64,000 nucleotides of DNA, from assembly GCA_045803545.1 (NCBI GenBank), contig JBJMOW010000004.1, positions 1,139,819 to 1,203,818 of the forward strand. The letters are read 5' to 3'. This document shows positions 1 through 64,000 of the stretch, piece by piece; position 1 is the first letter of the stretch; every line of letters starts with the position of its first letter. The DNA comes from Gemmatimonadaceae bacterium. Lineage in GTDB: Bacteria > Gemmatimonadota > Gemmatimonadetes > Gemmatimonadales > Gemmatimonadaceae. A program made the translations under genes and the position numbers. Under the pieces are notes generated by a model. That model saw nothing but the letters and a program-made list of their open reading frames with translations. It searched no databases and was not told the origin of the DNA.

Positions 1-51
1 AACTTACGCAGCGCCGACGCGACGCCTGAGCTTCTCATCGTTGCAAACTGA
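1..51 (+). CDS. possible 3' end of an upstream gene (partial; NLRSADATPELLIVAN*)
   Basis: Open frame from base 1 to TGA at 49-51, followed by a small hairpin (gacac...gtgtc) and a convergent gene. Too short to identify. Confidence 0.35.
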   Translation, partial: NLRSADATPELLIVAN

Positions 52-94
52 CACACGCCTTCGGGACACTTGTGTCTAGATGACACGCAGCCGA

Positions 95-865
95 TCAGCT
101 GGCGACTTTGCGGGCGAGGAAAGTTTTGGACGAGGCCGAATCGTCCTCGACGGAAATCGACCAGCCCTTGTACTGCTTCTTCAGCTCGGTCACCGAAAGG
201 CCCTTTCCGCGCACGATCGTACCGACGAGATGAACTCCGCCATCGCGGGTTGCGCCCTGCAGTAGCTCGAACGCGCGGCTTCGCTCGTTGACGGAAAGTC
301 CGTTGAATGCGTCGGGCGTACATACGACCGCGCCAAGCTGTACGTCGGGCGACCAATCGGTAATGCCGGCGACGTAGCTCTGGATCCGATCGGCGAGGCC
401 TGCCTCCTGTGCGACATTCATTACACGCTCGAGCGGAGCCACTTCACGATCGACCGCCGTCACCTCGCAGCCGTGCGCCGCCAGGTAAAGCGCTGTCCGA
501 TCCATGTCGCCACCGGCAACGAGAACTTTCGATTCAGCCGGTGGGTGCACCTCGCGCGCGAGAACGCCGTCCGGTCGAATGCCCCAATGCTCAGGCCGTC
601 GATACTCTTCGAGCATCTTGAGGCGCTTCCTCCGCCAGGTCGCATAGGAAGGGATGCGCAGCCGCTTGCGGATTATCCGATCTACTTCCGCCCAGAGGAG
701 CAGCTCGTCCATCAGCAACTGCTCGCTGGCTCTAAGGGATGCGGCTGCTTCATCGCCAATCTTGAGAAGGGCGGAGCGGGAAACCGAGTCCTTGTAGTTC
801 TCGATCTCGTCCTCTACAAACAGCTCGTATTCGTGTTTGAGAGAGCGAGGATTTTGTTGCGGCAT
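95..865 (-). CDS. class I SAM-dependent methyltransferase-like protein (TehB/TPMT-like fold) with uncharacterised N-terminal helical domain
   Basis: VLVAGGDMDRTALYLAAHGCEVTAVD resembles the motif I/II region; a later GATRDGGVHLV segment also fits the fold. Confidence 0.7.
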   Translation of the reverse strand: MPQQNPRSLKHEYELFVEDEIENYKDSVSRSALLKIGDEAAASLRASEQLLMDELLLWAEVDRIIRKRLRIPSYATWRRKRLKMLEEYRRPEHWGIRPDGVLAREVHPPAESKVLVAGGDMDRTALYLAAHGCEVTAVDREVAPLERVMNVAQEAGLADRIQSYVAGITDWSPDVQLGAVVCTPDAFNGLSVNERSRAFELLQGATRDGGVHLVGTIVRGKGLSVTELKKQYKGWSISVEDDSASSKTFLARKVAS

Positions 866-1009
866 GGCGTTGGGCAGAAGGAACGTGCTCTAGCCAGGTG
901 TTTAAAGTAGCCGTCCTTGGTGATCGCGCAAGAGCAACTTTGTGCTAGCTCTACTGGGCAGATGTCCGCTAAGCTCAACAAACAACAACGGTTCCGCTTG
1001 CGACATCAT

Positions 1010-1591
1010 CTAAGGTGAGAGTGCAACCAGGCCCGATCTGAGTGCGTATCGCACCAAACTCACGACGTCGTGCATCCCAAGCCGCTTCATCAATTCGCCT
1101 CGGTGGCTCTCCACTGTCTTGATGCTGAGGCTAAGCTTGTCGGCGATTTCGCGGGTGCGATGGCCCTCCGCTACCAGTCGAAGCACCTCGACTTGCCGAG
1201 CAGTGAGTTTGCCGAGAGGTTGGCGTCGCTCGATTGCAGTGGAAATGGCCGCCGGAAGCCGCTGCAAGTTCTTCTTGATCACGATGTCTTCAGCACCGTT
1301 GCGCAAACACGCGACGGCAGAAACACCGTTGATCGACTCGGTCACCACGATCAGCGGAGTGGCGGGACTTTGATACCGCAGTATGTCGAGCGCGTCGCCG
1401 GCTCCGAATGACGAGCCGTTGTAGTCGGACAACACCGCGTCCGGCTGCAGTTCTTCCAGCAGTATCTTGAAAGCTTCAGGTGAGGCTGCACTCCGCTTTT
1501 CGACTGTTACACCAGCTGCCGACAGCTGCTGCTCGATCAGATCGACATCGGCCTTATTGTCGTTCAGGACGAGAACACGTGAAGGATTCAT
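1010..1591 (-). CDS. NarL/LuxR-family response regulator
   Basis: N-terminal receiver (PDAVLSD, GAEDIVIK) and C-terminal LTARQVEVLRLVAEG...IADKLSLSIKTVESHR HTH. Confidence 0.92.
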   Translation of the reverse strand: MNPSRVLVLNDNKADVDLIEQQLSAAGVTVEKRSAASPEAFKILLEELQPDAVLSDYNGSSFGAGDALDILRYQSPATPLIVVTESINGVSAVACLRNGAEDIVIKKNLQRLPAAISTAIERRQPLGKLTARQVEVLRLVAEGHRTREIADKLSLSIKTVESHRGELMKRLGMHDVVSLVRYALRSGLVALSP

Positions 1592-1774
1592 TGATGGTGG
1601 TTAGAGTTCGAGGGCGCCAGATCGGGCGGCGCGGGCTGTGCGAGGCAGCGAGACTTCGAGCTTCAATCTGGCTTTCGGTGGGTTCACCGGGCTCATTCGC
1701 AAAGTAAGTCAGGGTATTTCCCGCTGCAATCGCCGGTCCATCCATAGATTCCGTCCGTATGAATCGCACGCGCG

Positions 1775-2560
1775 ATGCCTGAGCTACCCGAAGTCGAGAA
1801 AGCGGCACGTGCGTTGGCCAAAGCTGCGGTCGGTAAGACCATCGCTGCCGTGCGGCCGATCCACCCATCCCTGAAAAGAAGATTTACGTCAGCCAGCGCT
1901 CTCCGCGCTAAAGGAAAGCGCGTCGAGAGCATCGAGCGGCGCGGGAAACATCAGCTGCTCAATCTCGATAGCGGCGACACGATCGTGATCCATTTCCGGA
2001 TGAACGGCGATTGGGAGATTGGAACTGTTGATGATTCGCTCGATCGCTTCGCCCGCGCCGTTATCGAGCTGACTGACGGGACGCGGATCTCGCTTGTCGA
2101 TCGTCGCGCACTTTCCACCATCACTCTCGACCGCGAAGGCATCTCATCGTTGCCAAAGCTGGGGCGCGAAGCGAGCGATCCATCGCTTGACGGAGTGTAT
2201 CTCTCCGGCGCCCTCCAGCGACGCAAGATTGCAATCAAGCCGGCGCTGATGGACCAGGCGGTGCTGGCCGGACTCGGCAACATCTACGCAGCCGAAGCGC
2301 TCTGGGAAGCGCAAATCGATCCCCGGTCGGGCGCGGCGTCGATGTCAGGCGATACGCTCACCAAACTCGTCGACGCGATCAGGCTCGTCCTCAGCCCACG
2401 CCGTCGCCGCCCCGGCCGTTACACCGAATCGCGCGGTCGCAGTCGCTTCGCCGTCTACGATCGGGAAGGTCAGGAATGTCGTCGTTGCGGAGGCATCGTT
2501 CAAAGGATCGTGCAGGCAGGGAGGTCCACCTACTTCTGCCCGGACTGTCAAACCGGCTAA
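1775..2560 (+). CDS. mutM: formamidopyrimidine-DNA glycosylase / AP lyase
   Basis: N-terminal MPELPEVE, RRGK, HFRMNG, GLGNIYAAEAL and C-terminal zinc finger CRRC...RSTYFCPDCQ. Confidence 0.97.
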   Translation: MPELPEVEKAARALAKAAVGKTIAAVRPIHPSLKRRFTSASALRAKGKRVESIERRGKHQLLNLDSGDTIVIHFRMNGDWEIGTVDDSLDRFARAVIELTDGTRISLVDRRALSTITLDREGISSLPKLGREASDPSLDGVYLSGALQRRKIAIKPALMDQAVLAGLGNIYAAEALWEAQIDPRSGAASMSGDTLTKLVDAIRLVLSPRRRRPGRYTESRGRSRFAVYDREGQECRRCGGIVQRIVQAGRSTYFCPDCQTG

Positions 2561-3720
2561 TCCATGACCTCTAGCAGCGCCCCCTTGATGTAACCGGTCT
2601 CCGGAATCGTCAGGATTTCCGGATGATCGAGGGGCTGACCCGTTAGCGCACGAATCGCTACACGGCGGCCGCTGTCAGTGGCGGCATCCTGGAGCATCTC
2701 CAGAAACAGTGGCTTCGTTAGATGAAAACTGCAGCTGGCCGTGTATAGCAGTCCGCCGGGACCGAGCAGCTTGATCGCGCGCATGTTCACGTCCTTGTAA
2801 CCGCGTAGCGCTCCTGTGAGCGCACCTTTCGTCTTCGCGAACGCGGGCGGATCGAGCACAATGGTGTCAAAGGTCACACCCTGCCGCTCCTTCTCGCGCA
2901 GAAAGTCGAACGCATTTGCTTCTACGAAGGAAATGTTGGTGAGCGAATTGCGCGCGGCGTTCTCCGAGGCTCTCATCAGCGCCGGAGCCGACGAATCGAG
3001 CGCAGTGACGTGCGTTGCCTTGCGCGCGAGGTGCAGCGCGAATGATCCGTGGTAACTGAAACAGTCCAGCGCGCGACCACGCGCAACCGTTCCCACAAAA
3101 TGGCGGTTCTCCCGCTGATCCAGAAACGCGCCCGTCTTCTGTCCCGTAAACGGCGCGGCGAGAAACTTTATACCGTACTCGTGAACCTCGATCTCGCGCG
3201 GGACTTCCCCGTCGAGCACGACGGTCTCGCGAGGCAGCCCTTCTTTTGCGCGCAGCGCAACGTCGTTGCGCGCGAGAATCCCCGCCGGCTCGGCGAGCGA
3301 GCGCAATGAGTTGAGGATCTCATCCCGAAATCGCTCCAGTCCCGCGCTCATGAATTGCACCACCAGCCACTGGTCGTAGCGATCGCAAATGAGCGAGGGC
3401 ACTCCATCGGCTTCTCCGTGGACCAGTCGCATCGCGTTGGTATGATCCTCGAGGGGGACGCGACGCGCGATCGCCGCGGCGATTTGCTCGTCCCACCATG
3501 CCTGGTCGATCACGGCGTCGGGATTGTGGTCCAGCATCCTCAGCGAGATCTCCGACAGCGGGCTCCATAGCGCCCAGCCAAGGGGCTTGCCGCGGTTGTC
3601 GTGAACGAGCACCGCCCCGGCATCCACCAGTGGGCGCTCTGTCACATCGCTGCGATAGATCCAGGGATGGCCGGCCTGCCACCGCCGCGCCCCCTTGGCG
3701 CTCACTCGCGCAACAGTCAT
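2557..3720 (-). CDS. rlmI: RlmI/RlmK-family class I SAM-dependent rRNA methyltransferase
   Basis: PUA-like GHPWIY, HGEADG, GQKTGAFLDQRENR, LDCFSYHGSF, LDPPAF, SCS and PETGYIK motifs. Confidence 0.9.
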   Translation of the reverse strand: MTVARVSAKGARRWQAGHPWIYRSDVTERPLVDAGAVLVHDNRGKPLGWALWSPLSEISLRMLDHNPDAVIDQAWWDEQIAAAIARRVPLEDHTNAMRLVHGEADGVPSLICDRYDQWLVVQFMSAGLERFRDEILNSLRSLAEPAGILARNDVALRAKEGLPRETVVLDGEVPREIEVHEYGIKFLAAPFTGQKTGAFLDQRENRHFVGTVARGRALDCFSYHGSFALHLARKATHVTALDSSAPALMRASENAARNSLTNISFVEANAFDFLREKERQGVTFDTIVLDPPAFAKTKGALTGALRGYKDVNMRAIKLLGPGGLLYTASCSFHLTKPLFLEMLQDAATDSGRRVAIRALTGQPLDHPEILTIPETGYIKGALLEVMD

Positions 3721-3786
3721 GTGTCAATTTATCAAACGAGGTGCGCGTCGTTTTGTGGCCGTACACTTCTTGCGAAAGGTCTACCC

Positions 3787-4578
3787 ATGCGCGAGATCGT
3801 ACCGCTTTCAGTAACCGTCGCCGCCGGCGGACTTCTCTACCGCGAGCACACCGCGCGAACCAAAGCCGAGCGACTCGCCGCGGCGACGATGGAGACGCTG
3901 CTGAATGCAATCGATGCCAACGACGAAGAGACGGGCAAGCACGTGCGCCGAGTCGCGTCTTACGCGTTGATTCTGGCCGATGCCGCCGGGCTCGACGGGC
4001 ACACGTTGCGCACCATTGAGCGCGTCGCATTGTTTCACGACATCGGGAAGCTCCACGGAGCTCTGACGGACATCTTCCACGAGGCAGCCAAGCTCACGCC
4101 GGAGGAGCGGCGAGCGGTGAAAACCCATCCGCAGCGCGGCGCAGAAGTTCTCGATCCTCTTAGCGCGTTTTATCCCGATCTGGGGGCCGGCGTCGCCGCG
4201 CACCATGAACGTTGGGACGGGAAAGGCTATCCGCGCTGTCTCAAGGGAAAGCGGATTCCGCTACAGGCACGCATCGTTACGATTGCAGACAGCTTCGACG
4301 CGATCACACATCGTCGGCGCTATAGCGCTGCGAGAAGCCTCGGTGAGGCAATAAAGGCGATTCGCGAAGGACGCGGAACGCAGTTCGAGCCCGCTCTCGT
4401 CGATCTGTTTCTGAGCAAGCCGGTAATTGCCAGGATCGAGAAGGCAATGCGTCGGGCTCACGCTCCACGACGCGTAGCTGAGAAGCGCCGTCATGGGGAA
4501 AGGGAATCAGTTCCCGATGTTACGTTTCGATGGCGGACGCGATCTCGCGGGTCGCCTGCACCGGATCCTCAGCGCTGA
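3787..4578 (+). CDS. HD-GYP domain phosphodiesterase with N-terminal hydrophobic segment
   Basis: TGKHVRRV, FHDIGK, HHERWDGKGYP, ADSFDAIT and GTQFEP. ATG at 3787 chosen because the longer ORF overlaps the divergent rlmI. Confidence 0.9.
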   Translation: MREIVPLSVTVAAGGLLYREHTARTKAERLAAATMETLLNAIDANDEETGKHVRRVASYALILADAAGLDGHTLRTIERVALFHDIGKLHGALTDIFHEAAKLTPEERRAVKTHPQRGAEVLDPLSAFYPDLGAGVAAHHERWDGKGYPRCLKGKRIPLQARIVTIADSFDAITHRRRYSAARSLGEAIKAIREGRGTQFEPALVDLFLSKPVIARIEKAMRRAHAPRRVAEKRRHGERESVPDVTFRWRTRSRGSPAPDPQR

Positions 4579-5134
4579 ATATCGCGTTTATGACAGCTAC
4601 GCCCGTAGCTCCGTGCATCACGATCTGCATCGCGCGGTCCGCGGTGATGCCACCGACGGCAACTGCCGGGTGATCGACCAGTCCCTTAAGCCGCTCGAAC
4701 CCGCTCACTCCAATTGCAGTCCCGGCATCGCCTTTCGAGTCTGAGCCGAATACGGGCCCGATGCCCACGTAGTCCGCGTTCTTCGCGTTCGGTATCTCCG
4801 CATCGCTCCCGAGCGACGCGCCGATGATGAAGCCGGCTGGAGCGAACCTTCGAATTGCCTCCACCGGCAGGTCCGCTTCGCCGACGTGTACTCCAGCAGC
4901 GCCTGCGGCGAGCGCAATGTCCGCCCGATCGTTGACGATCACCGGCACGTTCACTTTCAGGATGATCTTCCGCGTGATCTCGACGACTTCTCGCGGCGAA
5001 GCGGCTTTGAGTCGCACCTGTACGCTCGTCGCTCCGCCTTGCACAGCGGCAGCCACACGATCGACCAGCGTCGCGCGGCGATCCTCGGCGTCGTCGGTGA
5101 TTGCGACGAGACGCAGGATGCGCGGATCAAGCAT
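4520..5134 (-). CDS. thiE: thiamine-phosphate synthase
   Basis: VQVRLK, VIVNDRADIA, GVHVGEAD, DYVGIGPVFGSDSK and VAVGGI motifs. Confidence 0.95.
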   Translation of the reverse strand: MLDPRILRLVAITDDAEDRRATLVDRVAAAVQGGATSVQVRLKAASPREVVEITRKIILKVNVPVIVNDRADIALAAGAAGVHVGEADLPVEAIRRFAPAGFIIGASLGSDAEIPNAKNADYVGIGPVFGSDSKGDAGTAIGVSGFERLKGLVDHPAVAVGGITADRAMQIVMHGATGVAVINAIFSAEDPVQATREIASAIET

Positions 5135-5139
5135 TTCGA

Positions 5140-6351
5140 TTATCGACTGGAAGTAGTTCCGCTAACGGTTTTCTTGGTCGATGTGCCAGTCGACTTCCTG
5201 ATCGTCGATTTCGCAGGAGTCTTGGTCGACTTGGACGTTGTGACGGTTCGCTTCGCAGCGCTTGCTGTTTTGGTCGACTTGGTTGGCGCAGTCGTCCTGC
5301 CCGCCGTTCGCAACGTTGTCTTCGTCGACGTTGCGCGCGTGGCCGGCGCCCTCGGCGCTGGATCCGCCATCGCCAGCATTCGCGGCGGTATCCGCCTCGG
5401 CATTGCTGCGCGAACCTGGCGCACAGCGTTGGCGTGCTGCTCGAGCGTCATGCGGAACTCGTGGTGCCCATCCGTGCTCGCGACGAAATACAGATACTGA
5501 ACGTTCGCCGGGCTGGCGGCCGCGGCGAGACTCGCAACTCCGGGCGATGCGATCGGTCCGGGAGGCAAGCCCTTGTTCACGTAGGTGTTGTACGGGGATT
5601 TGATAGCGAGATCCTTGTAGAGTACGCGGCCGACGTGATGGCCCAGCGCGTACTGCACGGTTGGATCAGCTTGCAGCAACATTCCCTTTCGCAGTCGGTT
5701 GTAATAGACGGCGGCAATCACCGGCCGTTCCTCGGGCAACCGCGCTTCCTTCTCCACGATCGACGCCATAGTTACGAGGTCGTTGCGATTGATCTTCATC
5801 GCCAGTGCAGCTGAATCCCACGATGGCTTCCAACGCCGCTCAAACGAATAGACCATCTCACGAACGGCCTGTCGAGCGGTGGTGCCGAGCGGGAACGCAT
5901 AGGTATCGGGGAACAGGTAACCCTCAAGCGTCGGATTCGGCACATCGAGTCGTGCGAGCAGCGCAGTGTCACGAACCGCTGCTGCTACCGAATCCGCTGG
6001 AACCTTGAGTGTCCTGGCCAATGCTGGCGTGATCTGAGCTATCGACCAGCCCTCGGGAATGGTGACGGTGTTGACCAGGCCATGCCCGCCGTTCAGTGCG
6101 TCGACGATGGAATTCCACGGCGTACCGTGTTTAAGCAGGTACGTACCAGGTTTGATGTTCCTGTCGCCGCCGACGACACGCCCATAGAGCGTGAACAACT
6201 TCGCCGAGCCAATGACACCGTCGTGCGATAGCGATTCCGCAGCCTGACCGAAGCTGGCCCCGCGGGGGATGATTACGCGGACCGGTGCGCCGTGGGGCTC
6301 GCCTGCACACGCAGCGATAAATACGCACGCCGCAACGAGTGCGGTGCGCAT
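5140..6351 (-). CDS. mltG: endolytic transglycosylase MltG with basic low-complexity C-terminal tail
   Basis: VTIPEG, LEGYLFPDTY, ASIVEKEA, LQADPTV, SPYNTY and GLPPGPI. Alternative start at 6366. Confidence 0.95.
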   Translation of the reverse strand: MRTALVAACVFIAACAGEPHGAPVRVIIPRGASFGQAAESLSHDGVIGSAKLFTLYGRVVGGDRNIKPGTYLLKHGTPWNSIVDALNGGHGLVNTVTIPEGWSIAQITPALARTLKVPADSVAAAVRDTALLARLDVPNPTLEGYLFPDTYAFPLGTTARQAVREMVYSFERRWKPSWDSAALAMKINRNDLVTMASIVEKEARLPEERPVIAAVYYNRLRKGMLLQADPTVQYALGHHVGRVLYKDLAIKSPYNTYVNKGLPPGPIASPGVASLAAAASPANVQYLYFVASTDGHHEFRMTLEQHANAVRQVRAAMPRRIPPRMLAMADPAPRAPATRATSTKTTLRTAGRTTAPTKSTKTASAAKRTVTTSKSTKTPAKSTIRKSTGTSTKKTVSGTTSSR

Positions 6352-6352
6352 A

Positions 6353-6781
6353 TCACGTCGACGCATTGAGTGCGTGTTGTAGCAGAATCGCCGCTGCAAG
6401 GGCATCTACATCACCTTTCCTGCCGCGCGTGGATTGCTCCATTTCTTTGATCGTGCGTAGCGCGGCTGCCGTGGTAAACCGTTCATCATAGAAACGAACT
6501 GGCATGCCCGTACGTTTCGCGATTTCAGCGCCAATTTGGCGTACTTCTGCCGTCCAATCGGTCTCGTTGCCCTCTCCGTCGAGCGGAAGCCCGAATAAAT
6601 AGCCCTGAGCCTCGAGCTCGGTAGCGCGCGCGATGATTTTTGTGATCGGGGGTCGTTTGCCTTCACGACGCTCGATGAAGCCCGCCGGCGAGGCAATTAT
6701 GCCGAGCGGATCGCTGATCGCGAGGCCGATCCTTTTGCGACCGTAATCGATGGCGAGAGTCCGACCAAGCGCTTCGTTCAC
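6353..6781 (-). CDS. ruvX: YqgF/RuvX family RNase H-fold nuclease (pre-16S rRNA maturation)
   Basis: LAIDYGRKRIGLAISD, GLP, DERFTT and VDALAAAILLQ; usual adjacency to mltG. Confidence 0.95.
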   Translation of the reverse strand: MNEALGRTLAIDYGRKRIGLAISDPLGIIASPAGFIERREGKRPPITKIIARATELEAQGYLFGLPLDGEGNETDWTAEVRQIGAEIAKRTGMPVRFYDERFTTAAALRTIKEMEQSTRGRKGDVDALAAAILLQHALNAST

Positions 6782-6788
6782 GCTGTCG

Positions 6789-8042
6789 CTAACCCTGAGC
6801 CATCTGCGTGAAGAATTCCTTGTTGTTCTTCGACTTCGCCATCTGTCGCAATAGGAATTCGATCGCCTCCGCCTCGGGCCTGTCGGCCAGGAATTGCCGC
6901 AGCAGAATTACTCGATTCATCTCGGGCTGGGTGAGAAGCAGTTCTTCTTTACGTGTACCGGAGCGGAAGATGTCTATCGCCGGATAAATGCGACGATCAG
7001 CAATCTTGCGATCAAGCACCAGTTCCATGTTGCCGGTGCCCTTGAACTCCTCGAAGATCACGTCGTCCATTCGCGAGCCCGTCTCGGTCAGGGCGGTCGC
7101 GATGATGGTGAGCGAGCCGCCGCCGTCGATATTGCGTGCCGACCCGAAGAATCGCTTCGGCTTGTGCAAAGCAGTGGCATCGACGCCGCCAGACAGAATC
7201 TTGCCCGACTGTGGCGCGACGGTGTTGTGCGCGCGAGCGAACCGTGTCAGCGAATCGAGCAAGATCACGACGTCCTTGCCGCTTTCGACAAGGCGTTTCG
7301 CCTTCTCGAGTACCATGTCCGCGACCTGGACATGTCGCGGCGCGCCTTCGTCGAATGTCGAGCTGATGACCTCAGCGCGAATCGTGCTGGCAATCATCTC
7401 TGTCACTTCTTCCGGCCGTTCGTCGATCAGCAGCACGATGATCGTGACTTCGGGATGATTTTCGGCGATCGCGTTGGCGATTTTGTGCAGCAGAATCGTC
7501 TTGCCCGCGCGTGGCGGCGACACGATCAAGCCGCGCTGGCCCTTGCCGATCGGCGACATGATATCGAAGACCCGCATGCTGAGATCCCCGTCCTTTGTCT
7601 CGAGCCGCAGGCGCTCATCGGGGTATTGCGGGCGCAGATTGTCGAAAGGTATCCTGTCTTTGGCTTTCTCCGGATCCTCGGCGTTGACACTCTCGACCTT
7701 GAGCAGCGCGAGGTACCGCTCCCACGGTTTCGGCGGTCTGACCTGTCCGCGCACCTCGTCACCCGTTCTCAAACCGAAACGCTTGATCTGCGACGGTGAC
7801 ACGTAAATGTCGTCCGGACCGGGCAGGTAGCTCCAGTCCTGACTGCGAAGGAAGCCGTATCCCTCGGGCAAAATCTCCAGCACGCCATCACCGTGCAGCA
7901 TGATGTCGGTGTCGAGGAGATTCTGTTCGATCTGGAAAATCAGATCCTGTTTTCGGAGACCGGCCGAGCCGTCGATCTTGAGACCGTCGGCCATCTCCTG
8001 AAGCTCAGAGACTGATTTCCGCTTTAGCTCGGCGATGTCCAC
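6789..8042 (-). CDS. rho: transcription termination factor Rho
   Basis: [50 protein letters not shown] and [12 protein letters not shown] start at 8042 (VDIAELK). Confidence 0.98.
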
Positions 8043-8187
8043 GAGGTGTGGATGGAAGGGGATACGCGACTGGCGGGAAGTGAAGCGGTTTGAACCGATG
8101 CCCAACTACGGGCGGCGGAAAAAAGGGAGGGGAAAAGCGGAACGGGAAGGTGCGGAGGGAAAGTGCGGCGGGTGTTGATTTCACCCG

Positions 8188-8216
8188 AAAGTAAACGCGG
8201 AAAAAAAAACGGTCAA
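8188..8216 (-). promoter_or_regulatory. sigma70-type promoter of rho
   Basis: TTGACC (8216-8211), 17-bp spacer, TACTTT (8193-8188) on the minus strand. Confidence 0.65.
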
Positions 8217-8218
8217 GC

Positions 8219-9166
8219 TCAGGGTCGAATGTAACGCATTGGATTGCTCTTGATGTCTTTCACCAACGCCGCCACCAGCTCGTGTTGTTCGGTCAATTTC
8301 CGCGCGAGCACGCTGTCCGAGTGAACGGCAGCGATGGTCCCTAACGGGCTCGTTGCAAGAGCTCGCAGGGTGTCGAGCTCGGCGAGGACGTGCGATGCCT
8401 TCGTCGCAAGCGTCGAGTCCTTCCGGAAACGACCAATGCTTCCACGATTGGATGAGACCAATCGTTTGAGTGAATCCGCTGAGGCCATCACGTGCGAGGC
8501 GCGACGCTGCAGATTGCCGCGCAACGCACTCGCGATTGCGCCGTTTCCGCGCGCTCGCGAGTTCAGGCTGGAGATACCGGCGGTGACGTCGGGCAAATCC
8601 GGCAACCCGCTCGCGCGAATGTTACCGATGGTTCCGACGGGTCGGTCCGTTTTCCTCGTGACTTCCTTGGCGGTCGTAATGAGCTTGCCGACGGTGGGAA
8701 TCAGTTTCGCCGCTCCGTTGGCAACGGCGCCAATCCCCGCAAGGGGCAACGCTCGCAACGTATCACCATCCTTTAGAGGCGGCGACCCGAGGGTGCCGGC
8801 GGAGATAAAAATGATCGGCGTGCCGATCAGAGTGCCGCCAGCACGGATTTGCGCATAGGAGTCGTGGCGCACGTGAGGCATCGCTTTCTGCAGAAACTCG
8901 GTCTTGATCAGCAGCCGCTCGAGCGTGTCAGTGCCCGGTGGACGAAATGATATGTCGGTTACCAGTCCGTCTTTTTCGCCTGCCAGCCAGACCTCGGTGC
9001 CCGCCAAAACGCCAGGTGCTTCGTCCGTCACGACGTAGAGGGTCACCTTCTTGCCATGCAGTCCGCCAACTCGCGCAAACGCAAAAACGGAGAAAACGAT
9101 CGCGGCGAGGACGACGACCGCGATGAGTCCCCCCTTGAGCTCCCGCCAGTGTATCTGGTGCGGCAT
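8219..9166 (-). CDS. mlaD: MlaD/MCE family protein
   Basis: Single N-terminal TM, MCE-like GVLAGTEVWLAG and helical C-terminus ending DIKSNPMRY. Confidence 0.8.
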   Translation of the reverse strand: MPHQIHWRELKGGLIAVVVLAAIVFSVFAFARVGGLHGKKVTLYVVTDEAPGVLAGTEVWLAGEKDGLVTDISFRPPGTDTLERLLIKTEFLQKAMPHVRHDSYAQIRAGGTLIGTPIIFISAGTLGSPPLKDGDTLRALPLAGIGAVANGAAKLIPTVGKLITTAKEVTRKTDRPVGTIGNIRASGLPDLPDVTAGISSLNSRARGNGAIASALRGNLQRRASHVMASADSLKRLVSSNRGSIGRFRKDSTLATKASHVLAELDTLRALATSPLGTIAAVHSDSVLARKLTEQHELVAALVKDIKSNPMRYIRP

Positions 9167-9239
9167 GGAGCGAATATAAACATGGTGTTTGGCTACTGCT
9201 TATTTTATTGGCGACCATGAGCGCCAATAACACGACCGA

Positions 9240-10421
9240 ATGCTGATCGGCGTCCCGCGCGAAATCGCGACCGGAGAACGGCGCGTCGCCCTGGTGCCCG
9301 AAGTAGTGTCGCAGCTCACCCGCGCCGGCCATCGTGTTGTCATCGAGCACGACGCCGGCCTCCGCGCGGGCTTCACTGATGATGCCTACCGTGATGCGGG
9401 TGCCGAAATCGTCGACTCGTCGAGCGAGGTCTACGCTAACTCACAGATGATCCTGAAAGTCCAGCGGCCCGGTCGCGACGCATCGAGCGGTGAAGCCGAG
9501 TTGGACATGATGCGCGATGGAAGCGTGCTGATCGGGCTGCTGCAACCGTCATCTGACCCCGCGCTTTTCCAGCAGCTGGCCGAGAGAAACATCACTGCAC
9601 TCGCCATGGAGCTGGTGCCTCGCACCACTCGAGCGCAGATGATGGACGCATTGTCTTCGCAGAGCACCGTTGCCGGCTACAAGGCAGTACTCCTCGCTGC
9701 CAACGCTCTCCAGAAATTCTTCCCAATGCTGATGACGGCTGCCGGAACAGTGCGACCCGCGCGCGTGCTCGTGATCGGTGCTGGAGTGGCAGGTTTGCAG
9801 GCGATCGCCACCGCGCGGCGCATCGGCGCAGTCGTGGAAGCCTTCGATACTCGTCCGGTGGTGAAGGAGCAGGTGAAAAGCCTCGGGGCGACGTTCGTCG
9901 AGCTCGACATGCATGACGAAGATGCGCAGGACGCCGGCGGCTATGCCAAGGAATTGAGCGCGCGACACATCCAGCGCGAGAAGGAGCTGATCCACGAGCG
10001 TGCGCTGCAGGCGGATGTCATCATCACTACCGCGCTCATCCCCGGTCGACCTGCGCCCGTCCTCGTCACCGCGGAAACCGTCAGGGCGATGCGGCCAGGC
10101 GCCGTAATTGTCGATCTTGCCGGCGAACAGGGTGGCAACTGTGAGCTGACCGTGGCCGGCGAATCGGTGGTGCGGAATGAAGTGACGATCATCGCGCCGC
10201 TCCACATCTCCAGCGATCTCGCCTATCACGCCAGTCAGATGTATGCCAAGAATCTCGGAGCGCTGATCACCCTGCTGGCGCCGAAGGCTGATCTCAACCT
10301 CAATTTCAGCGACGACATTATCGATGCGGTGACGATCGTTGCCGGCGGCGAAGTCCGACACGCTGCGACCCGTCAGCGCCTCGGTATGGCGTCTCTCACC
10401 CAAGCTGCGGGGGCGAAGTGA
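9240..10421 (+). CDS. pntAA: NAD(P) transhydrogenase subunit alpha part 1 (dI)
   Basis: IGVPRE..GERRVA, RAQMMDALSSQ, GAGVAGLQA, GGYAK and TTALIPG. Confidence 0.96.
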   Translation: MLIGVPREIATGERRVALVPEVVSQLTRAGHRVVIEHDAGLRAGFTDDAYRDAGAEIVDSSSEVYANSQMILKVQRPGRDASSGEAELDMMRDGSVLIGLLQPSSDPALFQQLAERNITALAMELVPRTTRAQMMDALSSQSTVAGYKAVLLAANALQKFFPMLMTAAGTVRPARVLVIGAGVAGLQAIATARRIGAVVEAFDTRPVVKEQVKSLGATFVELDMHDEDAQDAGGYAKELSARHIQREKELIHERALQADVIITTALIPGRPAPVLVTAETVRAMRPGAVIVDLAGEQGGNCELTVAGESVVRNEVTIIAPLHISSDLAYHASQMYAKNLGALITLLAPKADLNLNFSDDIIDAVTIVAGGEVRHAATRQRLGMASLTQAAGAK

Positions 10422-10738
10422 GTCAGGAGCTTGTACTCGGCATCTACGTCTTCATCATGGCGATCTTCGTGGGGTTTGAGGTGATCAGCCGGGTGCCATC
10501 GGTTCTGCACACGCCGCTGATGTCGGGCACGAACGCCATTCACGGTATCGTCGTTCTCGGCGCGTTTCTCGTTGCGGGATCGGCGGACACACCGCTGCTC
10601 AAGGCGCTCGGGCTCATCGCTGTCGTGTTCGGGGCAGCGAACGTGTTCGGCGGCTTCGTGGTGACCGATCGAATGCTCGAAATGTTCAAACGGCGCCAGC
10701 CGGCGCAGACCGACAACGGAGACAAGAAGAGTGCTTGA
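10418..10738 (+). CDS. pntAB: NAD(P) transhydrogenase subunit alpha part 2 (membrane)
   Basis: VPSVLHTPLMSGTNAIHG and NVFGGFVVTDRMLEMF. Confidence 0.96.
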   Translation: MSQELVLGIYVFIMAIFVGFEVISRVPSVLHTPLMSGTNAIHGIVVLGAFLVAGSADTPLLKALGLIAVVFGAANVFGGFVVTDRMLEMFKRRQPAQTDNGDKKSA

Positions 10739-12128
10739 TCTGCGCGCATCGGTGATAGCGGTCAGCTACATCGTTGCCTCCGTACTCTTCATCTTCGGCC
10801 TCAAGCAACTCAGCTCGCCATCGACGGCCCGCTCAGGCAATCGACTCGCAGCGATCGGGATGGCGCTCGCGCTCGCCGTTACACTGATTGACCGCCAGAT
10901 AATCTCTTTCTGGACGATCGCCATCGGCACGCTGATCGGCGCGGCGATGGGGATTTACTTCGGCAGAACCGTGCAGATGACAGCGATGCCTCAGATGGTG
11001 GCGCTGTTTAACGGAATGGGCGGCGCGACTGCCGCTCTCGTCTCCGTTGCCGAGTATCTGCGACTGTCGGGTCACGGCGAAGTCATTGGCGTCGGGGAAG
11101 CGACATCGATCGTGCTGGGCACTGCGATCGGCGCGATCTCGTTCACCGGCAGTATCATCGCTTTCGGCAAGTTGCAGGAGATTCTGCCGGGTAAACCGCT
11201 TCAGTTTCCCTTACAGCGGTTGGTAAACGGTATCGTGCTGATCGCCGTCATTGCTCTCGGCGCAATGGTTGTAATGGGCACACCGACGTCGACTATGTGG
11301 CTGCTCTTTGCCGCGGCGCTTCTGCTCGGCGCGATGTTCGTATTGCCTATTGGTGGCGGAGACATGCCGGTTGTGATCTCCATCCTGAACTCACTCACCG
11401 GATTGGCGGCAGCGCTTACGGGATTCGTACTGCACAATCAGATGCTCGTCGTCGCGGGCGTGCTCGTCGGCGCGTCGGGAACGCTGCTGACATTGTTGAT
11501 GAGCACCGCGATGAATCGCTCGGTGGCGAACGTGCTGTTCGGCGCGTTCGGAGCTGGTAGCAGCGTTGCCGGTGCGCAGGCTACTGCCGTAGGCCGCTCT
11601 GTCCGGCAGACGACGCCCGAGGACACTGCCATCGCGCTCGCATATGCGCGCAACGTGGTCGTCGTACCGGGCTACGGACTCGCTGTCGCGGAAGCGCAGC
11701 ACACCGTTCGTGAGCTGGCGACCGATCTGGAGAAGCGTGGCGTCAACGTTAAGTACGCAATTCATCCCGTTGCCGGCCGTATGCCGGGCCACATGAACGT
11801 GCTGCTCGCCGAGGCTAACGTGCCGTACGATCAGCTGCTGGAAATGGACCAGGTGAACGGCCAATTCCCGCAGACCGATGTCGTGCTGGTGGTTGGGGCC
11901 AACGATGTCGTGAACCCGGCTGCGCGGGACGATCCTTCCAGCCCGATCTACGGCATGCCCATTCTCGATGTCGATCTCGCGCGCAACATCATCGTGCTCA
12001 AGCGAAGCATGGGTCACGGCTTCGCCGGAATCGACAACGCGCTCTTCTACCACGAGAAGACGCGAATGCTGTTTGGCGACGCTCGGAAGTCGCTGACGGA
12101 AATCGAGCAGGCGCTCAAAACGGCGTAA
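10731..12128 (+). CDS. pntB: NAD(P) transhydrogenase subunit beta
   Basis: MTAMPQMVA, GGDMPVVIS, VPGYGLAVA, HPVAGRMPGHMNVLLAEA and GANDVVNPAA. Confidence 0.97.
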   Translation: MLDLRASVIAVSYIVASVLFIFGLKQLSSPSTARSGNRLAAIGMALALAVTLIDRQIISFWTIAIGTLIGAAMGIYFGRTVQMTAMPQMVALFNGMGGATAALVSVAEYLRLSGHGEVIGVGEATSIVLGTAIGAISFTGSIIAFGKLQEILPGKPLQFPLQRLVNGIVLIAVIALGAMVVMGTPTSTMWLLFAAALLLGAMFVLPIGGGDMPVVISILNSLTGLAAALTGFVLHNQMLVVAGVLVGASGTLLTLLMSTAMNRSVANVLFGAFGAGSSVAGAQATAVGRSVRQTTPEDTAIALAYARNVVVVPGYGLAVAEAQHTVRELATDLEKRGVNVKYAIHPVAGRMPGHMNVLLAEANVPYDQLLEMDQVNGQFPQTDVVLVVGANDVVNPAARDDPSSPIYGMPILDVDLARNIIVLKRSMGHGFAGIDNALFYHEKTRMLFGDARKSLTEIEQALKTA

Positions 12129-12131
12129 CCC

Positions 12132-13604
12132 GTGAGAGTCCTGACCGGGTTCGCCATGCTGTTTGCTCTGCTCGGTGTGGCTGCTTTCAGCGGCAGTGGC
12201 CGTAGTGCTCCCGCCCGTCAGGGAACTTCAACTGTCATTATCGACGGCGTGTCCGTTGTTGATGTGGTGCGCGGCGTCGTGCGCGCGCAGATGCGCGTGG
12301 TGATACGCAACACCCGCATCGTCAGCATCGAGCGCGCACCTCGTACTGCGCTGCCGCCGCCCGCAGACACCGTGATCGATGGTCGCGGAAAGTTTTTGAT
12401 TCCCGGCTTGTGGGACATGCACGTCCACATCGACACGACGGAAGCGTGGTTCTTTCCGCTGGCGATTGCTGCCGGTGTGACGTCTGTGCGCGACATGGGT
12501 GGGTTGCTGTCGCGCGTGCGTCGGTGGAAGCAGCCGTCCGCGCCCGGAGCGTTGCGTCCAACGATTATTGCCGCCGGTCCGCTGGTTACCGGCCCTGTTA
12601 CCGATACTGATTCGCGACTCGTGCGCGTGGCCAACGCGGTGCAGGGGCGGCGTGTCGTCGATACGCTCCTCGATCGCGGCGTCGATTTCATCAAGGTCCA
12701 CGACTGGCTGGGTCGGGACGCGTATCTCGCTGTGGCCGCGGAAGCGCGCGCGCGTGGCTCCTACATAGCTGGCCACCTGCCGATTGCCGTTGATCCAATC
12801 GACGCGGTCCGCGCTCGACAGCGCAGCATCGAACACATGGGCAGCGGCTGGTCCGGACTGCTCCTCTTTGCGTCTGGCGATCGCAGGGTGATCGACTCAG
12901 TCAGCAAGTGGGCAAACGTCGCGGCCGGTACTACTGACCTGATGAAGCACTTCACGCGCTCGTGGCAGCGACGTTTAGCGGACTCCTTCAGTCCTGCTCG
13001 GGCGAGGTCATTGTGCAGTACGCTTGCCGGCGGGCGGGTGTGGCTCACGCCAACCACGTACTTCTCCGCGTATCTCACCCTCATGCCTTTGAACGCCGCA
13101 CTGCTGAGGGATCCGCGACTGAACTACTTACCGCCGTCGGTTCGCGATCTCGCTCCAGAGGTCGTGCCGGCTGATCGTTTTTCACGCGCCTCGCGAACGA
13201 GCCCGAATATCGGTGTCTACGAAACGCGCGCGAGGCTGATCCGAATTTGTCGTGACCAGGGAGTACAATTCCTCGCCGGCACCGACGTCGGTCCCTACAG
13301 CCCGATGATTCCTGGATTCTCCCTGCACGACGAGCTCGAGCGGTTCGTCGCCGACGGCTTCACTCCCATCCAGGCTCTGCGCACGGCGACCATCAACCCC
13401 GCGCGGTTTTTCAACGCCGCTGACACCCTTGGTTCCGTCGCTCCGGGCAAGCGCGCTGACCTCGTGCTCCTGGATGCAAACCCGCTGACGAACATCAACA
13501 ACATCCGTCGCATCAACGCCGTCATACTCAACGGAATCCTGATAGATCAGGCTCACCGACAGCAGATGCTCGACTCTTTGTCAGCGAGATTCGCGACACA
13601 CTGA
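12132..13604 (+). CDS. secreted metal-dependent amidohydrolase
   Basis: Signal peptide, LIPGLWDMHVH, FIKVH, AGH, SIEH, AGTD and GKRADLVLLDANPL. Confidence 0.88.
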   Translation: MRVLTGFAMLFALLGVAAFSGSGRSAPARQGTSTVIIDGVSVVDVVRGVVRAQMRVVIRNTRIVSIERAPRTALPPPADTVIDGRGKFLIPGLWDMHVHIDTTEAWFFPLAIAAGVTSVRDMGGLLSRVRRWKQPSAPGALRPTIIAAGPLVTGPVTDTDSRLVRVANAVQGRRVVDTLLDRGVDFIKVHDWLGRDAYLAVAAEARARGSYIAGHLPIAVDPIDAVRARQRSIEHMGSGWSGLLLFASGDRRVIDSVSKWANVAAGTTDLMKHFTRSWQRRLADSFSPARARSLCSTLAGGRVWLTPTTYFSAYLTLMPLNAALLRDPRLNYLPPSVRDLAPEVVPADRFSRASRTSPNIGVYETRARLIRICRDQGVQFLAGTDVGPYSPMIPGFSLHDELERFVADGFTPIQALRTATINPARFFNAADTLGSVAPGKRADLVLLDANPLTNINNIRRINAVILNGILIDQAHRQQMLDSLSARFATH

Positions 13605-13607
13605 GAA

Positions 13608-13681
13608 TGCGCGCGGCGGGACTCGAACCCACGACCTTCGGCTCCGGAGGCCGACGCTCTATCCAACTGAGCTACGCGCGC
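13608..13681 (-). tRNA. tRNA-Arg(CCG)
   Basis: Cloverleaf GCGCGCGTAGCTCAGTTGGATAGAGC...TCGGC-CT-CCG-GA-GCCGA...GGTTCGAGTCC; CCA not encoded. Confidence 0.97.
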
Positions 13682-13714
13682 AAAAAAAACACTAGGAGGA
13701 ATTAACTTCCTCTG

Positions 13715-15157
13715 ATGACACCAGCAAAACGAAAGATAACGGTCCTGCCAGGTGATGGAATCGGCCCCGAAGTCGTCGATTCCGCCCTCGCCATCATAGA
13801 GGCAACAAATATCCCGCTCGAATTCGAGAAATGCGAAGCGGGCGCTCGAGTGTTCCAGACAGGAATCCCTACCGGCATCCCCAAAGAGACCATCGACTCC
13901 ATCGGGCGCAATAAGGTCGTCCTGAAAGGACCGCTCGAGACGCCAATCGGCTATGGCAATCGTAGCGCCAACGTCACTCTCCGGGCGTTGTTCGAAACCT
14001 ACGGCAACATTCGGCCGGTCCGTGAGCTTCCCGGCGTTCAAACAGCGTTTACCGGCCGCGCACTCGACATCGTCATCGTGCGCGAGAACGTCGAGGACCT
14101 TTACGCCGGCATCGAGTATATGCAGACGCCGGGAGTCGCCGAGAGCCTGAAGCTGATTTCGCGCGAAGGCTGCGAGAAGATCGTCAAGCTTGCGTTCAGC
14201 TACGCCGTCGCCGAAGGACGAAAGGCCGTCCACTGCGCGACGAAGTCGAACATCCTCAAGCTCACCGAGGGCTTGCTTCAGCACACCTTCGAGGAAATCG
14301 CGCCGCAGTATCCGCAGATTGTCTCGAAGCACATTTTGATCGATAACGCCGCGCACCAATTGGCGATGCGTCCCGAGCAGTTCGACGTCATCGTCACCAC
14401 CAACATGAATGGCGACATCCTCAGCGATCTGACGTCCGGCCTCACCGGTGGGCTTGGCTTTGCTCCGTCGGCGAACATCGGGAACGATGTCTCGATTTTC
14501 GAGGCGGTGCACGGCTCGGCGCCAGACATCGCCGGTAAGAACAAAGCCAATCCGACCGCGCTCGTCCTCAGCGCGGCGATGATGCTCCGTCACCTTGGCG
14601 AAGGGAAAGCGGCGAACGACGTCGAGCAGGCAGTGCTGGTCAGTCTCGAGAGCGGGATTCGCACCAGCGACATGATGGGAACTGCCAAGCCCGCGACGAC
14701 TTCAGAATTCACCCAGGCGATTATATCGAACCTCGGCAAGACGTCGAAGTTGAGCCCTCCCAAGAAATACACGAGCGTTGACCTACCGCCCCACCATCCG
14801 GGCGTGAACGCGGTGCCCGCCAGGAGCAGGCGGTTGACCGGTCTCGATGTCTACATCGAGTCCACTCTCGAGCCGGCCCAGCTCGCCTCCGGTCTCGACG
14901 AGTCAATGTCATCATCGCCGCTCAAGCTGGAGATGATCACCAACCGCGGGGCGATCGTGTTCCCGTCGAGTGGTCGCCGCGTTTCGCTGGTAGACCACTA
15001 CCGCTGTCGCTTTGTCCTGCGTGATGGCGAGACCAGACTAGGCGATGAAGAGATACTCTCTCTACTCTCTACTCTCGGCCGCTCGCACCGCTGGATGCAC
15101 GTTGAGAAGCTGCAGGAGTTCGATGGAGAGGCGGCGTACTCCAAGTCGCAGGTTTAA
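13715..15157 (+). CDS. icd: isocitrate dehydrogenase (probably NADP-dependent, long C-terminal type)
   Basis: PGDGIGPE, LKGPLETP, SANVTLR, RENVEDLY, KSNILK, NMNGDILSD, FEAVHGSAPDIAG and C-terminal MITNRG...DHYRCRF...YSKSQ domain. Confidence 0.93.
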   Translation: MTPAKRKITVLPGDGIGPEVVDSALAIIEATNIPLEFEKCEAGARVFQTGIPTGIPKETIDSIGRNKVVLKGPLETPIGYGNRSANVTLRALFETYGNIRPVRELPGVQTAFTGRALDIVIVRENVEDLYAGIEYMQTPGVAESLKLISREGCEKIVKLAFSYAVAEGRKAVHCATKSNILKLTEGLLQHTFEEIAPQYPQIVSKHILIDNAAHQLAMRPEQFDVIVTTNMNGDILSDLTSGLTGGLGFAPSANIGNDVSIFEAVHGSAPDIAGKNKANPTALVLSAAMMLRHLGEGKAANDVEQAVLVSLESGIRTSDMMGTAKPATTSEFTQAIISNLGKTSKLSPPKKYTSVDLPPHHPGVNAVPARSRRLTGLDVYIESTLEPAQLASGLDESMSSSPLKLEMITNRGAIVFPSSGRRVSLVDHYRCRFVLRDGETRLGDEEILSLLSTLGRSHRWMHVEKLQEFDGEAAYSKSQV

Positions 15158-15176
15158 CAAAACCTAAGAGGTACCG

Positions 15177-16928
15177 ATGTCAGCTACGCTAGACCGGCGC
15201 TCGTTCATGACCTACTTCTCCGGCGTCGGATTGACTTCAACGTTATTTCCGGGTGTGCTCTGGGCGAAGCTGGCGGGCGGCGCTGACATTACCGTCGACA
15301 CCATCGCCAGCGCCGAAGAAGTGGCGGGACTGCACTTCGATCCGCAGGAGCGCGAGTTGATGCTGGACGGATTGAAACAGCAGGAACAACGCATCGAAGC
15401 GCTGCACAAGATCCCGCTGGATAACTCCGTTAGCCCCGCAATCAAGTTCGACCCACTGCCGCCGGGCAAGTTGCTCACGCCGATGGCACACCGACCAATG
15501 CGAAGATCGAAAGTCGCGGATCGCGCAACCCCCGCGAATCTCGACGAGCTGGCGTTCCTGCCGGTGAGCGAGCTCTCTGAGCTCCTGCGGCGTCGACGTG
15601 TTACCTCGACGCAGCTGACGCAGATGTACGTTGCACGCCTCAAAAAGTACGATCCCGTTTTGCACTGCGTGATCTCTCTCACCGAGGAGCGCGCACTCAA
15701 GCAGGCTGCCGCCGCCGACGCTGAGATCAGTCGCGGCCACTACCGAGGTCCACTACACGGGATTCCGTGGGGCGCCAAGGACCTCCTCGCCGTGCGCGGC
15801 TACAAGACGACCTGGGGCGCTGGCCCATTCAAGGACCAGGTCATCGACACCGACGCCACCGTCGTCCAACGTCTCGATGATGCCGGCGCAGTTCTGATCG
15901 CCAAGCTCACGCTGGGCGAGTTGGCCCAGGGCGATATCTGGTTTGGTGCGACTACCAGGAATCCCTGGAAAGTGGATCAGGGCTCGAGCGGATCATCGGC
16001 AGGTCCAGCCTCCGCGACCGCCGCCGGCCTCGTTGGATTTTCGATCGGCAGCGAGACACTCGGCTCGATTTCGTCGCCATCAACCCGCTGCGGCACCACG
16101 GGACTCCGCCCGACCTTTGGCCGTGTTCCGCGGACGGGCGCGATGGCGCTGTCGTGGACTATGGACAAGCTCGGCCCCATTTGCCGAAGCGTGGAAGACT
16201 GCGCGTTGGTCCTGGATGCGATCTATGGCCCGGATGGAAAGGACAACACCGTCATCCCCGCCGACTATCACTGGAACGCGCACCTTTCGCCTGCCTCGCT
16301 CCGCGTTGGATACGTGAAGTCGGCTTTCGATTTGCCACAGCTCGATCCCGCGGATGCAAAGCGCACGCTGCACGCGACAAAAAACTTCGATGACCCTGCG
16401 CTGGATGTCCTGCGGCGAATGGGGATCCATCTGATTGCTGTCGATTTGCCCGACGTTCCCTACGACGCGATGCGCATCATCCTGAGCGCAGAAGCAGCCG
16501 CATCGTTCGACGAGCTCACGCGCACCGATCGCGACAAGGAGTTGGTCCAACAAGGCAAGTTCGATTGGCCGAACTCGTTCAGAACATCGCGGTTCATCCC
16601 GGCTGTCGACTATGTGAATGCCAACCGTGTGCGCACGATTGCAATTCAGAAGTGGGATGATTTAATGCGAACGGTGGACGTCATCGTGACGCCCACCGGT
16701 GCTGCTAACCTTTCTCAGCTCGTCGCGACCAATCTCACCGGACATCCAGCGGTCATCCTTCCCAATGGTTTCCGCGATGATGGTACTCCGGTCTCGCTGA
16801 CTTTCCTCGGCGGACTATTCGAGGAGGCGAAGCTGCTGGCGGTGGCGAAAGCGTATCAGGATGCCACAGGCTTTCACCTGCGGCATCCCGTCGTACCACT
16901 CACGGCGACAGAGAAAACTCCAGCTTGA
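15177..16928 (+). CDS. amidase signature family protein, Tat-type signal
   Basis: DRRSF Tat motif; GPLHGIPWGAKDL, GSSGSSAG and GSETLGSI (Lys-cisSer-Ser triad). Confidence 0.92.
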   Translation: MSATLDRRSFMTYFSGVGLTSTLFPGVLWAKLAGGADITVDTIASAEEVAGLHFDPQERELMLDGLKQQEQRIEALHKIPLDNSVSPAIKFDPLPPGKLLTPMAHRPMRRSKVADRATPANLDELAFLPVSELSELLRRRRVTSTQLTQMYVARLKKYDPVLHCVISLTEERALKQAAAADAEISRGHYRGPLHGIPWGAKDLLAVRGYKTTWGAGPFKDQVIDTDATVVQRLDDAGAVLIAKLTLGELAQGDIWFGATTRNPWKVDQGSSGSSAGPASATAAGLVGFSIGSETLGSISSPSTRCGTTGLRPTFGRVPRTGAMALSWTMDKLGPICRSVEDCALVLDAIYGPDGKDNTVIPADYHWNAHLSPASLRVGYVKSAFDLPQLDPADAKRTLHATKNFDDPALDVLRRMGIHLIAVDLPDVPYDAMRIILSAEAAASFDELTRTDRDKELVQQGKFDWPNSFRTSRFIPAVDYVNANRVRTIAIQKWDDLMRTVDVIVTPTGAANLSQLVATNLTGHPAVILPNGFRDDGTPVSLTFLGGLFEEAKLLAVAKAYQDATGFHLRHPVVPLTATEKTPA

Positions 16929-17664
16929 CGTAAGCGGCGTTATCCCGGCCGCTTGTAAAGGACGGTCCCGAGCCTCCCACCGTTTTCCATCCGCCGGCGA
17001 GCGTCGTTCTGAAATTGGGCGTCCAGCCGTACTCGAACGTCGGACCCACCTGGAACGAGTTGCTGGTATTGCCGTTGAGACCGCCGCCCTGGCCGACCAA
17101 CTCTGCGCCGATGCGGGCAGGGTGCGACCGGGAGTTGCCGAAAGGTACGGATGCGCGACCTCGCGCCCATACGTAGTGGCTGCCGAAGTTGTAGTTCGAC
17201 AGCAGCTGGGTGCGAAGCGCCCGACGCCCTGATCCGTTCGAGTAAGCGCCGAAGCTCGCGGTGGCACCGCTCTTACCACCGCTCTCTGCGCCGGGCGCGG
17301 CCGGGTTCTCGTTACTGACCCACGTGTAACCACCACCGAACGACACACCGCCGCTGCGTCCGGCGTATGCAAGCCCTACCGTGGGCGAGATCGCCTTCAG
17401 ATTCGACGTCACATCCACCGACTGAATGGGGCGATAGTGAAGCAGGTATCCGTTGACATTGAGGTACGGAGACCAGCCCAGGCCCCCCATCCCAACGTAC
17501 AGGCCCAACAGATAAAACTGGCTGTGCCTGGTATCGAGCTCAGTGGATCCGTAAAGGGTCGGATGAAGCTGGCGCGTCTGCGCTTTTGCGGCAGGCGCAA
17601 ACGCAGTCAGTCCAGTAAATGTCACCAGCGCGAGTACCGCGTTCCGATGTTTGTTCAGTTGCAT
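16900..17664 (-). CDS. outer-membrane beta-barrel protein, BcsS-like (tentative)
   Basis: Sec signal (AKA|Q), alternating aromatic/Gly beta strands, IGAELVGQG...FQVGPTFEY and terminal AYVKLEF strand. BcsS resemblance judged by eye. Confidence 0.55.
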   Translation of the reverse strand: MQLNKHRNAVLALVTFTGLTAFAPAAKAQTRQLHPTLYGSTELDTRHSQFYLLGLYVGMGGLGWSPYLNVNGYLLHYRPIQSVDVTSNLKAISPTVGLAYAGRSGGVSFGGGYTWVSNENPAAPGAESGGKSGATASFGAYSNGSGRRALRTQLLSNYNFGSHYVWARGRASVPFGNSRSHPARIGAELVGQGGGLNGNTSNSFQVGPTFEYGWTPNFRTTLAGGWKTVGGSGPSFTSGRDNAAYVKLEFSLSP

Positions 17665-17875
17665 ATTCTTCTCTCGGTTTAGTGGTGCCTTCGGCTCACT
17701 GCATCGCCAGTTTTCGAGAATTTCTCGTCGGCCGGAAGCGTCACAGCATCTGTGCATGAGCCCGGGTACGGGTATGCCAGATTCGTACCTTTGCTGGCTT
17801 TTTTTCCCCGCTGCCGCCTTACAATTTGCCGGTGGCGAAGCGTCGAAAGCGTTGCCAGATAATCACCTAGGCAGG

Positions 17876-17891
17876 CGGCAGAATTCCTGCA
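17876..17891 (+). promoter_or_regulatory. possible sigma54 -24/-12 promoter of the DUF3131 gene
   Basis: cGGCAGAATTCCTGCA has GG-N10-GC spacing about 35 bp upstream of the ATG; partial consensus only. Confidence 0.3.
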
Positions 17892-17925
17892 TCGCGAGGC
17901 ACCACACGTAGTCCACTACCTGACA

Positions 17926-19269
17926 ATGCGATTCCAAAGCCTTGCTTGCAGCCTCGTATTGATTGGTTTGGTCGCCTCAGCGAGCACCGCCGAGGCCCAA
18001 AGCAAATCCAAGAAAAAGGCGACGCGCACGACCAGAACAACTACCAGAAAGCCGGCGCCGGAGCCGGTACCCGCGCGCATCGACTCGACGCTGGCTACTT
18101 CGCCAATCGCCGCAGCTGCCGTCGCCGACGAGCGCCAGCTCTTCATGAACGCCGCGCGCGGCGCGTGGGCATTCGTCGAGCGGAATTACCAGTCGTCAAC
18201 CGGCCTCGCTCGGGCTCACGACACTTATCAGTACGTCACGTTGTGGGACGTCGCGAGCGCACTTGCCGCTACTTACTCCGCGCACGAGCTCGGCATGATC
18301 TCCGATGCACCGTTCAATCAGAGGATGCAGCGCGCCCTGGCCACACTGGGCTCCATGGACCTCTTCGACGGGGCGGCGTTCAACAAATCGTATGATTCCC
18401 GGACTGGCCGGATGATCGATCGCGAACAGCGTCTTTCTTCGAAAGGATATGGATGGTCTACGACGGATATCGGCAGGCTGTTGATCTGGCTGCGCATCAT
18501 CGCCGTGAATCAGCCCCAGTTCGCGCAGCAAACGACTGCAATCGTCCGACGTCTCAACGTGCCGCGGATGATCGCCAACGGTTATCTGCAGGGGAGCGAT
18601 CTCGATCCGCAGACGGGCCAGCTTCGCGTTTATCCGGAGGGTCGCATCGGATACGAGCAGTACGCCGCCGCCGGTCTCGCACTCTGGGGGTACCGCGCCG
18701 ATAAAGCGCTCGACGCCAGTTTGAATGCGCTGCCCGTCAACGTGCTCGGCGTTTCAATCGTCGCCGATAAGCGCGGCGACGAGAGAGTCACCAGCGAGCC
18801 GTACATTATGATGGGGATGGAGACCGGCTGGTATTCGCCGGAACTTCGCGAGCAGGCCTGGCGCGTACTCGCGGCACAGGAAGCACGTTACAGGAGCACG
18901 GGCACACTGACCATGGTGAGCGAGGACGCCCTCCCTGATCCGCCATACTATTTCTATTACTACAACGTGTATCGACAGGGACGTGCGTTCACAGTGGACG
19001 CGCCGGCAGGATCAGGCTATACGGATCGGCCGCGCTGGCTTAGCTCAAAGGCCGCGTACGCATGGCATGCGCTTTTGCCGAGTCCGTACACCCTTGCCGT
19101 AGTGCAGGCCGTCCAGGGCGCGATGATGCCCGGACGTGGTTGGGGCGCTGGAGTCTACGAGGGCACGCTGCGGCCAACTGGGGACGCGAGTCTGAACACT
19201 GCCGCGCTGATCCTCGAGGCGGCATGCTACAACCTGCGGGGCCATCCATTCCTGAGGACCAACCTCTAG
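17926..19269 (+). CDS. DUF3131 family secreted protein (putative (alpha/alpha)6 beta-glucan-active enzyme)
   Basis: AWAFVERNYQSSTGL, TLWDVAS, FNKSYD, GWSTTDIGRLLIWL, GRIGYEQYAA, TSEPY and NTAALILE match my recollection of DUF3131; signal peptide present. Confidence 0.8.
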   Translation: MRFQSLACSLVLIGLVASASTAEAQSKSKKKATRTTRTTTRKPAPEPVPARIDSTLATSPIAAAAVADERQLFMNAARGAWAFVERNYQSSTGLARAHDTYQYVTLWDVASALAATYSAHELGMISDAPFNQRMQRALATLGSMDLFDGAAFNKSYDSRTGRMIDREQRLSSKGYGWSTTDIGRLLIWLRIIAVNQPQFAQQTTAIVRRLNVPRMIANGYLQGSDLDPQTGQLRVYPEGRIGYEQYAAAGLALWGYRADKALDASLNALPVNVLGVSIVADKRGDERVTSEPYIMMGMETGWYSPELREQAWRVLAAQEARYRSTGTLTMVSEDALPDPPYYFYYYNVYRQGRAFTVDAPAGSGYTDRPRWLSSKAAYAWHALLPSPYTLAVVQAVQGAMMPGRGWGAGVYEGTLRPTGDASLNTAALILEAACYNLRGHPFLRTNL

Positions 19270-19290
19270 ATGATCCTACCCGACAAGAAC

Positions 19291-19326
19291 AAAAAAACGC
19301 CGGAGCGACTCGCTCCGGCGTTTTTT
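19291..19326. terminator. bidirectional intrinsic terminator
   Basis: A7-cgccggagcga-c-tcgctccggcg-T6 between convergent genes. Confidence 0.9.
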
Positions 19327-19340
19327 CCCGTGTCGTAATT

Positions 19341-20441
19341 CTATAGGACGCTGCGCTGTGCCAGGCCGAGTGCGTAATCAGCCATCCACGAGCCAGCGCT
19401 CGGCGCACCGTTGCACGACCCGTCCGACTCACCGGGCGCCTTGACCCACAGATAGGCATCAACGAGCGGATCGGCGGTGAACGTCGTCGACGCCGTACCA
19501 AGACCGCGGCCAGCCGGATTGCACCATGCATTGTCTGCGGTTGGTCCCAAGCCGTTGCGGCTCGTGTCGATGATGAAATGCTTTCCGCCGATCAACGCTG
19601 AAATCGCCTTGCCATAACTGATCGCACTCGACGTGTACTGGAAGTTCGACACGTTGACGAAGAAACCATCAGCGGCGCCGACGCTCGCTCTCGCGAGGAG
19701 CGACGCCTGTTCGCTTGCCGACTTCCACGCCGAGTGGCCGCCGTCGAGATAGACAACGGCTCCGTTGGCTTTGAGAACTGCGATCGCGTACTGAAGAAGA
19801 TTGGTTCGCGTTGTCTGATCCGTGCTGCTAAGGCAGCCGATCTGAGTGACTGCGTCCGGTTCGAGGACGATGACCGCGTGACTGGTTCCGAGCGCCGTCG
19901 CGAACGCGGAGATCCACGTCTTGTAGCCGTCGGCCGTAGTGCCACCAGCGGAATAACCTCCGCAATCACGCTGCGGAATGTTGTAGGCGACGAAGACCGG
20001 CCGGGCTCCGGTGCCAGCAACTGTCGCAACGGCCTTGGCGACGGCTGTCCCGATGTCTCCGCTCCAACCGCCGAACCACTGCGCCTGCGAGTTCTGCGCG
20101 ATCTTGTCCATCTGCGCTGCGTCCGCAGGGCGCGTCGTCCGCCAGGAATCGGCTGTCTGCTTTGCGTTCGAGTATGGGTTCACCCAGAACGAAACCCCGC
20201 TGATCGGGTTCGTGCCGACCGGAATCGGTGGCGGCGCCGGATCGGTGATCGGAGGTGGAGGAGGAGTGGTGCTCCCACCTTTCTTGTGCCTGGCGTCGGC
20301 CGTTCCGTCTGGCGAGATTGCGTCGCCAGCGCATGCGGCAAGTGAGACGATCGCGCTTGCCACGAGAACATAGCGCAGGAGATTTTCGGACCAGCGACCA
20401 GAGGCGCGCCGGTGTCCCAGTGCAACTTGTGATACTGCCAT
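19341..20441 (-). CDS. glycoside hydrolase family 6 (endoglucanase-type) lipoprotein
   Basis: Lipobox SLAAC, Pro-rich linker, YNIPQRDCGG, VLEPDA, DTSRNG, WCNPAGRGLG and WVKAPGESDGSC. Confidence 0.93.
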   Translation of the reverse strand: MAVSQVALGHRRASGRWSENLLRYVLVASAIVSLAACAGDAISPDGTADARHKKGGSTTPPPPPITDPAPPPIPVGTNPISGVSFWVNPYSNAKQTADSWRTTRPADAAQMDKIAQNSQAQWFGGWSGDIGTAVAKAVATVAGTGARPVFVAYNIPQRDCGGYSAGGTTADGYKTWISAFATALGTSHAVIVLEPDAVTQIGCLSSTDQTTRTNLLQYAIAVLKANGAVVYLDGGHSAWKSASEQASLLARASVGAADGFFVNVSNFQYTSSAISYGKAISALIGGKHFIIDTSRNGLGPTADNAWCNPAGRGLGTASTTFTADPLVDAYLWVKAPGESDGSCNGAPSAGSWMADYALGLAQRSVL

Positions 20442-20456
20442 TTTTTTTTCTCTCTC

Positions 20457-20548
20457 TTCGGAAGCGCGTCCGGCCTGACTGACCACGGTCAGCGTTAGCC
20501 ACGGAGCTTTGCGTCTCCACTTTTCAGTGGATTTGCCCTTAAACGGAG
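20457..20548 (-). ncRNA. c-di-GMP-I (GEMM-I) riboswitch aptamer
   Basis: AAGGGCAAA-UCCACU-GAAA-AGUGGA-GACGCAAAGC-UCCGU-GGCUAA...AGGCC-GG-ACG-CGCUUCCGA aligns with the Vc2-type consensus (GNRA tetraloop, GACGCAAAGC core, CUAA receptor). Confidence 0.88.
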
Positions 20549-20598
20549 ATCATCCGCGAGCACTAGAAAGCCGTGCTCCGGACAGTGAACGAGGGGCA

Positions 20599-20627
20599 AC
20601 TATACGGCCGTATGTCCACTGTGTCAA
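20599..20627 (-). promoter_or_regulatory. sigma70 promoter driving the riboswitch-GH6 transcript
   Basis: TTGACA (20627-20622), 17-bp spacer, TATAGT (20604-20599). Confidence 0.8.
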
Positions 20628-20814
20628 TCAAATTTTTACCGTGGCGGAACGCGTTGTGCCATAGGCAGTTACACTGCTGAGCTAGAGCGCAAAACAACCT
20701 CATCAGCGCCAGGTGTTCACTACGGGTGACAAAGGGTTCGGACACCTGGACGGGCGGCTAGCTGTCGTCTCTGGGTTTACCTTTTTCGCGTCTATGAAGC
20801 GAACGGAGCGTGAG

Positions 20815-21186
20815 ATGACGGGCAGCAGTGTCAGTTTTTATCGCTGGAACGACATGAAGAAAGAGCGCGTGAGCGACATGCTTGAACGTCGACTGATCAC
20901 CGGCGATCGCATGATGCTCGCTCATGTCTATCTGAGAAAAGGCTGCATCGTCCCCAAGCACTCGCACGAAAACGAGCAGCTCACGTACATTCTCGAGGGT
21001 GCGCTCAAGTTCTGGATCGGTGAAGATCAGAAAGAGGAAGTCATTGTTCGCGCTGGCGAAGTTCTGCTGATTCCCTCGCGCGTTCCCCACAAGGCTGAAG
21101 CTCTCGAAGAAACCCTCGATGTCGATGTGTTCAGTCCCCCGCGCCAGGATTGGCTTGCCAAGACCGACGACTATCTGAGGCGCTGA
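20815..21186 (+). CDS. cupin domain protein
   Basis: VPKHSHENEQLTYILEG...IPSRVPH...DVFSPPR; GGAG RBS before ATG 20815. Confidence 0.9.
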   Translation: MTGSSVSFYRWNDMKKERVSDMLERRLITGDRMMLAHVYLRKGCIVPKHSHENEQLTYILEGALKFWIGEDQKEEVIVRAGEVLLIPSRVPHKAEALEETLDVDVFSPPRQDWLAKTDDYLRR

Positions 21187-21978
21187 GTGGACCTCGGACT
21201 TCGCGGCAAGATCGCCATCGTCGCCGCCAGCAGTAAGGGACTCGGCCGCGCCATCGCCGAGGAGCTTGCTGCCGAAGGAGCGAACCTGGTTATGTGTGCG
21301 CGCGGCGAAGATGCGTTGCGGGAAACCGCCGATTCCGTCCGCAAAACCTTTGGTGTGGACGTGGTGGAAATCGCCGCGGACGTCTCGCAGCAATCCGGCA
21401 TCGATCTCGTTGCAAAGACAGCGCTCGATGCGTTCGGCAGAGTAGACGTTCTCGTAACGAACTCCGGCGGCCCACCAAGCGGAAGCTTCGACAGCTTGAC
21501 ACCGGAATCGTGGGAAAGTGCAACCCGTCTCCTGTTGTACAGCGCGGTCGGTTTGACCCGGGCCGTGCTGCCCGGGATGAAGGAGCGCCGCTGGGGACGC
21601 ATTCTCAACGTCACGTCCATCGCGGTGAAGCAACCCATCGATGGTTTAATGCTTTCGAACAGTCTGCGCGCTGCTGTGACGGGGTTCGCGCGAACGCTCG
21701 CAAACGAAGTGGCGTCGTTCAACATCACAGTGAACAACCTCATGCCTGGCTACACGCGTACTGATCGCGTGGAGCAGCTCGCACGCGCGAGCAGCGAAAA
21801 GACCGGTGCTTCTCTCAAGGAGTCGTACGCGCGTTGGGAGAAGGAAATTCCGATGGGTCGACTTGGCGAACCGCGCGAATTCGCCGCACTCGCCGCGTTC
21901 CTCGCCTCGGAGCGGGCCAGTTACATCACCGGCAGCTCTATCGCCGTCGACGGTGGGTGGATCCGCGCCCTGATCTAA
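21187..21978 (+). CDS. SDR family oxidoreductase
   Basis: AASSKGLG, NSGGPP, SNSLRAA (atypical active site) and YITGSSIAVDGG. Confidence 0.92.
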   Translation: MDLGLRGKIAIVAASSKGLGRAIAEELAAEGANLVMCARGEDALRETADSVRKTFGVDVVEIAADVSQQSGIDLVAKTALDAFGRVDVLVTNSGGPPSGSFDSLTPESWESATRLLLYSAVGLTRAVLPGMKERRWGRILNVTSIAVKQPIDGLMLSNSLRAAVTGFARTLANEVASFNITVNNLMPGYTRTDRVEQLARASSEKTGASLKESYARWEKEIPMGRLGEPREFAALAAFLASERASYITGSSIAVDGGWIRALI

Positions 21979-22099
21979 TCGCGTTCAGCCGCGAGTAAAC
22001 GCTATGGCGCCTCGCGACATCATGTATCCAGAGACAACTGGAGAGGTAGTGTCGGCCGGGTCAGGCGCAGTGTTGGTACACCCCTATATTGGGCATCCA

Positions 22100-22741
22100 A
22101 TGTTCAGACGAGGGAAACGGAAACGCGCCGAGTCGATTGAAAAAGCGACGCCGTTCCGCGACCGGGCGACGTACGCGCTCGATGTCCAATTGGCGTCGCT
22201 CGCATCGGCAGGCGACGACGCAGCCTTCACGTCGCTGGTTACTCGCTTCCAGCCGGCCGTCTTTCGTTGGTCGTTGATCTTTGCTCGCGATCCGGACGAA
22301 GCCGAAGACATCACGCAGGAGGTTTTCGTACGCGTGCATCGGCAGATCGGTAACTATCGATCGGACGGGCCCCTCGAGGCCTGGCTATATCGGATTACTC
22401 TTCGAACGGCCACTCAGCTGCGTCGCAAGCGCGGTCGTCGCACGCGACTCGTGATGTCGCCAGCCGCTCGTCCAGATCGCGATGTCTACACTACAGATCC
22501 GGGCGGCCGGGTCGATCGCCAGCGTGCGGCCGACGTCATCCGCGAGCTTTTCGCCGATTTGCCGCGACGCCAGCGTGAGATCTTTGATCTGGTCGATCTT
22601 CAGGGTCTGTCGCCATCGGAAGTTGCCGAGCGCACCGGTATGAAACCGGTGTCCGTACGCGCGAATCTATTCAAAGCGCGCCAGGCAATTCGTGACGGGC
22701 TGCTTGCCACTCATCCCGCCTATAGCGAGCTGTCGAGATGA
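22100..22741 (+). CDS. ECF RNA polymerase sigma factor
   Basis: AEDITQEVF...WLYRIT (region 2) and LPRRQREIF...EVAERTG...SVRANLFKAR (region 4). Start could be 22004. Confidence 0.92.
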   Translation: MFRRGKRKRAESIEKATPFRDRATYALDVQLASLASAGDDAAFTSLVTRFQPAVFRWSLIFARDPDEAEDITQEVFVRVHRQIGNYRSDGPLEAWLYRITLRTATQLRRKRGRRTRLVMSPAARPDRDVYTTDPGGRVDRQRAADVIRELFADLPRRQREIFDLVDLQGLSPSEVAERTGMKPVSVRANLFKARQAIRDGLLATHPAYSELSR

Positions 22742-23409
22742 ACTGCCGTGAATGCCTCGAGGAGCTCGCCATCGGCTCGCTGCGTGAGCTCACTCCCGAG
22801 TCGGCTGTCTCGCGCCATGCTGCAGGCTGTCCGGACTGCGGTCCGCTACTCACTCAGCTTCGGGATCGGGAGTACCACGCAGCGACTGTTCTCAACAATC
22901 TGCCGCCGTTCAGTGACCCGGTTGCCGTAGCGGAAAGCTCGGGGCGCCTGGCCCGGCGCCGTCGAATGGGTGGTGTCGTCGTAACCCTAATGGCGATCGC
23001 ACTTGGACTCACGATCTGGTTTGCCGCAGACACGATGATATCCGATTTCGGTCATTCGCAATTACGCGACAATCTCCGCACCGAAACGATCTCCCTGTCG
23101 TGTCTTACGCCAGAACAGGCTGGCGAGATCATCTCGCCGTACGTTCGGACGCGGGGCAGCACTTACTACGTTGGACCACCGGGCGTCGCGGCGATCACAG
23201 TTCGTGCTACGCCGGGCGAGCTCTCGCAGGTGCGGACCCTGCTTCGGGATTTTGATACCGGTCGTAATGCATCCTGTCATGCGGACATGGCCACAACTTT
23301 CCGGCAGCTCGACCGGCAATTAAAGGAGCTTCAGAAGCTTCAACCTGTTCTCGCTGGTGTGAAACCGAACCCCGTCACGACAAAGCCGGACAACCCGAAA
23401 GAAAAATAA
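22738..23409 (+). CDS. zinc-finger anti-sigma factor with TM helix and periplasmic secretin-N-like domain
   Basis: MNCREC...HAAGCPDC (ZAS-like HxxxCxxC), one TM helix, ATGA overlap with the ECF gene. Confidence 0.75.
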   Translation: MNCRECLEELAIGSLRELTPESAVSRHAAGCPDCGPLLTQLRDREYHAATVLNNLPPFSDPVAVAESSGRLARRRRMGGVVVTLMAIALGLTIWFAADTMISDFGHSQLRDNLRTETISLSCLTPEQAGEIISPYVRTRGSTYYVGPPGVAAITVRATPGELSQVRTLLRDFDTGRNASCHADMATTFRQLDRQLKELQKLQPVLAGVKPNPVTTKPDNPKEK

Positions 23410-23434
23410 GAGTCGATCGGACTCGGGCTGATCC

Positions 23435-23486
23435 AACCCTTTCCCCCGAAAAGCTGTCTGAACCATTACTCCGATTCTCCCGTCTA
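23435..23486 (+). promoter_or_regulatory. two tandem ECF-type promoter-like elements
   Basis: cAAC-N17-TGTCTG (23435-23460) and gAAC-N17-CGTCTA (23461-23486) upstream of the DUF5916 gene. Confidence 0.4.
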
Positions 23487-23520
23487 AAATTCGACTGCTC
23501 GTTCCCCAACCCGTTCGAGT

Positions 23521-26247
23521 ATGAATCTTTTCCGTCCTCTCCTTGGCGCCGTTCTTTCTGTTGCCCTCACCGACGCGCTCCTCGCGCAGAATCCCACTTA
23601 TCCGCCGCAGCCAGCGGTCGCACCTCAAATCACGAGTGACCAGGCTCCGCAGAGGGCGCTCGCCGCGCGCAACATGCGCGCGAGTCGCGCGGCGGGAGCG
23701 ATCAGAATCGACGGCAAGCTGGATGAGCCTTCGTGGCAGGCCGCTGTGCCATCGTCGGATTTCATGCAAAGCTACCCGAAGGTTGGCGGCACGCCCACCG
23801 ACCGAACCGAGGTTCGCGTTCTCTATGACGATGAGGCGCTTTACGTCGGCGTTCGGATGTTCGACTCGCGTCCTGATTCAATCGCCGCGCAGCTGGCCCG
23901 ACGCGACGCCTCGGGCATCTACTCGGACTGGCTGCACGTCATGATTGACTCGTATCGCGATCGGCGAACGGCGTGGCGCTTTTCAGTCAATCCGAAAGGC
24001 GTGCAGAAGGATGTGCTGGAATACGACGACCGCGCGGGTGAGGATCTGAACTGGGATGCAGTCTGGCAAGTTGCGACGCGCATCGATTCTGCCGGTTGGG
24101 TTGCCGAGTACAGGATTCCATTCTCGCAATTGCGATTCGGTGGCGTGCCGCGTGGCGTCGAGCGCATTTGGGGATTCCAGGTCATGCGCGACGTCGCGCG
24201 ACGCAACGAGCGCGACAGCTGGTCTTCGTGGAAGACAACGGATCCCGGTTTCGTTTCCAACGAAGGTGATCTCGCAGGAATCGTCGACATCCCGACTCCG
24301 CGGCGCTTCGAAGTCATGCCTTACGCCAGCACGAAGTTGACGCGCGCTCCAGGCGACCCTGCTAATCCCTTCTACAAGGCCAACGACGCCAAGCCCTCCG
24401 CAGGAGCCGATCTCAAGTACGGGTTACCGAACGGTCTCACCTTAACGGCAACGGTCAATCCTGATTTCGGGCAGGTCGAAGTCGATCCCGCGGTCGTCAA
24501 TCTTTCCGCCTATGAGACGTTCTTCCCGGAGAAGAGGCCCTTTTTCATTGAAGGAGCGAACATCTTCAACATCGGCTCGATCCAGGGCGGGCCGTCGTAC
24601 GGCAGCCAGCAAATTTTCTACTCGCGCAGAATCGGTCGGCCGCCGCAGCGGTTCGTCAGTGGGCAGTACGTCGATGCCCCCGATGGAACGACCATCATTG
24701 GCGCAGGGAAGCTGACCGGCAAGGTTGGATCGTGGACGGTCGGAGTGCTGAACGCGCTGACTTCCGAGGAGAAGGCGCGCGTCATCGACGCTTCGAGTAT
24801 CGAATCGACGACACCGGTCGAGCCCCTTTCCAATTACTTCGTCGGTCGCGTGCGTCGCGATTACAGAGGCGGGGCGACGGTCTTGAGCATTGGGGGCACC
24901 GCGGTCAATCGCGATCTAAGCGATGCGGTGTTCAAGAACTTGCTTCGCTCGAGTGCTGATGTCGGAAGCGTCGACTTCGAGAATCGCTGGGGCCGGCAAA
25001 CAATTACGGGTGCCTTCTCGAAATCCCTGATTCAGGGATCGCAATCGGTGATCAGAAACGCGCAGCTCTCCAGCGCGCGTTACTATCAGCGGCCCGACGC
25101 GGACTACCTCGGTGTCGACTCGACGCGAAATTCTCTCGACGGATATTCGGCGAAGCTTGGTTACAACCTGTCGGGTGACTGGTCGTACTCGCTAACACTC
25201 AAGGACATCAGTCCCGGTTACGAGGTAAACGACCTCGGATTCATGGGACGCGTCGACTATCGCAACGTCGGCATGGGCGGATCGTACAACAACCAAACTC
25301 CCGGCAAGCTCCTGCGCGGTTACAACCTGTTCGCCGGGACCAACCATGCGTGGAACCACGGCGGTAACAAGCTGTGGACGAGCTTCTTCAATCAGGTGAC
25401 TCTCAACTTCAACAATCTCTGGTCGTTCTACACCGGCGGGGAATACGATCCGAGCGCGATCGACGATCGCCTCACGCGCGGGGGTCCGCTTGGACGACAG
25501 CCCACGCAGTGGGGCGCCTGGTTCGAGCTCGATACCGATACTCGACCAGTGCTCTCCTACATTTTCACAGGCAATTATTACGGCGACGAGAAACACGGGT
25601 ACAGCAAGGACATTGGCGTTGGCGTAGTGGTTCGCCCAAGCTCCTCCGTCCGCGTTACCGTGACACCGGATCTGACGCGGTACCACAACACCATACAATT
25701 CGTGCAAAGTGCCGGAGACCCGCTCGCTACCAGCACTTTTGGGCGACGCTACATCTTTGCCGATATCTATCAGACAACGTTGTCGGCGACTACGCGCGTG
25801 GAGTGGACGCTGACACCGATGCTCTCCTTCCAGATGTACGCGCAGCCCTTTGCATCGGCCGGTAAGTACAAGGGCTTCAAGGAGCTCGCGCAACCGGCAA
25901 CTCAGAACTACCTGGTTTACGGGCGGGGTAATGGAAGCACGCTCAGTGCTGTTACCGATGCACAGACCGGTAACGTCACGGCGTACACGGTCGATCCGGA
26001 TGGCGGCGGCGCGGCACCTTCGTTCAGCATCGACAATCCAGACTTCCGCACCCACTCGCTGCGTGGCAACGCAGTCGTGCGCTGGGAATATCGCCCCGGC
26101 TCCGCACTCTATTTCGTGTGGCAGCAGGAGCGCAGCGACTTTCTTCCGTTTGAAGGCGATTTCAGAGCGGGTCGCGAAACGGCGGCGATCTTTGGCCGGC
26201 CGAGTAACGTGTTCCTGGTCAAGGCCAGCTATTGGTTCGCGCGATAG
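23521..26247 (+). CDS. DUF5916 outer-membrane protein with N-terminal CBM9-like domain
   Basis: IRIDGKLDEPSW, VLYDDEALY, WVAEYRIPFSQLRF, TVNPDFGQVEVD, FPEKRPFF, FYSRRIG and terminal FLVKASYW. Confidence 0.88.
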   Translation: MNLFRPLLGAVLSVALTDALLAQNPTYPPQPAVAPQITSDQAPQRALAARNMRASRAAGAIRIDGKLDEPSWQAAVPSSDFMQSYPKVGGTPTDRTEVRVLYDDEALYVGVRMFDSRPDSIAAQLARRDASGIYSDWLHVMIDSYRDRRTAWRFSVNPKGVQKDVLEYDDRAGEDLNWDAVWQVATRIDSAGWVAEYRIPFSQLRFGGVPRGVERIWGFQVMRDVARRNERDSWSSWKTTDPGFVSNEGDLAGIVDIPTPRRFEVMPYASTKLTRAPGDPANPFYKANDAKPSAGADLKYGLPNGLTLTATVNPDFGQVEVDPAVVNLSAYETFFPEKRPFFIEGANIFNIGSIQGGPSYGSQQIFYSRRIGRPPQRFVSGQYVDAPDGTTIIGAGKLTGKVGSWTVGVLNALTSEEKARVIDASSIESTTPVEPLSNYFVGRVRRDYRGGATVLSIGGTAVNRDLSDAVFKNLLRSSADVGSVDFENRWGRQTITGAFSKSLIQGSQSVIRNAQLSSARYYQRPDADYLGVDSTRNSLDGYSAKLGYNLSGDWSYSLTLKDISPGYEVNDLGFMGRVDYRNVGMGGSYNNQTPGKLLRGYNLFAGTNHAWNHGGNKLWTSFFNQVTLNFNNLWSFYTGGEYDPSAIDDRLTRGGPLGRQPTQWGAWFELDTDTRPVLSYIFTGNYYGDEKHGYSKDIGVGVVVRPSSSVRVTVTPDLTRYHNTIQFVQSAGDPLATSTFGRRYIFADIYQTTLSATTRVEWTLTPMLSFQMYAQPFASAGKYKGFKELAQPATQNYLVYGRGNGSTLSAVTDAQTGNVTAYTVDPDGGGAAPSFSIDNPDFRTHSLRGNAVVRWEYRPGSALYFVWQQERSDFLPFEGDFRAGRETAAIFGRPSNVFLVKASYWFAR

Positions 26248-26304
26248 TTTTCCTTCGTAACTTCGTGCAGAGTCGCGGGTGACCGCGTCGGAGTTAAGAT
26301 ACCG

Positions 26305-26334
26305 AGCCCGCCCGGATTCCGGGCGGGCTTTTTT
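26305..26334 (+). terminator. intrinsic terminator
   Basis: agcccgcccgga-t-tccgggcgggct followed by a T-tract. Confidence 0.85.
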
Positions 26335-26365
26335 ATCGGCCCAGTTGTCGACGCATATTTCCGAG

Positions 26366-27934
26366 ATGCATCGAACCATTCGCCTCGCGATTCAGATCGC
26401 GGTCATTGCTGCTGTCGTGGTTGCGCTCCCGTACAAGTTGTTCGAGCTGGATCGCTATTTCGTGCCGAAGGAGCTTGTGCTCAACGCTGCCGCGTTGATC
26501 GTAACGACAGCGCTGGTGGTGAAGCGACGCTCGCTCCAGTTTGACCTCGTCGACGGCCTGATTGCCCTGTTTCTCCTATGGAGCGTCGCATCGGCGATCT
26601 TCGCGTCCAATCACTGGCTCGCTCAGCGATCGCTCGCCATCAGTATCTCTGGCGCGGTCATTTTCTGGGGCGCACGTTCGATCGCGCCGACTTCCTACCG
26701 CTCGATTCTGGCTGCCTGCGCGACCGCCACAGTGTGCACCGCTGCTTTTTGCCTGGCGCAGGCCTACGGGCTCGACACTGAGTACTTCAGCGCTAACCGC
26801 GTGCCCGGCGGGACTTTCGGCAACAGAAATTTTGTCGCCCACATCGCAGCAATCGGATTGCCGACATTAGCGTGGTGCACTGTCACAGCACGCAAACAGA
26901 TTGGCGCGCTGCTCGGCTCCCTCGGCGCTGCGCTCGTCGCCGGTGCACTGGTGCTGTCGCGGTCGCGTGGTGCCTGGCTGGCGGTGGCGGCATCAGCGGC
27001 AGTGCTTTTGATCCCGCTCATTGCTTCACGCAGGTATTGGCGCGGATCGCACATTGGCGGCCGCTTCGCGCGGCTGATGCTCGCGACGGCTATTGGTGGA
27101 ATGATTGCGCTCGCTCTTCCCAACTCCCTGAACTGGAACAGCGAGTCGCCGTATCTTGACTCGGCGCGCGGTATGATCGACTACAAGAAAGGCAGCGGCC
27201 GGGGCCGCGTCGCACAGTACAAGAACTCGTTACGGATGGCAGCGTCGAATCCCGTATTCGGCGTGGGGCCGGGAAACTGGCCGGTAGAGTATGTGCGCTA
27301 CGCACCGGCTGGCGATCCGTCGTTAACGGACGAAAGGATGACGGCGAATCCCTGGCCCAGCAGCGACTGGATCGCGTTCGTGTCTGAGCGCGGATTCATC
27401 CCCACGATCGCGCTTTTGTCGACGTTCGTGATGCTGTTCTTGAGTTCGCTGCGTCGCTGGTCCGAGCTCGAGAATCCGGACGCTGTTCTTGCGCAGTGCG
27501 TGCTCGCTGGAACGATTGTGGCAACGATTGTCGTAAGCGCATTCGACGTTGTGCTCATTCTCGGCGCTCCTTCGCTCCTCGTCTGGAGTATTCTGGGCGC
27601 AACCAGCGGTCTGCGCCGCGGCGCGAAGGCCGTTGAGGTTTCGTCTCGCACACTCGGGTTTGCCGCGGGTGCCTTGTTGGTTGCCTCGCTGATTGCGGTC
27701 GTGCGCAGCGCAACCCAGACGATGGCGATGACCTCGGTCGGTCGCGGCGGCTACACCGCTGGGTGGATAGAAGGGGCGATGTGGGATCCCGGCAGCTATC
27801 GCATCAACTATCGAGTCGCGGAGTTGTATTCTCGTCGCGGGCGATGTTCGATCGCGCGCGGGTATGCGAAGCAGGCGGTATCGCTCTTTCCCAATTCATC
27901 TCAGGCAAAGCGAATGGCGCGCAACTGCGACTAA
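26366..27934 (+). CDS. O-antigen ligase (Wzy_C) family membrane protein with C-terminal TPR-like tail
   Basis: Many TM helices, GTFGNRNF, LSRSRGAW and PVFGVGPGNW. ATG 26366 lies after the terminator. Confidence 0.82.
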   Translation: MHRTIRLAIQIAVIAAVVVALPYKLFELDRYFVPKELVLNAAALIVTTALVVKRRSLQFDLVDGLIALFLLWSVASAIFASNHWLAQRSLAISISGAVIFWGARSIAPTSYRSILAACATATVCTAAFCLAQAYGLDTEYFSANRVPGGTFGNRNFVAHIAAIGLPTLAWCTVTARKQIGALLGSLGAALVAGALVLSRSRGAWLAVAASAAVLLIPLIASRRYWRGSHIGGRFARLMLATAIGGMIALALPNSLNWNSESPYLDSARGMIDYKKGSGRGRVAQYKNSLRMAASNPVFGVGPGNWPVEYVRYAPAGDPSLTDERMTANPWPSSDWIAFVSERGFIPTIALLSTFVMLFLSSLRRWSELENPDAVLAQCVLAGTIVATIVVSAFDVVLILGAPSLLVWSILGATSGLRRGAKAVEVSSRTLGFAAGALLVASLIAVVRSATQTMAMTSVGRGGYTAGWIEGAMWDPGSYRINYRVAELYSRRGRCSIARGYAKQAVSLFPNSSQAKRMARNCD

Positions 27935-27980
27935 CCACTCACAAATCTGAGCGTAAGCCGCGCTCCTTTGCGGTACGCAC

Positions 27981-28012
27981 AAAAAATCCCACCACGCACT
28001 GTGGTGGGATTT
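27981..28012 (-). terminator. intrinsic terminator downstream of tRNA-Pro (probably bidirectional)
   Basis: aaatcccaccac/gtggtgggattt stem with an A6 tract on the left. Confidence 0.75.
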
Positions 28013-28022
28013 CGATTTTGAG

Positions 28023-28096
28023 TCGGGGCGACTGGATTTGAACCAGCGACCTCCTGCTCCCGAAGCAGGCGCGCTACCGGGCTACGCTACGCCCCG
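28023..28096 (-). tRNA. tRNA-Pro(CGG)
   Basis: CGGGGCGTAGCGTAGCCCGGTAGCGCG-CCTGC-TT-CGG-GA-GCAGG...GGTTCAAATCC; CCA not encoded. Confidence 0.96.
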
Positions 28097-28420
28097 AAAA
28101 ACGACAAGTGACCCCTCAGATCGAGGGCGAACGACACACTATAACATGCCTGGCTGTTCGACGGGAGGCCGAGCTAGTGACCCCGTTTGCATGCTGCAAT
28201 ATGCATTGCATTTCGCGAAAAACGGCTCCGCACGCGCATATTTGTGACATATCTAACTTATTGCCACTGCAGAACTTAACGTGAATCAGGCGAATCGAAA
28301 ATCGACCGTATTTTCGCGTTGCATTACCGCTCAGGGCCGCGTCTTTAGCGCAGAATGGACAGCTTGAAATTCCAACCCCTTTTGGCTGTCGATACACAGT
28401 TAACTCGGAGCTTTTTTTCA

Positions 28421-28960
28421 ATGAACGCGACCCGTTTAGTACTGGCCGCGATGGTGCTGGGAACTGCCATCGGCGCTAACCAGGCAAATGCGCAGTGCAG
28501 TGGCAACGCTGGCAGCTGTAACTCGACCAACACCGTTTCTGCTACGGTTAACGCCCTGGTCAAACTGGGGATGAGTGCTGCTACCACGACCCTTTCTTCT
28601 CCCACGGCAGACCAGGTCGAAATCGGTGCAAACCTCCCCGACGCCGGCCCGACCTTCACCATCAAGGCGAACCGCAGCTGGACACTGAACGTCAAGACCA
28701 CCAACGCTTCAAACTGGACCTACGTCGGCACGAACAGCGGTACCAAGCCGATCAGCGATTTGACATGGTCCAACGCATTGGCTGGAACCTACGTCGGCAT
28801 GAGCAACACCGACGCGCTCTTCCTGTCTGGAGCAGCCGCGACTAACGGCGCGCCGGCACAGGTATTCTTCAAGACGGTCTGGGCAGCGGGCTTTACACAG
28901 CCGAGTAACGCACCAGGTACCTACAGCATGCCGGTAGTCTTTACTCTTTCGGCGCCGTAA
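28421..28960 (+). CDS. secreted beta-sandwich protein, fimbrial major-subunit-like (tentative)
   Basis: Signal peptide (ANA|Q), N-terminal Cys pair, TVSATV strand and C-terminal PGTYSMPVVFTLS. Confidence 0.55.
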   Translation: MNATRLVLAAMVLGTAIGANQANAQCSGNAGSCNSTNTVSATVNALVKLGMSAATTTLSSPTADQVEIGANLPDAGPTFTIKANRSWTLNVKTTNASNWTYVGTNSGTKPISDLTWSNALAGTYVGMSNTDALFLSGAAATNGAPAQVFFKTVWAAGFTQPSNAPGTYSMPVVFTLSAP

Positions 28961-29005
28961 TTCGGGCGACGATTGTAAAAACCAAACAGCGTCACTGAGG
29001 CATAT

Positions 29006-29374
29006 ATGATTCGCAGTAGGAAGGGCTTTACCCTAATCGAGCTTCTTATCGTCGTCGTGATTATTGGTATTCTGGCGGCGATTGCAATTCCTAAATTTGC
29101 CAACACGAAGGACAAGGCTTACGTCGCGCAGATGAAGTCTGACCTGCGCAACCTCGCGACCTACGAAGAGCAATACGCTGCCGACAACGGTGGTTCTTAC
29201 TTCGGTGGGACCGCGACGATGGCGGCACCACTACAGGGTTTCACGCCGTCGCAGAACGTAACGATCGTAGTGACGAACGTTGCCGGCCCGCCGCCTTCAT
29301 GGAGCGCGACCGCTACGCACTCAGTCTCGGCGCACACCTGCGATATGACCGGCGGAGTAATCACCTGCACCTGA
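29006..29374 (+). CDS. type IV pilin (prepilin with class III signal)
   Basis: KG|FTLIELLIVVVIIGILAAIAIPKF with E5, and a C-terminal Cys pair. Confidence 0.95.
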   Translation: MIRSRKGFTLIELLIVVVIIGILAAIAIPKFANTKDKAYVAQMKSDLRNLATYEEQYAADNGGSYFGGTATMAAPLQGFTPSQNVTIVVTNVAGPPPSWSATATHSVSAHTCDMTGGVITCT

Positions 29375-29395
29375 TTTTCGTAAGGATTTACTAAA

Positions 29396-29429
29396 GCGGG
29401 GATGGCCTAAGCCGTCCCCGTTTTTTTTT
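29396..29429 (+). terminator. intrinsic terminator
   Basis: gcggggatggc-ctaa-gccgtccccg followed by T9. Confidence 0.88.
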
Positions 29430-29467
29430 GTTTCCGATTTGTCGCTGTGTCCCGCTATGCTTAGCAA

Positions 29468-31669
29468 ATGCGCAAGATCGGGCTGAGCGTACTCGTCTTT
29501 GCATTTCTGGCCGCCGCGACCAGCAGGATGTTCGCGCAGGCGCCACTCGCAGTGCCCGCTCAGGATTCGGTCGCGTTGGCCGCGCTCATCAACGATGCGG
29601 CGCGGGTCAATGCGCAGATCCCCGGTCGATTGCGCGCATACCGCGCCCGCATTGAAACGGAGATGTCGATTGTCGTCCTGGACTCCGGCGGCCGCGAGCG
29701 CAGCACGCAAATTGAGCAGATAGTGAGCGATGTACGGTGGCGCGCGCCCGACCGTTACGACCAGCGCGTCGTCGGTTATCGCAGCCAGTCGATTGGACCG
29801 ACCTTCTCGCTGATGAGTTTCTTCGGCGGCTGGACAGTTCCGACTCTCTACGGCAACCGCCTGCAGCTCGGTGTCACTTCGTCGAGCGATCCGAACACAG
29901 TGGTGAACGCATCCCGGCAGAGTCTGGCGGTTCATCCGCTCGCCTTCAATCGCGATCAATACTACGTGTTCGCAGGCGGAGATACTGCGGTGACTCTGTA
30001 TTCGAGCGCGCGACGAATTCCAATCGCCCACATCCGCGTAACACCGCGCGCGCATCCGCCCGGCGACGCGATTCTCTTCATGGGCGACATGTACCTCGAC
30101 GCCGACTGGAAGCAGATCGTCCGCATGCGCGGACGTCTGGTTGAAGTACGCAACGGCAAAGTCACTATCAACGCCGGCAGCCGGATTCCCGGCGTCAGCG
30201 GTGCGTCGTTCGTCGAGCTGGTGAATCAGGAAGTCAACGGCGAATACTGGCTGCCCGCGTTTCAGCGAACGGAGATTCAGGCGCGCATCGCACTTTTCGG
30301 TGACTTCCGCACGCTGCTGCGAATTGTTTCCCGATTCGATGACTACCGCGCCAACGATTCCTCCTGGACCGGTCCCGAGGCGCCGGCTGGAGTGCGGCAC
30401 AATCTGACTTTCGCATCCAACTCTGCTCAACAGAGGTTCCGCGACTGGAGGAGGCCGATCGGAGCCGCCAGCGGCGACGTCTACTACGGCGAGCTCAACG
30501 ATCTAGCGCCCGCAGAGTGGCGCACCACAGCGGACGGGGGCCGCACTCGCTTCTGGCCGCGCACACTCGGCGAGGTTTTTCGTTTCAACCGCGTCGAGGG
30601 ATTGTTCACCGGCGTTGCCGTCGAACACGAATCTGGCGATTCGACGCAAATCACGACGCACGGCTCTCTGGGCTGGGCGTGGTCAGAGCAGGCCGCGCGC
30701 GGCCAGTTCGGGATTGAACGGCGCTCTGGTACCACGATAACCGGTCTGCGGCTCGAACGTACCCTCGCCAACACCAACGATTTTCAGGTGCCGTTCTCGT
30801 GGGGCGCGACGATTTCGGCGCTATTCGGTAGCACCGACAATTTCGACTATCTGGATCGCTGGGCGGCAAGCACCTCCATTCGCAAATCGCTTGGGCTCAG
30901 GCAGCGCTCACTCGTCTCGCTTCAGATTGGGCCCGGTCGCGATCGGGCGGTGCATCAGAATATCTCGCGCGGATTGTACGTCGCGCGCGGCGAAGGCTTC
31001 CGACCCAATCGCGGCATTCGCGAGGGCAATTATTTCCGCAGTGTCGCGTCGCTCGACGTGAATCCCGAAGTGAGCGGGATGTTCGTTGACCGCGGGATTG
31101 GGGGACGACTGTACTACGAGCGCGCGGACGGGACGGTTTACTGGCAGCGGCTCGAGCTGCGACTGGCTACACGTCGCGAGGTTGGCCCTTTTCAGCTCTA
31201 TGCACGGGGTGACGCGGGCACACTGCTCGGCAAACCCGCTCCGCAGGTGATGTTCGAGCTCGGTGGAGACGAGGGACTGACGGCATACAGTTACAAGGAA
31301 TTCGCGGGAGACAATGCAGCGCTGGGCCGGGCGGTGCTGGGTTATACCTTCCCGTTCCTGCGCGCGCCGATCCAGCTTCCGAGTCGTTTGATCGTTCCAG
31401 GATTCGCGCCCGGCGTTGCCGCAGGGATTCACGCCGGTTGGACAGAAATCTCCGGTCCCGCTGCTCAGCGCGCCCTGCTCGAGCTGGGCGCAACGATTGA
31501 TCCAGTGACTTTCTTACCGGTGCCTATTTCGCGGCCGACGGATGGCGTCCGAGCGTCGGCTGAGTTTCTGTTCACTTTGTTCAATGGCGCCGCTGCGGCT
31601 GGCGTGACTCGCGTCATCGATACGCACGGTCCCTGGAAGTTCACTGCGCGGATCGGTCAGGGCTTCTGA
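29468..31669 (+). CDS. hypothetical outer-membrane protein (DUF5686-like N-region plus C-terminal beta-barrel)
   Basis: Signal peptide, EVNGEYWLP, RFNRVEGL, amphipathic strands and C-terminal IGQGF. Confidence 0.6.
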   Translation: MRKIGLSVLVFAFLAAATSRMFAQAPLAVPAQDSVALAALINDAARVNAQIPGRLRAYRARIETEMSIVVLDSGGRERSTQIEQIVSDVRWRAPDRYDQRVVGYRSQSIGPTFSLMSFFGGWTVPTLYGNRLQLGVTSSSDPNTVVNASRQSLAVHPLAFNRDQYYVFAGGDTAVTLYSSARRIPIAHIRVTPRAHPPGDAILFMGDMYLDADWKQIVRMRGRLVEVRNGKVTINAGSRIPGVSGASFVELVNQEVNGEYWLPAFQRTEIQARIALFGDFRTLLRIVSRFDDYRANDSSWTGPEAPAGVRHNLTFASNSAQQRFRDWRRPIGAASGDVYYGELNDLAPAEWRTTADGGRTRFWPRTLGEVFRFNRVEGLFTGVAVEHESGDSTQITTHGSLGWAWSEQAARGQFGIERRSGTTITGLRLERTLANTNDFQVPFSWGATISALFGSTDNFDYLDRWAASTSIRKSLGLRQRSLVSLQIGPGRDRAVHQNISRGLYVARGEGFRPNRGIREGNYFRSVASLDVNPEVSGMFVDRGIGGRLYYERADGTVYWQRLELRLATRREVGPFQLYARGDAGTLLGKPAPQVMFELGGDEGLTAYSYKEFAGDNAALGRAVLGYTFPFLRAPIQLPSRLIVPGFAPGVAAGIHAGWTEISGPAAQRALLELGATIDPVTFLPVPISRPTDGVRASAEFLFTLFNGAAAAGVTRVIDTHGPWKFTARIGQGF

Positions 31670-31746
31670 TACCTGGGTGTAAGCTTCCTGAAAGGTGGCA
31701 CCCATTTTGTACGCGATTCGGCGTACGCCATCCAAATGAGGACTCT

Positions 31747-32424
31747 ATGACTTTGAAACAATCGGGGCGCGCAGTCAGCGCGTTTGTCGTTGCGGGTGCA
31801 GTAGTAATGAGTGGTTGCGCGGGAATGAGCCAGAAACAGCGCGGTGCTGTCATTGGCGCTACCGCTGGTGCAGCAGTCGGCGGAGTTGTCGGCAACCAAA
31901 CAGGTTCGACGGTTCGCGGTGCAATCATCGGCGCAATTGTCGGCGGTGCGGCCGGTGCGGTGATTGGACACCAGATGGACCAGCAGGCAAAGGAACTCGA
32001 GCAGACGATTCCGGGAGCGACAATTACCCGTGTCGGTGAAGGAATCGCGGTGACGTTCCCGTCGGGCATTCTCTATCCATTCAACTCGACCGAGATCCTG
32101 CCAGCGGGGAAGGACAATCTCAAACAGCTCGCTTCGAGTCTCGACAAGTATCCAAACTCCGATATCCTGATCGTCGGCCACACCGACAGTGTCGGAACTG
32201 ATGCCTACAATCTCGACCTGTCACAGCGTCGGGCCTTGGCCGCCAGTGCGTATCTGCAATCTCTCGGTGTTCCTGCGAGTCGACTGCAGACGGCCGGCAA
32301 AGGAAAAACTGAGCCGGTCGCCTCAAACGACACCGACGACGGCCGTCAGCGCAATCGCCGGGTAGAGATCGCGATCTACGCGAGTGAGGCCTATCGCAAC
32401 CAGGTGAAAAGTCAGAGCCAGTGA
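31747..32424 (+). CDS. OmpA-family lipoprotein with glycine zipper (YiaD-like)
   Basis: Lipobox MSGC, GAxxGA repeats, MDQQAKEL, GHTDSVG, LSQRRA and NRRVEI. Confidence 0.94.
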   Translation: MTLKQSGRAVSAFVVAGAVVMSGCAGMSQKQRGAVIGATAGAAVGGVVGNQTGSTVRGAIIGAIVGGAAGAVIGHQMDQQAKELEQTIPGATITRVGEGIAVTFPSGILYPFNSTEILPAGKDNLKQLASSLDKYPNSDILIVGHTDSVGTDAYNLDLSQRRALAASAYLQSLGVPASRLQTAGKGKTEPVASNDTDDGRQRNRRVEIAIYASEAYRNQVKSQSQ

Positions 32425-32438
32425 CGACTCTGACCCAT

Positions 32439-33227
32439 TCATTCACCTCCGCGACGTGTCCATAGCGCGAGTGTGGTACAATTCTCCTGACTGCTGCTCG
32501 CCACAAATGGTGGTGGCGGCAGCTGGCCAGGTGGATACACTTCGGCGCCGATGACTTCGCTTACCCGTATGAATGTCTCGAGGCTGCTGAGTGTCTTCCC
32601 GCGACGTGGTAGGCCATCGACGTAAGTCATGACACAGTTGAGCGGCGCCGTTGTGAAAGCGCTGCGACTGGAGAATGGGTTTTCCAACAGAACCGGTACG
32701 TGCCGGAAGATGTCGGAGAACTTGTGAGGGTGAATGGCTGCGATGTGTGCGGCGTCGAGGAAGTAGGCGCCGCGGCCAACATCTTCACGGGTGTTAAACC
32801 CGACGTTCTGCAAACGCGCCGAGTCCCGAGCCAACTGAGCTTCGGCGAAGACCACTTCGTCCGGTGTCAGCATCGCCACATCGATTGTGCTCGAGCCGGT
32901 GCCTCTCCGATTGACCGAGAAACGCGACACGGTCCGCATCGTAGCGTAACCCGCGTGCCGAGCGACCATCGTTCCTTGGCCAGGGGTCACGTCGTTCAGC
33001 TGATAATTTCCGTTGGCATTGGTCGTTGTAACTCCCTTGTTGCCCTCAATGAAGACCTCTGCATTTGCGATTGGGTTTCCATCGCTGCTGGTCACTCGAC
33101 CGGCCACAGTCACGGAACCCAGAGTGGATGGCATTAGTGACGCACTCTCGGTTAAGTAGGAGTTCTGTGCACATGCCACGAGCGCCAACGACACTGCGCT
33201 CGACTGAATCGCTCTGAATTTGAGCAT
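32439..33227 (-). CDS. lipoprotein with carboxypeptidase-regulatory-like domain plus TonB plug-like domain, no barrel
   Basis: LVAC lipobox, GRVTSSDGNPIANAEV...TNANGNY, GAYFLD...SDIFRHVP, CVMTYVDG, AEVYP and CTTLALWTR. Confidence 0.75.
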   Translation of the reverse strand: MLKFRAIQSSAVSLALVACAQNSYLTESASLMPSTLGSVTVAGRVTSSDGNPIANAEVFIEGNKGVTTTNANGNYQLNDVTPGQGTMVARHAGYATMRTVSRFSVNRRGTGSSTIDVAMLTPDEVVFAEAQLARDSARLQNVGFNTREDVGRGAYFLDAAHIAAIHPHKFSDIFRHVPVLLENPFSSRSAFTTAPLNCVMTYVDGLPRRGKTLSSLETFIRVSEVIGAEVYPPGQLPPPPFVASSSQENCTTLALWTRRGGE

Positions 33228-33365
33228 GCTACCTGCCTTTGGTGTTCGAGGCAGGTAAGGCATATGCCAAGCCGCCGCTCCGTAAGGACGCCGACAGGCC
33301 GTTTTTCTGGCGCGAGTCGTGCTTACAAACCCGGCAGTTTCTCATTCACTCATCGAGAGGTGACG

Positions 33366-33875
33366 ATGAACAAATCACGCTCGCGACTGATGGCTGGATT
33401 GGCAGCGCTAACGCTCGCGGGGTTCGCCGCGACCAGCTACGGTCAGAACACGAACACTCCGGCAACTACGGGCGGCAGCGTTTCAACGCCTGCGGATCAG
33501 TCAGCGCCTGCAGCACAGCCGGCCACTCCGACCGGATCGGCAAACACGCAGGCAGCACCAGCCGGTACTGGCACAGATGCCACCATCGGTACGTCTTCGC
33601 AGACGACCACGACTGCGTCCGATGTGACAACGACGCAGCCGGCAACCACCACGTTCTGGCTTACTGGCTGGGGCCTCGCGGCGATCGCAGTCGTAGCGAT
33701 TCTCCTGCTGTGGGCGATCTTTGGACGCAGGAACAGAACGGTTGTCAGCGACAACTATTCGACCAGCACTCGGAACTACGGCACAGCGCCGACGACCGAC
33801 CGGGTCGCCAGTCCGCAGGCTGCGTCTGGGACAGAAAGAACTACCAGAGTCACCGAGACCGATACGCGTCTCTAG
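33366..33875 (+). CDS. hypothetical Thr/Ala-rich membrane protein
   Basis: GAGG RBS, signal peptide, low-complexity stalk, TM (WGLAAIAVVAILLLWAIF) followed by GRRNR. Confidence 0.65.
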   Translation: MNKSRSRLMAGLAALTLAGFAATSYGQNTNTPATTGGSVSTPADQSAPAAQPATPTGSANTQAAPAGTGTDATIGTSSQTTTTASDVTTTQPATTTFWLTGWGLAAIAVVAILLLWAIFGRRNRTVVSDNYSTSTRNYGTAPTTDRVASPQAASGTERTTRVTETDTRL

Positions 33876-33898
33876 TCGCTGAATCTCGGTGGGTTAAC

Positions 33899-33935
33899 AA
33901 AAAAGTCCTGAATCGGCAACGATTCAGGACTTTTT
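33899..33935. terminator. bidirectional intrinsic terminator (end of tRNA operon)
   Basis: A6-gtcctgaatcg-gcaa-cgattcaggac-T5. Confidence 0.9.
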
Positions 33936-33939
33936 CGCA

Positions 33940-34013
33940 CGCGCCCGGAGAGACTCGAACTCCCAACCTTTTGATCCGTAGTCAAATGCTCTATCCAATT
34001 GAGCTACGGGCGC
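33940..34013 (-). tRNA. tRNA-Arg(ACG)
   Basis: GCGCCCGTAGCTCAATTGGATAGAGC-ATTTGA-CT-ACG-GA-TCAAA...GTTCGAGTC. Confidence 0.97.
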
Positions 34014-34095
34014 AGGTTACTGCTGCGAACTACGAACTGCGGACGTTTCGAGATGCGAACTGAAGTGGGTATTTCCACTTCAAACATCTCAAGGA

Positions 34096-34169
34096 TGGGC
34101 GGTACAAGACTCGAACTTGTGACCTCCACGATGTCAACGTGGCGCTCTAACCAACTGAGCTAACCGCCC
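34096..34169 (-). tRNA. tRNA-Val(GAC)
   Basis: GGGCGGTTAGCTCAGTTGGTTAGAGCG-CCACG-TT-GAC-AT-CGTGG...GTTCGAGTC. Confidence 0.97.
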
Positions 34170-34181
34170 GCATCTACCGAG

Positions 34182-34254
34182 AGCGGGAAACGGGACTCGA
34201 ACCCGCGACCCCAACCTTGGCAAGGTTGTGCTCTACCAACTGAGCTATTCCCGC
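34182..34254 (-). tRNA. tRNA-Gly(GCC)
   Basis: GCGGGAATAGCTCAGTTGGTAGAGCA-CAACC-TT-GCC-AA-GGTTG...GGTTCGAGTCC. Confidence 0.97.
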
Positions 34255-34329
34255 GAAAACAAAAGTTCTTGGAGCTACGGTGACTCGAAGTGGCGTTTCC
34301 TGTGACGCGCGCCGTCTTCGCTGCCGTCA

Positions 34330-34402
<73 letters not shown>

Positions 34403-34445
34403 GGCATTTCCTGAGGGCTCACATGCGGCCCGACAGGAACCGCGA

Positions 34446-34474
34446 AGGATATCCAAGGGTAGTATCGAAGTCAA
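34446..34474 (-). promoter_or_regulatory. sigma70 promoter of the Ala-Gly-Val-Arg tRNA operon
   Basis: TTGACT, 17-bp spacer, TATCCT. Confidence 0.7.
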
Positions 34475-34670
34475 GAAATTCGCTATGGCAAAAACGTCAA
34501 CGGCCAGTATCTTGCAGCGCTTTTACAACCTGAAATTTTCGATCAGTCAGAGACGCATTTTGGTAACGCGTTTCCGGGTTGTCGAAGCAACTTCACTCGC
34601 TCGCATTGCTGGCCCGTGTGGGACTGCATTCGAAAGGCTTTTAACAAGTACGACCTGAGGTGTGACATAA

Positions 34671-35555
34671 ATGGCTGAAGTAAAGCGTCGCCGCAAAACG
34701 GCCGTCGCCGGAATAGCTCCGAATGAACCCGAGAGAGACATTCTCGATCAATACCTGTACGAGGTGAGCACGTATCCGCTGCTCAAAGGTACAGAGGAGA
34801 TCGAGGTTGCCCGTCGGATTCGTGCCGGCGATCCCGACGCACTCCAGGAGCTCGTCCAGCGCAATCTGCGTTTCGTCATCTCGGTGGCGAAGAAGTATCA
34901 AAACCGCGGCATGCCGCTCATCGATCTGATCGGTGAAGGCAACGTCGGTTTGCTCACTGCTGCTCGTAAGTTCGATCCGGATCAGGGCGTGAAGTTCATC
35001 TCGTACGCTGTGTGGTGGATTCGTCAGGCGATTCTCTCGTCGCTGGCGCGCCAGGGCCGCACCGTGCGTGTTCCGCTGAATCGCACCGCCGATCTCTCGC
35101 GCATTATCAAGGCGTCAGAGATTCTGCGTCAGAAGATGCGGAGAGAGCCAACTCCGGAAGAGTTGTCGCACCTCACCGGTCTTTCGGTTGATGTCGTGCA
35201 GTCGCTCGCCGCGCTCAACACCGGCGACGTCCGTCTAGACGCGCCGATGGATCCGGAAGGCGATCGCTCATTGATCGAGCGTTTCGTCGCCGACGAGATG
35301 CCCGACACCGAGGAAGAGGCGATGAACCGCTTCCTCAATGACGAAATCGAGACGGCGCTCTCCACGCTGCCTCCACGTGACGCGAAAGTTCTCCGACTGT
35401 ATTTCGGTCTCGAGGGTGGACGCGAGCACACGCTCGAGGAAATTGGTTCGCTGCTCGGCGTCACGCGTGAGCGTGTTCGTCAGCTTCGCGATCGCGCGTT
35501 GAAGAGACTGCGCGAAGGAGACGTTGGTCGCGCGCTAGGTTCGTTCGCGGCGTAA
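34671..35555 (+). CDS. sigma70-family factor, RpoD/RpoS-like, lacking region 1.1
   Basis: LDQYLYEV, NLRFVISVAKKY, DLIGEGNVGL, FISYAVWWIRQ and TLEEIG...TRERVRQ. Confidence 0.94.
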   Translation: MAEVKRRRKTAVAGIAPNEPERDILDQYLYEVSTYPLLKGTEEIEVARRIRAGDPDALQELVQRNLRFVISVAKKYQNRGMPLIDLIGEGNVGLLTAARKFDPDQGVKFISYAVWWIRQAILSSLARQGRTVRVPLNRTADLSRIIKASEILRQKMRREPTPEELSHLTGLSVDVVQSLAALNTGDVRLDAPMDPEGDRSLIERFVADEMPDTEEEAMNRFLNDEIETALSTLPPRDAKVLRLYFGLEGGREHTLEEIGSLLGVTRERVRQLRDRALKRLREGDVGRALGSFAA

Positions 35556-35575
35556 CAACTCCGAAGAGGCAAAGG

Positions 35576-35605
35576 AAAGGGCCGAGCGTTCGCTCGGCCC
35601 TTTTT
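35576..35605 (+). terminator. intrinsic terminator
   Basis: aaagggccgagcg-tt-cgctcggccc-T5. Confidence 0.88.
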
Positions 35606-35613
35606 GTTTGATA

Positions 35614-35790
35614 ACTACCTCGCTAAGCGCTGATCGCTCCACGCTGTTAGCTGACCGCTGCTTGCAACGGGACAGGTCTCCGTTGCGAAAAGGGGCCACA
35701 GCACGCGTTTCCTCCACTCCGCCACGATCTGTCCCGTCGCCGGCAGCGCCAAGCGGTCAGCGTGGAGCGATCAGCGCTCAGCGAGGTAGT
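35614..35790. repeat. 177-bp long imperfect palindrome (REP/MITE-like)
   Basis: 33-bp arms 35614-35646 and 35758-35790 with one mismatch; inner arms acgggacaggtc/gatctgtcccgt. Confidence 0.75.
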
Positions 35791-35857
35791 GCGCTTTTCA
35801 AGTCCGCAGTCGGATCGCGGCCCTTCCCCTCACAAACAGTCTCCCCATATTTGTGAC

Positions 35858-36610
35858 GTGATCAAGCTCATCGATGTTCACAAGGCATTCGGGCCGAAAG
35901 TCGTCCTCGATGGCTTCTCGTTGGAGGTCGACGAGGGCGAGACGATGGTCCTAATCGGGTATTCCGGAACCGGAAAATCCGTCGCCATCAAGCACATCGT
36001 TGGGCTCCTCGAGCCAGATAGCGGGACTGTCTGGGTCGACAATAAGGAAGTTCCCACACTCAAACGCGATGAGCTCTACGAGCTCCGCTCCAAGATCGGC
36101 TACGTCTTCCAGTTTGCCGCGCTCTTCGACTCGCTCAACATCGGCGACAACGTCGCGATGGGCTTGCGCAAAGAGGGGAGGCTTTCCGAGCGCGACATCA
36201 TGACCCGCGTCGGCGAGGCGCTCGAGCTGGTCGATTTGCCCGGCGTCGAGTCGAAATACCCGGCCGAACTGTCCGGCGGCATGCGCAAACGGGTCGGCAT
36301 CGCGCGCGCAATTGCCCGGCAGCCCAAGTACATCATGTACGATGAGCCGACGACCGGACTCGATCCGGTCACCAGCGCCATCATCGATCAGTTGATGATT
36401 CGCATGCGAGAGCGTCTCGGCGTCACCAGCATCGTCGTCACCCACGACATGCGAAGCGCTTACACCATCGGCTCACGTATCGCGATGCTCTTTGAAGGGA
36501 AGTGTCGCCAGGTCGGTACGGTGGAAGAGATTCAGCACACCACCGATCCAGTCGTCCGGCAGTTCATAGAAGGGAAGCCCGACCTCGACACTGTCGACGC
36601 GGGCGTCTGA
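35858..36610 (+). CDS. mlaF: MlaF/Mkl-family ABC ATP-binding protein
   Basis: GYSGTGKS, FQFAALFDSL, LSGGMRKRVGIARA, YDEPTTGLDP, VTHD and DPVVRQF. Confidence 0.9.
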   Translation: MIKLIDVHKAFGPKVVLDGFSLEVDEGETMVLIGYSGTGKSVAIKHIVGLLEPDSGTVWVDNKEVPTLKRDELYELRSKIGYVFQFAALFDSLNIGDNVAMGLRKEGRLSERDIMTRVGEALELVDLPGVESKYPAELSGGMRKRVGIARAIARQPKYIMYDEPTTGLDPVTSAIIDQLMIRMRERLGVTSIVVTHDMRSAYTIGSRIAMLFEGKCRQVGTVEEIQHTTDPVVRQFIEGKPDLDTVDAGV

Positions 36611-36612
36611 TC

Positions 36613-37419
36613 GTGACGACTGCCGTCGGAGACGCTTCGACCCTCCCCTCGCTCGTCGTCCATCTCCAGCGCGAGAAGGCAAAGGCGCTGGTGCGCGCAG
36701 CCTTTCCGCGACGTCGCTGGCGCATCATTTCAACCCGATCGGCCGAAGAGCTCGAGGGAATTTTCCGCAAGGTGCTCGTTGACGCGGCGCTGATCGACCT
36801 TGGATCCCCCGACGAAGACACATGGAAAGCCGCCGCCTTTGCGGCCGAGTTTCCCAGCGCCCCGTTCTTCGCCATCCTGCCGCTGCGTCCTTCCGACACG
36901 CCGGCAGTCGCACGGTGCACTGGCCTGGGTTTCATCGACGTCATTGCCGAAGGCATCGACGACAACGTCGCTCGCGATCTGGTCTATCCGCACGCGTTCT
37001 CGACTCGCTTTCGGCAGGCGCTCGTCGAGCCGCCGCACGCACTCGGTCTGAGTACGGCGCTCCAGCGTAGCGCATGGGATGTAATCGTTGCGCACTCCGG
37101 CAGACCGGTTACGACAAAAGAGCTGGCGACCGCGGTGGGATTGAGCCGTGAGCACCTTAGCCGGAATTTCGCGAAGCCAGGCGCGCCCAATTTGAAGCGT
37201 GTGATCGATCTGGTGCGCCTCATCGCCGCCGCTGAGCTGGCCAAGAACCCCGGCCACGACATTCGTGACATTGCCCGAATTCTCGAGTTCGCTTCCTCCT
37301 CCCATTTGGCCGTGACAGCGCAAAGGATTTTCGGGACGCGACCGGCCTCGCTCGCACGTCTCCGCACTACCGATTTGATCGATCGTTTTGCGCAAGGAAG
37401 AACCAGAAGCCGGAGCTAG
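36613..37419 (+). CDS. AraC-type HTH regulator with receiver-like N-terminal domain
   Basis: ELATAVGLSREHLSRNF and DIARILEFASSSHL...IFG double HTH; DAALIDL...FFAIL receiver-like fold. Confidence 0.75.
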   Translation: MTTAVGDASTLPSLVVHLQREKAKALVRAAFPRRRWRIISTRSAEELEGIFRKVLVDAALIDLGSPDEDTWKAAAFAAEFPSAPFFAILPLRPSDTPAVARCTGLGFIDVIAEGIDDNVARDLVYPHAFSTRFRQALVEPPHALGLSTALQRSAWDVIVAHSGRPVTTKELATAVGLSREHLSRNFAKPGAPNLKRVIDLVRLIAAAELAKNPGHDIRDIARILEFASSSHLAVTAQRIFGTRPASLARLRTTDLIDRFAQGRTRSRS

Positions 37420-37452
37420 CCCCGGGATGGCCCGTAAATTCCGGTGACCTTA

Positions 37453-37481
37453 TTGCTCCATTACCGAGCTTGTGATATTTT
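37453..37481 (+). promoter_or_regulatory. possible sigma70 promoter of atpAGDC
   Basis: TTGCTC, 17-bp spacer containing extended TG, TATTTT. Confidence 0.4.
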
Positions 37482-37565
37482 TCACAAGCGCCCGACAACC
37501 CTGAAAACCCTTCGCGAGACGTCCGCCCGGCGCCCCGCTTATACAGTTATCTGAGCCCATAGATC

Positions 37566-39146
37566 ATGGCCACCGACACGATCCTGCGCCCCGGCGAAAT
37601 CAAGGACATTCTCCTCCGCGAGATTGAAGCGGCGGACCTGAACGAGCTAGACGTGGAGGAGGTCGGGACCGTCCTCGAAGTGAAGGACGGTATCGCCCGC
37701 ATCTACGGTCTCAACAAGGCGATGGCCGGCGAGATGCTCGAGGTGACCTCCTCGGAGACCGGCGAGAAAGTCACCGCCCTCGCGCTCAACCTGGAAGAAG
37801 ACAACATCGGCTCGGTCATCCTCGGAGATTACCTCCAGCTGAAGGAGGGCGACGAAGTCCGCCGTACGTCGCGCGTGCTCGAAGTCCCGGTCGGACCGGA
37901 GCTCGTTGGACGAGTCGTTGACCCGCTTGGTCGCCCGCTCGATGAAGCCGGTCCACTCAACGCCAAGCTGACGCGCAAGGTGGAGTCCGAGGCCCCCGGC
38001 ATCATCGTCCGTCAGCCGGTGAAGGAGCCACTTCAGACCGGTATCAAGGCGATCGACTCGATGATTCCAATCGGACGCGGTCAGCGCGAGCTGATCATCG
38101 GAGACCGCGGCACCGGAAAGACCGCGATCGCGATCGATACCATCATCAATCAGAAGGGCACCGGCGTAATCTGCGTCTACGTCGCGATCGGCCAGAAGAA
38201 TTCGACTGTCGCCTCTGTCGTCGAGAAGCTTCGCCAGGCCGGCGCGATGGAGTACACCATTGTCGTCGTAGCCAGCGCTTCTGATCCGGCACCGATGCAG
38301 TACATCGCGCCCTACGCGGGGTGCGCGATGGCCGAGTACTTCATGTACAACGAAGGCATGCCGACGCTTTGCGTCTACGATGATCTCACCAAGCAGGCAG
38401 CCGCGTATCGACAGCTGTCGCTGGTGCTCCGCCGGCCGCCGGGTCGTGAAGCTTTCCCGGGCGACGTATTCTATCTCCACTCGCGCCTTCTCGAGCGCGC
38501 GGCGAAGCTCAGTGAGGATTCCTCGATTGTGGACGGCGATCGCATCAAGAAGCCGGGCGGATCGCTGACCGCGCTGCCAATCATCGAGACCCAGGCCGGC
38601 GACGTCTCCGCGTACATCCCGACCAATGTCATCTCGATCACCGACGGCCAGATCTTCCTCGAGGCAGATCTTTTCTTCGCGGGTGTGCGCCCGGCAGTGA
38701 ACGTCGGCATCTCCGTGTCACGCGTCGGCGGATCCGCGCAGGTGAAAGCGATGCGATCGGTGGCTGGCAGACTTCGTCTCGACCTCGCCCAGTATAGAGA
38801 GCTTGAAGCGTTCTCTTCCTTCGCGTCCGATCTCGACGCAGCTACCAAAAGGCAGCTGGAGCGCGGCGCGCGCACGGTCGAGATTCTGAAGCAGCCTCAG
38901 TATCACCCGATGGCGGTCGAGCAGCAGGTAATCGTCATCTATGCGGTAACCAACGGCCTCCTAGATGCCGTCCAAGTGCCACGCATCAGAGAGTGGGAGC
39001 GCGGCTTCCTCGAGTTCGTAGAGAAGCAGTTTCCACAGGTCGGCCAGCGAATCAAATCGGAGAAGGTACTCTCGAAGGAGACCGAAGCGGATCTCAAGAG
39101 AGCGATCGAGGCGTTCAACCAGCAGTTCGGCTCGAAGAAGCCCTAA
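37566..39146 (+). CDS. atpA: F1 ATP synthase subunit alpha
   Basis: [48 protein letters not shown] and [11 protein letters not shown]. Confidence 0.99.
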
Positions 39147-39149
39147 CGA

Positions 39150-41493
<2,344 letters not shown>

Positions 41494-41494
<1 letters not shown>

Positions 41495-41742
41495 TGCTGA
41501 AGGTCTCGGTAATTTCGCCGGAGGCAGTGCTGTTTGAAGGGGAGACGGATTCGGTCGTCGCCCCCGCATACGACGGCGAAGTTGGTATCCTCACCGGTCA
41601 CGCACCACTGATGGCGCTGCTTGGCAATGGCCAACTGCGTCTTGGTGCGGGGACCGGCCGCCGGTTCAATGTCACCGGCGGCTTCATGCAGGTGCTCGAC
41701 GACGAAGTCAGGGTCGTTACGGAGAAGGCGAGCGCCGCATAA
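41494..41742 (+). CDS. atpC: F1 ATP synthase subunit epsilon (short, N-terminal domain only)
   Basis: VISPE, GEVGILTGHAP and VTGGF; 82 aa. Confidence 0.95.
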
Positions 41743-41815
41743 ATACGTCGGCGCCGACGTATTTACCCCTTCCTTACGAACCGCTTACGGGTATGTAAAC
41801 TCTCGTAAACGTTGG

Positions 41816-41845
41816 TTGACATTGCCGTTACAATGCGCCTAAGTT
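41816..41845 (+). promoter_or_regulatory. sigma70 promoter of susCD-1
   Basis: TTGACA, 18-bp spacer, TAAGTT. Confidence 0.55.
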
Positions 41846-42039
41846 CTGGGGATATAGGCACTCCCGAAGGTCCCGGGCTGGGGACTTCGGGTTTTCGGCT
41901 TGGCATTCGACACTCACGCGCATTGGCGCGGGATACGATCGAATGCAATGACATAGTCGCAGGCGGGAGCGATCGGGCTGGATCGCTTCCTCCGTACGCG
42001 ACACGTCCCATCCCAGTTTCACTTTCTGCGAGGTGTTGT

Positions 42040-45000
42040 ATGGGAATGACAGGTAAGTTCACTCGCTTCCTTGTGATAGCGAGCGCGTTCGGGTTTGCCC
42101 CGGCGCTTGCGCAGGCGCAAGGAACGACCATCAGCGGCCAGGTTACGGGCGCAGGTGGAGCACCAATTGTCGGCGCGAGCGTCAGTATTCCGACGCTGCG
42201 CGTTGGCGCCTTCACTGACGAGACGGGCCACTTTACGTTCACGGCTCCTCCGTCTGCGAATGGAACCACTGTAACAGTAGTCTCGCGCCGACTCGGCTAT
42301 CAGCCGAGCTCCGCATCGGTAACGCTCTCGGGCGCTCCGGTTACGCAGAACTTCAGCCTTTCTGCGGCAGCCACTGAGCTTCAGGGAGTCGTCGTCACTG
42401 CACTCGGTCTGGCAAGAGAGAAAAGCCAACTCGGAACGGCCCAGCAACAACTGAGCTCGGCCGAGCTGAATCAGACCAAAGCACTCAACGTCGTCGACCA
42501 GCTCGAAGGCAAGGTTTCCGGTGTCGCAATTACCGGATCCGGCACTCAGGGCGGTTCGTCGAGCATCGTGATTCGCGGATCCAACTCGATTACGGGCACT
42601 AACCAACCGCTATTCGTCGTCGATGGTATGCCGGTCGCCAACAAGGGCCGTGGCGGTGATCCTAACGGTGGTTACGACTTCGGCAGCACGATCTCCGACC
42701 TGAATCCGGAAGACATTGCCACGATGTCCGTCCTCAAGGGACCGAACGCGGCGGCACTCTACGGTTCACGTGCGGCGAACGGCGTCATCGTCATCACGAC
42801 CAAAAAGGGTGGTTCGACCGGAAATCGCGCTCGTACCGAGCTAGCGACGACCTACACCTGGGACGCGCCGTCGATTCTTCCATCTTACCAGAACCTCTAT
42901 GGTCAGGGAGCGGGCGGCGAGTTCAGTTATTTCGATGGTCAGGGCAACGGCACGAACGACTGGGCCGATCAGAGCTTCGGACCCAAGCTCGATGGCCGAA
43001 TGTATGGTTGCACGTTCGTCAGTGGCACCACGACGTACGATCAGGCATCCCCATGCCTCCAGTTCACCAGCCCGAACCAGGCTTCGCCCTGGATCGCGCA
43101 TCCTGACAACGTATCCAGCTTCTTCAACACTGGTCACACGCGCTCGACAACGCTCGCATTCAGCGGCGGCAACGATCGCGCGAACGCCCGCGTCTCCTTG
43201 GGCAGGGACAACGTGACCGGCTACATCCCGAACAACGATTTCTCGAAGACTTCGGGGATGCTGAACGGATCGCTGCGTGTCACCGACCGTCTGAGCACGG
43301 ATGCGACGCTGCAATACATCCACAACGCCGCATTGAATCGCCCGGGCACTGGTTACAACACCGGTATCCTGGAGACCTTCGTCTGGTTCGGACGCCAGGT
43401 TGATATGAACGCACTGCGCGACTATCAGCAGGGTGCCATCACGAACAATGGGCCGTCGAACCGCGAGTACAACTGGAACTACAACTTCCACAACAATCCG
43501 TTCTGGAGAATGTACGAGAACCCGGTCACGGATAGCCGAGATCGGTTCCTCGGAACGGTGTCGGCGAACTACAGATTGTTCGAAGGCGCCAACCTGATCG
43601 CGCGTACGGGCTCGGACGTCTATCGTCTCGGCATCGATGAGCATTTCGCCGAGGGCAACATTCAGGACAACGTTTCCGTTCCGGGAGCGACGGGAGTTCT
43701 GATCGACCCGCGCTATCACGGCGGCTTTTCCCAGCTGGGTGACTACAGCAACCAGAACACGAGCGACCTGATCATGACGATCGCGCGCGGACTGGGGACG
43801 CACCTTGCGCTCAACTCCACCCTTGGTGGCAGTGTGCGCAGAGAGCGCTTCGACAACAACGCCGTCGCGACGCCGGGACTTTCAGTCGCCGACATTTACA
43901 ACGTGTCGAACGCTGCGGTTTCGCCGCAGAACGAGCAGTTCACTTCCCGTCGTCAGGTCAACAGCCTCTACGGCTCGGCCGCTTTCACTCTTAACAACTG
44001 GTGGACCGTCGAAGGAACGGCCAGAAACGACTGGTCCTCGACTCTGCCAAAAGGCGCGAACTCGTACTTCTATCCGTCGGTCAACACTTCGATCGTGTTG
44101 AGCGATGCAATTCCAGCGCTGAGAAACGGGGGCTTCCTCAACTATGCGAAGCTCCGTGCCTCGACGGCGCGTGTGGGTAACGACGCTGATCCGTATCAGC
44201 TGCGTTCGACCTACACGGGTGTGTCGACCAAGTTCAATAGTCTGCCGCAGTTCACGCTGCAGAACTTCATTGCCAACTCGGACCTCAAGCCCGAAGAGAC
44301 GAAGTCGAACGAATTCGGTCTTGAGCTTTCATTCCTCGATGGTCGCGTGACGTTCGACGGAAGCGTCTACGACAAGAAGACCAGAAATCAGATCTTCACG
44401 ATTCCGGTTTCCGCAACTTCCGGTTTCTCTTCGAAGGCAGTCAACGCCGGCCAGATCAGCAACAAGGGAACGGACTTCCTGCTTGGTGTGACTCCGCTTC
44501 AGCTGAACAACGGCCTGCAGTGGACGTCGACCTTCAATTACTCACGTAACAAGAGTATGGTCGACGAGCTCGCTCCGGGCATCACCACTTACGTGATCGG
44601 TTCGAGCTGGTATACCAACATTGAAGCGCGCCAGGGTCAGCCTTACGGCTCGATCTTCGGCTACGCTTTCGATCGGGATCCGCAGACCCATAAGATCTTC
44701 ACAGACGGCGGTCTGACGGTACTCGGTGGACGCGAGGTCCTAGGTAATATCCAGCCGAAGTGGACCGGCGGCTGGAACAACACGATCAACTACAAGAACT
44801 TCACTGTCAGCGCGCTGCTCGACTTCCGTCGTGGTGGCAACGTTGTCAGCATCACCAACTTCTTCGGCGATTACTCCGGCGTCACCGCGCAGTCATTGCG
44901 CGGTCGCGAGCAGGATTGGGACAAGCCGGGCATTGTTGTCGATGGCATCGACGTCAATACCTGCGACCAGGCCTTCTTCGATGGCACCGGTCCGTGCAAC

Positions 45001-45321
45001 GGACAGGCAAACACCACCAACGTCACGGCCGAAAGGTACTTCCAGAACATCTTCCCGGTGATGGAGCCGTACGTCTACGATGCGAGCTACACGAAGCTTC
45101 GTGAACTGCGTTTCGGCTTCGATTTGCCAAGCGAGTGGGCGGGCCGCTTCAACGCTCGCGCCATCAGCGTGGCGCTCACTGGTCGGAACCTTCACACGTG
45201 GACCAGAGTACCGAATATCGATCCTGAGTTCTCCTATACGATTGGAAACTTCCAGGGTGTCGAGTTCGGTGCGCTACCGAACACACGGAGCTGGGGTTTG
45301 AGCTTCCGTGTAACGCCGTAA
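42040..45321 (+). CDS. SusC/RagA family TonB-dependent transporter (1)
   Basis: CarboxypepD-like N-domain, VVVTALG TonB box, PLFVVDG, VLKGPNAAALYGSRAANGVIVITTK, LKPEET and YTKLREL. Confidence 0.96.
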   Translation: MGMTGKFTRFLVIASAFGFAPALAQAQGTTISGQVTGAGGAPIVGASVSIPTLRVGAFTDETGHFTFTAPPSANGTTVTVVSRRLGYQPSSASVTLSGAPVTQNFSLSAAATELQGVVVTALGLAREKSQLGTAQQQLSSAELNQTKALNVVDQLEGKVSGVAITGSGTQGGSSSIVIRGSNSITGTNQPLFVVDGMPVANKGRGGDPNGGYDFGSTISDLNPEDIATMSVLKGPNAAALYGSRAANGVIVITTKKGGSTGNRARTELATTYTWDAPSILPSYQNLYGQGAGGEFSYFDGQGNGTNDWADQSFGPKLDGRMYGCTFVSGTTTYDQASPCLQFTSPNQASPWIAHPDNVSSFFNTGHTRSTTLAFSGGNDRANARVSLGRDNVTGYIPNNDFSKTSGMLNGSLRVTDRLSTDATLQYIHNAALNRPGTGYNTGILETFVWFGRQVDMNALRDYQQGAITNNGPSNREYNWNYNFHNNPFWRMYENPVTDSRDRFLGTVSANYRLFEGANLIARTGSDVYRLGIDEHFAEGNIQDNVSVPGATGVLIDPRYHGGFSQLGDYSNQNTSDLIMTIARGLGTHLALNSTLGGSVRRERFDNNAVATPGLSVADIYNVSNAAVSPQNEQFTSRRQVNSLYGSAAFTLNNWWTVEGTARNDWSSTLPKGANSYFYPSVNTSIVLSDAIPALRNGGFLNYAKLRASTARVGNDADPYQLRSTYTGVSTKFNSLPQFTLQNFIANSDLKPEETKSNEFGLELSFLDGRVTFDGSVYDKKTRNQIFTIPVSATSGFSSKAVNAGQISNKGTDFLLGVTPLQLNNGLQWTSTFNYSRNKSMVDELAPGITTYVIGSSWYTNIEARQGQPYGSIFGYAFDRDPQTHKIFTDGGLTVLGGREVLGNIQPKWTGGWNNTINYKNFTVSALLDFRRGGNVVSITNFFGDYSGVTAQSLRGREQDWDKPGIVVDGIDVNTCDQAFFDGTGPCNGQANTTNVTAERYFQNIFPVMEPYVYDASYTKLRELRFGFDLPSEWAGRFNARAISVALTGRNLHTWTRVPNIDPEFSYTIGNFQGVEFGALPNTRSWGLSFRVTP

Positions 45322-45346
45322 CCGGCCCATCCGAGACAATGACACA

Positions 45347-46921
45347 ATGATGACTAGAAAACTTCTCACGGTCGGTTGCGGCCTTGCCGTCGCGGTTGTC
45401 ACCGCAGCGTGCAACACCGACAACCTGACCAATCTCAACAAGAATCCGAACAATCCGGAGGACGTGCCGGCGTCAACGCTGTTCACCACAGCGACCGTCG
45501 ATGCGGCCGGCCGATGGTTCGGCGGCTATGACCTCCGCGCAACGGAGTTCGTGGTGCAGCACCTCGCTGAGGTGCAGTATCCCGACGAAGATCGCTACAC
45601 CCGTCTAACGGGTGGTTCGACGGCGACTTACTTCGACAATCCCTACAACACTCACCTCGAGGATTTCCAGAAGGTGATTGACAAGGGTGAAGCAGCCAGC
45701 GAGCCGGGGATATATGGACCGGCCCTGGCGATGAGGACGTGGAGCTTCTCGTACCTCACCAACACGTGGGGAGACGTACCGTACTTCGATGCTCTCAAGG
45801 GCGATGCGACGGGCGGCAGTCTCTCGCCGAAGTACGATGCGCAGAAAGACATCTACGCTGACTTCTTCGTGCAGTTGGACAAGGTCAGCAAGGATATTGC
45901 GGGGGCCGGCGCCGGCGCGGCAACGCTCGGCAACGGCGATCCGATTTATGGAGGCGATATCAACGAGTGGCAGAAGTTCGCCAACTCGCTGCGTGCCAGA
46001 CTCGCGTTGCTACTCATCAACAAGGATCCGGCAACGGCGAACGCGCAGCTCACCGCAGCATTCGCGGCTCCGGGCGGTCTGATCACGGACAATGCCGACA
46101 ACGCTCAGCTGAATTGGCCGGGCGACGGTATTTACAACAACCCGTGGGCGAACTTCTTCTCGACCCGCGACGACAATCGCACTTCGTTGGTTCTGATCAA
46201 TCTGTTGAAGTCGCTCAATGATCCAAGGCTTTCGCTGTACGCGCAGCCGGCGCCGGATGATGACACGTTCAAAGGCGCGCCAAACGGGCTGACCGCGGAG
46301 AAAGCAGCTGTCTACATCTGCTGCTCGTCGCGTATCGGTGCGGCGCTGTTTCCGGGCGCGACTGCGTACGGTTTTTTCGGTGGAAACGGCAACAGCTTCC
46401 CGTCGTTCCTGATCACCGCCGCCGAGGTCAATTTGATCAAGGCGGAAGCGGCGCAGAGAGGGCTTGGCGGACTGACTCCGGCGCAGGCTGCCGGGTTCTA
46501 TGACGCCGGCATAACCGCCTCGATCGAACAGTGGGGCGGAAGTGCGGCGGATGCAGCCGCTTACCTCGCACAGCCCGGTGTGGTTTACACTCCCGGCACC
46601 GCTGGTCTGGTGCAGATTGCCCAGCAGAAGTGGCTGGCGCTCTATACCGATGGTGGAACGGCGTGGGCTGAATGGCGCCGTACCTGCGTCCCGTACGACG
46701 TCAAGCCGGGCGCAGATGCGAGCCGTTCGAACATTCCGCGTCGGTTCATGTATTCGTCGAACGAGACTTCGGTAAACAGCACCAATCTCGATGCGGCGAT
46801 TGCGGCGCAGGGCCCCGACACGTTCGAGTCGCGCATGTACTGGGACACCGCGCCCAGTGCTGCTCCGACGTATCCGACAACGTTCACCTGCGGCGATCGC
46901 AATACCGCGCCGTCGCCGTAA
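45347..46921 (+). CDS. SusD/RagB family lipoprotein (1)
   Basis: TAAC lipobox, NKNPN, WGDVPY, WQKFANSLRAR, DPRL, QKWLALY and AWAEWRRT. Confidence 0.95.
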   Translation: MMTRKLLTVGCGLAVAVVTAACNTDNLTNLNKNPNNPEDVPASTLFTTATVDAAGRWFGGYDLRATEFVVQHLAEVQYPDEDRYTRLTGGSTATYFDNPYNTHLEDFQKVIDKGEAASEPGIYGPALAMRTWSFSYLTNTWGDVPYFDALKGDATGGSLSPKYDAQKDIYADFFVQLDKVSKDIAGAGAGAATLGNGDPIYGGDINEWQKFANSLRARLALLLINKDPATANAQLTAAFAAPGGLITDNADNAQLNWPGDGIYNNPWANFFSTRDDNRTSLVLINLLKSLNDPRLSLYAQPAPDDDTFKGAPNGLTAEKAAVYICCSSRIGAALFPGATAYGFFGGNGNSFPSFLITAAEVNLIKAEAAQRGLGGLTPAQAAGFYDAGITASIEQWGGSAADAAAYLAQPGVVYTPGTAGLVQIAQQKWLALYTDGGTAWAEWRRTCVPYDVKPGADASRSNIPRRFMYSSNETSVNSTNLDAAIAAQGPDTFESRMYWDTAPSAAPTYPTTFTCGDRNTAPSP

Positions 46922-46936
46922 GGGCTGGCGCTCTGG

Positions 46937-46977
46937 AAATCAAAAGCCCCTCGATCTCTCGAGGGGCTTTTGATTTT
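46937..46977. terminator. bidirectional intrinsic terminator
   Basis: aaatcaaaagcccctcga-tctc-tcgaggggcttttgatttt. Confidence 0.9.
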
Positions 46978-47181
46978 AGAGAACTGCGAGCTCATAAACC
47001 AAAGTCGGCATTGTGCCGACTCACAGTTGGCAGTCTGCAGTCTCTGTTACACGCGTCGAAGCTCAATCCGCTTTAGACGCGTGTATGAAAACTGCCAACT
47101 CCAATCTTTGACCTCTGCCAACTGCCGACTTCAGTTGAGGAGATGTCAGCGGAAACTAACCGTTCTCAAAATGCAGGAGCC

Positions 47182-47913
47182 CTACTGTCGGCGGCTCCAG
47201 ATCACGATCGTCCCGCAGGCGCGTGTCTCGCGATCCATGTACTGCGGCGGTGTCCCGGCCCATGACGGGTAGACTTCAATCGCCGCAACCTCGTCGACGT
47301 TTGCCACCTCGTCGACTTCGGTGTCCTGCGTCTTCACGCCGTCAACCCAAATGCGCGGCTGGCAGCCGCGAAGCGTAATCGTATTTCCGATTCTGCGTGA
47401 AACCTGAATGCGTGCGCCGGGGATGTCTCTGAATAGCTCGCTCACGTAGCGCGGATTCTTTTTCTTGATCTCGGGGAGGTCAATGAAGTAGCCGAAGTTG
47501 TTGGTCTGTTTGTGGAAGTAAAACTCTTCCATCCGTCCCCGCTGTCCCTCGACCTGCACCGTATCGAGCTCGTCGGTGAGGCTCTCGAGATCGATCTTGA
47601 GGGGGGTGCCGGCGGCCGCCTTGTACAAGTCGAGAGGGACCGTTCGCGCGCGATATCCCATCCTTCGGACTACCAGCTTTCCCTGCCCAAGTCGAACGTC
47701 TGAAAAAGCGAATTTGCCGTCGTTGTCAGCGCGTGCGAAAACCGGCTGGGCGCCGTCGAGGGTGAGACCTATTTCTGCACTCGGAATCGGCGCATCGGCG
47801 CCATCGACGATCTGTCCAGAGATCGTGACAGTTTTAGCAGGCTGCTGGCTGTGGGCGAGAATGGGCGCTGCCGTGACGCTGCACAGCAGGAGAAGGGAGC
47901 GTCCAATACGCAT
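47182..47913 (-). CDS. secreted carboxypeptidase-regulatory-like domain plus TonB plug-like protein, no barrel
   Basis: GQIVDGADAPIPSAEI, RRMGY, LDTVQVEG, GYFID..EI, SELFRDIPG, CQPRIWVDG, IEVYP and CGTIVIWSR. Confidence 0.8.
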   Translation of the reverse strand: MRIGRSLLLLCSVTAAPILAHSQQPAKTVTISGQIVDGADAPIPSAEIGLTLDGAQPVFARADNDGKFAFSDVRLGQGKLVVRRMGYRARTVPLDLYKAAAGTPLKIDLESLTDELDTVQVEGQRGRMEEFYFHKQTNNFGYFIDLPEIKKKNPRYVSELFRDIPGARIQVSRRIGNTITLRGCQPRIWVDGVKTQDTEVDEVANVDEVAAIEVYPSWAGTPPQYMDRETRACGTIVIWSRRQ

Positions 47914-48076
47914 TCAAACTCCTCGGGCGGGTGTTTACCTTCAGCACGTTCTCTCTGGTGCGGCGCATTGTCAAGCTGAAGTCGGCCACCGACGGTGAAT
48001 CGAGGTTGAAAAACTGCAGGGGTTGGCTTGCGAATTGCGCCGCTTCAGGCCATAACATCATTACCCACAATCGCTT

Positions 48077-48502
48077 ATGGCTGACGCATCGCATCCTCCG
48101 ATTCTCGTCGTCGATGATAACCCCGATAACGCGCACATTATTCGGGATTATCTGGAGGCAAAAGGGTACCCCGTTACCGTCGCCTACAATGGCGATGACG
48201 CATTGAAGGCATTCGATCAGATCAAACCTTCTCTGGTTCTGCTCGACGTGATGATGCCGGGCCGGGATGGGTGGCAGGTTTGTCGTGAGATCAAAAGCCA
48301 TCCGACCCTGGGCAAGAGTGTACGGGTCGTGATGGTGACCGCGCTCGACGACTGGGTCAACAAGCGCCAGGCGCTGCAGACGGGCGCCGATGATTTCGTC
48401 GAGAAGCCGTTCGAGCTGCCGAAGCTCGCCGCCGCGGTCGAGCGGAATCTGAAGCTGCTGTCGTCGACAGCGAACGCCGGCACCGTTAGCGCGCGCAATT
48501 GA
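48077..48502 (+). CDS. single-domain response regulator
   Basis: ILVVDD, LLDVMMPGRDG, MVTA and GADDFVEKP. Confidence 0.93.
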   Translation: MADASHPPILVVDDNPDNAHIIRDYLEAKGYPVTVAYNGDDALKAFDQIKPSLVLLDVMMPGRDGWQVCREIKSHPTLGKSVRVVMVTALDDWVNKRQALQTGADDFVEKPFELPKLAAAVERNLKLLSSTANAGTVSARN

Positions 48503-49791
48503 GCGTGGATTATCACCAGCTTCTTCGCGACTCGCTGACGCGGCTGCCGACCGTGCCTGCCACGGTCGACAGCATCCGCAAAGCCGTCCAGGAGAGAGGC
48601 GAGCTCGTCATCCTGTATTTCAACTTCGATCGTTACTCAAAGGTCGAGGAAGTCTACGGCTGGGAAAAACTCGACAGCGTACTCGAAACGACGGGCGATG
48701 CGATGCGGGAGGCCTTGGCGAAGAGTGCGCTCTCGTCCGGCAAGCTGATGGTTTCATTCCCGAATGACGACGATTTCGTCGTCTTTCACGTTCCGCGCGA
48801 TGACACGCCGGCGGCGAGCGATGCAGAGATCACCGAGCTGACCGCGAACCTCAAGGAGACGGTGTCATCTGAGATCGAGCGGGCGCACGGCGAGGATATC
48901 GCATCGCTGTTCGACATCTTCGTTGGACGCGCATTGGTCGTCTACAATCCAAAGTTGCGTCTCGAGCGACAGATTTATCGCGGCATTCGCGAGGCTGCCA
49001 ACGCCTCGAAGAGCCTCGAGCACCGCGAGCAGGCGAAAAAAGTTTCTGACCTGCGTGAGACGCTGCGTGACCGCGGTCTTTACATAGAGTACCACCCGAT
49101 CGTCGTCACCGATTCGCAGAAAGTGTTCGGGTATGAGGCGCTGGCGCGTGGCAAAATGCGCAGCATGCGCAGTCCTGAAGTCATGTTCGAGATCGCAGCG
49201 CAGTCCGATCTGATCTGGGATCTCAGCAGACTTTGTCGCGAGCGCGCGATCGAAGGGATGGGCAAGCTGCTCCAGGATGGCGAGCTGCTGTTCATGAATG
49301 TGGATCCCGCGGATTTCGCGGATCCTTCCTTCGACGTCAACACCCTCAACGTCAAGGATCCGACCCGCGTCGTGATCGAGATCACCGAGCGCACCGCGAT
49401 CAAGGACTACCCGAAATTCCGCGGACGCCTGAAGGAATTCCGCGACAAGGGCTACCGCTTCGCCGTCGACGACGCGGGCAGCGGCTACGCCGGACTCGGT
49501 TCGATCGCCAACCTGGAGCCCGATTTCATCAAGCTCGATATGTCACTCATCAACTGCATCGATCAGAACTTCATCAAACAGAATCTGGTCGAAACGATGG
49601 TGAGATTCGCCAACGAGCACGGCGCGATGGTGATCGCCGAAGGCGTCGAACGAAAGGAAGAGTACGACATGGTGAAATCACTCGGCGTGCATCTGGTGCA
49701 GGGATTCTTCGTGCACAAGCCGAGTGCGACCGGCGTGACGTGGCGACCGCCGATGCATCCGGCTCCAGCTGTTACCGAAGGAGTAAAGTAG
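48499..49791 (+). CDS. EAL-domain c-di-GMP phosphodiesterase with degenerate GGDEF-like N-domain
   Basis: YEALAR, FMNV, IEITE, AVDDAGSG, FIKLD, AEGVE and QGF are present; PNDDDF sits where GGDEF is expected. Confidence 0.88.
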   Translation: MSVDYHQLLRDSLTRLPTVPATVDSIRKAVQERGELVILYFNFDRYSKVEEVYGWEKLDSVLETTGDAMREALAKSALSSGKLMVSFPNDDDFVVFHVPRDDTPAASDAEITELTANLKETVSSEIERAHGEDIASLFDIFVGRALVVYNPKLRLERQIYRGIREAANASKSLEHREQAKKVSDLRETLRDRGLYIEYHPIVVTDSQKVFGYEALARGKMRSMRSPEVMFEIAAQSDLIWDLSRLCRERAIEGMGKLLQDGELLFMNVDPADFADPSFDVNTLNVKDPTRVVIEITERTAIKDYPKFRGRLKEFRDKGYRFAVDDAGSGYAGLGSIANLEPDFIKLDMSLINCIDQNFIKQNLVETMVRFANEHGAMVIAEGVERKEEYDMVKSLGVHLVQGFFVHKPSATGVTWRPPMHPAPAVTEGVK

Positions 49792-51052
49792 CAACCAGTT
49801 GGTAGGACCGTTCAGCCGCGCCGATTCCTTCCTGTACCATTCCTTTGGCGGCCGCTCCTGCCGCGTCTCGTGCCGTGAGCGAGCCGAGCAAGTCGGCGAG
49901 CCGAATTGAAAGATCGGCGTCGCCCTTGATAGCGGCACCTCCGCCGGCGGCGATCAGTCGTGCGGCATCGCGACTCTTGTCGTGGCGGGGGCCGAACAGA
50001 ACCGGCGCGCCAAAGGCAGCGGGCTCGAGCACCGAGTGAAGACCGGCGGCGTGAAACGCGCCTCCGACAAACGCCACATCCGCGAGCGCATATAGGTCGC
50101 CGAGAATTCCGACACGATCGACGAGAAGGACGTCGGCCGCGGGCGCATCGGCCGAATCAATGCGCGCGAGCCGAAGATTGTGTTTGCCAGCCCAGCTCAC
50201 GATCGAGCGAAGATGTCCGCCGTCGATCTCGTGGGGTGCGATGATCAGCCGCGCGTCGGGAATTTTCTCGCGAATGCGAAGCCATGCGGGAAGGAGATGC
50301 TCCTCATCCGATGGCCACGTCGAGCCCGCGACAAGTGTTGGTCGAGAAGAGCGAAGTGATTGGACGAGCGCCGGCGCCGGCTTTTGTGCTCGGGCCCAAA
50401 CCTGATCGTACCGTGTGTCACCGGTAACCGTGACGCGATCGCGTTGCACGCCCTGCTGGCGCAACCGCTCGGCGTCGGCTTCATCGATCGCTCCGACGCG
50501 AGCTATCGCGCCATATGCGTCAGCCAATAGTGCGCGAGCCAATGGGCCACGTCGACCGGATGACTCGGGAAGAGTTGCGCTGATGACACCAACCTTCACG
50601 CCGCGTGCAGCAGCCGATTCAGTGAGCGCGGGCCAGATGTCGAGCTTGCTGAAGACGAGCGCGCTCGGCAGCAACGCGGCAACGATCTCCTCGCTATGAT
50701 CGAAGCGATCGAACGGCAGATAATCGGTGAAGTCAGCTTTTATCGACTGGGCGAATCGTTCGGCGCTCGGCGAGTAGAACGTGTAGGCGATCTGAACGTC
50801 GCGGCGGCGCTGGCGGACGAGGTCGATGACGGGGAGCGCCTGCAGACCTTCTCCGACCGAAGGCGCGTGGAACCAGACGAGTGGGCGCTGGGAATCACGA
50901 CTTTGCGATCCCCATGTGCGGTAGCGATCGACGAGGCCGCGACGCGCGCTCAGTCCGCGTCGAAACTTCGAGTCGCCCGCTGGAACGACAACGGTGAACG
51001 CGTCGGCAACGCGTCCTGCGACAGCGTACGGAATTCGCAGCAGCGAATTCAC
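49772..51052 (-). CDS. waaA: 3-deoxy-D-manno-octulosonic acid (Kdo) transferase
   Basis: WFHAPSVGE, YLPFD, TGDTRYD, AGSTW, IIAPH, DRVGILGDLY and HSVLEPAAFG. Confidence 0.92.
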   Translation of the reverse strand: MNSLLRIPYAVAGRVADAFTVVVPAGDSKFRRGLSARRGLVDRYRTWGSQSRDSQRPLVWFHAPSVGEGLQALPVIDLVRQRRRDVQIAYTFYSPSAERFAQSIKADFTDYLPFDRFDHSEEIVAALLPSALVFSKLDIWPALTESAAARGVKVGVISATLPESSGRRGPLARALLADAYGAIARVGAIDEADAERLRQQGVQRDRVTVTGDTRYDQVWARAQKPAPALVQSLRSSRPTLVAGSTWPSDEEHLLPAWLRIREKIPDARLIIAPHEIDGGHLRSIVSWAGKHNLRLARIDSADAPAADVLLVDRVGILGDLYALADVAFVGGAFHAAGLHSVLEPAAFGAPVLFGPRHDKSRDAARLIAAGGGAAIKGDADLSIRLADLLGSLTARDAAGAAAKGMVQEGIGAAERSYQLVATLLLR

Positions 51053-51056
51053 TGTG

Positions 51057-51755
51057 TTATGGAGTTGTCTTCTTGCCTTTGACGAGCGCCGAATCGATGA
51101 CGTGCTGCATGTCGATCAAAGGTTGCGCCCCGGTGAGCAGCTTGTCGCCGATCATGAAGCTCGGTGTTGCCCCAATACCGGCCTGCGAAGCGCGGTCATG
51201 GTCAGCCTGGATGAGCGGTCTCATCTTTCCCGACTGCACGCAATCGCGCCAGCGTGGCAGGTCCACTCCCGTTGCGCGCGCGAGCGAGTCAAAAGTTGCC
51301 TTCGGATCCGCGCCCGACTCCCAGCGTCCCTGCGAGGCAAAAAGTGAATCGTGCATCTGCCAGAACTTGTTCTGGACGCCAGCGCACATCGCGGCCTCGG
51401 CCGCCGGGAAGGCGTGCGCATGGATGCCGAGTGGGAAGTTGACGTAAGCCAGGCGCACTTTACCGGTCTTCACGTACTGATCGATAAACGCTTTGTACGT
51501 CTGGTCGTGCCACTGCTTGCAGTACGGACACTGAAAGTCGCTGACTTCGATCACCCACAGCGGTGCTGTTGGGCTGCCCTGAATCCGGGCGAGGTCGGCG
51601 CGCGTAATATTGGAGTCGGGCGGAGCTTTCGTGACACGCGCGGTATCGGTACGAGTTGTCGTGGTTTCGCTGCTCTTGTTTCCAGTTTGTGCGCACGCGA
51701 GCGACAGCGCGAGCGCGAAAGCGGCGACGGGCCGGTTGACTTGGAATGCGGTCAT
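51057..51755 (-). CDS. DsbA-family thioredoxin-fold lipoprotein
   Basis: SLAC lipobox, SDFQCPYC, NFPL, GIGATPSF and GAQP. Confidence 0.92.
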   Translation of the reverse strand: MTAFQVNRPVAAFALALSLACAQTGNKSSETTTTRTDTARVTKAPPDSNITRADLARIQGSPTAPLWVIEVSDFQCPYCKQWHDQTYKAFIDQYVKTGKVRLAYVNFPLGIHAHAFPAAEAAMCAGVQNKFWQMHDSLFASQGRWESGADPKATFDSLARATGVDLPRWRDCVQSGKMRPLIQADHDRASQAGIGATPSFMIGDKLLTGAQPLIDMQHVIDSALVKGKKTTP

Positions 51756-51848
51756 CCGCTAAATCACGTCCTGCTTCGGAATGAAATCAAGGGAGAGTAG
51801 ATACTTACTTCGGCTCTAATCGGTTTTTCCTCGACGGCGTTCAACGCC

Positions 51849-52688
51849 GTGCTGCGAGCGGCCTGGCTCTTACTTCTTCAAACTGGAATCCAAATTCCCG
51901 CCCCAACGGGGCTGGTGAATGATTTCGCACACGTCCTGACGCCAGACGCGATCGCCCACATGGAGCAGATCGCGCAGGACGTCCGCTCCAAGTCGCCCGG
52001 TGAGATCGCGGTTGTAACTCTGTCGGACATTGGTACTCGCGATCCGCAGGAAATCAGTTTGCAGATCGGTCGCCAATGGAAAGTGGGCAAGGCGGGACAA
52101 CCTGGTGATCCGAACCGCAATGCGGGCGTCGTCATTCTCCTCGTTCCGAAGGAGACGAGCAAGGACGGCCGAGGCCATTGCTTCGTGTCGACGGGAAGCG
52201 GGGCTGAAGGAATCCTCAACGATGCGAAAGTCGCCGACATGTGTCGGGAGGCGACACCGCAGTTTCGCGCCGGCGATTATAGCGGCGGGCTAGAAATCGT
52301 CACCGAGCGCGTCGCGGAAGAATTTGGCAAAGCATACAATTTCAGTCCGGATACGACTCTGGTGCCGCCAGCTGCCGCGGCGCAGCCAGCGATCCAATCT
52401 CCGAGCAGTGGTGGCGGAGGAATTTCGCCGGCAACGCTGTTCATCATCTTCATCGTCATCGTCGTCATCCTGAGCAACCTGCGGCGACGCGGCCGAGGCG
52501 GGTGTGGGTGCGGACCTGGCTGCATGCCATTTCCGATCATCATTCCCACTGGTGGCTTCGGTCGTGGCGGTTGGGGTGGCGGCGGCGGAGGATGGGGCGG
52601 TGGCGGGTTTGGCGGCGGGGGAGGAGGATTCGGCGGCTTCGGTGGTGGCGGCGGTTTCTCCGGAGGCGGTGGTGGATCGAGCTGGTAG
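51849..52688 (+). CDS. TPM domain membrane protein with Gly-rich tail
   Basis: VNDFAHVL, EIAVVT, WKVG, GAEGILND, one TM and FGGFGGGGGFSGGGGGSSW. Confidence 0.92.
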   Translation: MLRAAWLLLLQTGIQIPAPTGLVNDFAHVLTPDAIAHMEQIAQDVRSKSPGEIAVVTLSDIGTRDPQEISLQIGRQWKVGKAGQPGDPNRNAGVVILLVPKETSKDGRGHCFVSTGSGAEGILNDAKVADMCREATPQFRAGDYSGGLEIVTERVAEEFGKAYNFSPDTTLVPPAAAAQPAIQSPSSGGGGISPATLFIIFIVIVVILSNLRRRGRGGCGCGPGCMPFPIIIPTGGFGRGGWGGGGGGWGGGGFGGGGGGFGGFGGGGGFSGGGGGSSW

Positions 52689-52747
52689 AGGGAGGCTGGA
52701 AGCGGGAAGCGAGAAGCGGGAAGCGGCAGCATACGGGGACTTGAAAC

Positions 52748-53452
52748 ATGAAACTTGACGAACTGGTTAGACAACTGAAGCTCGCGTATGGGGACGGACT
52801 GCGCTCTGTGGTGCTCTTTGGGTCGGCGGTTGCCGGCGAGCACAAACCCGGCAAATCCGACTACAACGTGCTGGTAATTGTCGACTCGTTGCCACTCGAC
52901 CGTTTGCGTGCGGTTGCAGCCGTATCGAAGGCGTGGGCCGAGGATGGCAATCCGCCGCCGATGACGTTCACCACTCGTGAATGGAAGTCGTCGTCGGACA
53001 TTTTCCCAATGGAGTACGCCGACATTCTGGAGCGGCATCGAGTGTTGTTTGGCGAAACTCCGTTCGAGGGAATCAAGGTGTCGCCGGCCGATCTGCGTCT
53101 CCAGGTCGAGCACCAGACGATGGGCAAGCTGTTGCGTCTGCGTCAGGCGACCATGGGCGCCGGCAATGATGCCAAGCGCCAGCTCGAGGTGCTCGAGCAG
53201 AGTCTGAGCACCTTGATGGTGGTATTCCGCGGTGTTTCGCGGCTGCAGGGGCAGGTCCCGTCACAGGACTACGAAGAGCTCACTCGCGCGCTGGCGCAGA
53301 GTGCTGGATTCTCACCGGAGCCGTTCGTGAGAGTGATCAGGCATGTGCGCGGAACGGAAAAAATCGCGCGTGACGAGGCCGCCACGATTCTCGAAGGTTA
53401 TCTGGCGGCAATGGAGCGGCTCGTTACGTATTTGAACGAGTTCAAAGGGTAG
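52748..53452 (+). CDS. nucleotidyltransferase (Pol beta superfamily) domain protein
   Basis: LRSVVLFGSAVAGE...SDYNVLVIV, SSDIFPMEY and a helical C-domain. Confidence 0.8.
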   Translation: MKLDELVRQLKLAYGDGLRSVVLFGSAVAGEHKPGKSDYNVLVIVDSLPLDRLRAVAAVSKAWAEDGNPPPMTFTTREWKSSSDIFPMEYADILERHRVLFGETPFEGIKVSPADLRLQVEHQTMGKLLRLRQATMGAGNDAKRQLEVLEQSLSTLMVVFRGVSRLQGQVPSQDYEELTRALAQSAGFSPEPFVRVIRHVRGTEKIARDEAATILEGYLAAMERLVTYLNEFKG

Positions 53453-53502
53453 ATTAGGCGCGTGTTGCGCAGTGGTTCCAACTTCACTTAGAGGGTAAGG
53501 AA

Positions 53503-54114
53503 ATGATTCGTCGTTTCGTGTTTGGTCTCGCACCCGCCGTGCTTCTCTTGTCGGGGTGCGGGTACAATCAGATTCAGACGTACGATGAAAATGCGAATCA
53601 GGCGAAGCAGCAGATCTCCGTGCAGCTACAGCGCAGGGCGGATCTGGTGCCCAATCTCGTGAACACCGTGAAGGGTTACGCCCAGCACGAAGAGGCGGTC
53701 TTCACGCAAGTCGCGCAGGCGCGCGCTGGACTGGCTGGCGCGATTCAAGGTGGTGATCCACAGCAAATGGCGACTGCCAACGCTGCTCTGACCGGCGCGC
53801 TGGGTCGACTGATCGCGGTGGCCGAGGCGTACCCGCAGCTCAAAGCGGATCAGGGCTTCCTCCGACTTCAGGACGAACTGGCTGGTACAGAGAACCGCAT
53901 CGCGACATCGCGCAGCGATTACAATCAAGCCGTTCAGAACTACAACACTTATATCCGGCGCTTCCCGCAGGCGATCACAGCGAAGGTGATCGGGGCGAAG
54001 ACCCGGACGTACTATGAGGCCGCTCCAGGGTCTGAGGCGGCTCCGACGGTCGATTTTGGCAACCGGACGACTCCGGCGGCAACCTCGACCCAAGCCGCGC
54101 CTAAGGCGCCGTAA
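53503..54114 (+). CDS. lemA: LemA family lipoprotein
   Basis: LSGCGYN, QRRADLVPNLVNTVKGYA, EAYPQLKA, LAGTENRI and YNTYIRRFP. Confidence 0.96.
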   Translation: MIRRFVFGLAPAVLLLSGCGYNQIQTYDENANQAKQQISVQLQRRADLVPNLVNTVKGYAQHEEAVFTQVAQARAGLAGAIQGGDPQQMATANAALTGALGRLIAVAEAYPQLKADQGFLRLQDELAGTENRIATSRSDYNQAVQNYNTYIRRFPQAITAKVIGAKTRTYYEAAPGSEAAPTVDFGNRTTPAATSTQAAPKAP

Positions 54115-54129
54115 TCGGGGAAAGTGCTT

Positions 54130-54163
54130 GCCGGCGGCTGGCTGAGAGCAGCCAGCCGCCGGC
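54130..54163. repeat. perfect 15-bp GC-rich hairpin downstream of lemA
   Basis: gccggcggctggctg-agag-cagccagccgccggc; no U-tract. Confidence 0.7.
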
Positions 54164-54369
54164 CCAGCCACCAGCTGCTTGCCGCCAGCATGCTGTTCGC
54201 CGTTTGCAGACTGTTCCTGCCAGATGTAAAAAGGGTTGATGTCTTGACACCCTAGGGGCGGACCCCTAAATAGTTGCGACCCAGTACCACCCGTTCGCGG
54301 AGTCCCTACTACTCCGCCGAGCTCGTTGCGCCTGTGCGACGAGCTCCACCCGTTCAACTGGAGACAGGC

Positions 54370-57351
54370 ATGAAAACAGTACGCTCGTCCGTTCTAGCAA
54401 TGCTGTTGCTGGTATTTGCCAGCGTCAGCGCCTTCGCACAAACGCGCACCGTAACCGGTCGCGTTACTGTCGAGGGAAGCAGTGAGCCGCTTGTTGCGGC
54501 AAGTGTAAACGTCGTAGGTACGTCTGTCGGCACGTACACCGACGATCAGGGCAGATTCACGGTGACTGTACCCGCGGGTCCGGCCACACTACGCGTGCGT
54601 CGCATCGGTTATGTCCAAAAGACGATCGCCGTTCCTTCGGGCGACACCCAGGTCGACATCGGGCTCGCGCGCGATGTACTGCAACTCGAGACGCAGGTCA
54701 TCACCGGAACTGCGACGACCGTGTCGAGTGTCAACGCGGCGAATGCGGTAACCGTGGTCACCGGCGAGAAGCTCAATCGCACGCCGGCCCAAACGATTGA
54801 CTACGCGCTGCAAGGCAAGATCCCTGGTGCGGTCATCACCCAGAACTCGGGCGCTCCCGGCGGTGGTGTTCAGGTGCAGCTACGCGGAGTGTCGACGATT
54901 AACTCGAGCTTCCTGCCGCTGTACGTCATCGACGGCGTAATCGTCGACAACTCGCAGATCGCCAACGGCTTGAACGCGATCACCGAGGCTGGTGGTGGCA
55001 ACTTCCCGTCGACGCAGGATCAGCGGGTCAATCGTACTGCCGACATCAACCCAAATGACATTGAGAGCATTCAGGTGCTCAAAGGTCCGTCGGCAAGCTC
55101 GATCTACGGGTCGAGAGGCACGAATGGTGTGATCGTGATTACGACCAAGCAAGGAATCGCTGGAAGGACGCAGCTGGATCTCACGCAGCGCTTTGGAACC
55201 GCGAGAATCGCCAACAAGCTTGGCATGCGCTGCTTCGGATCGGGCCAGGAATACGCTGATTGGACCGGTGACACCTCGGCAGTCGCGATCGCCGGTGACA
55301 TCGCGCTTTACAACGCAGCGACCACGAAATGCCACGATTACGAGCAGGAGCTCTATGGCGAGCACCCGTTCAATTACCAGACGATCGGTTCGATGCGCGG
55401 CCAGACTACAGGCGGCACGAACTATTTCGTTTCAGGCCTCGTGCAGCACGATGGTGGACTCCAGCTCAATGACAACTACAACAAGCAGTCGTTGCGTGTG
55501 AACCTCGGTCAGAAGGTTGGCGGACGTCTGAATCTCCGCGCGAACACCGAGATCATTCACTCCCTGACTGAGCGTGGCGTCAGCGGAAACGACAATACCG
55601 GCATCAATCCCTACACGACGTTCTCGCAGACACCCTCGTTCATCGATCTGCAGAAACAGCCCGATGGCACGTACCCGCAGGGGCTCGCCGTCGTGAACTT
55701 CAACAATCCGTTCCAGAACACCGAGCTGATCAAGACGCCGGAAGACGTTTTCCGGCTGCTCGGCAGCGGTAACATCACGTACAACCTGATTGCACAGCAG
55801 CGGCAGACCCTCGATTTCAGCTTGAGCGGCGGCGTCGATGCGTACAACGACCACGCCAAGATCATCTCGCCAGCGACAGCGTACATCGAGCAGGTAAACG
55901 CGAATCCCGGAACGATCGTTCTCGGCAACGGCACGATTTTCAATGGAACGCTCGGTGCAAACTTCACGCACCGTCTGATCCGCGACATGTTCACCGCGAC
56001 AACCTCCGCCGGTATCGGTCAGGTCCGGCGCAACACGGACATCATCGACAATACCGGCCGCGGCATCTTCCCCGGTGTAACTAACGTTTCGTCGGCGACG
56101 CAGATCTTTACGACCGAGACGCAGGATATTGTGAAGTCTCAGTCCATTTTTGGTCAGGAGGAGTTTCTGACAATGGGCGAGCGCCTGTTCCTCACGGCGG
56201 GCGTAAATGGTGAACGGACCAGCAACAACGGCGATCCGAAGAAGTACTACGCCTATCCGAAGTTCTCGGCGTCGTATCGCGTTCCAGGTTTCTTCAAGAT
56301 CGACGAAGCAAAACTTCGTATCGCGTACGGACGCGCCGGCAACCAGCCGACGAGCGGCAAGTTTACGTTCCTCACCAACATCATTGATGAGGGTGTGACT
56401 GGCTACCGGGCGTCGACAGCACTCGGTGCTTCGGCTGTCAAACCTGAGACGGCCAGCGAACTGGAAGGCGGCTTCGACCTGACCCTGTTCAACGGCCGGG
56501 CAACCTTCACCGCTACCCAATTTAGAAAACAGATCGACAACCTCCTGCTTACGTCGTCACTGGCGCCGTCAACCGGCTTTGCGACACAAACCATCAACGG
56601 CGGCCAGATTGTTAACCACGGTACCGAGCTCTCGCTCGACATGACGCCGATTCGAACTGACAGATTCTCGTGGATCTCCGGCACCACCTACGCGAGCGCG
56701 AAGGGGAAGGTGACGCGCCTGCCAGTGCCGGGTTTCATTCCGGTCTCGGGATCATTCGGTAGCCGGTTTGGCAACGCTTTCGTAGCGCAAGGTCAGTTGA
56801 TAAGCGTCGTCCAGGCCGTCAACGGGTGCACCGCGCTCGTCAACAATGTTTGCCCTTCGGCGAACCGCGTGCTGACGTTCGTCGGAAACTCACTCCCCGA
56901 CTACACCATGGGCTTTACCAACGAGCTGCAGTTTGGCCCGGTGCGGCTTTCATCGCTTGTAGACTGGAGAAAGGGCGGCCTCGGCGTGAATCTGACCAAT
57001 GACTACTTCTACGGAAGCGGTCTCGCGAAGGACACCGCGCTTGCAAGCGCGCAGTTGAAACGTTTCTCACAGGGCGTCGACGTGTGGCTCGAGAACAACG
57101 GCTTCGTCAAACTGCGTGAGCTGACGCTCAGCTACGATCTGCCGCAGGCTTTCTCGCAGCAAATCTTCCACGGCCGCGCGCAGGCTGCGCGTTTCGAATT
57201 GAGCGGACGCAACCTCGCCACGTGGACCAAGTACACGGGTCTAGACCCCGAAGTGTCGAACTTCGGCAACCAGGCCCTCGGCAGATTCCAGGACGTGACA
57301 CCTTATCCGCCAATGAAGACGTTCTTCGTCTCAGTCGGCGCAACCTTCTAA
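54370..57351 (+). CDS. SusC/RagA family TonB-dependent transporter (2)
   Basis: TQVITG, LQGKIPG, PLYVIDG, DINPNDIESIQVLKGPSASSIYGSRGTNGVIVITTK, VKPETA, FVKLREL and C-terminal F. Confidence 0.96.
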   Translation: MKTVRSSVLAMLLLVFASVSAFAQTRTVTGRVTVEGSSEPLVAASVNVVGTSVGTYTDDQGRFTVTVPAGPATLRVRRIGYVQKTIAVPSGDTQVDIGLARDVLQLETQVITGTATTVSSVNAANAVTVVTGEKLNRTPAQTIDYALQGKIPGAVITQNSGAPGGGVQVQLRGVSTINSSFLPLYVIDGVIVDNSQIANGLNAITEAGGGNFPSTQDQRVNRTADINPNDIESIQVLKGPSASSIYGSRGTNGVIVITTKQGIAGRTQLDLTQRFGTARIANKLGMRCFGSGQEYADWTGDTSAVAIAGDIALYNAATTKCHDYEQELYGEHPFNYQTIGSMRGQTTGGTNYFVSGLVQHDGGLQLNDNYNKQSLRVNLGQKVGGRLNLRANTEIIHSLTERGVSGNDNTGINPYTTFSQTPSFIDLQKQPDGTYPQGLAVVNFNNPFQNTELIKTPEDVFRLLGSGNITYNLIAQQRQTLDFSLSGGVDAYNDHAKIISPATAYIEQVNANPGTIVLGNGTIFNGTLGANFTHRLIRDMFTATTSAGIGQVRRNTDIIDNTGRGIFPGVTNVSSATQIFTTETQDIVKSQSIFGQEEFLTMGERLFLTAGVNGERTSNNGDPKKYYAYPKFSASYRVPGFFKIDEAKLRIAYGRAGNQPTSGKFTFLTNIIDEGVTGYRASTALGASAVKPETASELEGGFDLTLFNGRATFTATQFRKQIDNLLLTSSLAPSTGFATQTINGGQIVNHGTELSLDMTPIRTDRFSWISGTTYASAKGKVTRLPVPGFIPVSGSFGSRFGNAFVAQGQLISVVQAVNGCTALVNNVCPSANRVLTFVGNSLPDYTMGFTNELQFGPVRLSSLVDWRKGGLGVNLTNDYFYGSGLAKDTALASAQLKRFSQGVDVWLENNGFVKLRELTLSYDLPQAFSQQIFHGRAQAARFELSGRNLATWTKYTGLDPEVSNFGNQALGRFQDVTPYPPMKTFFVSVGATF

Positions 57352-57364
57352 GCGAGCATAACAC

Positions 57365-58780
57365 ATGAAGCGATATAGAACTCTTCTCCTCGGCGCGGCC
57401 GCTGTGGTCGTGGCGGGATGCAAGGACAACCCCGTCGTGAATCCGATCGACGCGCCGACGGTGGACGCGTTGAGCGGCTCGCTCACCCCGACGACGTTGC
57501 AGCAGCTGGCGACCGGGGTACTGGGGCAGGACCGCAATTCTGCGAACGTGTTCGCATATGCAATCGAGGCCGGAATTTTTGCGCGCGATGTGTATAGAAT
57601 CGACGCGTCCGAGCCACGCTTTGTTCAGGAAACGCTTGGAGGGAATCCTGATCCGGGCAGCTTCGCGGGTGGTGGTGCGTGGGCTGGCTACTACACTGCG
57701 TTCCGAGCAGAAACGAATCTACTGAAAGCGCTCGGGAACGCATCGACCACGCTGTTCACGACCGCGCAAATCAACGCGACGCGCGGTTTTATCCAAACCG
57801 TCAAGGCACTCGACTACTGGCGTGTTATCGAGTACCGCGACACGGTCGGAATGGCAATCCAGTCGGACGACCCTGCGACGGTAACAGACATCAAGTGTAA
57901 GGAGACCATTCTCGCTTACATCGCGGCGGTTTTGGACAGCGCGAATGCCGATTTGACCGCGGCTGGTAACACCACAGTTTTGCCGTTTACCTTGCCGACT
58001 GGCTACACCGCGTTCGGCCGCGACTACTCAGTGGTTTCGAACATCATCAAGTTCAACCGCGCCCTGAAGGGCAAGGTCGACTTCTATCGCGGCCTGGATC
58101 GTAAGGCGTACACTGCGTCGCTATTCCCAACCGCGATTACCGAGTTGACGCAGGCGCTCGGCGGCGCCGCTCCGGGCGCCGTGCCGGCTGCAGATTTCCA
58201 AAAGGGGCCGTACTACGTTTTCGTCCCCGGCGGATCTGAGAACACGCCGAACACGATTTCCGATGCCAAGATTGGATTGAATCCGCTCGTTGGTGATAGC
58301 GTGCAGGCGGGCGATACGCGCGCGTCGAAGATCGTCCCGCGTGTGACTCTCTCCGGTTTTGGTTTGACCACGAGCATTACATATTCGGGCGCCGTGGCCA
58401 GCACCGCCAACCAGGCACGTCCGCTTGGTATCCTTCGCGATGAAGAGCTGGTCCTGCTGAGAGCGCAAGCTTACATCGAGGCCGGTCAGTTGGCCAACGC
58501 GCTTCTCGATATCAATAGCGTTCGTACCAATTACGGCCTTGCTCCGCTCGCGCCGTTCGCGGACAAGCAGAGCGCGATCAATGCCGTGCTCTACGAGAAG
58601 CGTTATTCACTGTTGTTTGAAGGACCCCAGCGTTTCGACGACCTGCGTGAGTATGGACGGTTGAACTCCACCTACCTCAGGAAGGAGACGACAACAGATC
58701 CATATAACGCGGCGCTGCCACTTCCGCGTGCCGAGCTCAACGCGCGAGGCGTGACCGTCAACCCAGCGTGTACACCGTGA
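57365..58780 (+). CDS. SusD/RagB family lipoprotein (2)
   Basis: VAGC lipobox, RDEELVLLRAQA, INSVR, EKRYSLLFEGPQRFDDLR and LPLPRAE. Confidence 0.93.
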   Translation: MKRYRTLLLGAAAVVVAGCKDNPVVNPIDAPTVDALSGSLTPTTLQQLATGVLGQDRNSANVFAYAIEAGIFARDVYRIDASEPRFVQETLGGNPDPGSFAGGGAWAGYYTAFRAETNLLKALGNASTTLFTTAQINATRGFIQTVKALDYWRVIEYRDTVGMAIQSDDPATVTDIKCKETILAYIAAVLDSANADLTAAGNTTVLPFTLPTGYTAFGRDYSVVSNIIKFNRALKGKVDFYRGLDRKAYTASLFPTAITELTQALGGAAPGAVPAADFQKGPYYVFVPGGSENTPNTISDAKIGLNPLVGDSVQAGDTRASKIVPRVTLSGFGLTTSITYSGAVASTANQARPLGILRDEELVLLRAQAYIEAGQLANALLDINSVRTNYGLAPLAPFADKQSAINAVLYEKRYSLLFEGPQRFDDLREYGRLNSTYLRKETTTDPYNAALPLPRAELNARGVTVNPACTP

Positions 58781-58807
58781 GTCTTGCGCACATGCGGTAG
58801 CAGTAGT

Positions 58808-58846
58808 AAGAACTGGCTCGGGCCTGTACCGAGCCAGTTTTCTTTT
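58808..58846 (+). terminator. intrinsic terminator
   Basis: aactggctcgg-gcctgta-ccgagccagtt-ttctttt. Confidence 0.85.
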
Positions 58847-58903
58847 GTGGGCTTGGATTATGCCTTTTTGCTCGTTCAGCCATCTCGAAGTTTTGGAGGA
58901 ACT

Positions 58904-59287
58904 ATGGTAGCGCGCTGGGTAACTGCGTTGACCCTGGTCGTTGCGATTGCATGCTCGCACCCGAAAATGGGTCCCGGAGACGCGTTCGATTCGCAGATAA
59001 TCACGGAGGATGAGATCATAGCATCTCACGCCAACAACGCTTTTGAGGCCATTCATAAGCTTCGGTCGAATTTTCTGACTAACCGCGGCGCGACCTCAGT
59101 CAAAAACGAGTCGAACCCATTTCCGATCGTGTACGTCGACGATCAGGAGTTTGGGCCAATCAGTACACTGTCGAGTATTCCGGCAGCTCAGATCTCACTG
59201 ATCAGGCTCTATCGCGTTTCGGAAGCAAACGCAAAGTACGGAACGCACAACCTGACCGGCGTTATAGCCATCACTACGCGCCACTAG
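58904..59287 (+). CDS. small lipoprotein consisting of a stand-alone TonB plug-like domain
   Basis: GGAGG RBS, AIAC lipobox, IITEDEI...NAFEAI, PIVYVDD and EANAKYG...GVIAITTR. Confidence 0.8.
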   Translation: MVARWVTALTLVVAIACSHPKMGPGDAFDSQIITEDEIIASHANNAFEAIHKLRSNFLTNRGATSVKNESNPFPIVYVDDQEFGPISTLSSIPAAQISLIRLYRVSEANAKYGTHNLTGVIAITTRH

Positions 59288-59311
59288 AGCGACGCGCCTT
59301 CGGAAAACGGT

Positions 59312-59704
59312 ATGAGCGGGTGGCGAAGTCCGTTGCTGATCGCAGTAGCTGGCGCTGCGCTGGGATGCACTACACCTAAATTCGAATCTGCTGATCCGAG
59401 TGATTCGCACATCATTACGCGGGATGAGATCGAAGCATCGCACACAGCGACAGCGTATGATGCGATTCAGAAATTGCGCGCGAATTTCCTGAGCTATCGC
59501 GGCGAGACGAGCATCAGTAAGAGTAATTCACAGCCGTACCCGACCGTCTACGTCGACGGTCAGGAGTTCGGACCTATCAGCAGCCTTCGCTCAATCCCCG
59601 CCTCGCAGGTCGCCACGATCCGGCTGTATCGCTCATGGGAAGCAACTACCAAATATGGCACCGGCAATATGGGCGGTGTCATTGCGGTGACGACTCGACA
59701 GTAG
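59312..59704 (+). CDS. small lipoprotein consisting of a stand-alone TonB plug-like domain (paralog)
   Basis: ALGC lipobox, IITRDEI...TAYDAI, PTVYVDG and EATTKYGTGNMGGVIAVTTR. Confidence 0.82.
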   Translation: MSGWRSPLLIAVAGAALGCTTPKFESADPSDSHIITRDEIEASHTATAYDAIQKLRANFLSYRGETSISKSNSQPYPTVYVDGQEFGPISSLRSIPASQVATIRLYRSWEATTKYGTGNMGGVIAVTTRQ

Positions 59705-59767
59705 TCGATCCGTAAGGCTGCGCGTCTCGAATCCCCGGCCTAAGGAAGACTTACTCGGGGATTCCTA

Positions 59768-59796
59768 TTGCCACCACCCGCACCAAGCCATACGTT
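59768..59796 (+). promoter_or_regulatory. sigma70 promoter of susCD-3
   Basis: TTGCCA, 17-bp spacer, TACGTT; preceded by hairpin gaatccccg...cggggattc. Confidence 0.6.
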
Positions 59797-59859
59797 TTTT
59801 CTCCCGCCCTAAACTGCGGCGTGATTTCGCCGCGCTCACTCTCGACGAGGAGTTTGAGT

Positions 59860-62800
59860 ATGGATGGTCGTTCGTATTTTCCGATCAGCGCACCGCCGAG
59901 TGCGAGCCGAACCAGAACGAAGCTCCTGACTCTCATTAGTGCGGCGATACTGGCAGCACTGGCTGCTCCGGTCGCTGCAAACGCCCAGGGCAACACCGTC
60001 TCCGGCGTAGTACTGGATCGCAATCAGATACCGCTCGAGAACGCTCAGGTAACTGTTCAGGGCACGAAACTCGGAAGTCAGACGGACGCCAACGGGCGAT
60101 TCCGAATTTCTGGCTTGCAGGGGACGACGGCGACGCTCGAGATCCGGCGTCTGGGCTACCGTGCGATTACTGCCATAGCTTCCGTCGGTACCGAGACCCG
60201 CGTCAGCATGGAGCCGGCGAGCGTCAACCTCGACGCAGTAGTAGTGACTGGCCAGCCAGGCAGCACCAATCGCCGCACACTCGGCGTCGACATCGCGCAG
60301 ATTGATGCCTCGAGCGTGACAGCGAAGGCTCCGATCACCAACGTTCAAAACCTGATCAACGGACGCGCGCCAGGTGTCACGATTCTGCAGAACTCGGGCG
60401 TCATCGGTTCAGGGGCAACGGTGCGAATCCGCGGTGTGTCCAGCTTCGCGCTTTCGAATCAACCGCTGATCTACGTCGATGGAATCCGCGTCGACAACTC
60501 ACAGGGTACTGGTCCCCAGAATCAATCATTCGGCGCCAGCACAACGACCCGCTGGAACGATTTCAATCCCGACGACATTGAGAGCATTGAAATCGTGAAG
60601 GGTCCGGCAGCGGCAACGCTGTACGGAACTGAGGCGGCGAACGGTGTGATTCAGATCATCACCAAGAAAGGCGCCGAGGGACGCCCGGCGTGGGACCTGA
60701 CCGTTCGCGGTGGCACTAACGAGTTTGCGAATCAGGATAGTCGTCTATGGACCAACTACGGTCATGATCCCGTGACCGGTCAGATCGTGTCGCTGCATAT
60801 CGCGCAACGAGAAGTCGACGCGGGCCACCCGATTTTCCAGACGGGTCAGATGCAGTCATACGACCTCGGAGTTGGCGGCGGCTCTCAAAACTTCCGCTAT
60901 CGTGTGAGCGGCAACTACAAGCGAGATGGCGGCGTTACACCGACGAATCTGCTCAAGAATTACGGTGGCCGCGCGAACTTTACCCTGACGCCCAGCTCGA
61001 AGCTGATCGTCGAGAGCAACCTGGCCTACATCACCGGGCGCACCGACCTCGCTGCGGAAGCCGGTTATGGCGGAACGACATGGACTACTTATTACGCCAC
61101 GCCTGAGAACCTCTACGACAGCAACGGCGATCCGCTGCCGAACAACGGATTCTACAGTGCGCTTCCTTCCGCATACTACAAGCAATATCAGATGTATCAG
61201 GACATAAGTCGGTTCACGGGCAGTGTTCAAATGACCCACACGCCGGTGACCTGGTTCACGCATCATCTGACAATCGGAACAGATCAGGGATACGAAGACG
61301 GCGAGGAGCTGTCGGCCGTACACAACGATCCGAACTTCTCATACTTTTTTGGATTCGACGCTGATTCCGGGTACAAGTCAGTCGCAACCAGACAGAATTC
61401 ACTTTCGACACTGACGTACGGCGGGACGCTCAAGAGTGCGATGCGCGCACTGAGCTTCGCTTCCTCTTACGGAATCGACTTCTTCCGTCGCAACACCAAG
61501 TACGTCAGCGCGTATGGACAGGATTTTCCGGGCCCAGGCCTGACTGCGCTCTCATCGACCACAGCGCAACGCAGTGGCTCGGAGACCAGCATCGAGAACA
61601 ACACAGTGGGCATTTATGGGCAGGAGCAGATCGGACTCAACGATCGACTGTTTCTCACCGGTGGATTGCGCGCGGACAACAACAGCTCGTTCGGCGCGAA
61701 CTTCAAGCGCGTCTACTATCCGAAGGTGAGCCTGTCGTGGGTAGCGAGTGAAGAGCCGTTCTATCGTCTCCCATTCGTCAATACGTTGAAACTACGTGCG
61801 GCTTATGGCCAAACCGGACAGGCACCGTTGCCTTACTCGGCGGTCGCTTTTGATTCGGCAGTCACAGGTCCGGGTGGCTCGGCAGCGGTAACACCTGCAT
61901 CGCGTGGCAACCCGAACCTCGGACCGGAGCGCGGTTACGAAACGGAAATCGGATTCGATGCAGGCTTCCTCAACGATCGCGCCGGAATCGAGTTCACCCA
62001 CTTCACGGGTGGGACTCGCGATGCAATTCTGGAAGTTCCAGTGGCTCCCTCGGGCGGCTACCCCGGAACGCAGCTGATTAACGCGGGCAAGATCTCGAAG
62101 CACGGCGACGAGCTCATGCTACGCGCGACGCCGTTCGCCAGCAATCGCACCAGTTGGGATCTGACCTTCAGTACCAGCACCAACCATACGAAGGTCGTGA
62201 ATCTCGGTGGCGCGAGCTTCATCAGCCCTTCGGCGAACATCAGGCACACGGTTGGTTATCCGGTGGGTGCCTGGTGGGGAAAAAAGGTAGTCGACGCCAC
62301 GATCGATCCGGTCACGCACGGTGTCGCCAGCGTCAACGGGACACCCCAGGTTTTCTGTGATCCCGGGCCGGTAGGTGGCAGTCCAGTGCTGTGCGCCGGC
62401 GCACCCCTCGTTTTCCTGGGCAACACAGTTCCGACGTCGGAAGGCGCGTTCACGTCAACGCTCAACTTCCTGTCGAACTTCAGCCTTTACACCCTCATCG
62501 ACTTCAAGGGCGGGTACAAGAAGCTCGATGGCAACAGGCGTGTACGGTGTCACCTCTTCATCGAATGCCGGGAAAACTATTTTCCCGAAGAGTTCTCTCC
62601 GGCGATCGTCGGTGCGGTGAGCAGCAGCGCTTATGTCAGCGATCTGGTCAACGATGCGAGCTATACCAAGCTCCGTGAGATCTCGCTCAGCTACAATCTG
62701 CCCAGTTCCTTTGCGAGCAGGCTCGGAGCGGCGCGGGCCTATGTGAGCGTCGCGGGGCGCAATCTGCACACTTGGACCAATTACACAGGTCTCGAACCGG

Positions 62801-62901
62801 AAGCGTCGTTCCAGGGCGGAACGCGCGGCTTTGGACAGTGGGAGCAAGATGTGACACCTCAGCTCCGTTCGTACGTCGTCACACTGAGGTTGAACTTCTA
62901 A
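59860..62901 (+). CDS. SusC/RagA family TonB-dependent transporter (3)
   Basis: AGGAG RBS, LDAVVVTG, PLIYVDG, FNPDDIESIEIVKGPAAATLYGTEAANGVIQIITKKG, GNPNLGPE, YTKLREI and C-terminal F. Confidence 0.96.
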   Translation: MDGRSYFPISAPPSASRTRTKLLTLISAAILAALAAPVAANAQGNTVSGVVLDRNQIPLENAQVTVQGTKLGSQTDANGRFRISGLQGTTATLEIRRLGYRAITAIASVGTETRVSMEPASVNLDAVVVTGQPGSTNRRTLGVDIAQIDASSVTAKAPITNVQNLINGRAPGVTILQNSGVIGSGATVRIRGVSSFALSNQPLIYVDGIRVDNSQGTGPQNQSFGASTTTRWNDFNPDDIESIEIVKGPAAATLYGTEAANGVIQIITKKGAEGRPAWDLTVRGGTNEFANQDSRLWTNYGHDPVTGQIVSLHIAQREVDAGHPIFQTGQMQSYDLGVGGGSQNFRYRVSGNYKRDGGVTPTNLLKNYGGRANFTLTPSSKLIVESNLAYITGRTDLAAEAGYGGTTWTTYYATPENLYDSNGDPLPNNGFYSALPSAYYKQYQMYQDISRFTGSVQMTHTPVTWFTHHLTIGTDQGYEDGEELSAVHNDPNFSYFFGFDADSGYKSVATRQNSLSTLTYGGTLKSAMRALSFASSYGIDFFRRNTKYVSAYGQDFPGPGLTALSSTTAQRSGSETSIENNTVGIYGQEQIGLNDRLFLTGGLRADNNSSFGANFKRVYYPKVSLSWVASEEPFYRLPFVNTLKLRAAYGQTGQAPLPYSAVAFDSAVTGPGGSAAVTPASRGNPNLGPERGYETEIGFDAGFLNDRAGIEFTHFTGGTRDAILEVPVAPSGGYPGTQLINAGKISKHGDELMLRATPFASNRTSWDLTFSTSTNHTKVVNLGGASFISPSANIRHTVGYPVGAWWGKKVVDATIDPVTHGVASVNGTPQVFCDPGPVGGSPVLCAGAPLVFLGNTVPTSEGAFTSTLNFLSNFSLYTLIDFKGGYKKLDGNRRVRCHLFIECRENYFPEEFSPAIVGAVSSSAYVSDLVNDASYTKLREISLSYNLPSSFASRLGAARAYVSVAGRNLHTWTNYTGLEPEASFQGGTRGFGQWEQDVTPQLRSYVVTLRLNF

Positions 62902-62948
62902 TGCACACGAAACTCCAACAATCGACCGCCTCACTGCGGAGATATCAA

Positions 62949-63998
62949 ATGCAGTTCACTCGCTCAGCGAGAGTTGCAGTAAGAAAGGTCGGCGCGGCAG
63001 GCCAATGGCTAACGGTTCTTGCGTTGTCGGTGCCGATGCTTGATTGCAACCTTCTGGACAAGGGTCTGGAGACGACGGCGCCCGACAAAATCGAAACGTC
63101 GACGCTGGAGGTGCCGGCCAATGCCGGTCTCATTGTCAACAGCGCAATCGGTGCCTTCGAGTGCGCGCTCGGCGCGTACATCGTCGACGCCGGCATGATG
63201 AGCGGCGAGCTGATGGATGCGACGGCGACTGCAGCCAACTGGGCGTTCGATCGTCGCGACACTGATCCTACTGCCGACACTCGTTACGCGACCAACCAGT
63301 GCGATGCGTATGGTATCTACACGCCAATCCAGGTCGCGCGAGGCACGGCAGATCGCGCGCTCGAGTTGCTTCAGGGCTGGACTGACGCGCAGGTCCCGAA
63401 TCGCCAGGACCTGATTGCCAAGGCAGCTGCGTACGCAGGCTACGCGCGGTTACTGCTTGGCGAGGGGTTCTGCGAAGCGGCAATCAACCTCGGCCCGAAG
63501 CTCACGTCGAACGATGTGTTCGTTTCCGCCGAAGCGATGTTCACCACTGCCATCGCGGCGGCGCAGACTGCGGGCGACCAGAACATGCTGAACATGGCCT
63601 ACGTCGGCCGGGCGAGAGCACGCCTCGATCAAGGCAACAAACAGGGCGCTGCCGCCGACGCAGCACTCGTAACACCAGGTTTCGTGCAGTACGCGTCCGC
63701 CGAGGTGGCTCCATCGACGCGCCAGAACCGGGTTGCTGCGTTCAACATTCTCGGTTCAGTAAGTGTCGCACCTGCTTACCGGAATCTCACGGTAACGGAC
63801 GCAAACGGGAATCAGGTGCCGGACACACGCGTCGTCGACACTTCGGCGAAGACTTCCAGCGGTGCGCCAAGAAATGGCAACGACAACCGCACCCCGTGGT
63901 TCATTCAGACCAAGTATCCATCCACTTCAACGCCGATTCCAATCGCCAGTTACAAGGAAGCGCAGTTGATATTGGAAGAGGTTCTTGTAGGTAAATAG
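62949..63998 (+). CDS. SusD/RagB family lipoprotein (3), apparently C-terminally truncated
   Basis: LLGEGFC, AYVGRARARL, DTRV and IPIASYKEAQLI, then an early TAG. GGAG RBS before 62949; alternative start 62901. Confidence 0.8.
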   Translation: MQFTRSARVAVRKVGAAGQWLTVLALSVPMLDCNLLDKGLETTAPDKIETSTLEVPANAGLIVNSAIGAFECALGAYIVDAGMMSGELMDATATAANWAFDRRDTDPTADTRYATNQCDAYGIYTPIQVARGTADRALELLQGWTDAQVPNRQDLIAKAAAYAGYARLLLGEGFCEAAINLGPKLTSNDVFVSAEAMFTTAIAAAQTAGDQNMLNMAYVGRARARLDQGNKQGAAADAALVTPGFVQYASAEVAPSTRQNRVAAFNILGSVSVAPAYRNLTVTDANGNQVPDTRVVDTSAKTSSGAPRNGNDNRTPWFIQTKYPSTSTPIPIASYKEAQLILEEVLVGK

Positions 63999-64000
63999 TG

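Follow-up and report, generated by a model that had tools for sequence, protein, structure and literature searches.

The DNA analysed here (the window) is a 64,000-nucleotide stretch of contig JBJMOW010000004.1 from a Gemmatimonadaceae bacterium (assembly GCA_045803545.1, positions 1,139,819 to 1,203,818). On its minus strand lies a gene of glycoside hydrolase family 6 (GH6) whose leader carries an aptamer of the c-di-GMP-I (GEMM-I) riboswitch class. The features of the locus are as follows.

16900..17757, minus strand: putative BcsS-like outer-membrane beta-barrel gene, a lead (atlas score 0.97; 14% of the cluster carries PF17036)
17926..19269, plus strand: DUF3131 gene, found beside GH6 and synthase genes in relatives
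19291..19327, minus strand: intrinsic terminator separating the GH6 gene from the convergent DUF3131 gene
19341..20441, minus strand: GH6 endoglucanase-type gene, 366 aa (PF01341, 1.5e-62, 212.6 bits)
20442..20449, minus strand: A8 spacer before the AUG, matched gap-free by an independent contig
20450..20460, minus strand: P1 3' strand and GAGAGAG purine run (-15 to -9)
20457..20547, minus strand: c-di-GMP-I (GEMM-I) aptamer, RF01051, with a GAAA tetraloop in P2
20461, minus strand: C92-equivalent, a C (Rfam alignment)
20537, minus strand: G20-equivalent, a G (Rfam alignment)
20544..20549, minus strand: P1 5' strand UCUC-CG, of which UCUC is the anti-SD-like part
20552..20583, minus strand: 5' leader hairpin directly before P1 (predicted fold, 11 pairs and a one-base bulge)
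20599..20627, minus strand: sigma70-type promoter TTGACA-17-TATAGT (11/12 matches)

The window also holds an HD-GYP-type phosphodiesterase gene (3571-4575, plus strand), some 15 kb from the GH6 gene.

The GH6 product has a signal peptide, a lipobox (LAAC, with Cys37 assigned by motif), a Pro-rich linker and a catalytic domain, and is predicted to be a membrane-anchored cellulase. The catalytic domain contains RDC, EPD and ESDG motifs with D159, D196 and D340, whose aspartates we take to be the catalytic residues of the family. A Pfam search found no carbohydrate-binding module (CBM). The nearest solved relatives are bacterial endoglucanases and mycobacterial CelA1, the latter (PDB 1UOZ/1UP0) being the closest structure by sequence (E 1e-69); the best GTDB relatives are titled Gemmatimonadaceae. 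The source genome carries a second GH6 gene, and its leader is without an aptamer.

The promoter is the single such site in 18500-21500, where 0.6 would be expected by chance, and it places the probable start of transcription near 20592. The RF01051 match is full length (model positions 1-87) and scores 65.1 bits against a gathering score of 35 (E 1.8e-10, with the whole window as search space); apart from tRNAs, no other Rfam match in the window reaches its gathering score. The covariance search thus bears out the GEMM-I assignment that a sequence-only reading of this DNA had made by consensus, and each minus-strand element named in that reading was found where it had been placed. Its gagcac/gtgctc stem is part of the larger hairpin at 20552-20583; a hairpin of differing sequence occupies the same position in most orthologous leaders, as judged by eye. 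The hairpin loop (CUUUCU) was not seen to act as an anti-SD in optimal, pseudoknot-free folds. In the Rfam alignment the pocket positions and helices of the aptamer are all intact, and the GAAA loop is present; the P3 receptor strands read UAAC/CAG against the consensus UAAg/uAu. We take C44, A47 and G83 to correspond to 20513, 20510 and 20470, and on that numbering the A47 intercalator and the C44-G83 pair are both present. J1/2 is one base longer than the length that we assume for Vibrio cholerae Vc2.

The aptamer ends 18 bases before the GH6 start codon. P1 in the bound state covers -19/-18 and -15 to -12, and the best-spaced Shine-Dalgarno (SD) core is the GAG at -11 to -9. SD spacing for the genome came from crude start sets, which give a broad range only, and the anti-SD was read from the end of the genome's 16S. 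The SD of this copy is weak (3 bp), so ribosomes may depend on the A run to initiate. The earlier nomination of the P1 3' strand as ribosome-binding site needs refinement: in the bound state the strand covers CG(AA)GAGA as far as -12 and does not take in the whole GAAGAGAGAG. An upstream GTG start (20486) was rejected; it lies inside the aptamer, and the starts of orthologs support the AUG at 20441. Independent sequence for 20378-20572 comes from a soil RNA-library run, one contig of which agrees except for a single mismatch in a loop. Because this contig spans the GA repeat and the A8 run without gaps, an assembly error in either was rejected; the contig confirms sequence, not transcription. 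Fifteen public RNA runs yielded small shares of words only (0.05-0.16), and the four runs compared are all contigs, which carry no start site, strand or level and were not used as evidence of expression.

No terminator-like site was found between promoter and AUG, which includes the interval from aptamer to start for which its absence had been claimed, and transcriptional termination control was rejected for this reason. A leader lacking a terminator, in which P1 overlaps the SD region, supports translational rather than terminator control, as had been proposed.

We consider c-di-GMP the likely ligand. The two guanines of c-di-GMP are read by G20 and C92 in Vc2 (PMC6140456), and the presence of G20 in the window aptamer favours this ligand. 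Position 20 is a G (20537) and not the A of GEMM-Ib aptamers. Motif searches of the source genome gave five canonical GGDEF hits and six for HD-GYP. None of the nine GGDEF matches in this 93%-complete genome is of the Hypr type, for which we assume the signature GHxxGS. Published S347D constructs (PMC6456294) are consistent with that signature. That 3'3'-cGAMP is the natural ligand we regard as extremely improbable: A20-type aptamers do occur in the source genome and its order, and Hypr-type GGDEFs (GHxxGS) in three genomes of a sister family, but the window aptamer has G20, wild-type Vc2 (also G20) discriminates against cGAMP (PMC6140456), and no Hypr signature was found in the source genome. 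The sequence-only argument from G20 to c-di-GMP therefore holds. As an observation in its own right, GHxxGS GGDEFs were present in 3 of the 30 loci examined (L231, L233 and L235, of G039, G041 and G059), with GHxxGN in three more, which suggests cGAMP signalling in the sister family; none was found in the source genome (G000).

The pairing of aptamer and GH6 is conserved. GH6 is present in 29 of 109 genus genomes, and RF01051 lies directly upstream of it in 12 of 25 ortholog loci (from 24 genomes; the locus of the unpublished genome G074 was left out). The closest ortholog (88% identity) is among the 13 loci without an aptamer. A profile built from our own hits found five aptamers among 80 related GTDB loci, two of them repeating genus loci already counted; the three further GH6 leaders are L015, L063 and L077, the last before a second GH6. 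Five other GH6 loci that were scanned (L204-L207 and L176) have none. On the GH6 protein tree the aptamer occupies several deep branches with gaps between them, a distribution that we interpret as an ancient link lost several times; gains and losses were judged by eye, the group test being confined to aptamer-bearing versus core-deleted rows. In one three-genome clade (L187, L191 and L195, of G128, G127 and G085) the GH6 leader has a deleted aptamer core but keeps the 5' hairpin and the 5' P1 strand, which now run directly into the purine run or the start.

More widely, RF01051 exceeds its cut-off in 66 of 101 sampled genomes of the phylum, and the source genome holds five copies. L005 (G000:C4:539828-539910, minus strand) and about 20 other hits are A20-type, cGAMP-like GEMM aptamers that overlap hairpins resembling terminators, ahead of genes for Ig-repeat (Big_2) surface proteins; these look like transcriptional ON switches. 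One genome has two triple-tandem A20-type arrays (L136, G039:C3:4761-5163; L137, G039:C36:1983-2385). G20 aptamers precede subtilase-PKD and Big_2 lipoproteins at L001, L086, L088-L091, L093 and L094, where an upstream CUCC-rich hairpin complements an SD 8-12 bases past the aptamer. At L002 (G000:C4:547489-548527) a genus-conserved aptamer with clear P1/SD overlap stands before a protein with a receiver and a degenerate GGDEF domain. Shorter variants with GCAC for GCAA (44-53 bits) were seen at L160, L162, L166 and L170-L174, mostly before lipoprotein genes.

The direction of switching was examined across the family. G94 precedes the AUG by 10-18 bases in the 14 GH6 leaders analysed, and the pyrimidine-rich P1 5' strand tracks the purine run before the start codon (UCUC/GAGA, UCCU/AGGA, ACCU/AGGU). 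L077, which is outside the 14-leader counts, has a contiguous 7-bp P1 stem over GAGGUG. In a 14-row MAFFT alignment 89% of cells are paired, against 80% for shuffles and 31-45% for slid controls. P2 and P3 are paired in 97.6% and 93.6% of cells, with two-sided change at 9 of 16 pairs. In the P1 extension 78.6% of cells pair and two-sided change occurs at 4/4 pairs, a count inflated by register shifts; such shifts also cause the P1 core to be paired in just 50% of cells. Cognate P1 strands pair better than swapped ones (56/5000 permutations for the 14 GH6 leaders; 517/5000 for 32 other short leaders; 1/5000 for all 46), in a comparison where two rows, L196 and L122, were mis-anchored.

In a three-state folding model run with three truncations, binding made the SD harder to open in 11, 10 and 11 of the 14 GH6 leaders; among 24 REC/DUF882 leaders the counts were 17, 15 and 19. 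Comparison of the bound state with a fully free ensemble gave a weaker contrast (8-10 of the 14), and for L190 no P1 core could be set. The aptamer-bearing loci are kin and not independent. Ligand-bound P1 thus covers the SD across orthologs in 10-11 of 14 leaders, which supports, in the model, an OFF polarity for the GH6 leader family; the nearest aptamer-bearing relatives of the window copy (L182, L184 and L188) model as OFF, and OFF is also predicted for the L015 leader. A different layout was seen in eight same-genus leaders of DUF882/M15 peptidase genes (L100, L104, L119, L121-L123, L126 and L135), in which J1/2 is U-rich and P1 lacks an anti-SD. These model as ON, the SD being easier to open when bound in 5-6 of the eight, and paralogous genes carry the OFF layout.

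The window copy is one of the exceptions to the family pattern in the folding model. Its bound P1 pairs UCUC with -15 to -12 and leaves the GAG at -11 to -9 mostly open. Opening this GAG costs 0.3-0.6 kcal/mol in the bound state versus 0.8-2.6 unbound, and opening -13 to +3 costs 1.5-1.6 versus 2.9-3.2 kcal/mol. The order is reversed for the whole GAGAGAG (-15 to -9; 3.4-3.5 kcal/mol bound versus 1.0-3.2 unbound), and over -15 to +3 and -17 to +13 the two states differ by less than 1 kcal/mol. The P1 duplex is no better than those formed with shuffled 5' strands (19% are as good). The GAGAGAG repeat allows a second P1 register, and the modelled polarity of this copy is equivocal. The proposal that the ligand sequesters the ribosome-binding site is thus supported for the family and left in doubt for the window copy, where the best-spaced GAG is freer when bound. 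Published cases indicate that polarity cannot be extrapolated from one riboswitch to another (PMC6366702). For the window copy we nonetheless give OFF switching slightly better than an even chance: the family pattern points that way, and a rigid aptamer lying against so short an SD (3 bp) would be expected to hinder the 30S subunit.

Two other behaviours of the leader were weighed against this. The ligand might instead act as an ON signal by moving P1 four bases upstream, freeing the GAG, the A8 run and the AUG; in ligand-free RNA, UCUC would pair with the downstream GAGA (-11 to -8), or the P1 5' strand would pair across the AUG, and the glucanase would be produced alongside the polymer to assist its export, in the manner of Streptomyces coelicolor CslZ. 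An unconstrained fold does pair UCUC with -11 to -8 and G19/G20 with C92/C93, inclusion of more coding sequence brings the P1 5' strand into pairing across the AUG, and the bound state leaves -11 to +3 almost free (0.6 kcal/mol). The eight DUF882 leaders described above provide a same-genus precedent in the model, and CslZ is needed for glycan deposition (PMC9040799). However, energy differences of 1-2 kcal/mol fall within the error of the model, the closest relatives with an aptamer (L182, L184 and L188) model as OFF, and the hindrance expected from a bound aptamer abutting the SD applies here too; we consider such a slip unlikely. An equally doubtful extension is that expansion of the GA repeat flipped an ancestral OFF switch to ON by the four-base slide. 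It would yield orthologous switches of opposite polarity, in a cellulose system lacking BcsB and BcsZ where c-di-GMP acts both on a PilZ synthase and on a GH6 lipoprotein through a platform-less riboswitch.

Alternatively, the aptamer may bind c-di-GMP with little change in translation, as a leaky or decaying switch or one that acts on RNA stability, which Vc2 also controls (bioRxiv 617340). The near-equal opening energies of the wider intervals would fit this, as would the repeated loss of the aptamer among orthologs, including the clean core deletion in a three-genome clade, and the finding that no more than 11 of the 16 c-di-GMP riboswitches of C. difficile function (PMC6366702). Against it, the pocket and helices are all intact, and the bound state lies about 4.6-4.7 kcal/mol above the pre-folded unbound state, a cost that ligand binding could pay. 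We rate a switch of so little effect as quite unlikely.

The likely substrate of the enzyme is indicated by its genomic company. A GT2 synthase with TED and QRLRW motifs and a PilZ domain is encoded on another contig of the source genome. PilZ-bearing synthases occur in 25 of the 29 GH6-bearing genus genomes versus 1 of 80 without GH6 (24 of 28 versus 1 of 80 minus G074), counts that overstate independence since the genomes are kin. Of the four GH6 genomes without a synthase match, two have a completeness of 54-63%, and a third has stops in GH6. This last condition is seen in G003, where the GH6 gene (G003:C75:29051-29887) has two TAG stops and no synthase match was found. In several synthase matches a TGA stop falls inside the alignment, perhaps before the real start codon. 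Of 80 related loci, 6 hold GH6, DUF3131 and synthase genes as a cluster. The barrel protein of the window has no Pfam hit; its tblastn relative in L042 hits PF17036 at 1.4e-6. DUF3131 and the BcsS-like barrel travel with GH6 and the PilZ synthase (window 16900-19269; G000:C4:740703-743165). The 93%-complete genome yielded no GH8, GH9 or BcsB, and a single marginal GH5.

The enzyme has the marks of an accessory glucanase: an envelope anchor (by lipobox motif), no CBM, and co-occurrence with a glucan synthase. From the co-occurrence, the clustering, the DUF3131 and barrel neighbours and the lack of GH8 and GH9 hits, we infer that the enzyme is probably a BcsZ/CslZ-like accessory for the cell's own cellulose-like glucan and not a foraging cellulase. 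Against a cellulose-like polymer count the position of the synthase on another contig of the source genome and the failure to find BcsB. The DUF3131, barrel, GH6 and PilZ-synthase set may possibly constitute an undescribed glucan synthase module. The alternative, that the switch operates as described and the enzyme forages on plant material in soil, draws on GH6 being a classical cellulase family and on the distance between the GH6 and synthase genes in the source genome, where they are not adjacent. A forager lacking a CBM, in a genome with one marginal GH5 and neither GH9 nor GH8, and so nearly exclusive in its co-occurrence and clustering with the synthase, seems to us very improbable. The role in dispersal suggested by the sequence-only reading fits a link to the cell's own synthase; glucanases of this kind can also help polymer export, as CslZ does (PMC9040799).

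The elements of this arrangement have precedents. Vc2 (RF01051) shares the full-length match, the G20/C92 pocket and the absence of a terminator; it has been described as a translational OFF switch (bioRxiv 617340) and, in a 2025 review, as ON (PMC12564702). A separate downstream anti-RBS element has been proposed for Vc2, whereas in the window copy P1 itself overlaps the purine run with no further platform, and the target, unlike that of Vc2, is a glucanase. Geobacter GEMM-Ib cGAMP riboswitches have the same fold and clan but A20 and terminator action, in contrast to the G20 and terminator-less leader here. CslZ, likened by description, is likewise a GH6 lipoprotein without a CBM, tied to a cellulose-synthase-like gene (PMC9040799). 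Salmonella BcsZ (GH8) is synthase-linked and lowers cellulose and biofilm (PMC5070118); it belongs to another family and is encoded inside bcsABZC, whereas the window GH6 is served by a promoter and riboswitch of its own, in a genome where neither GH8 nor BcsB was found. Overexpression of CelA1 reduces pellicle biofilm, and the portions of that report available to us describe no riboswitch control (PMC7952908).

The riboswitch class, translational OFF switching and synthase-linked glucanases are therefore known, and the aptamer itself is ordinary. Its conserved GH6 target, and its occurrence in this phylum, appear to be undescribed. Searches of literature listings and abstracts, a scope outside most subscription papers, found no description of a c-di-GMP riboswitch in Gemmatimonadota, in agreement with the sequence-only reading; databases may list hits automatically. 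The main text of PMC5473149 does not name the phylum, and its supplement may list phylum counts. Nor did listings and abstracts pair a c-di-GMP riboswitch with a cellulase, GH6 or cellulose synthase.

Taken as a whole, we lean towards a circuit in which c-di-GMP binds the aptamer, P1 closes over the ribosome-binding region, and translation of a GH6 lipoprotein that trims the cell's own glucan is lowered. At high c-di-GMP the synthase would be switched on through PilZ and the glucanase turned down through the riboswitch; at low c-di-GMP the glucanase would be released to thin or shed the coat. If this is true, riboswitch control of a synthase-associated glucanase would be a second c-di-GMP handle on the cellulose coat besides PilZ. 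With 66 of 101 sampled genomes above the aptamer cut-off, the work also gives a way into c-di-GMP signalling in a phylum that is abundant in soil and largely uncultured. The leaders of the orthologs, whether intact, core-deleted, lost or possibly slipped, offer a natural series for the evolution of polarity in a switch of about 150 nt.
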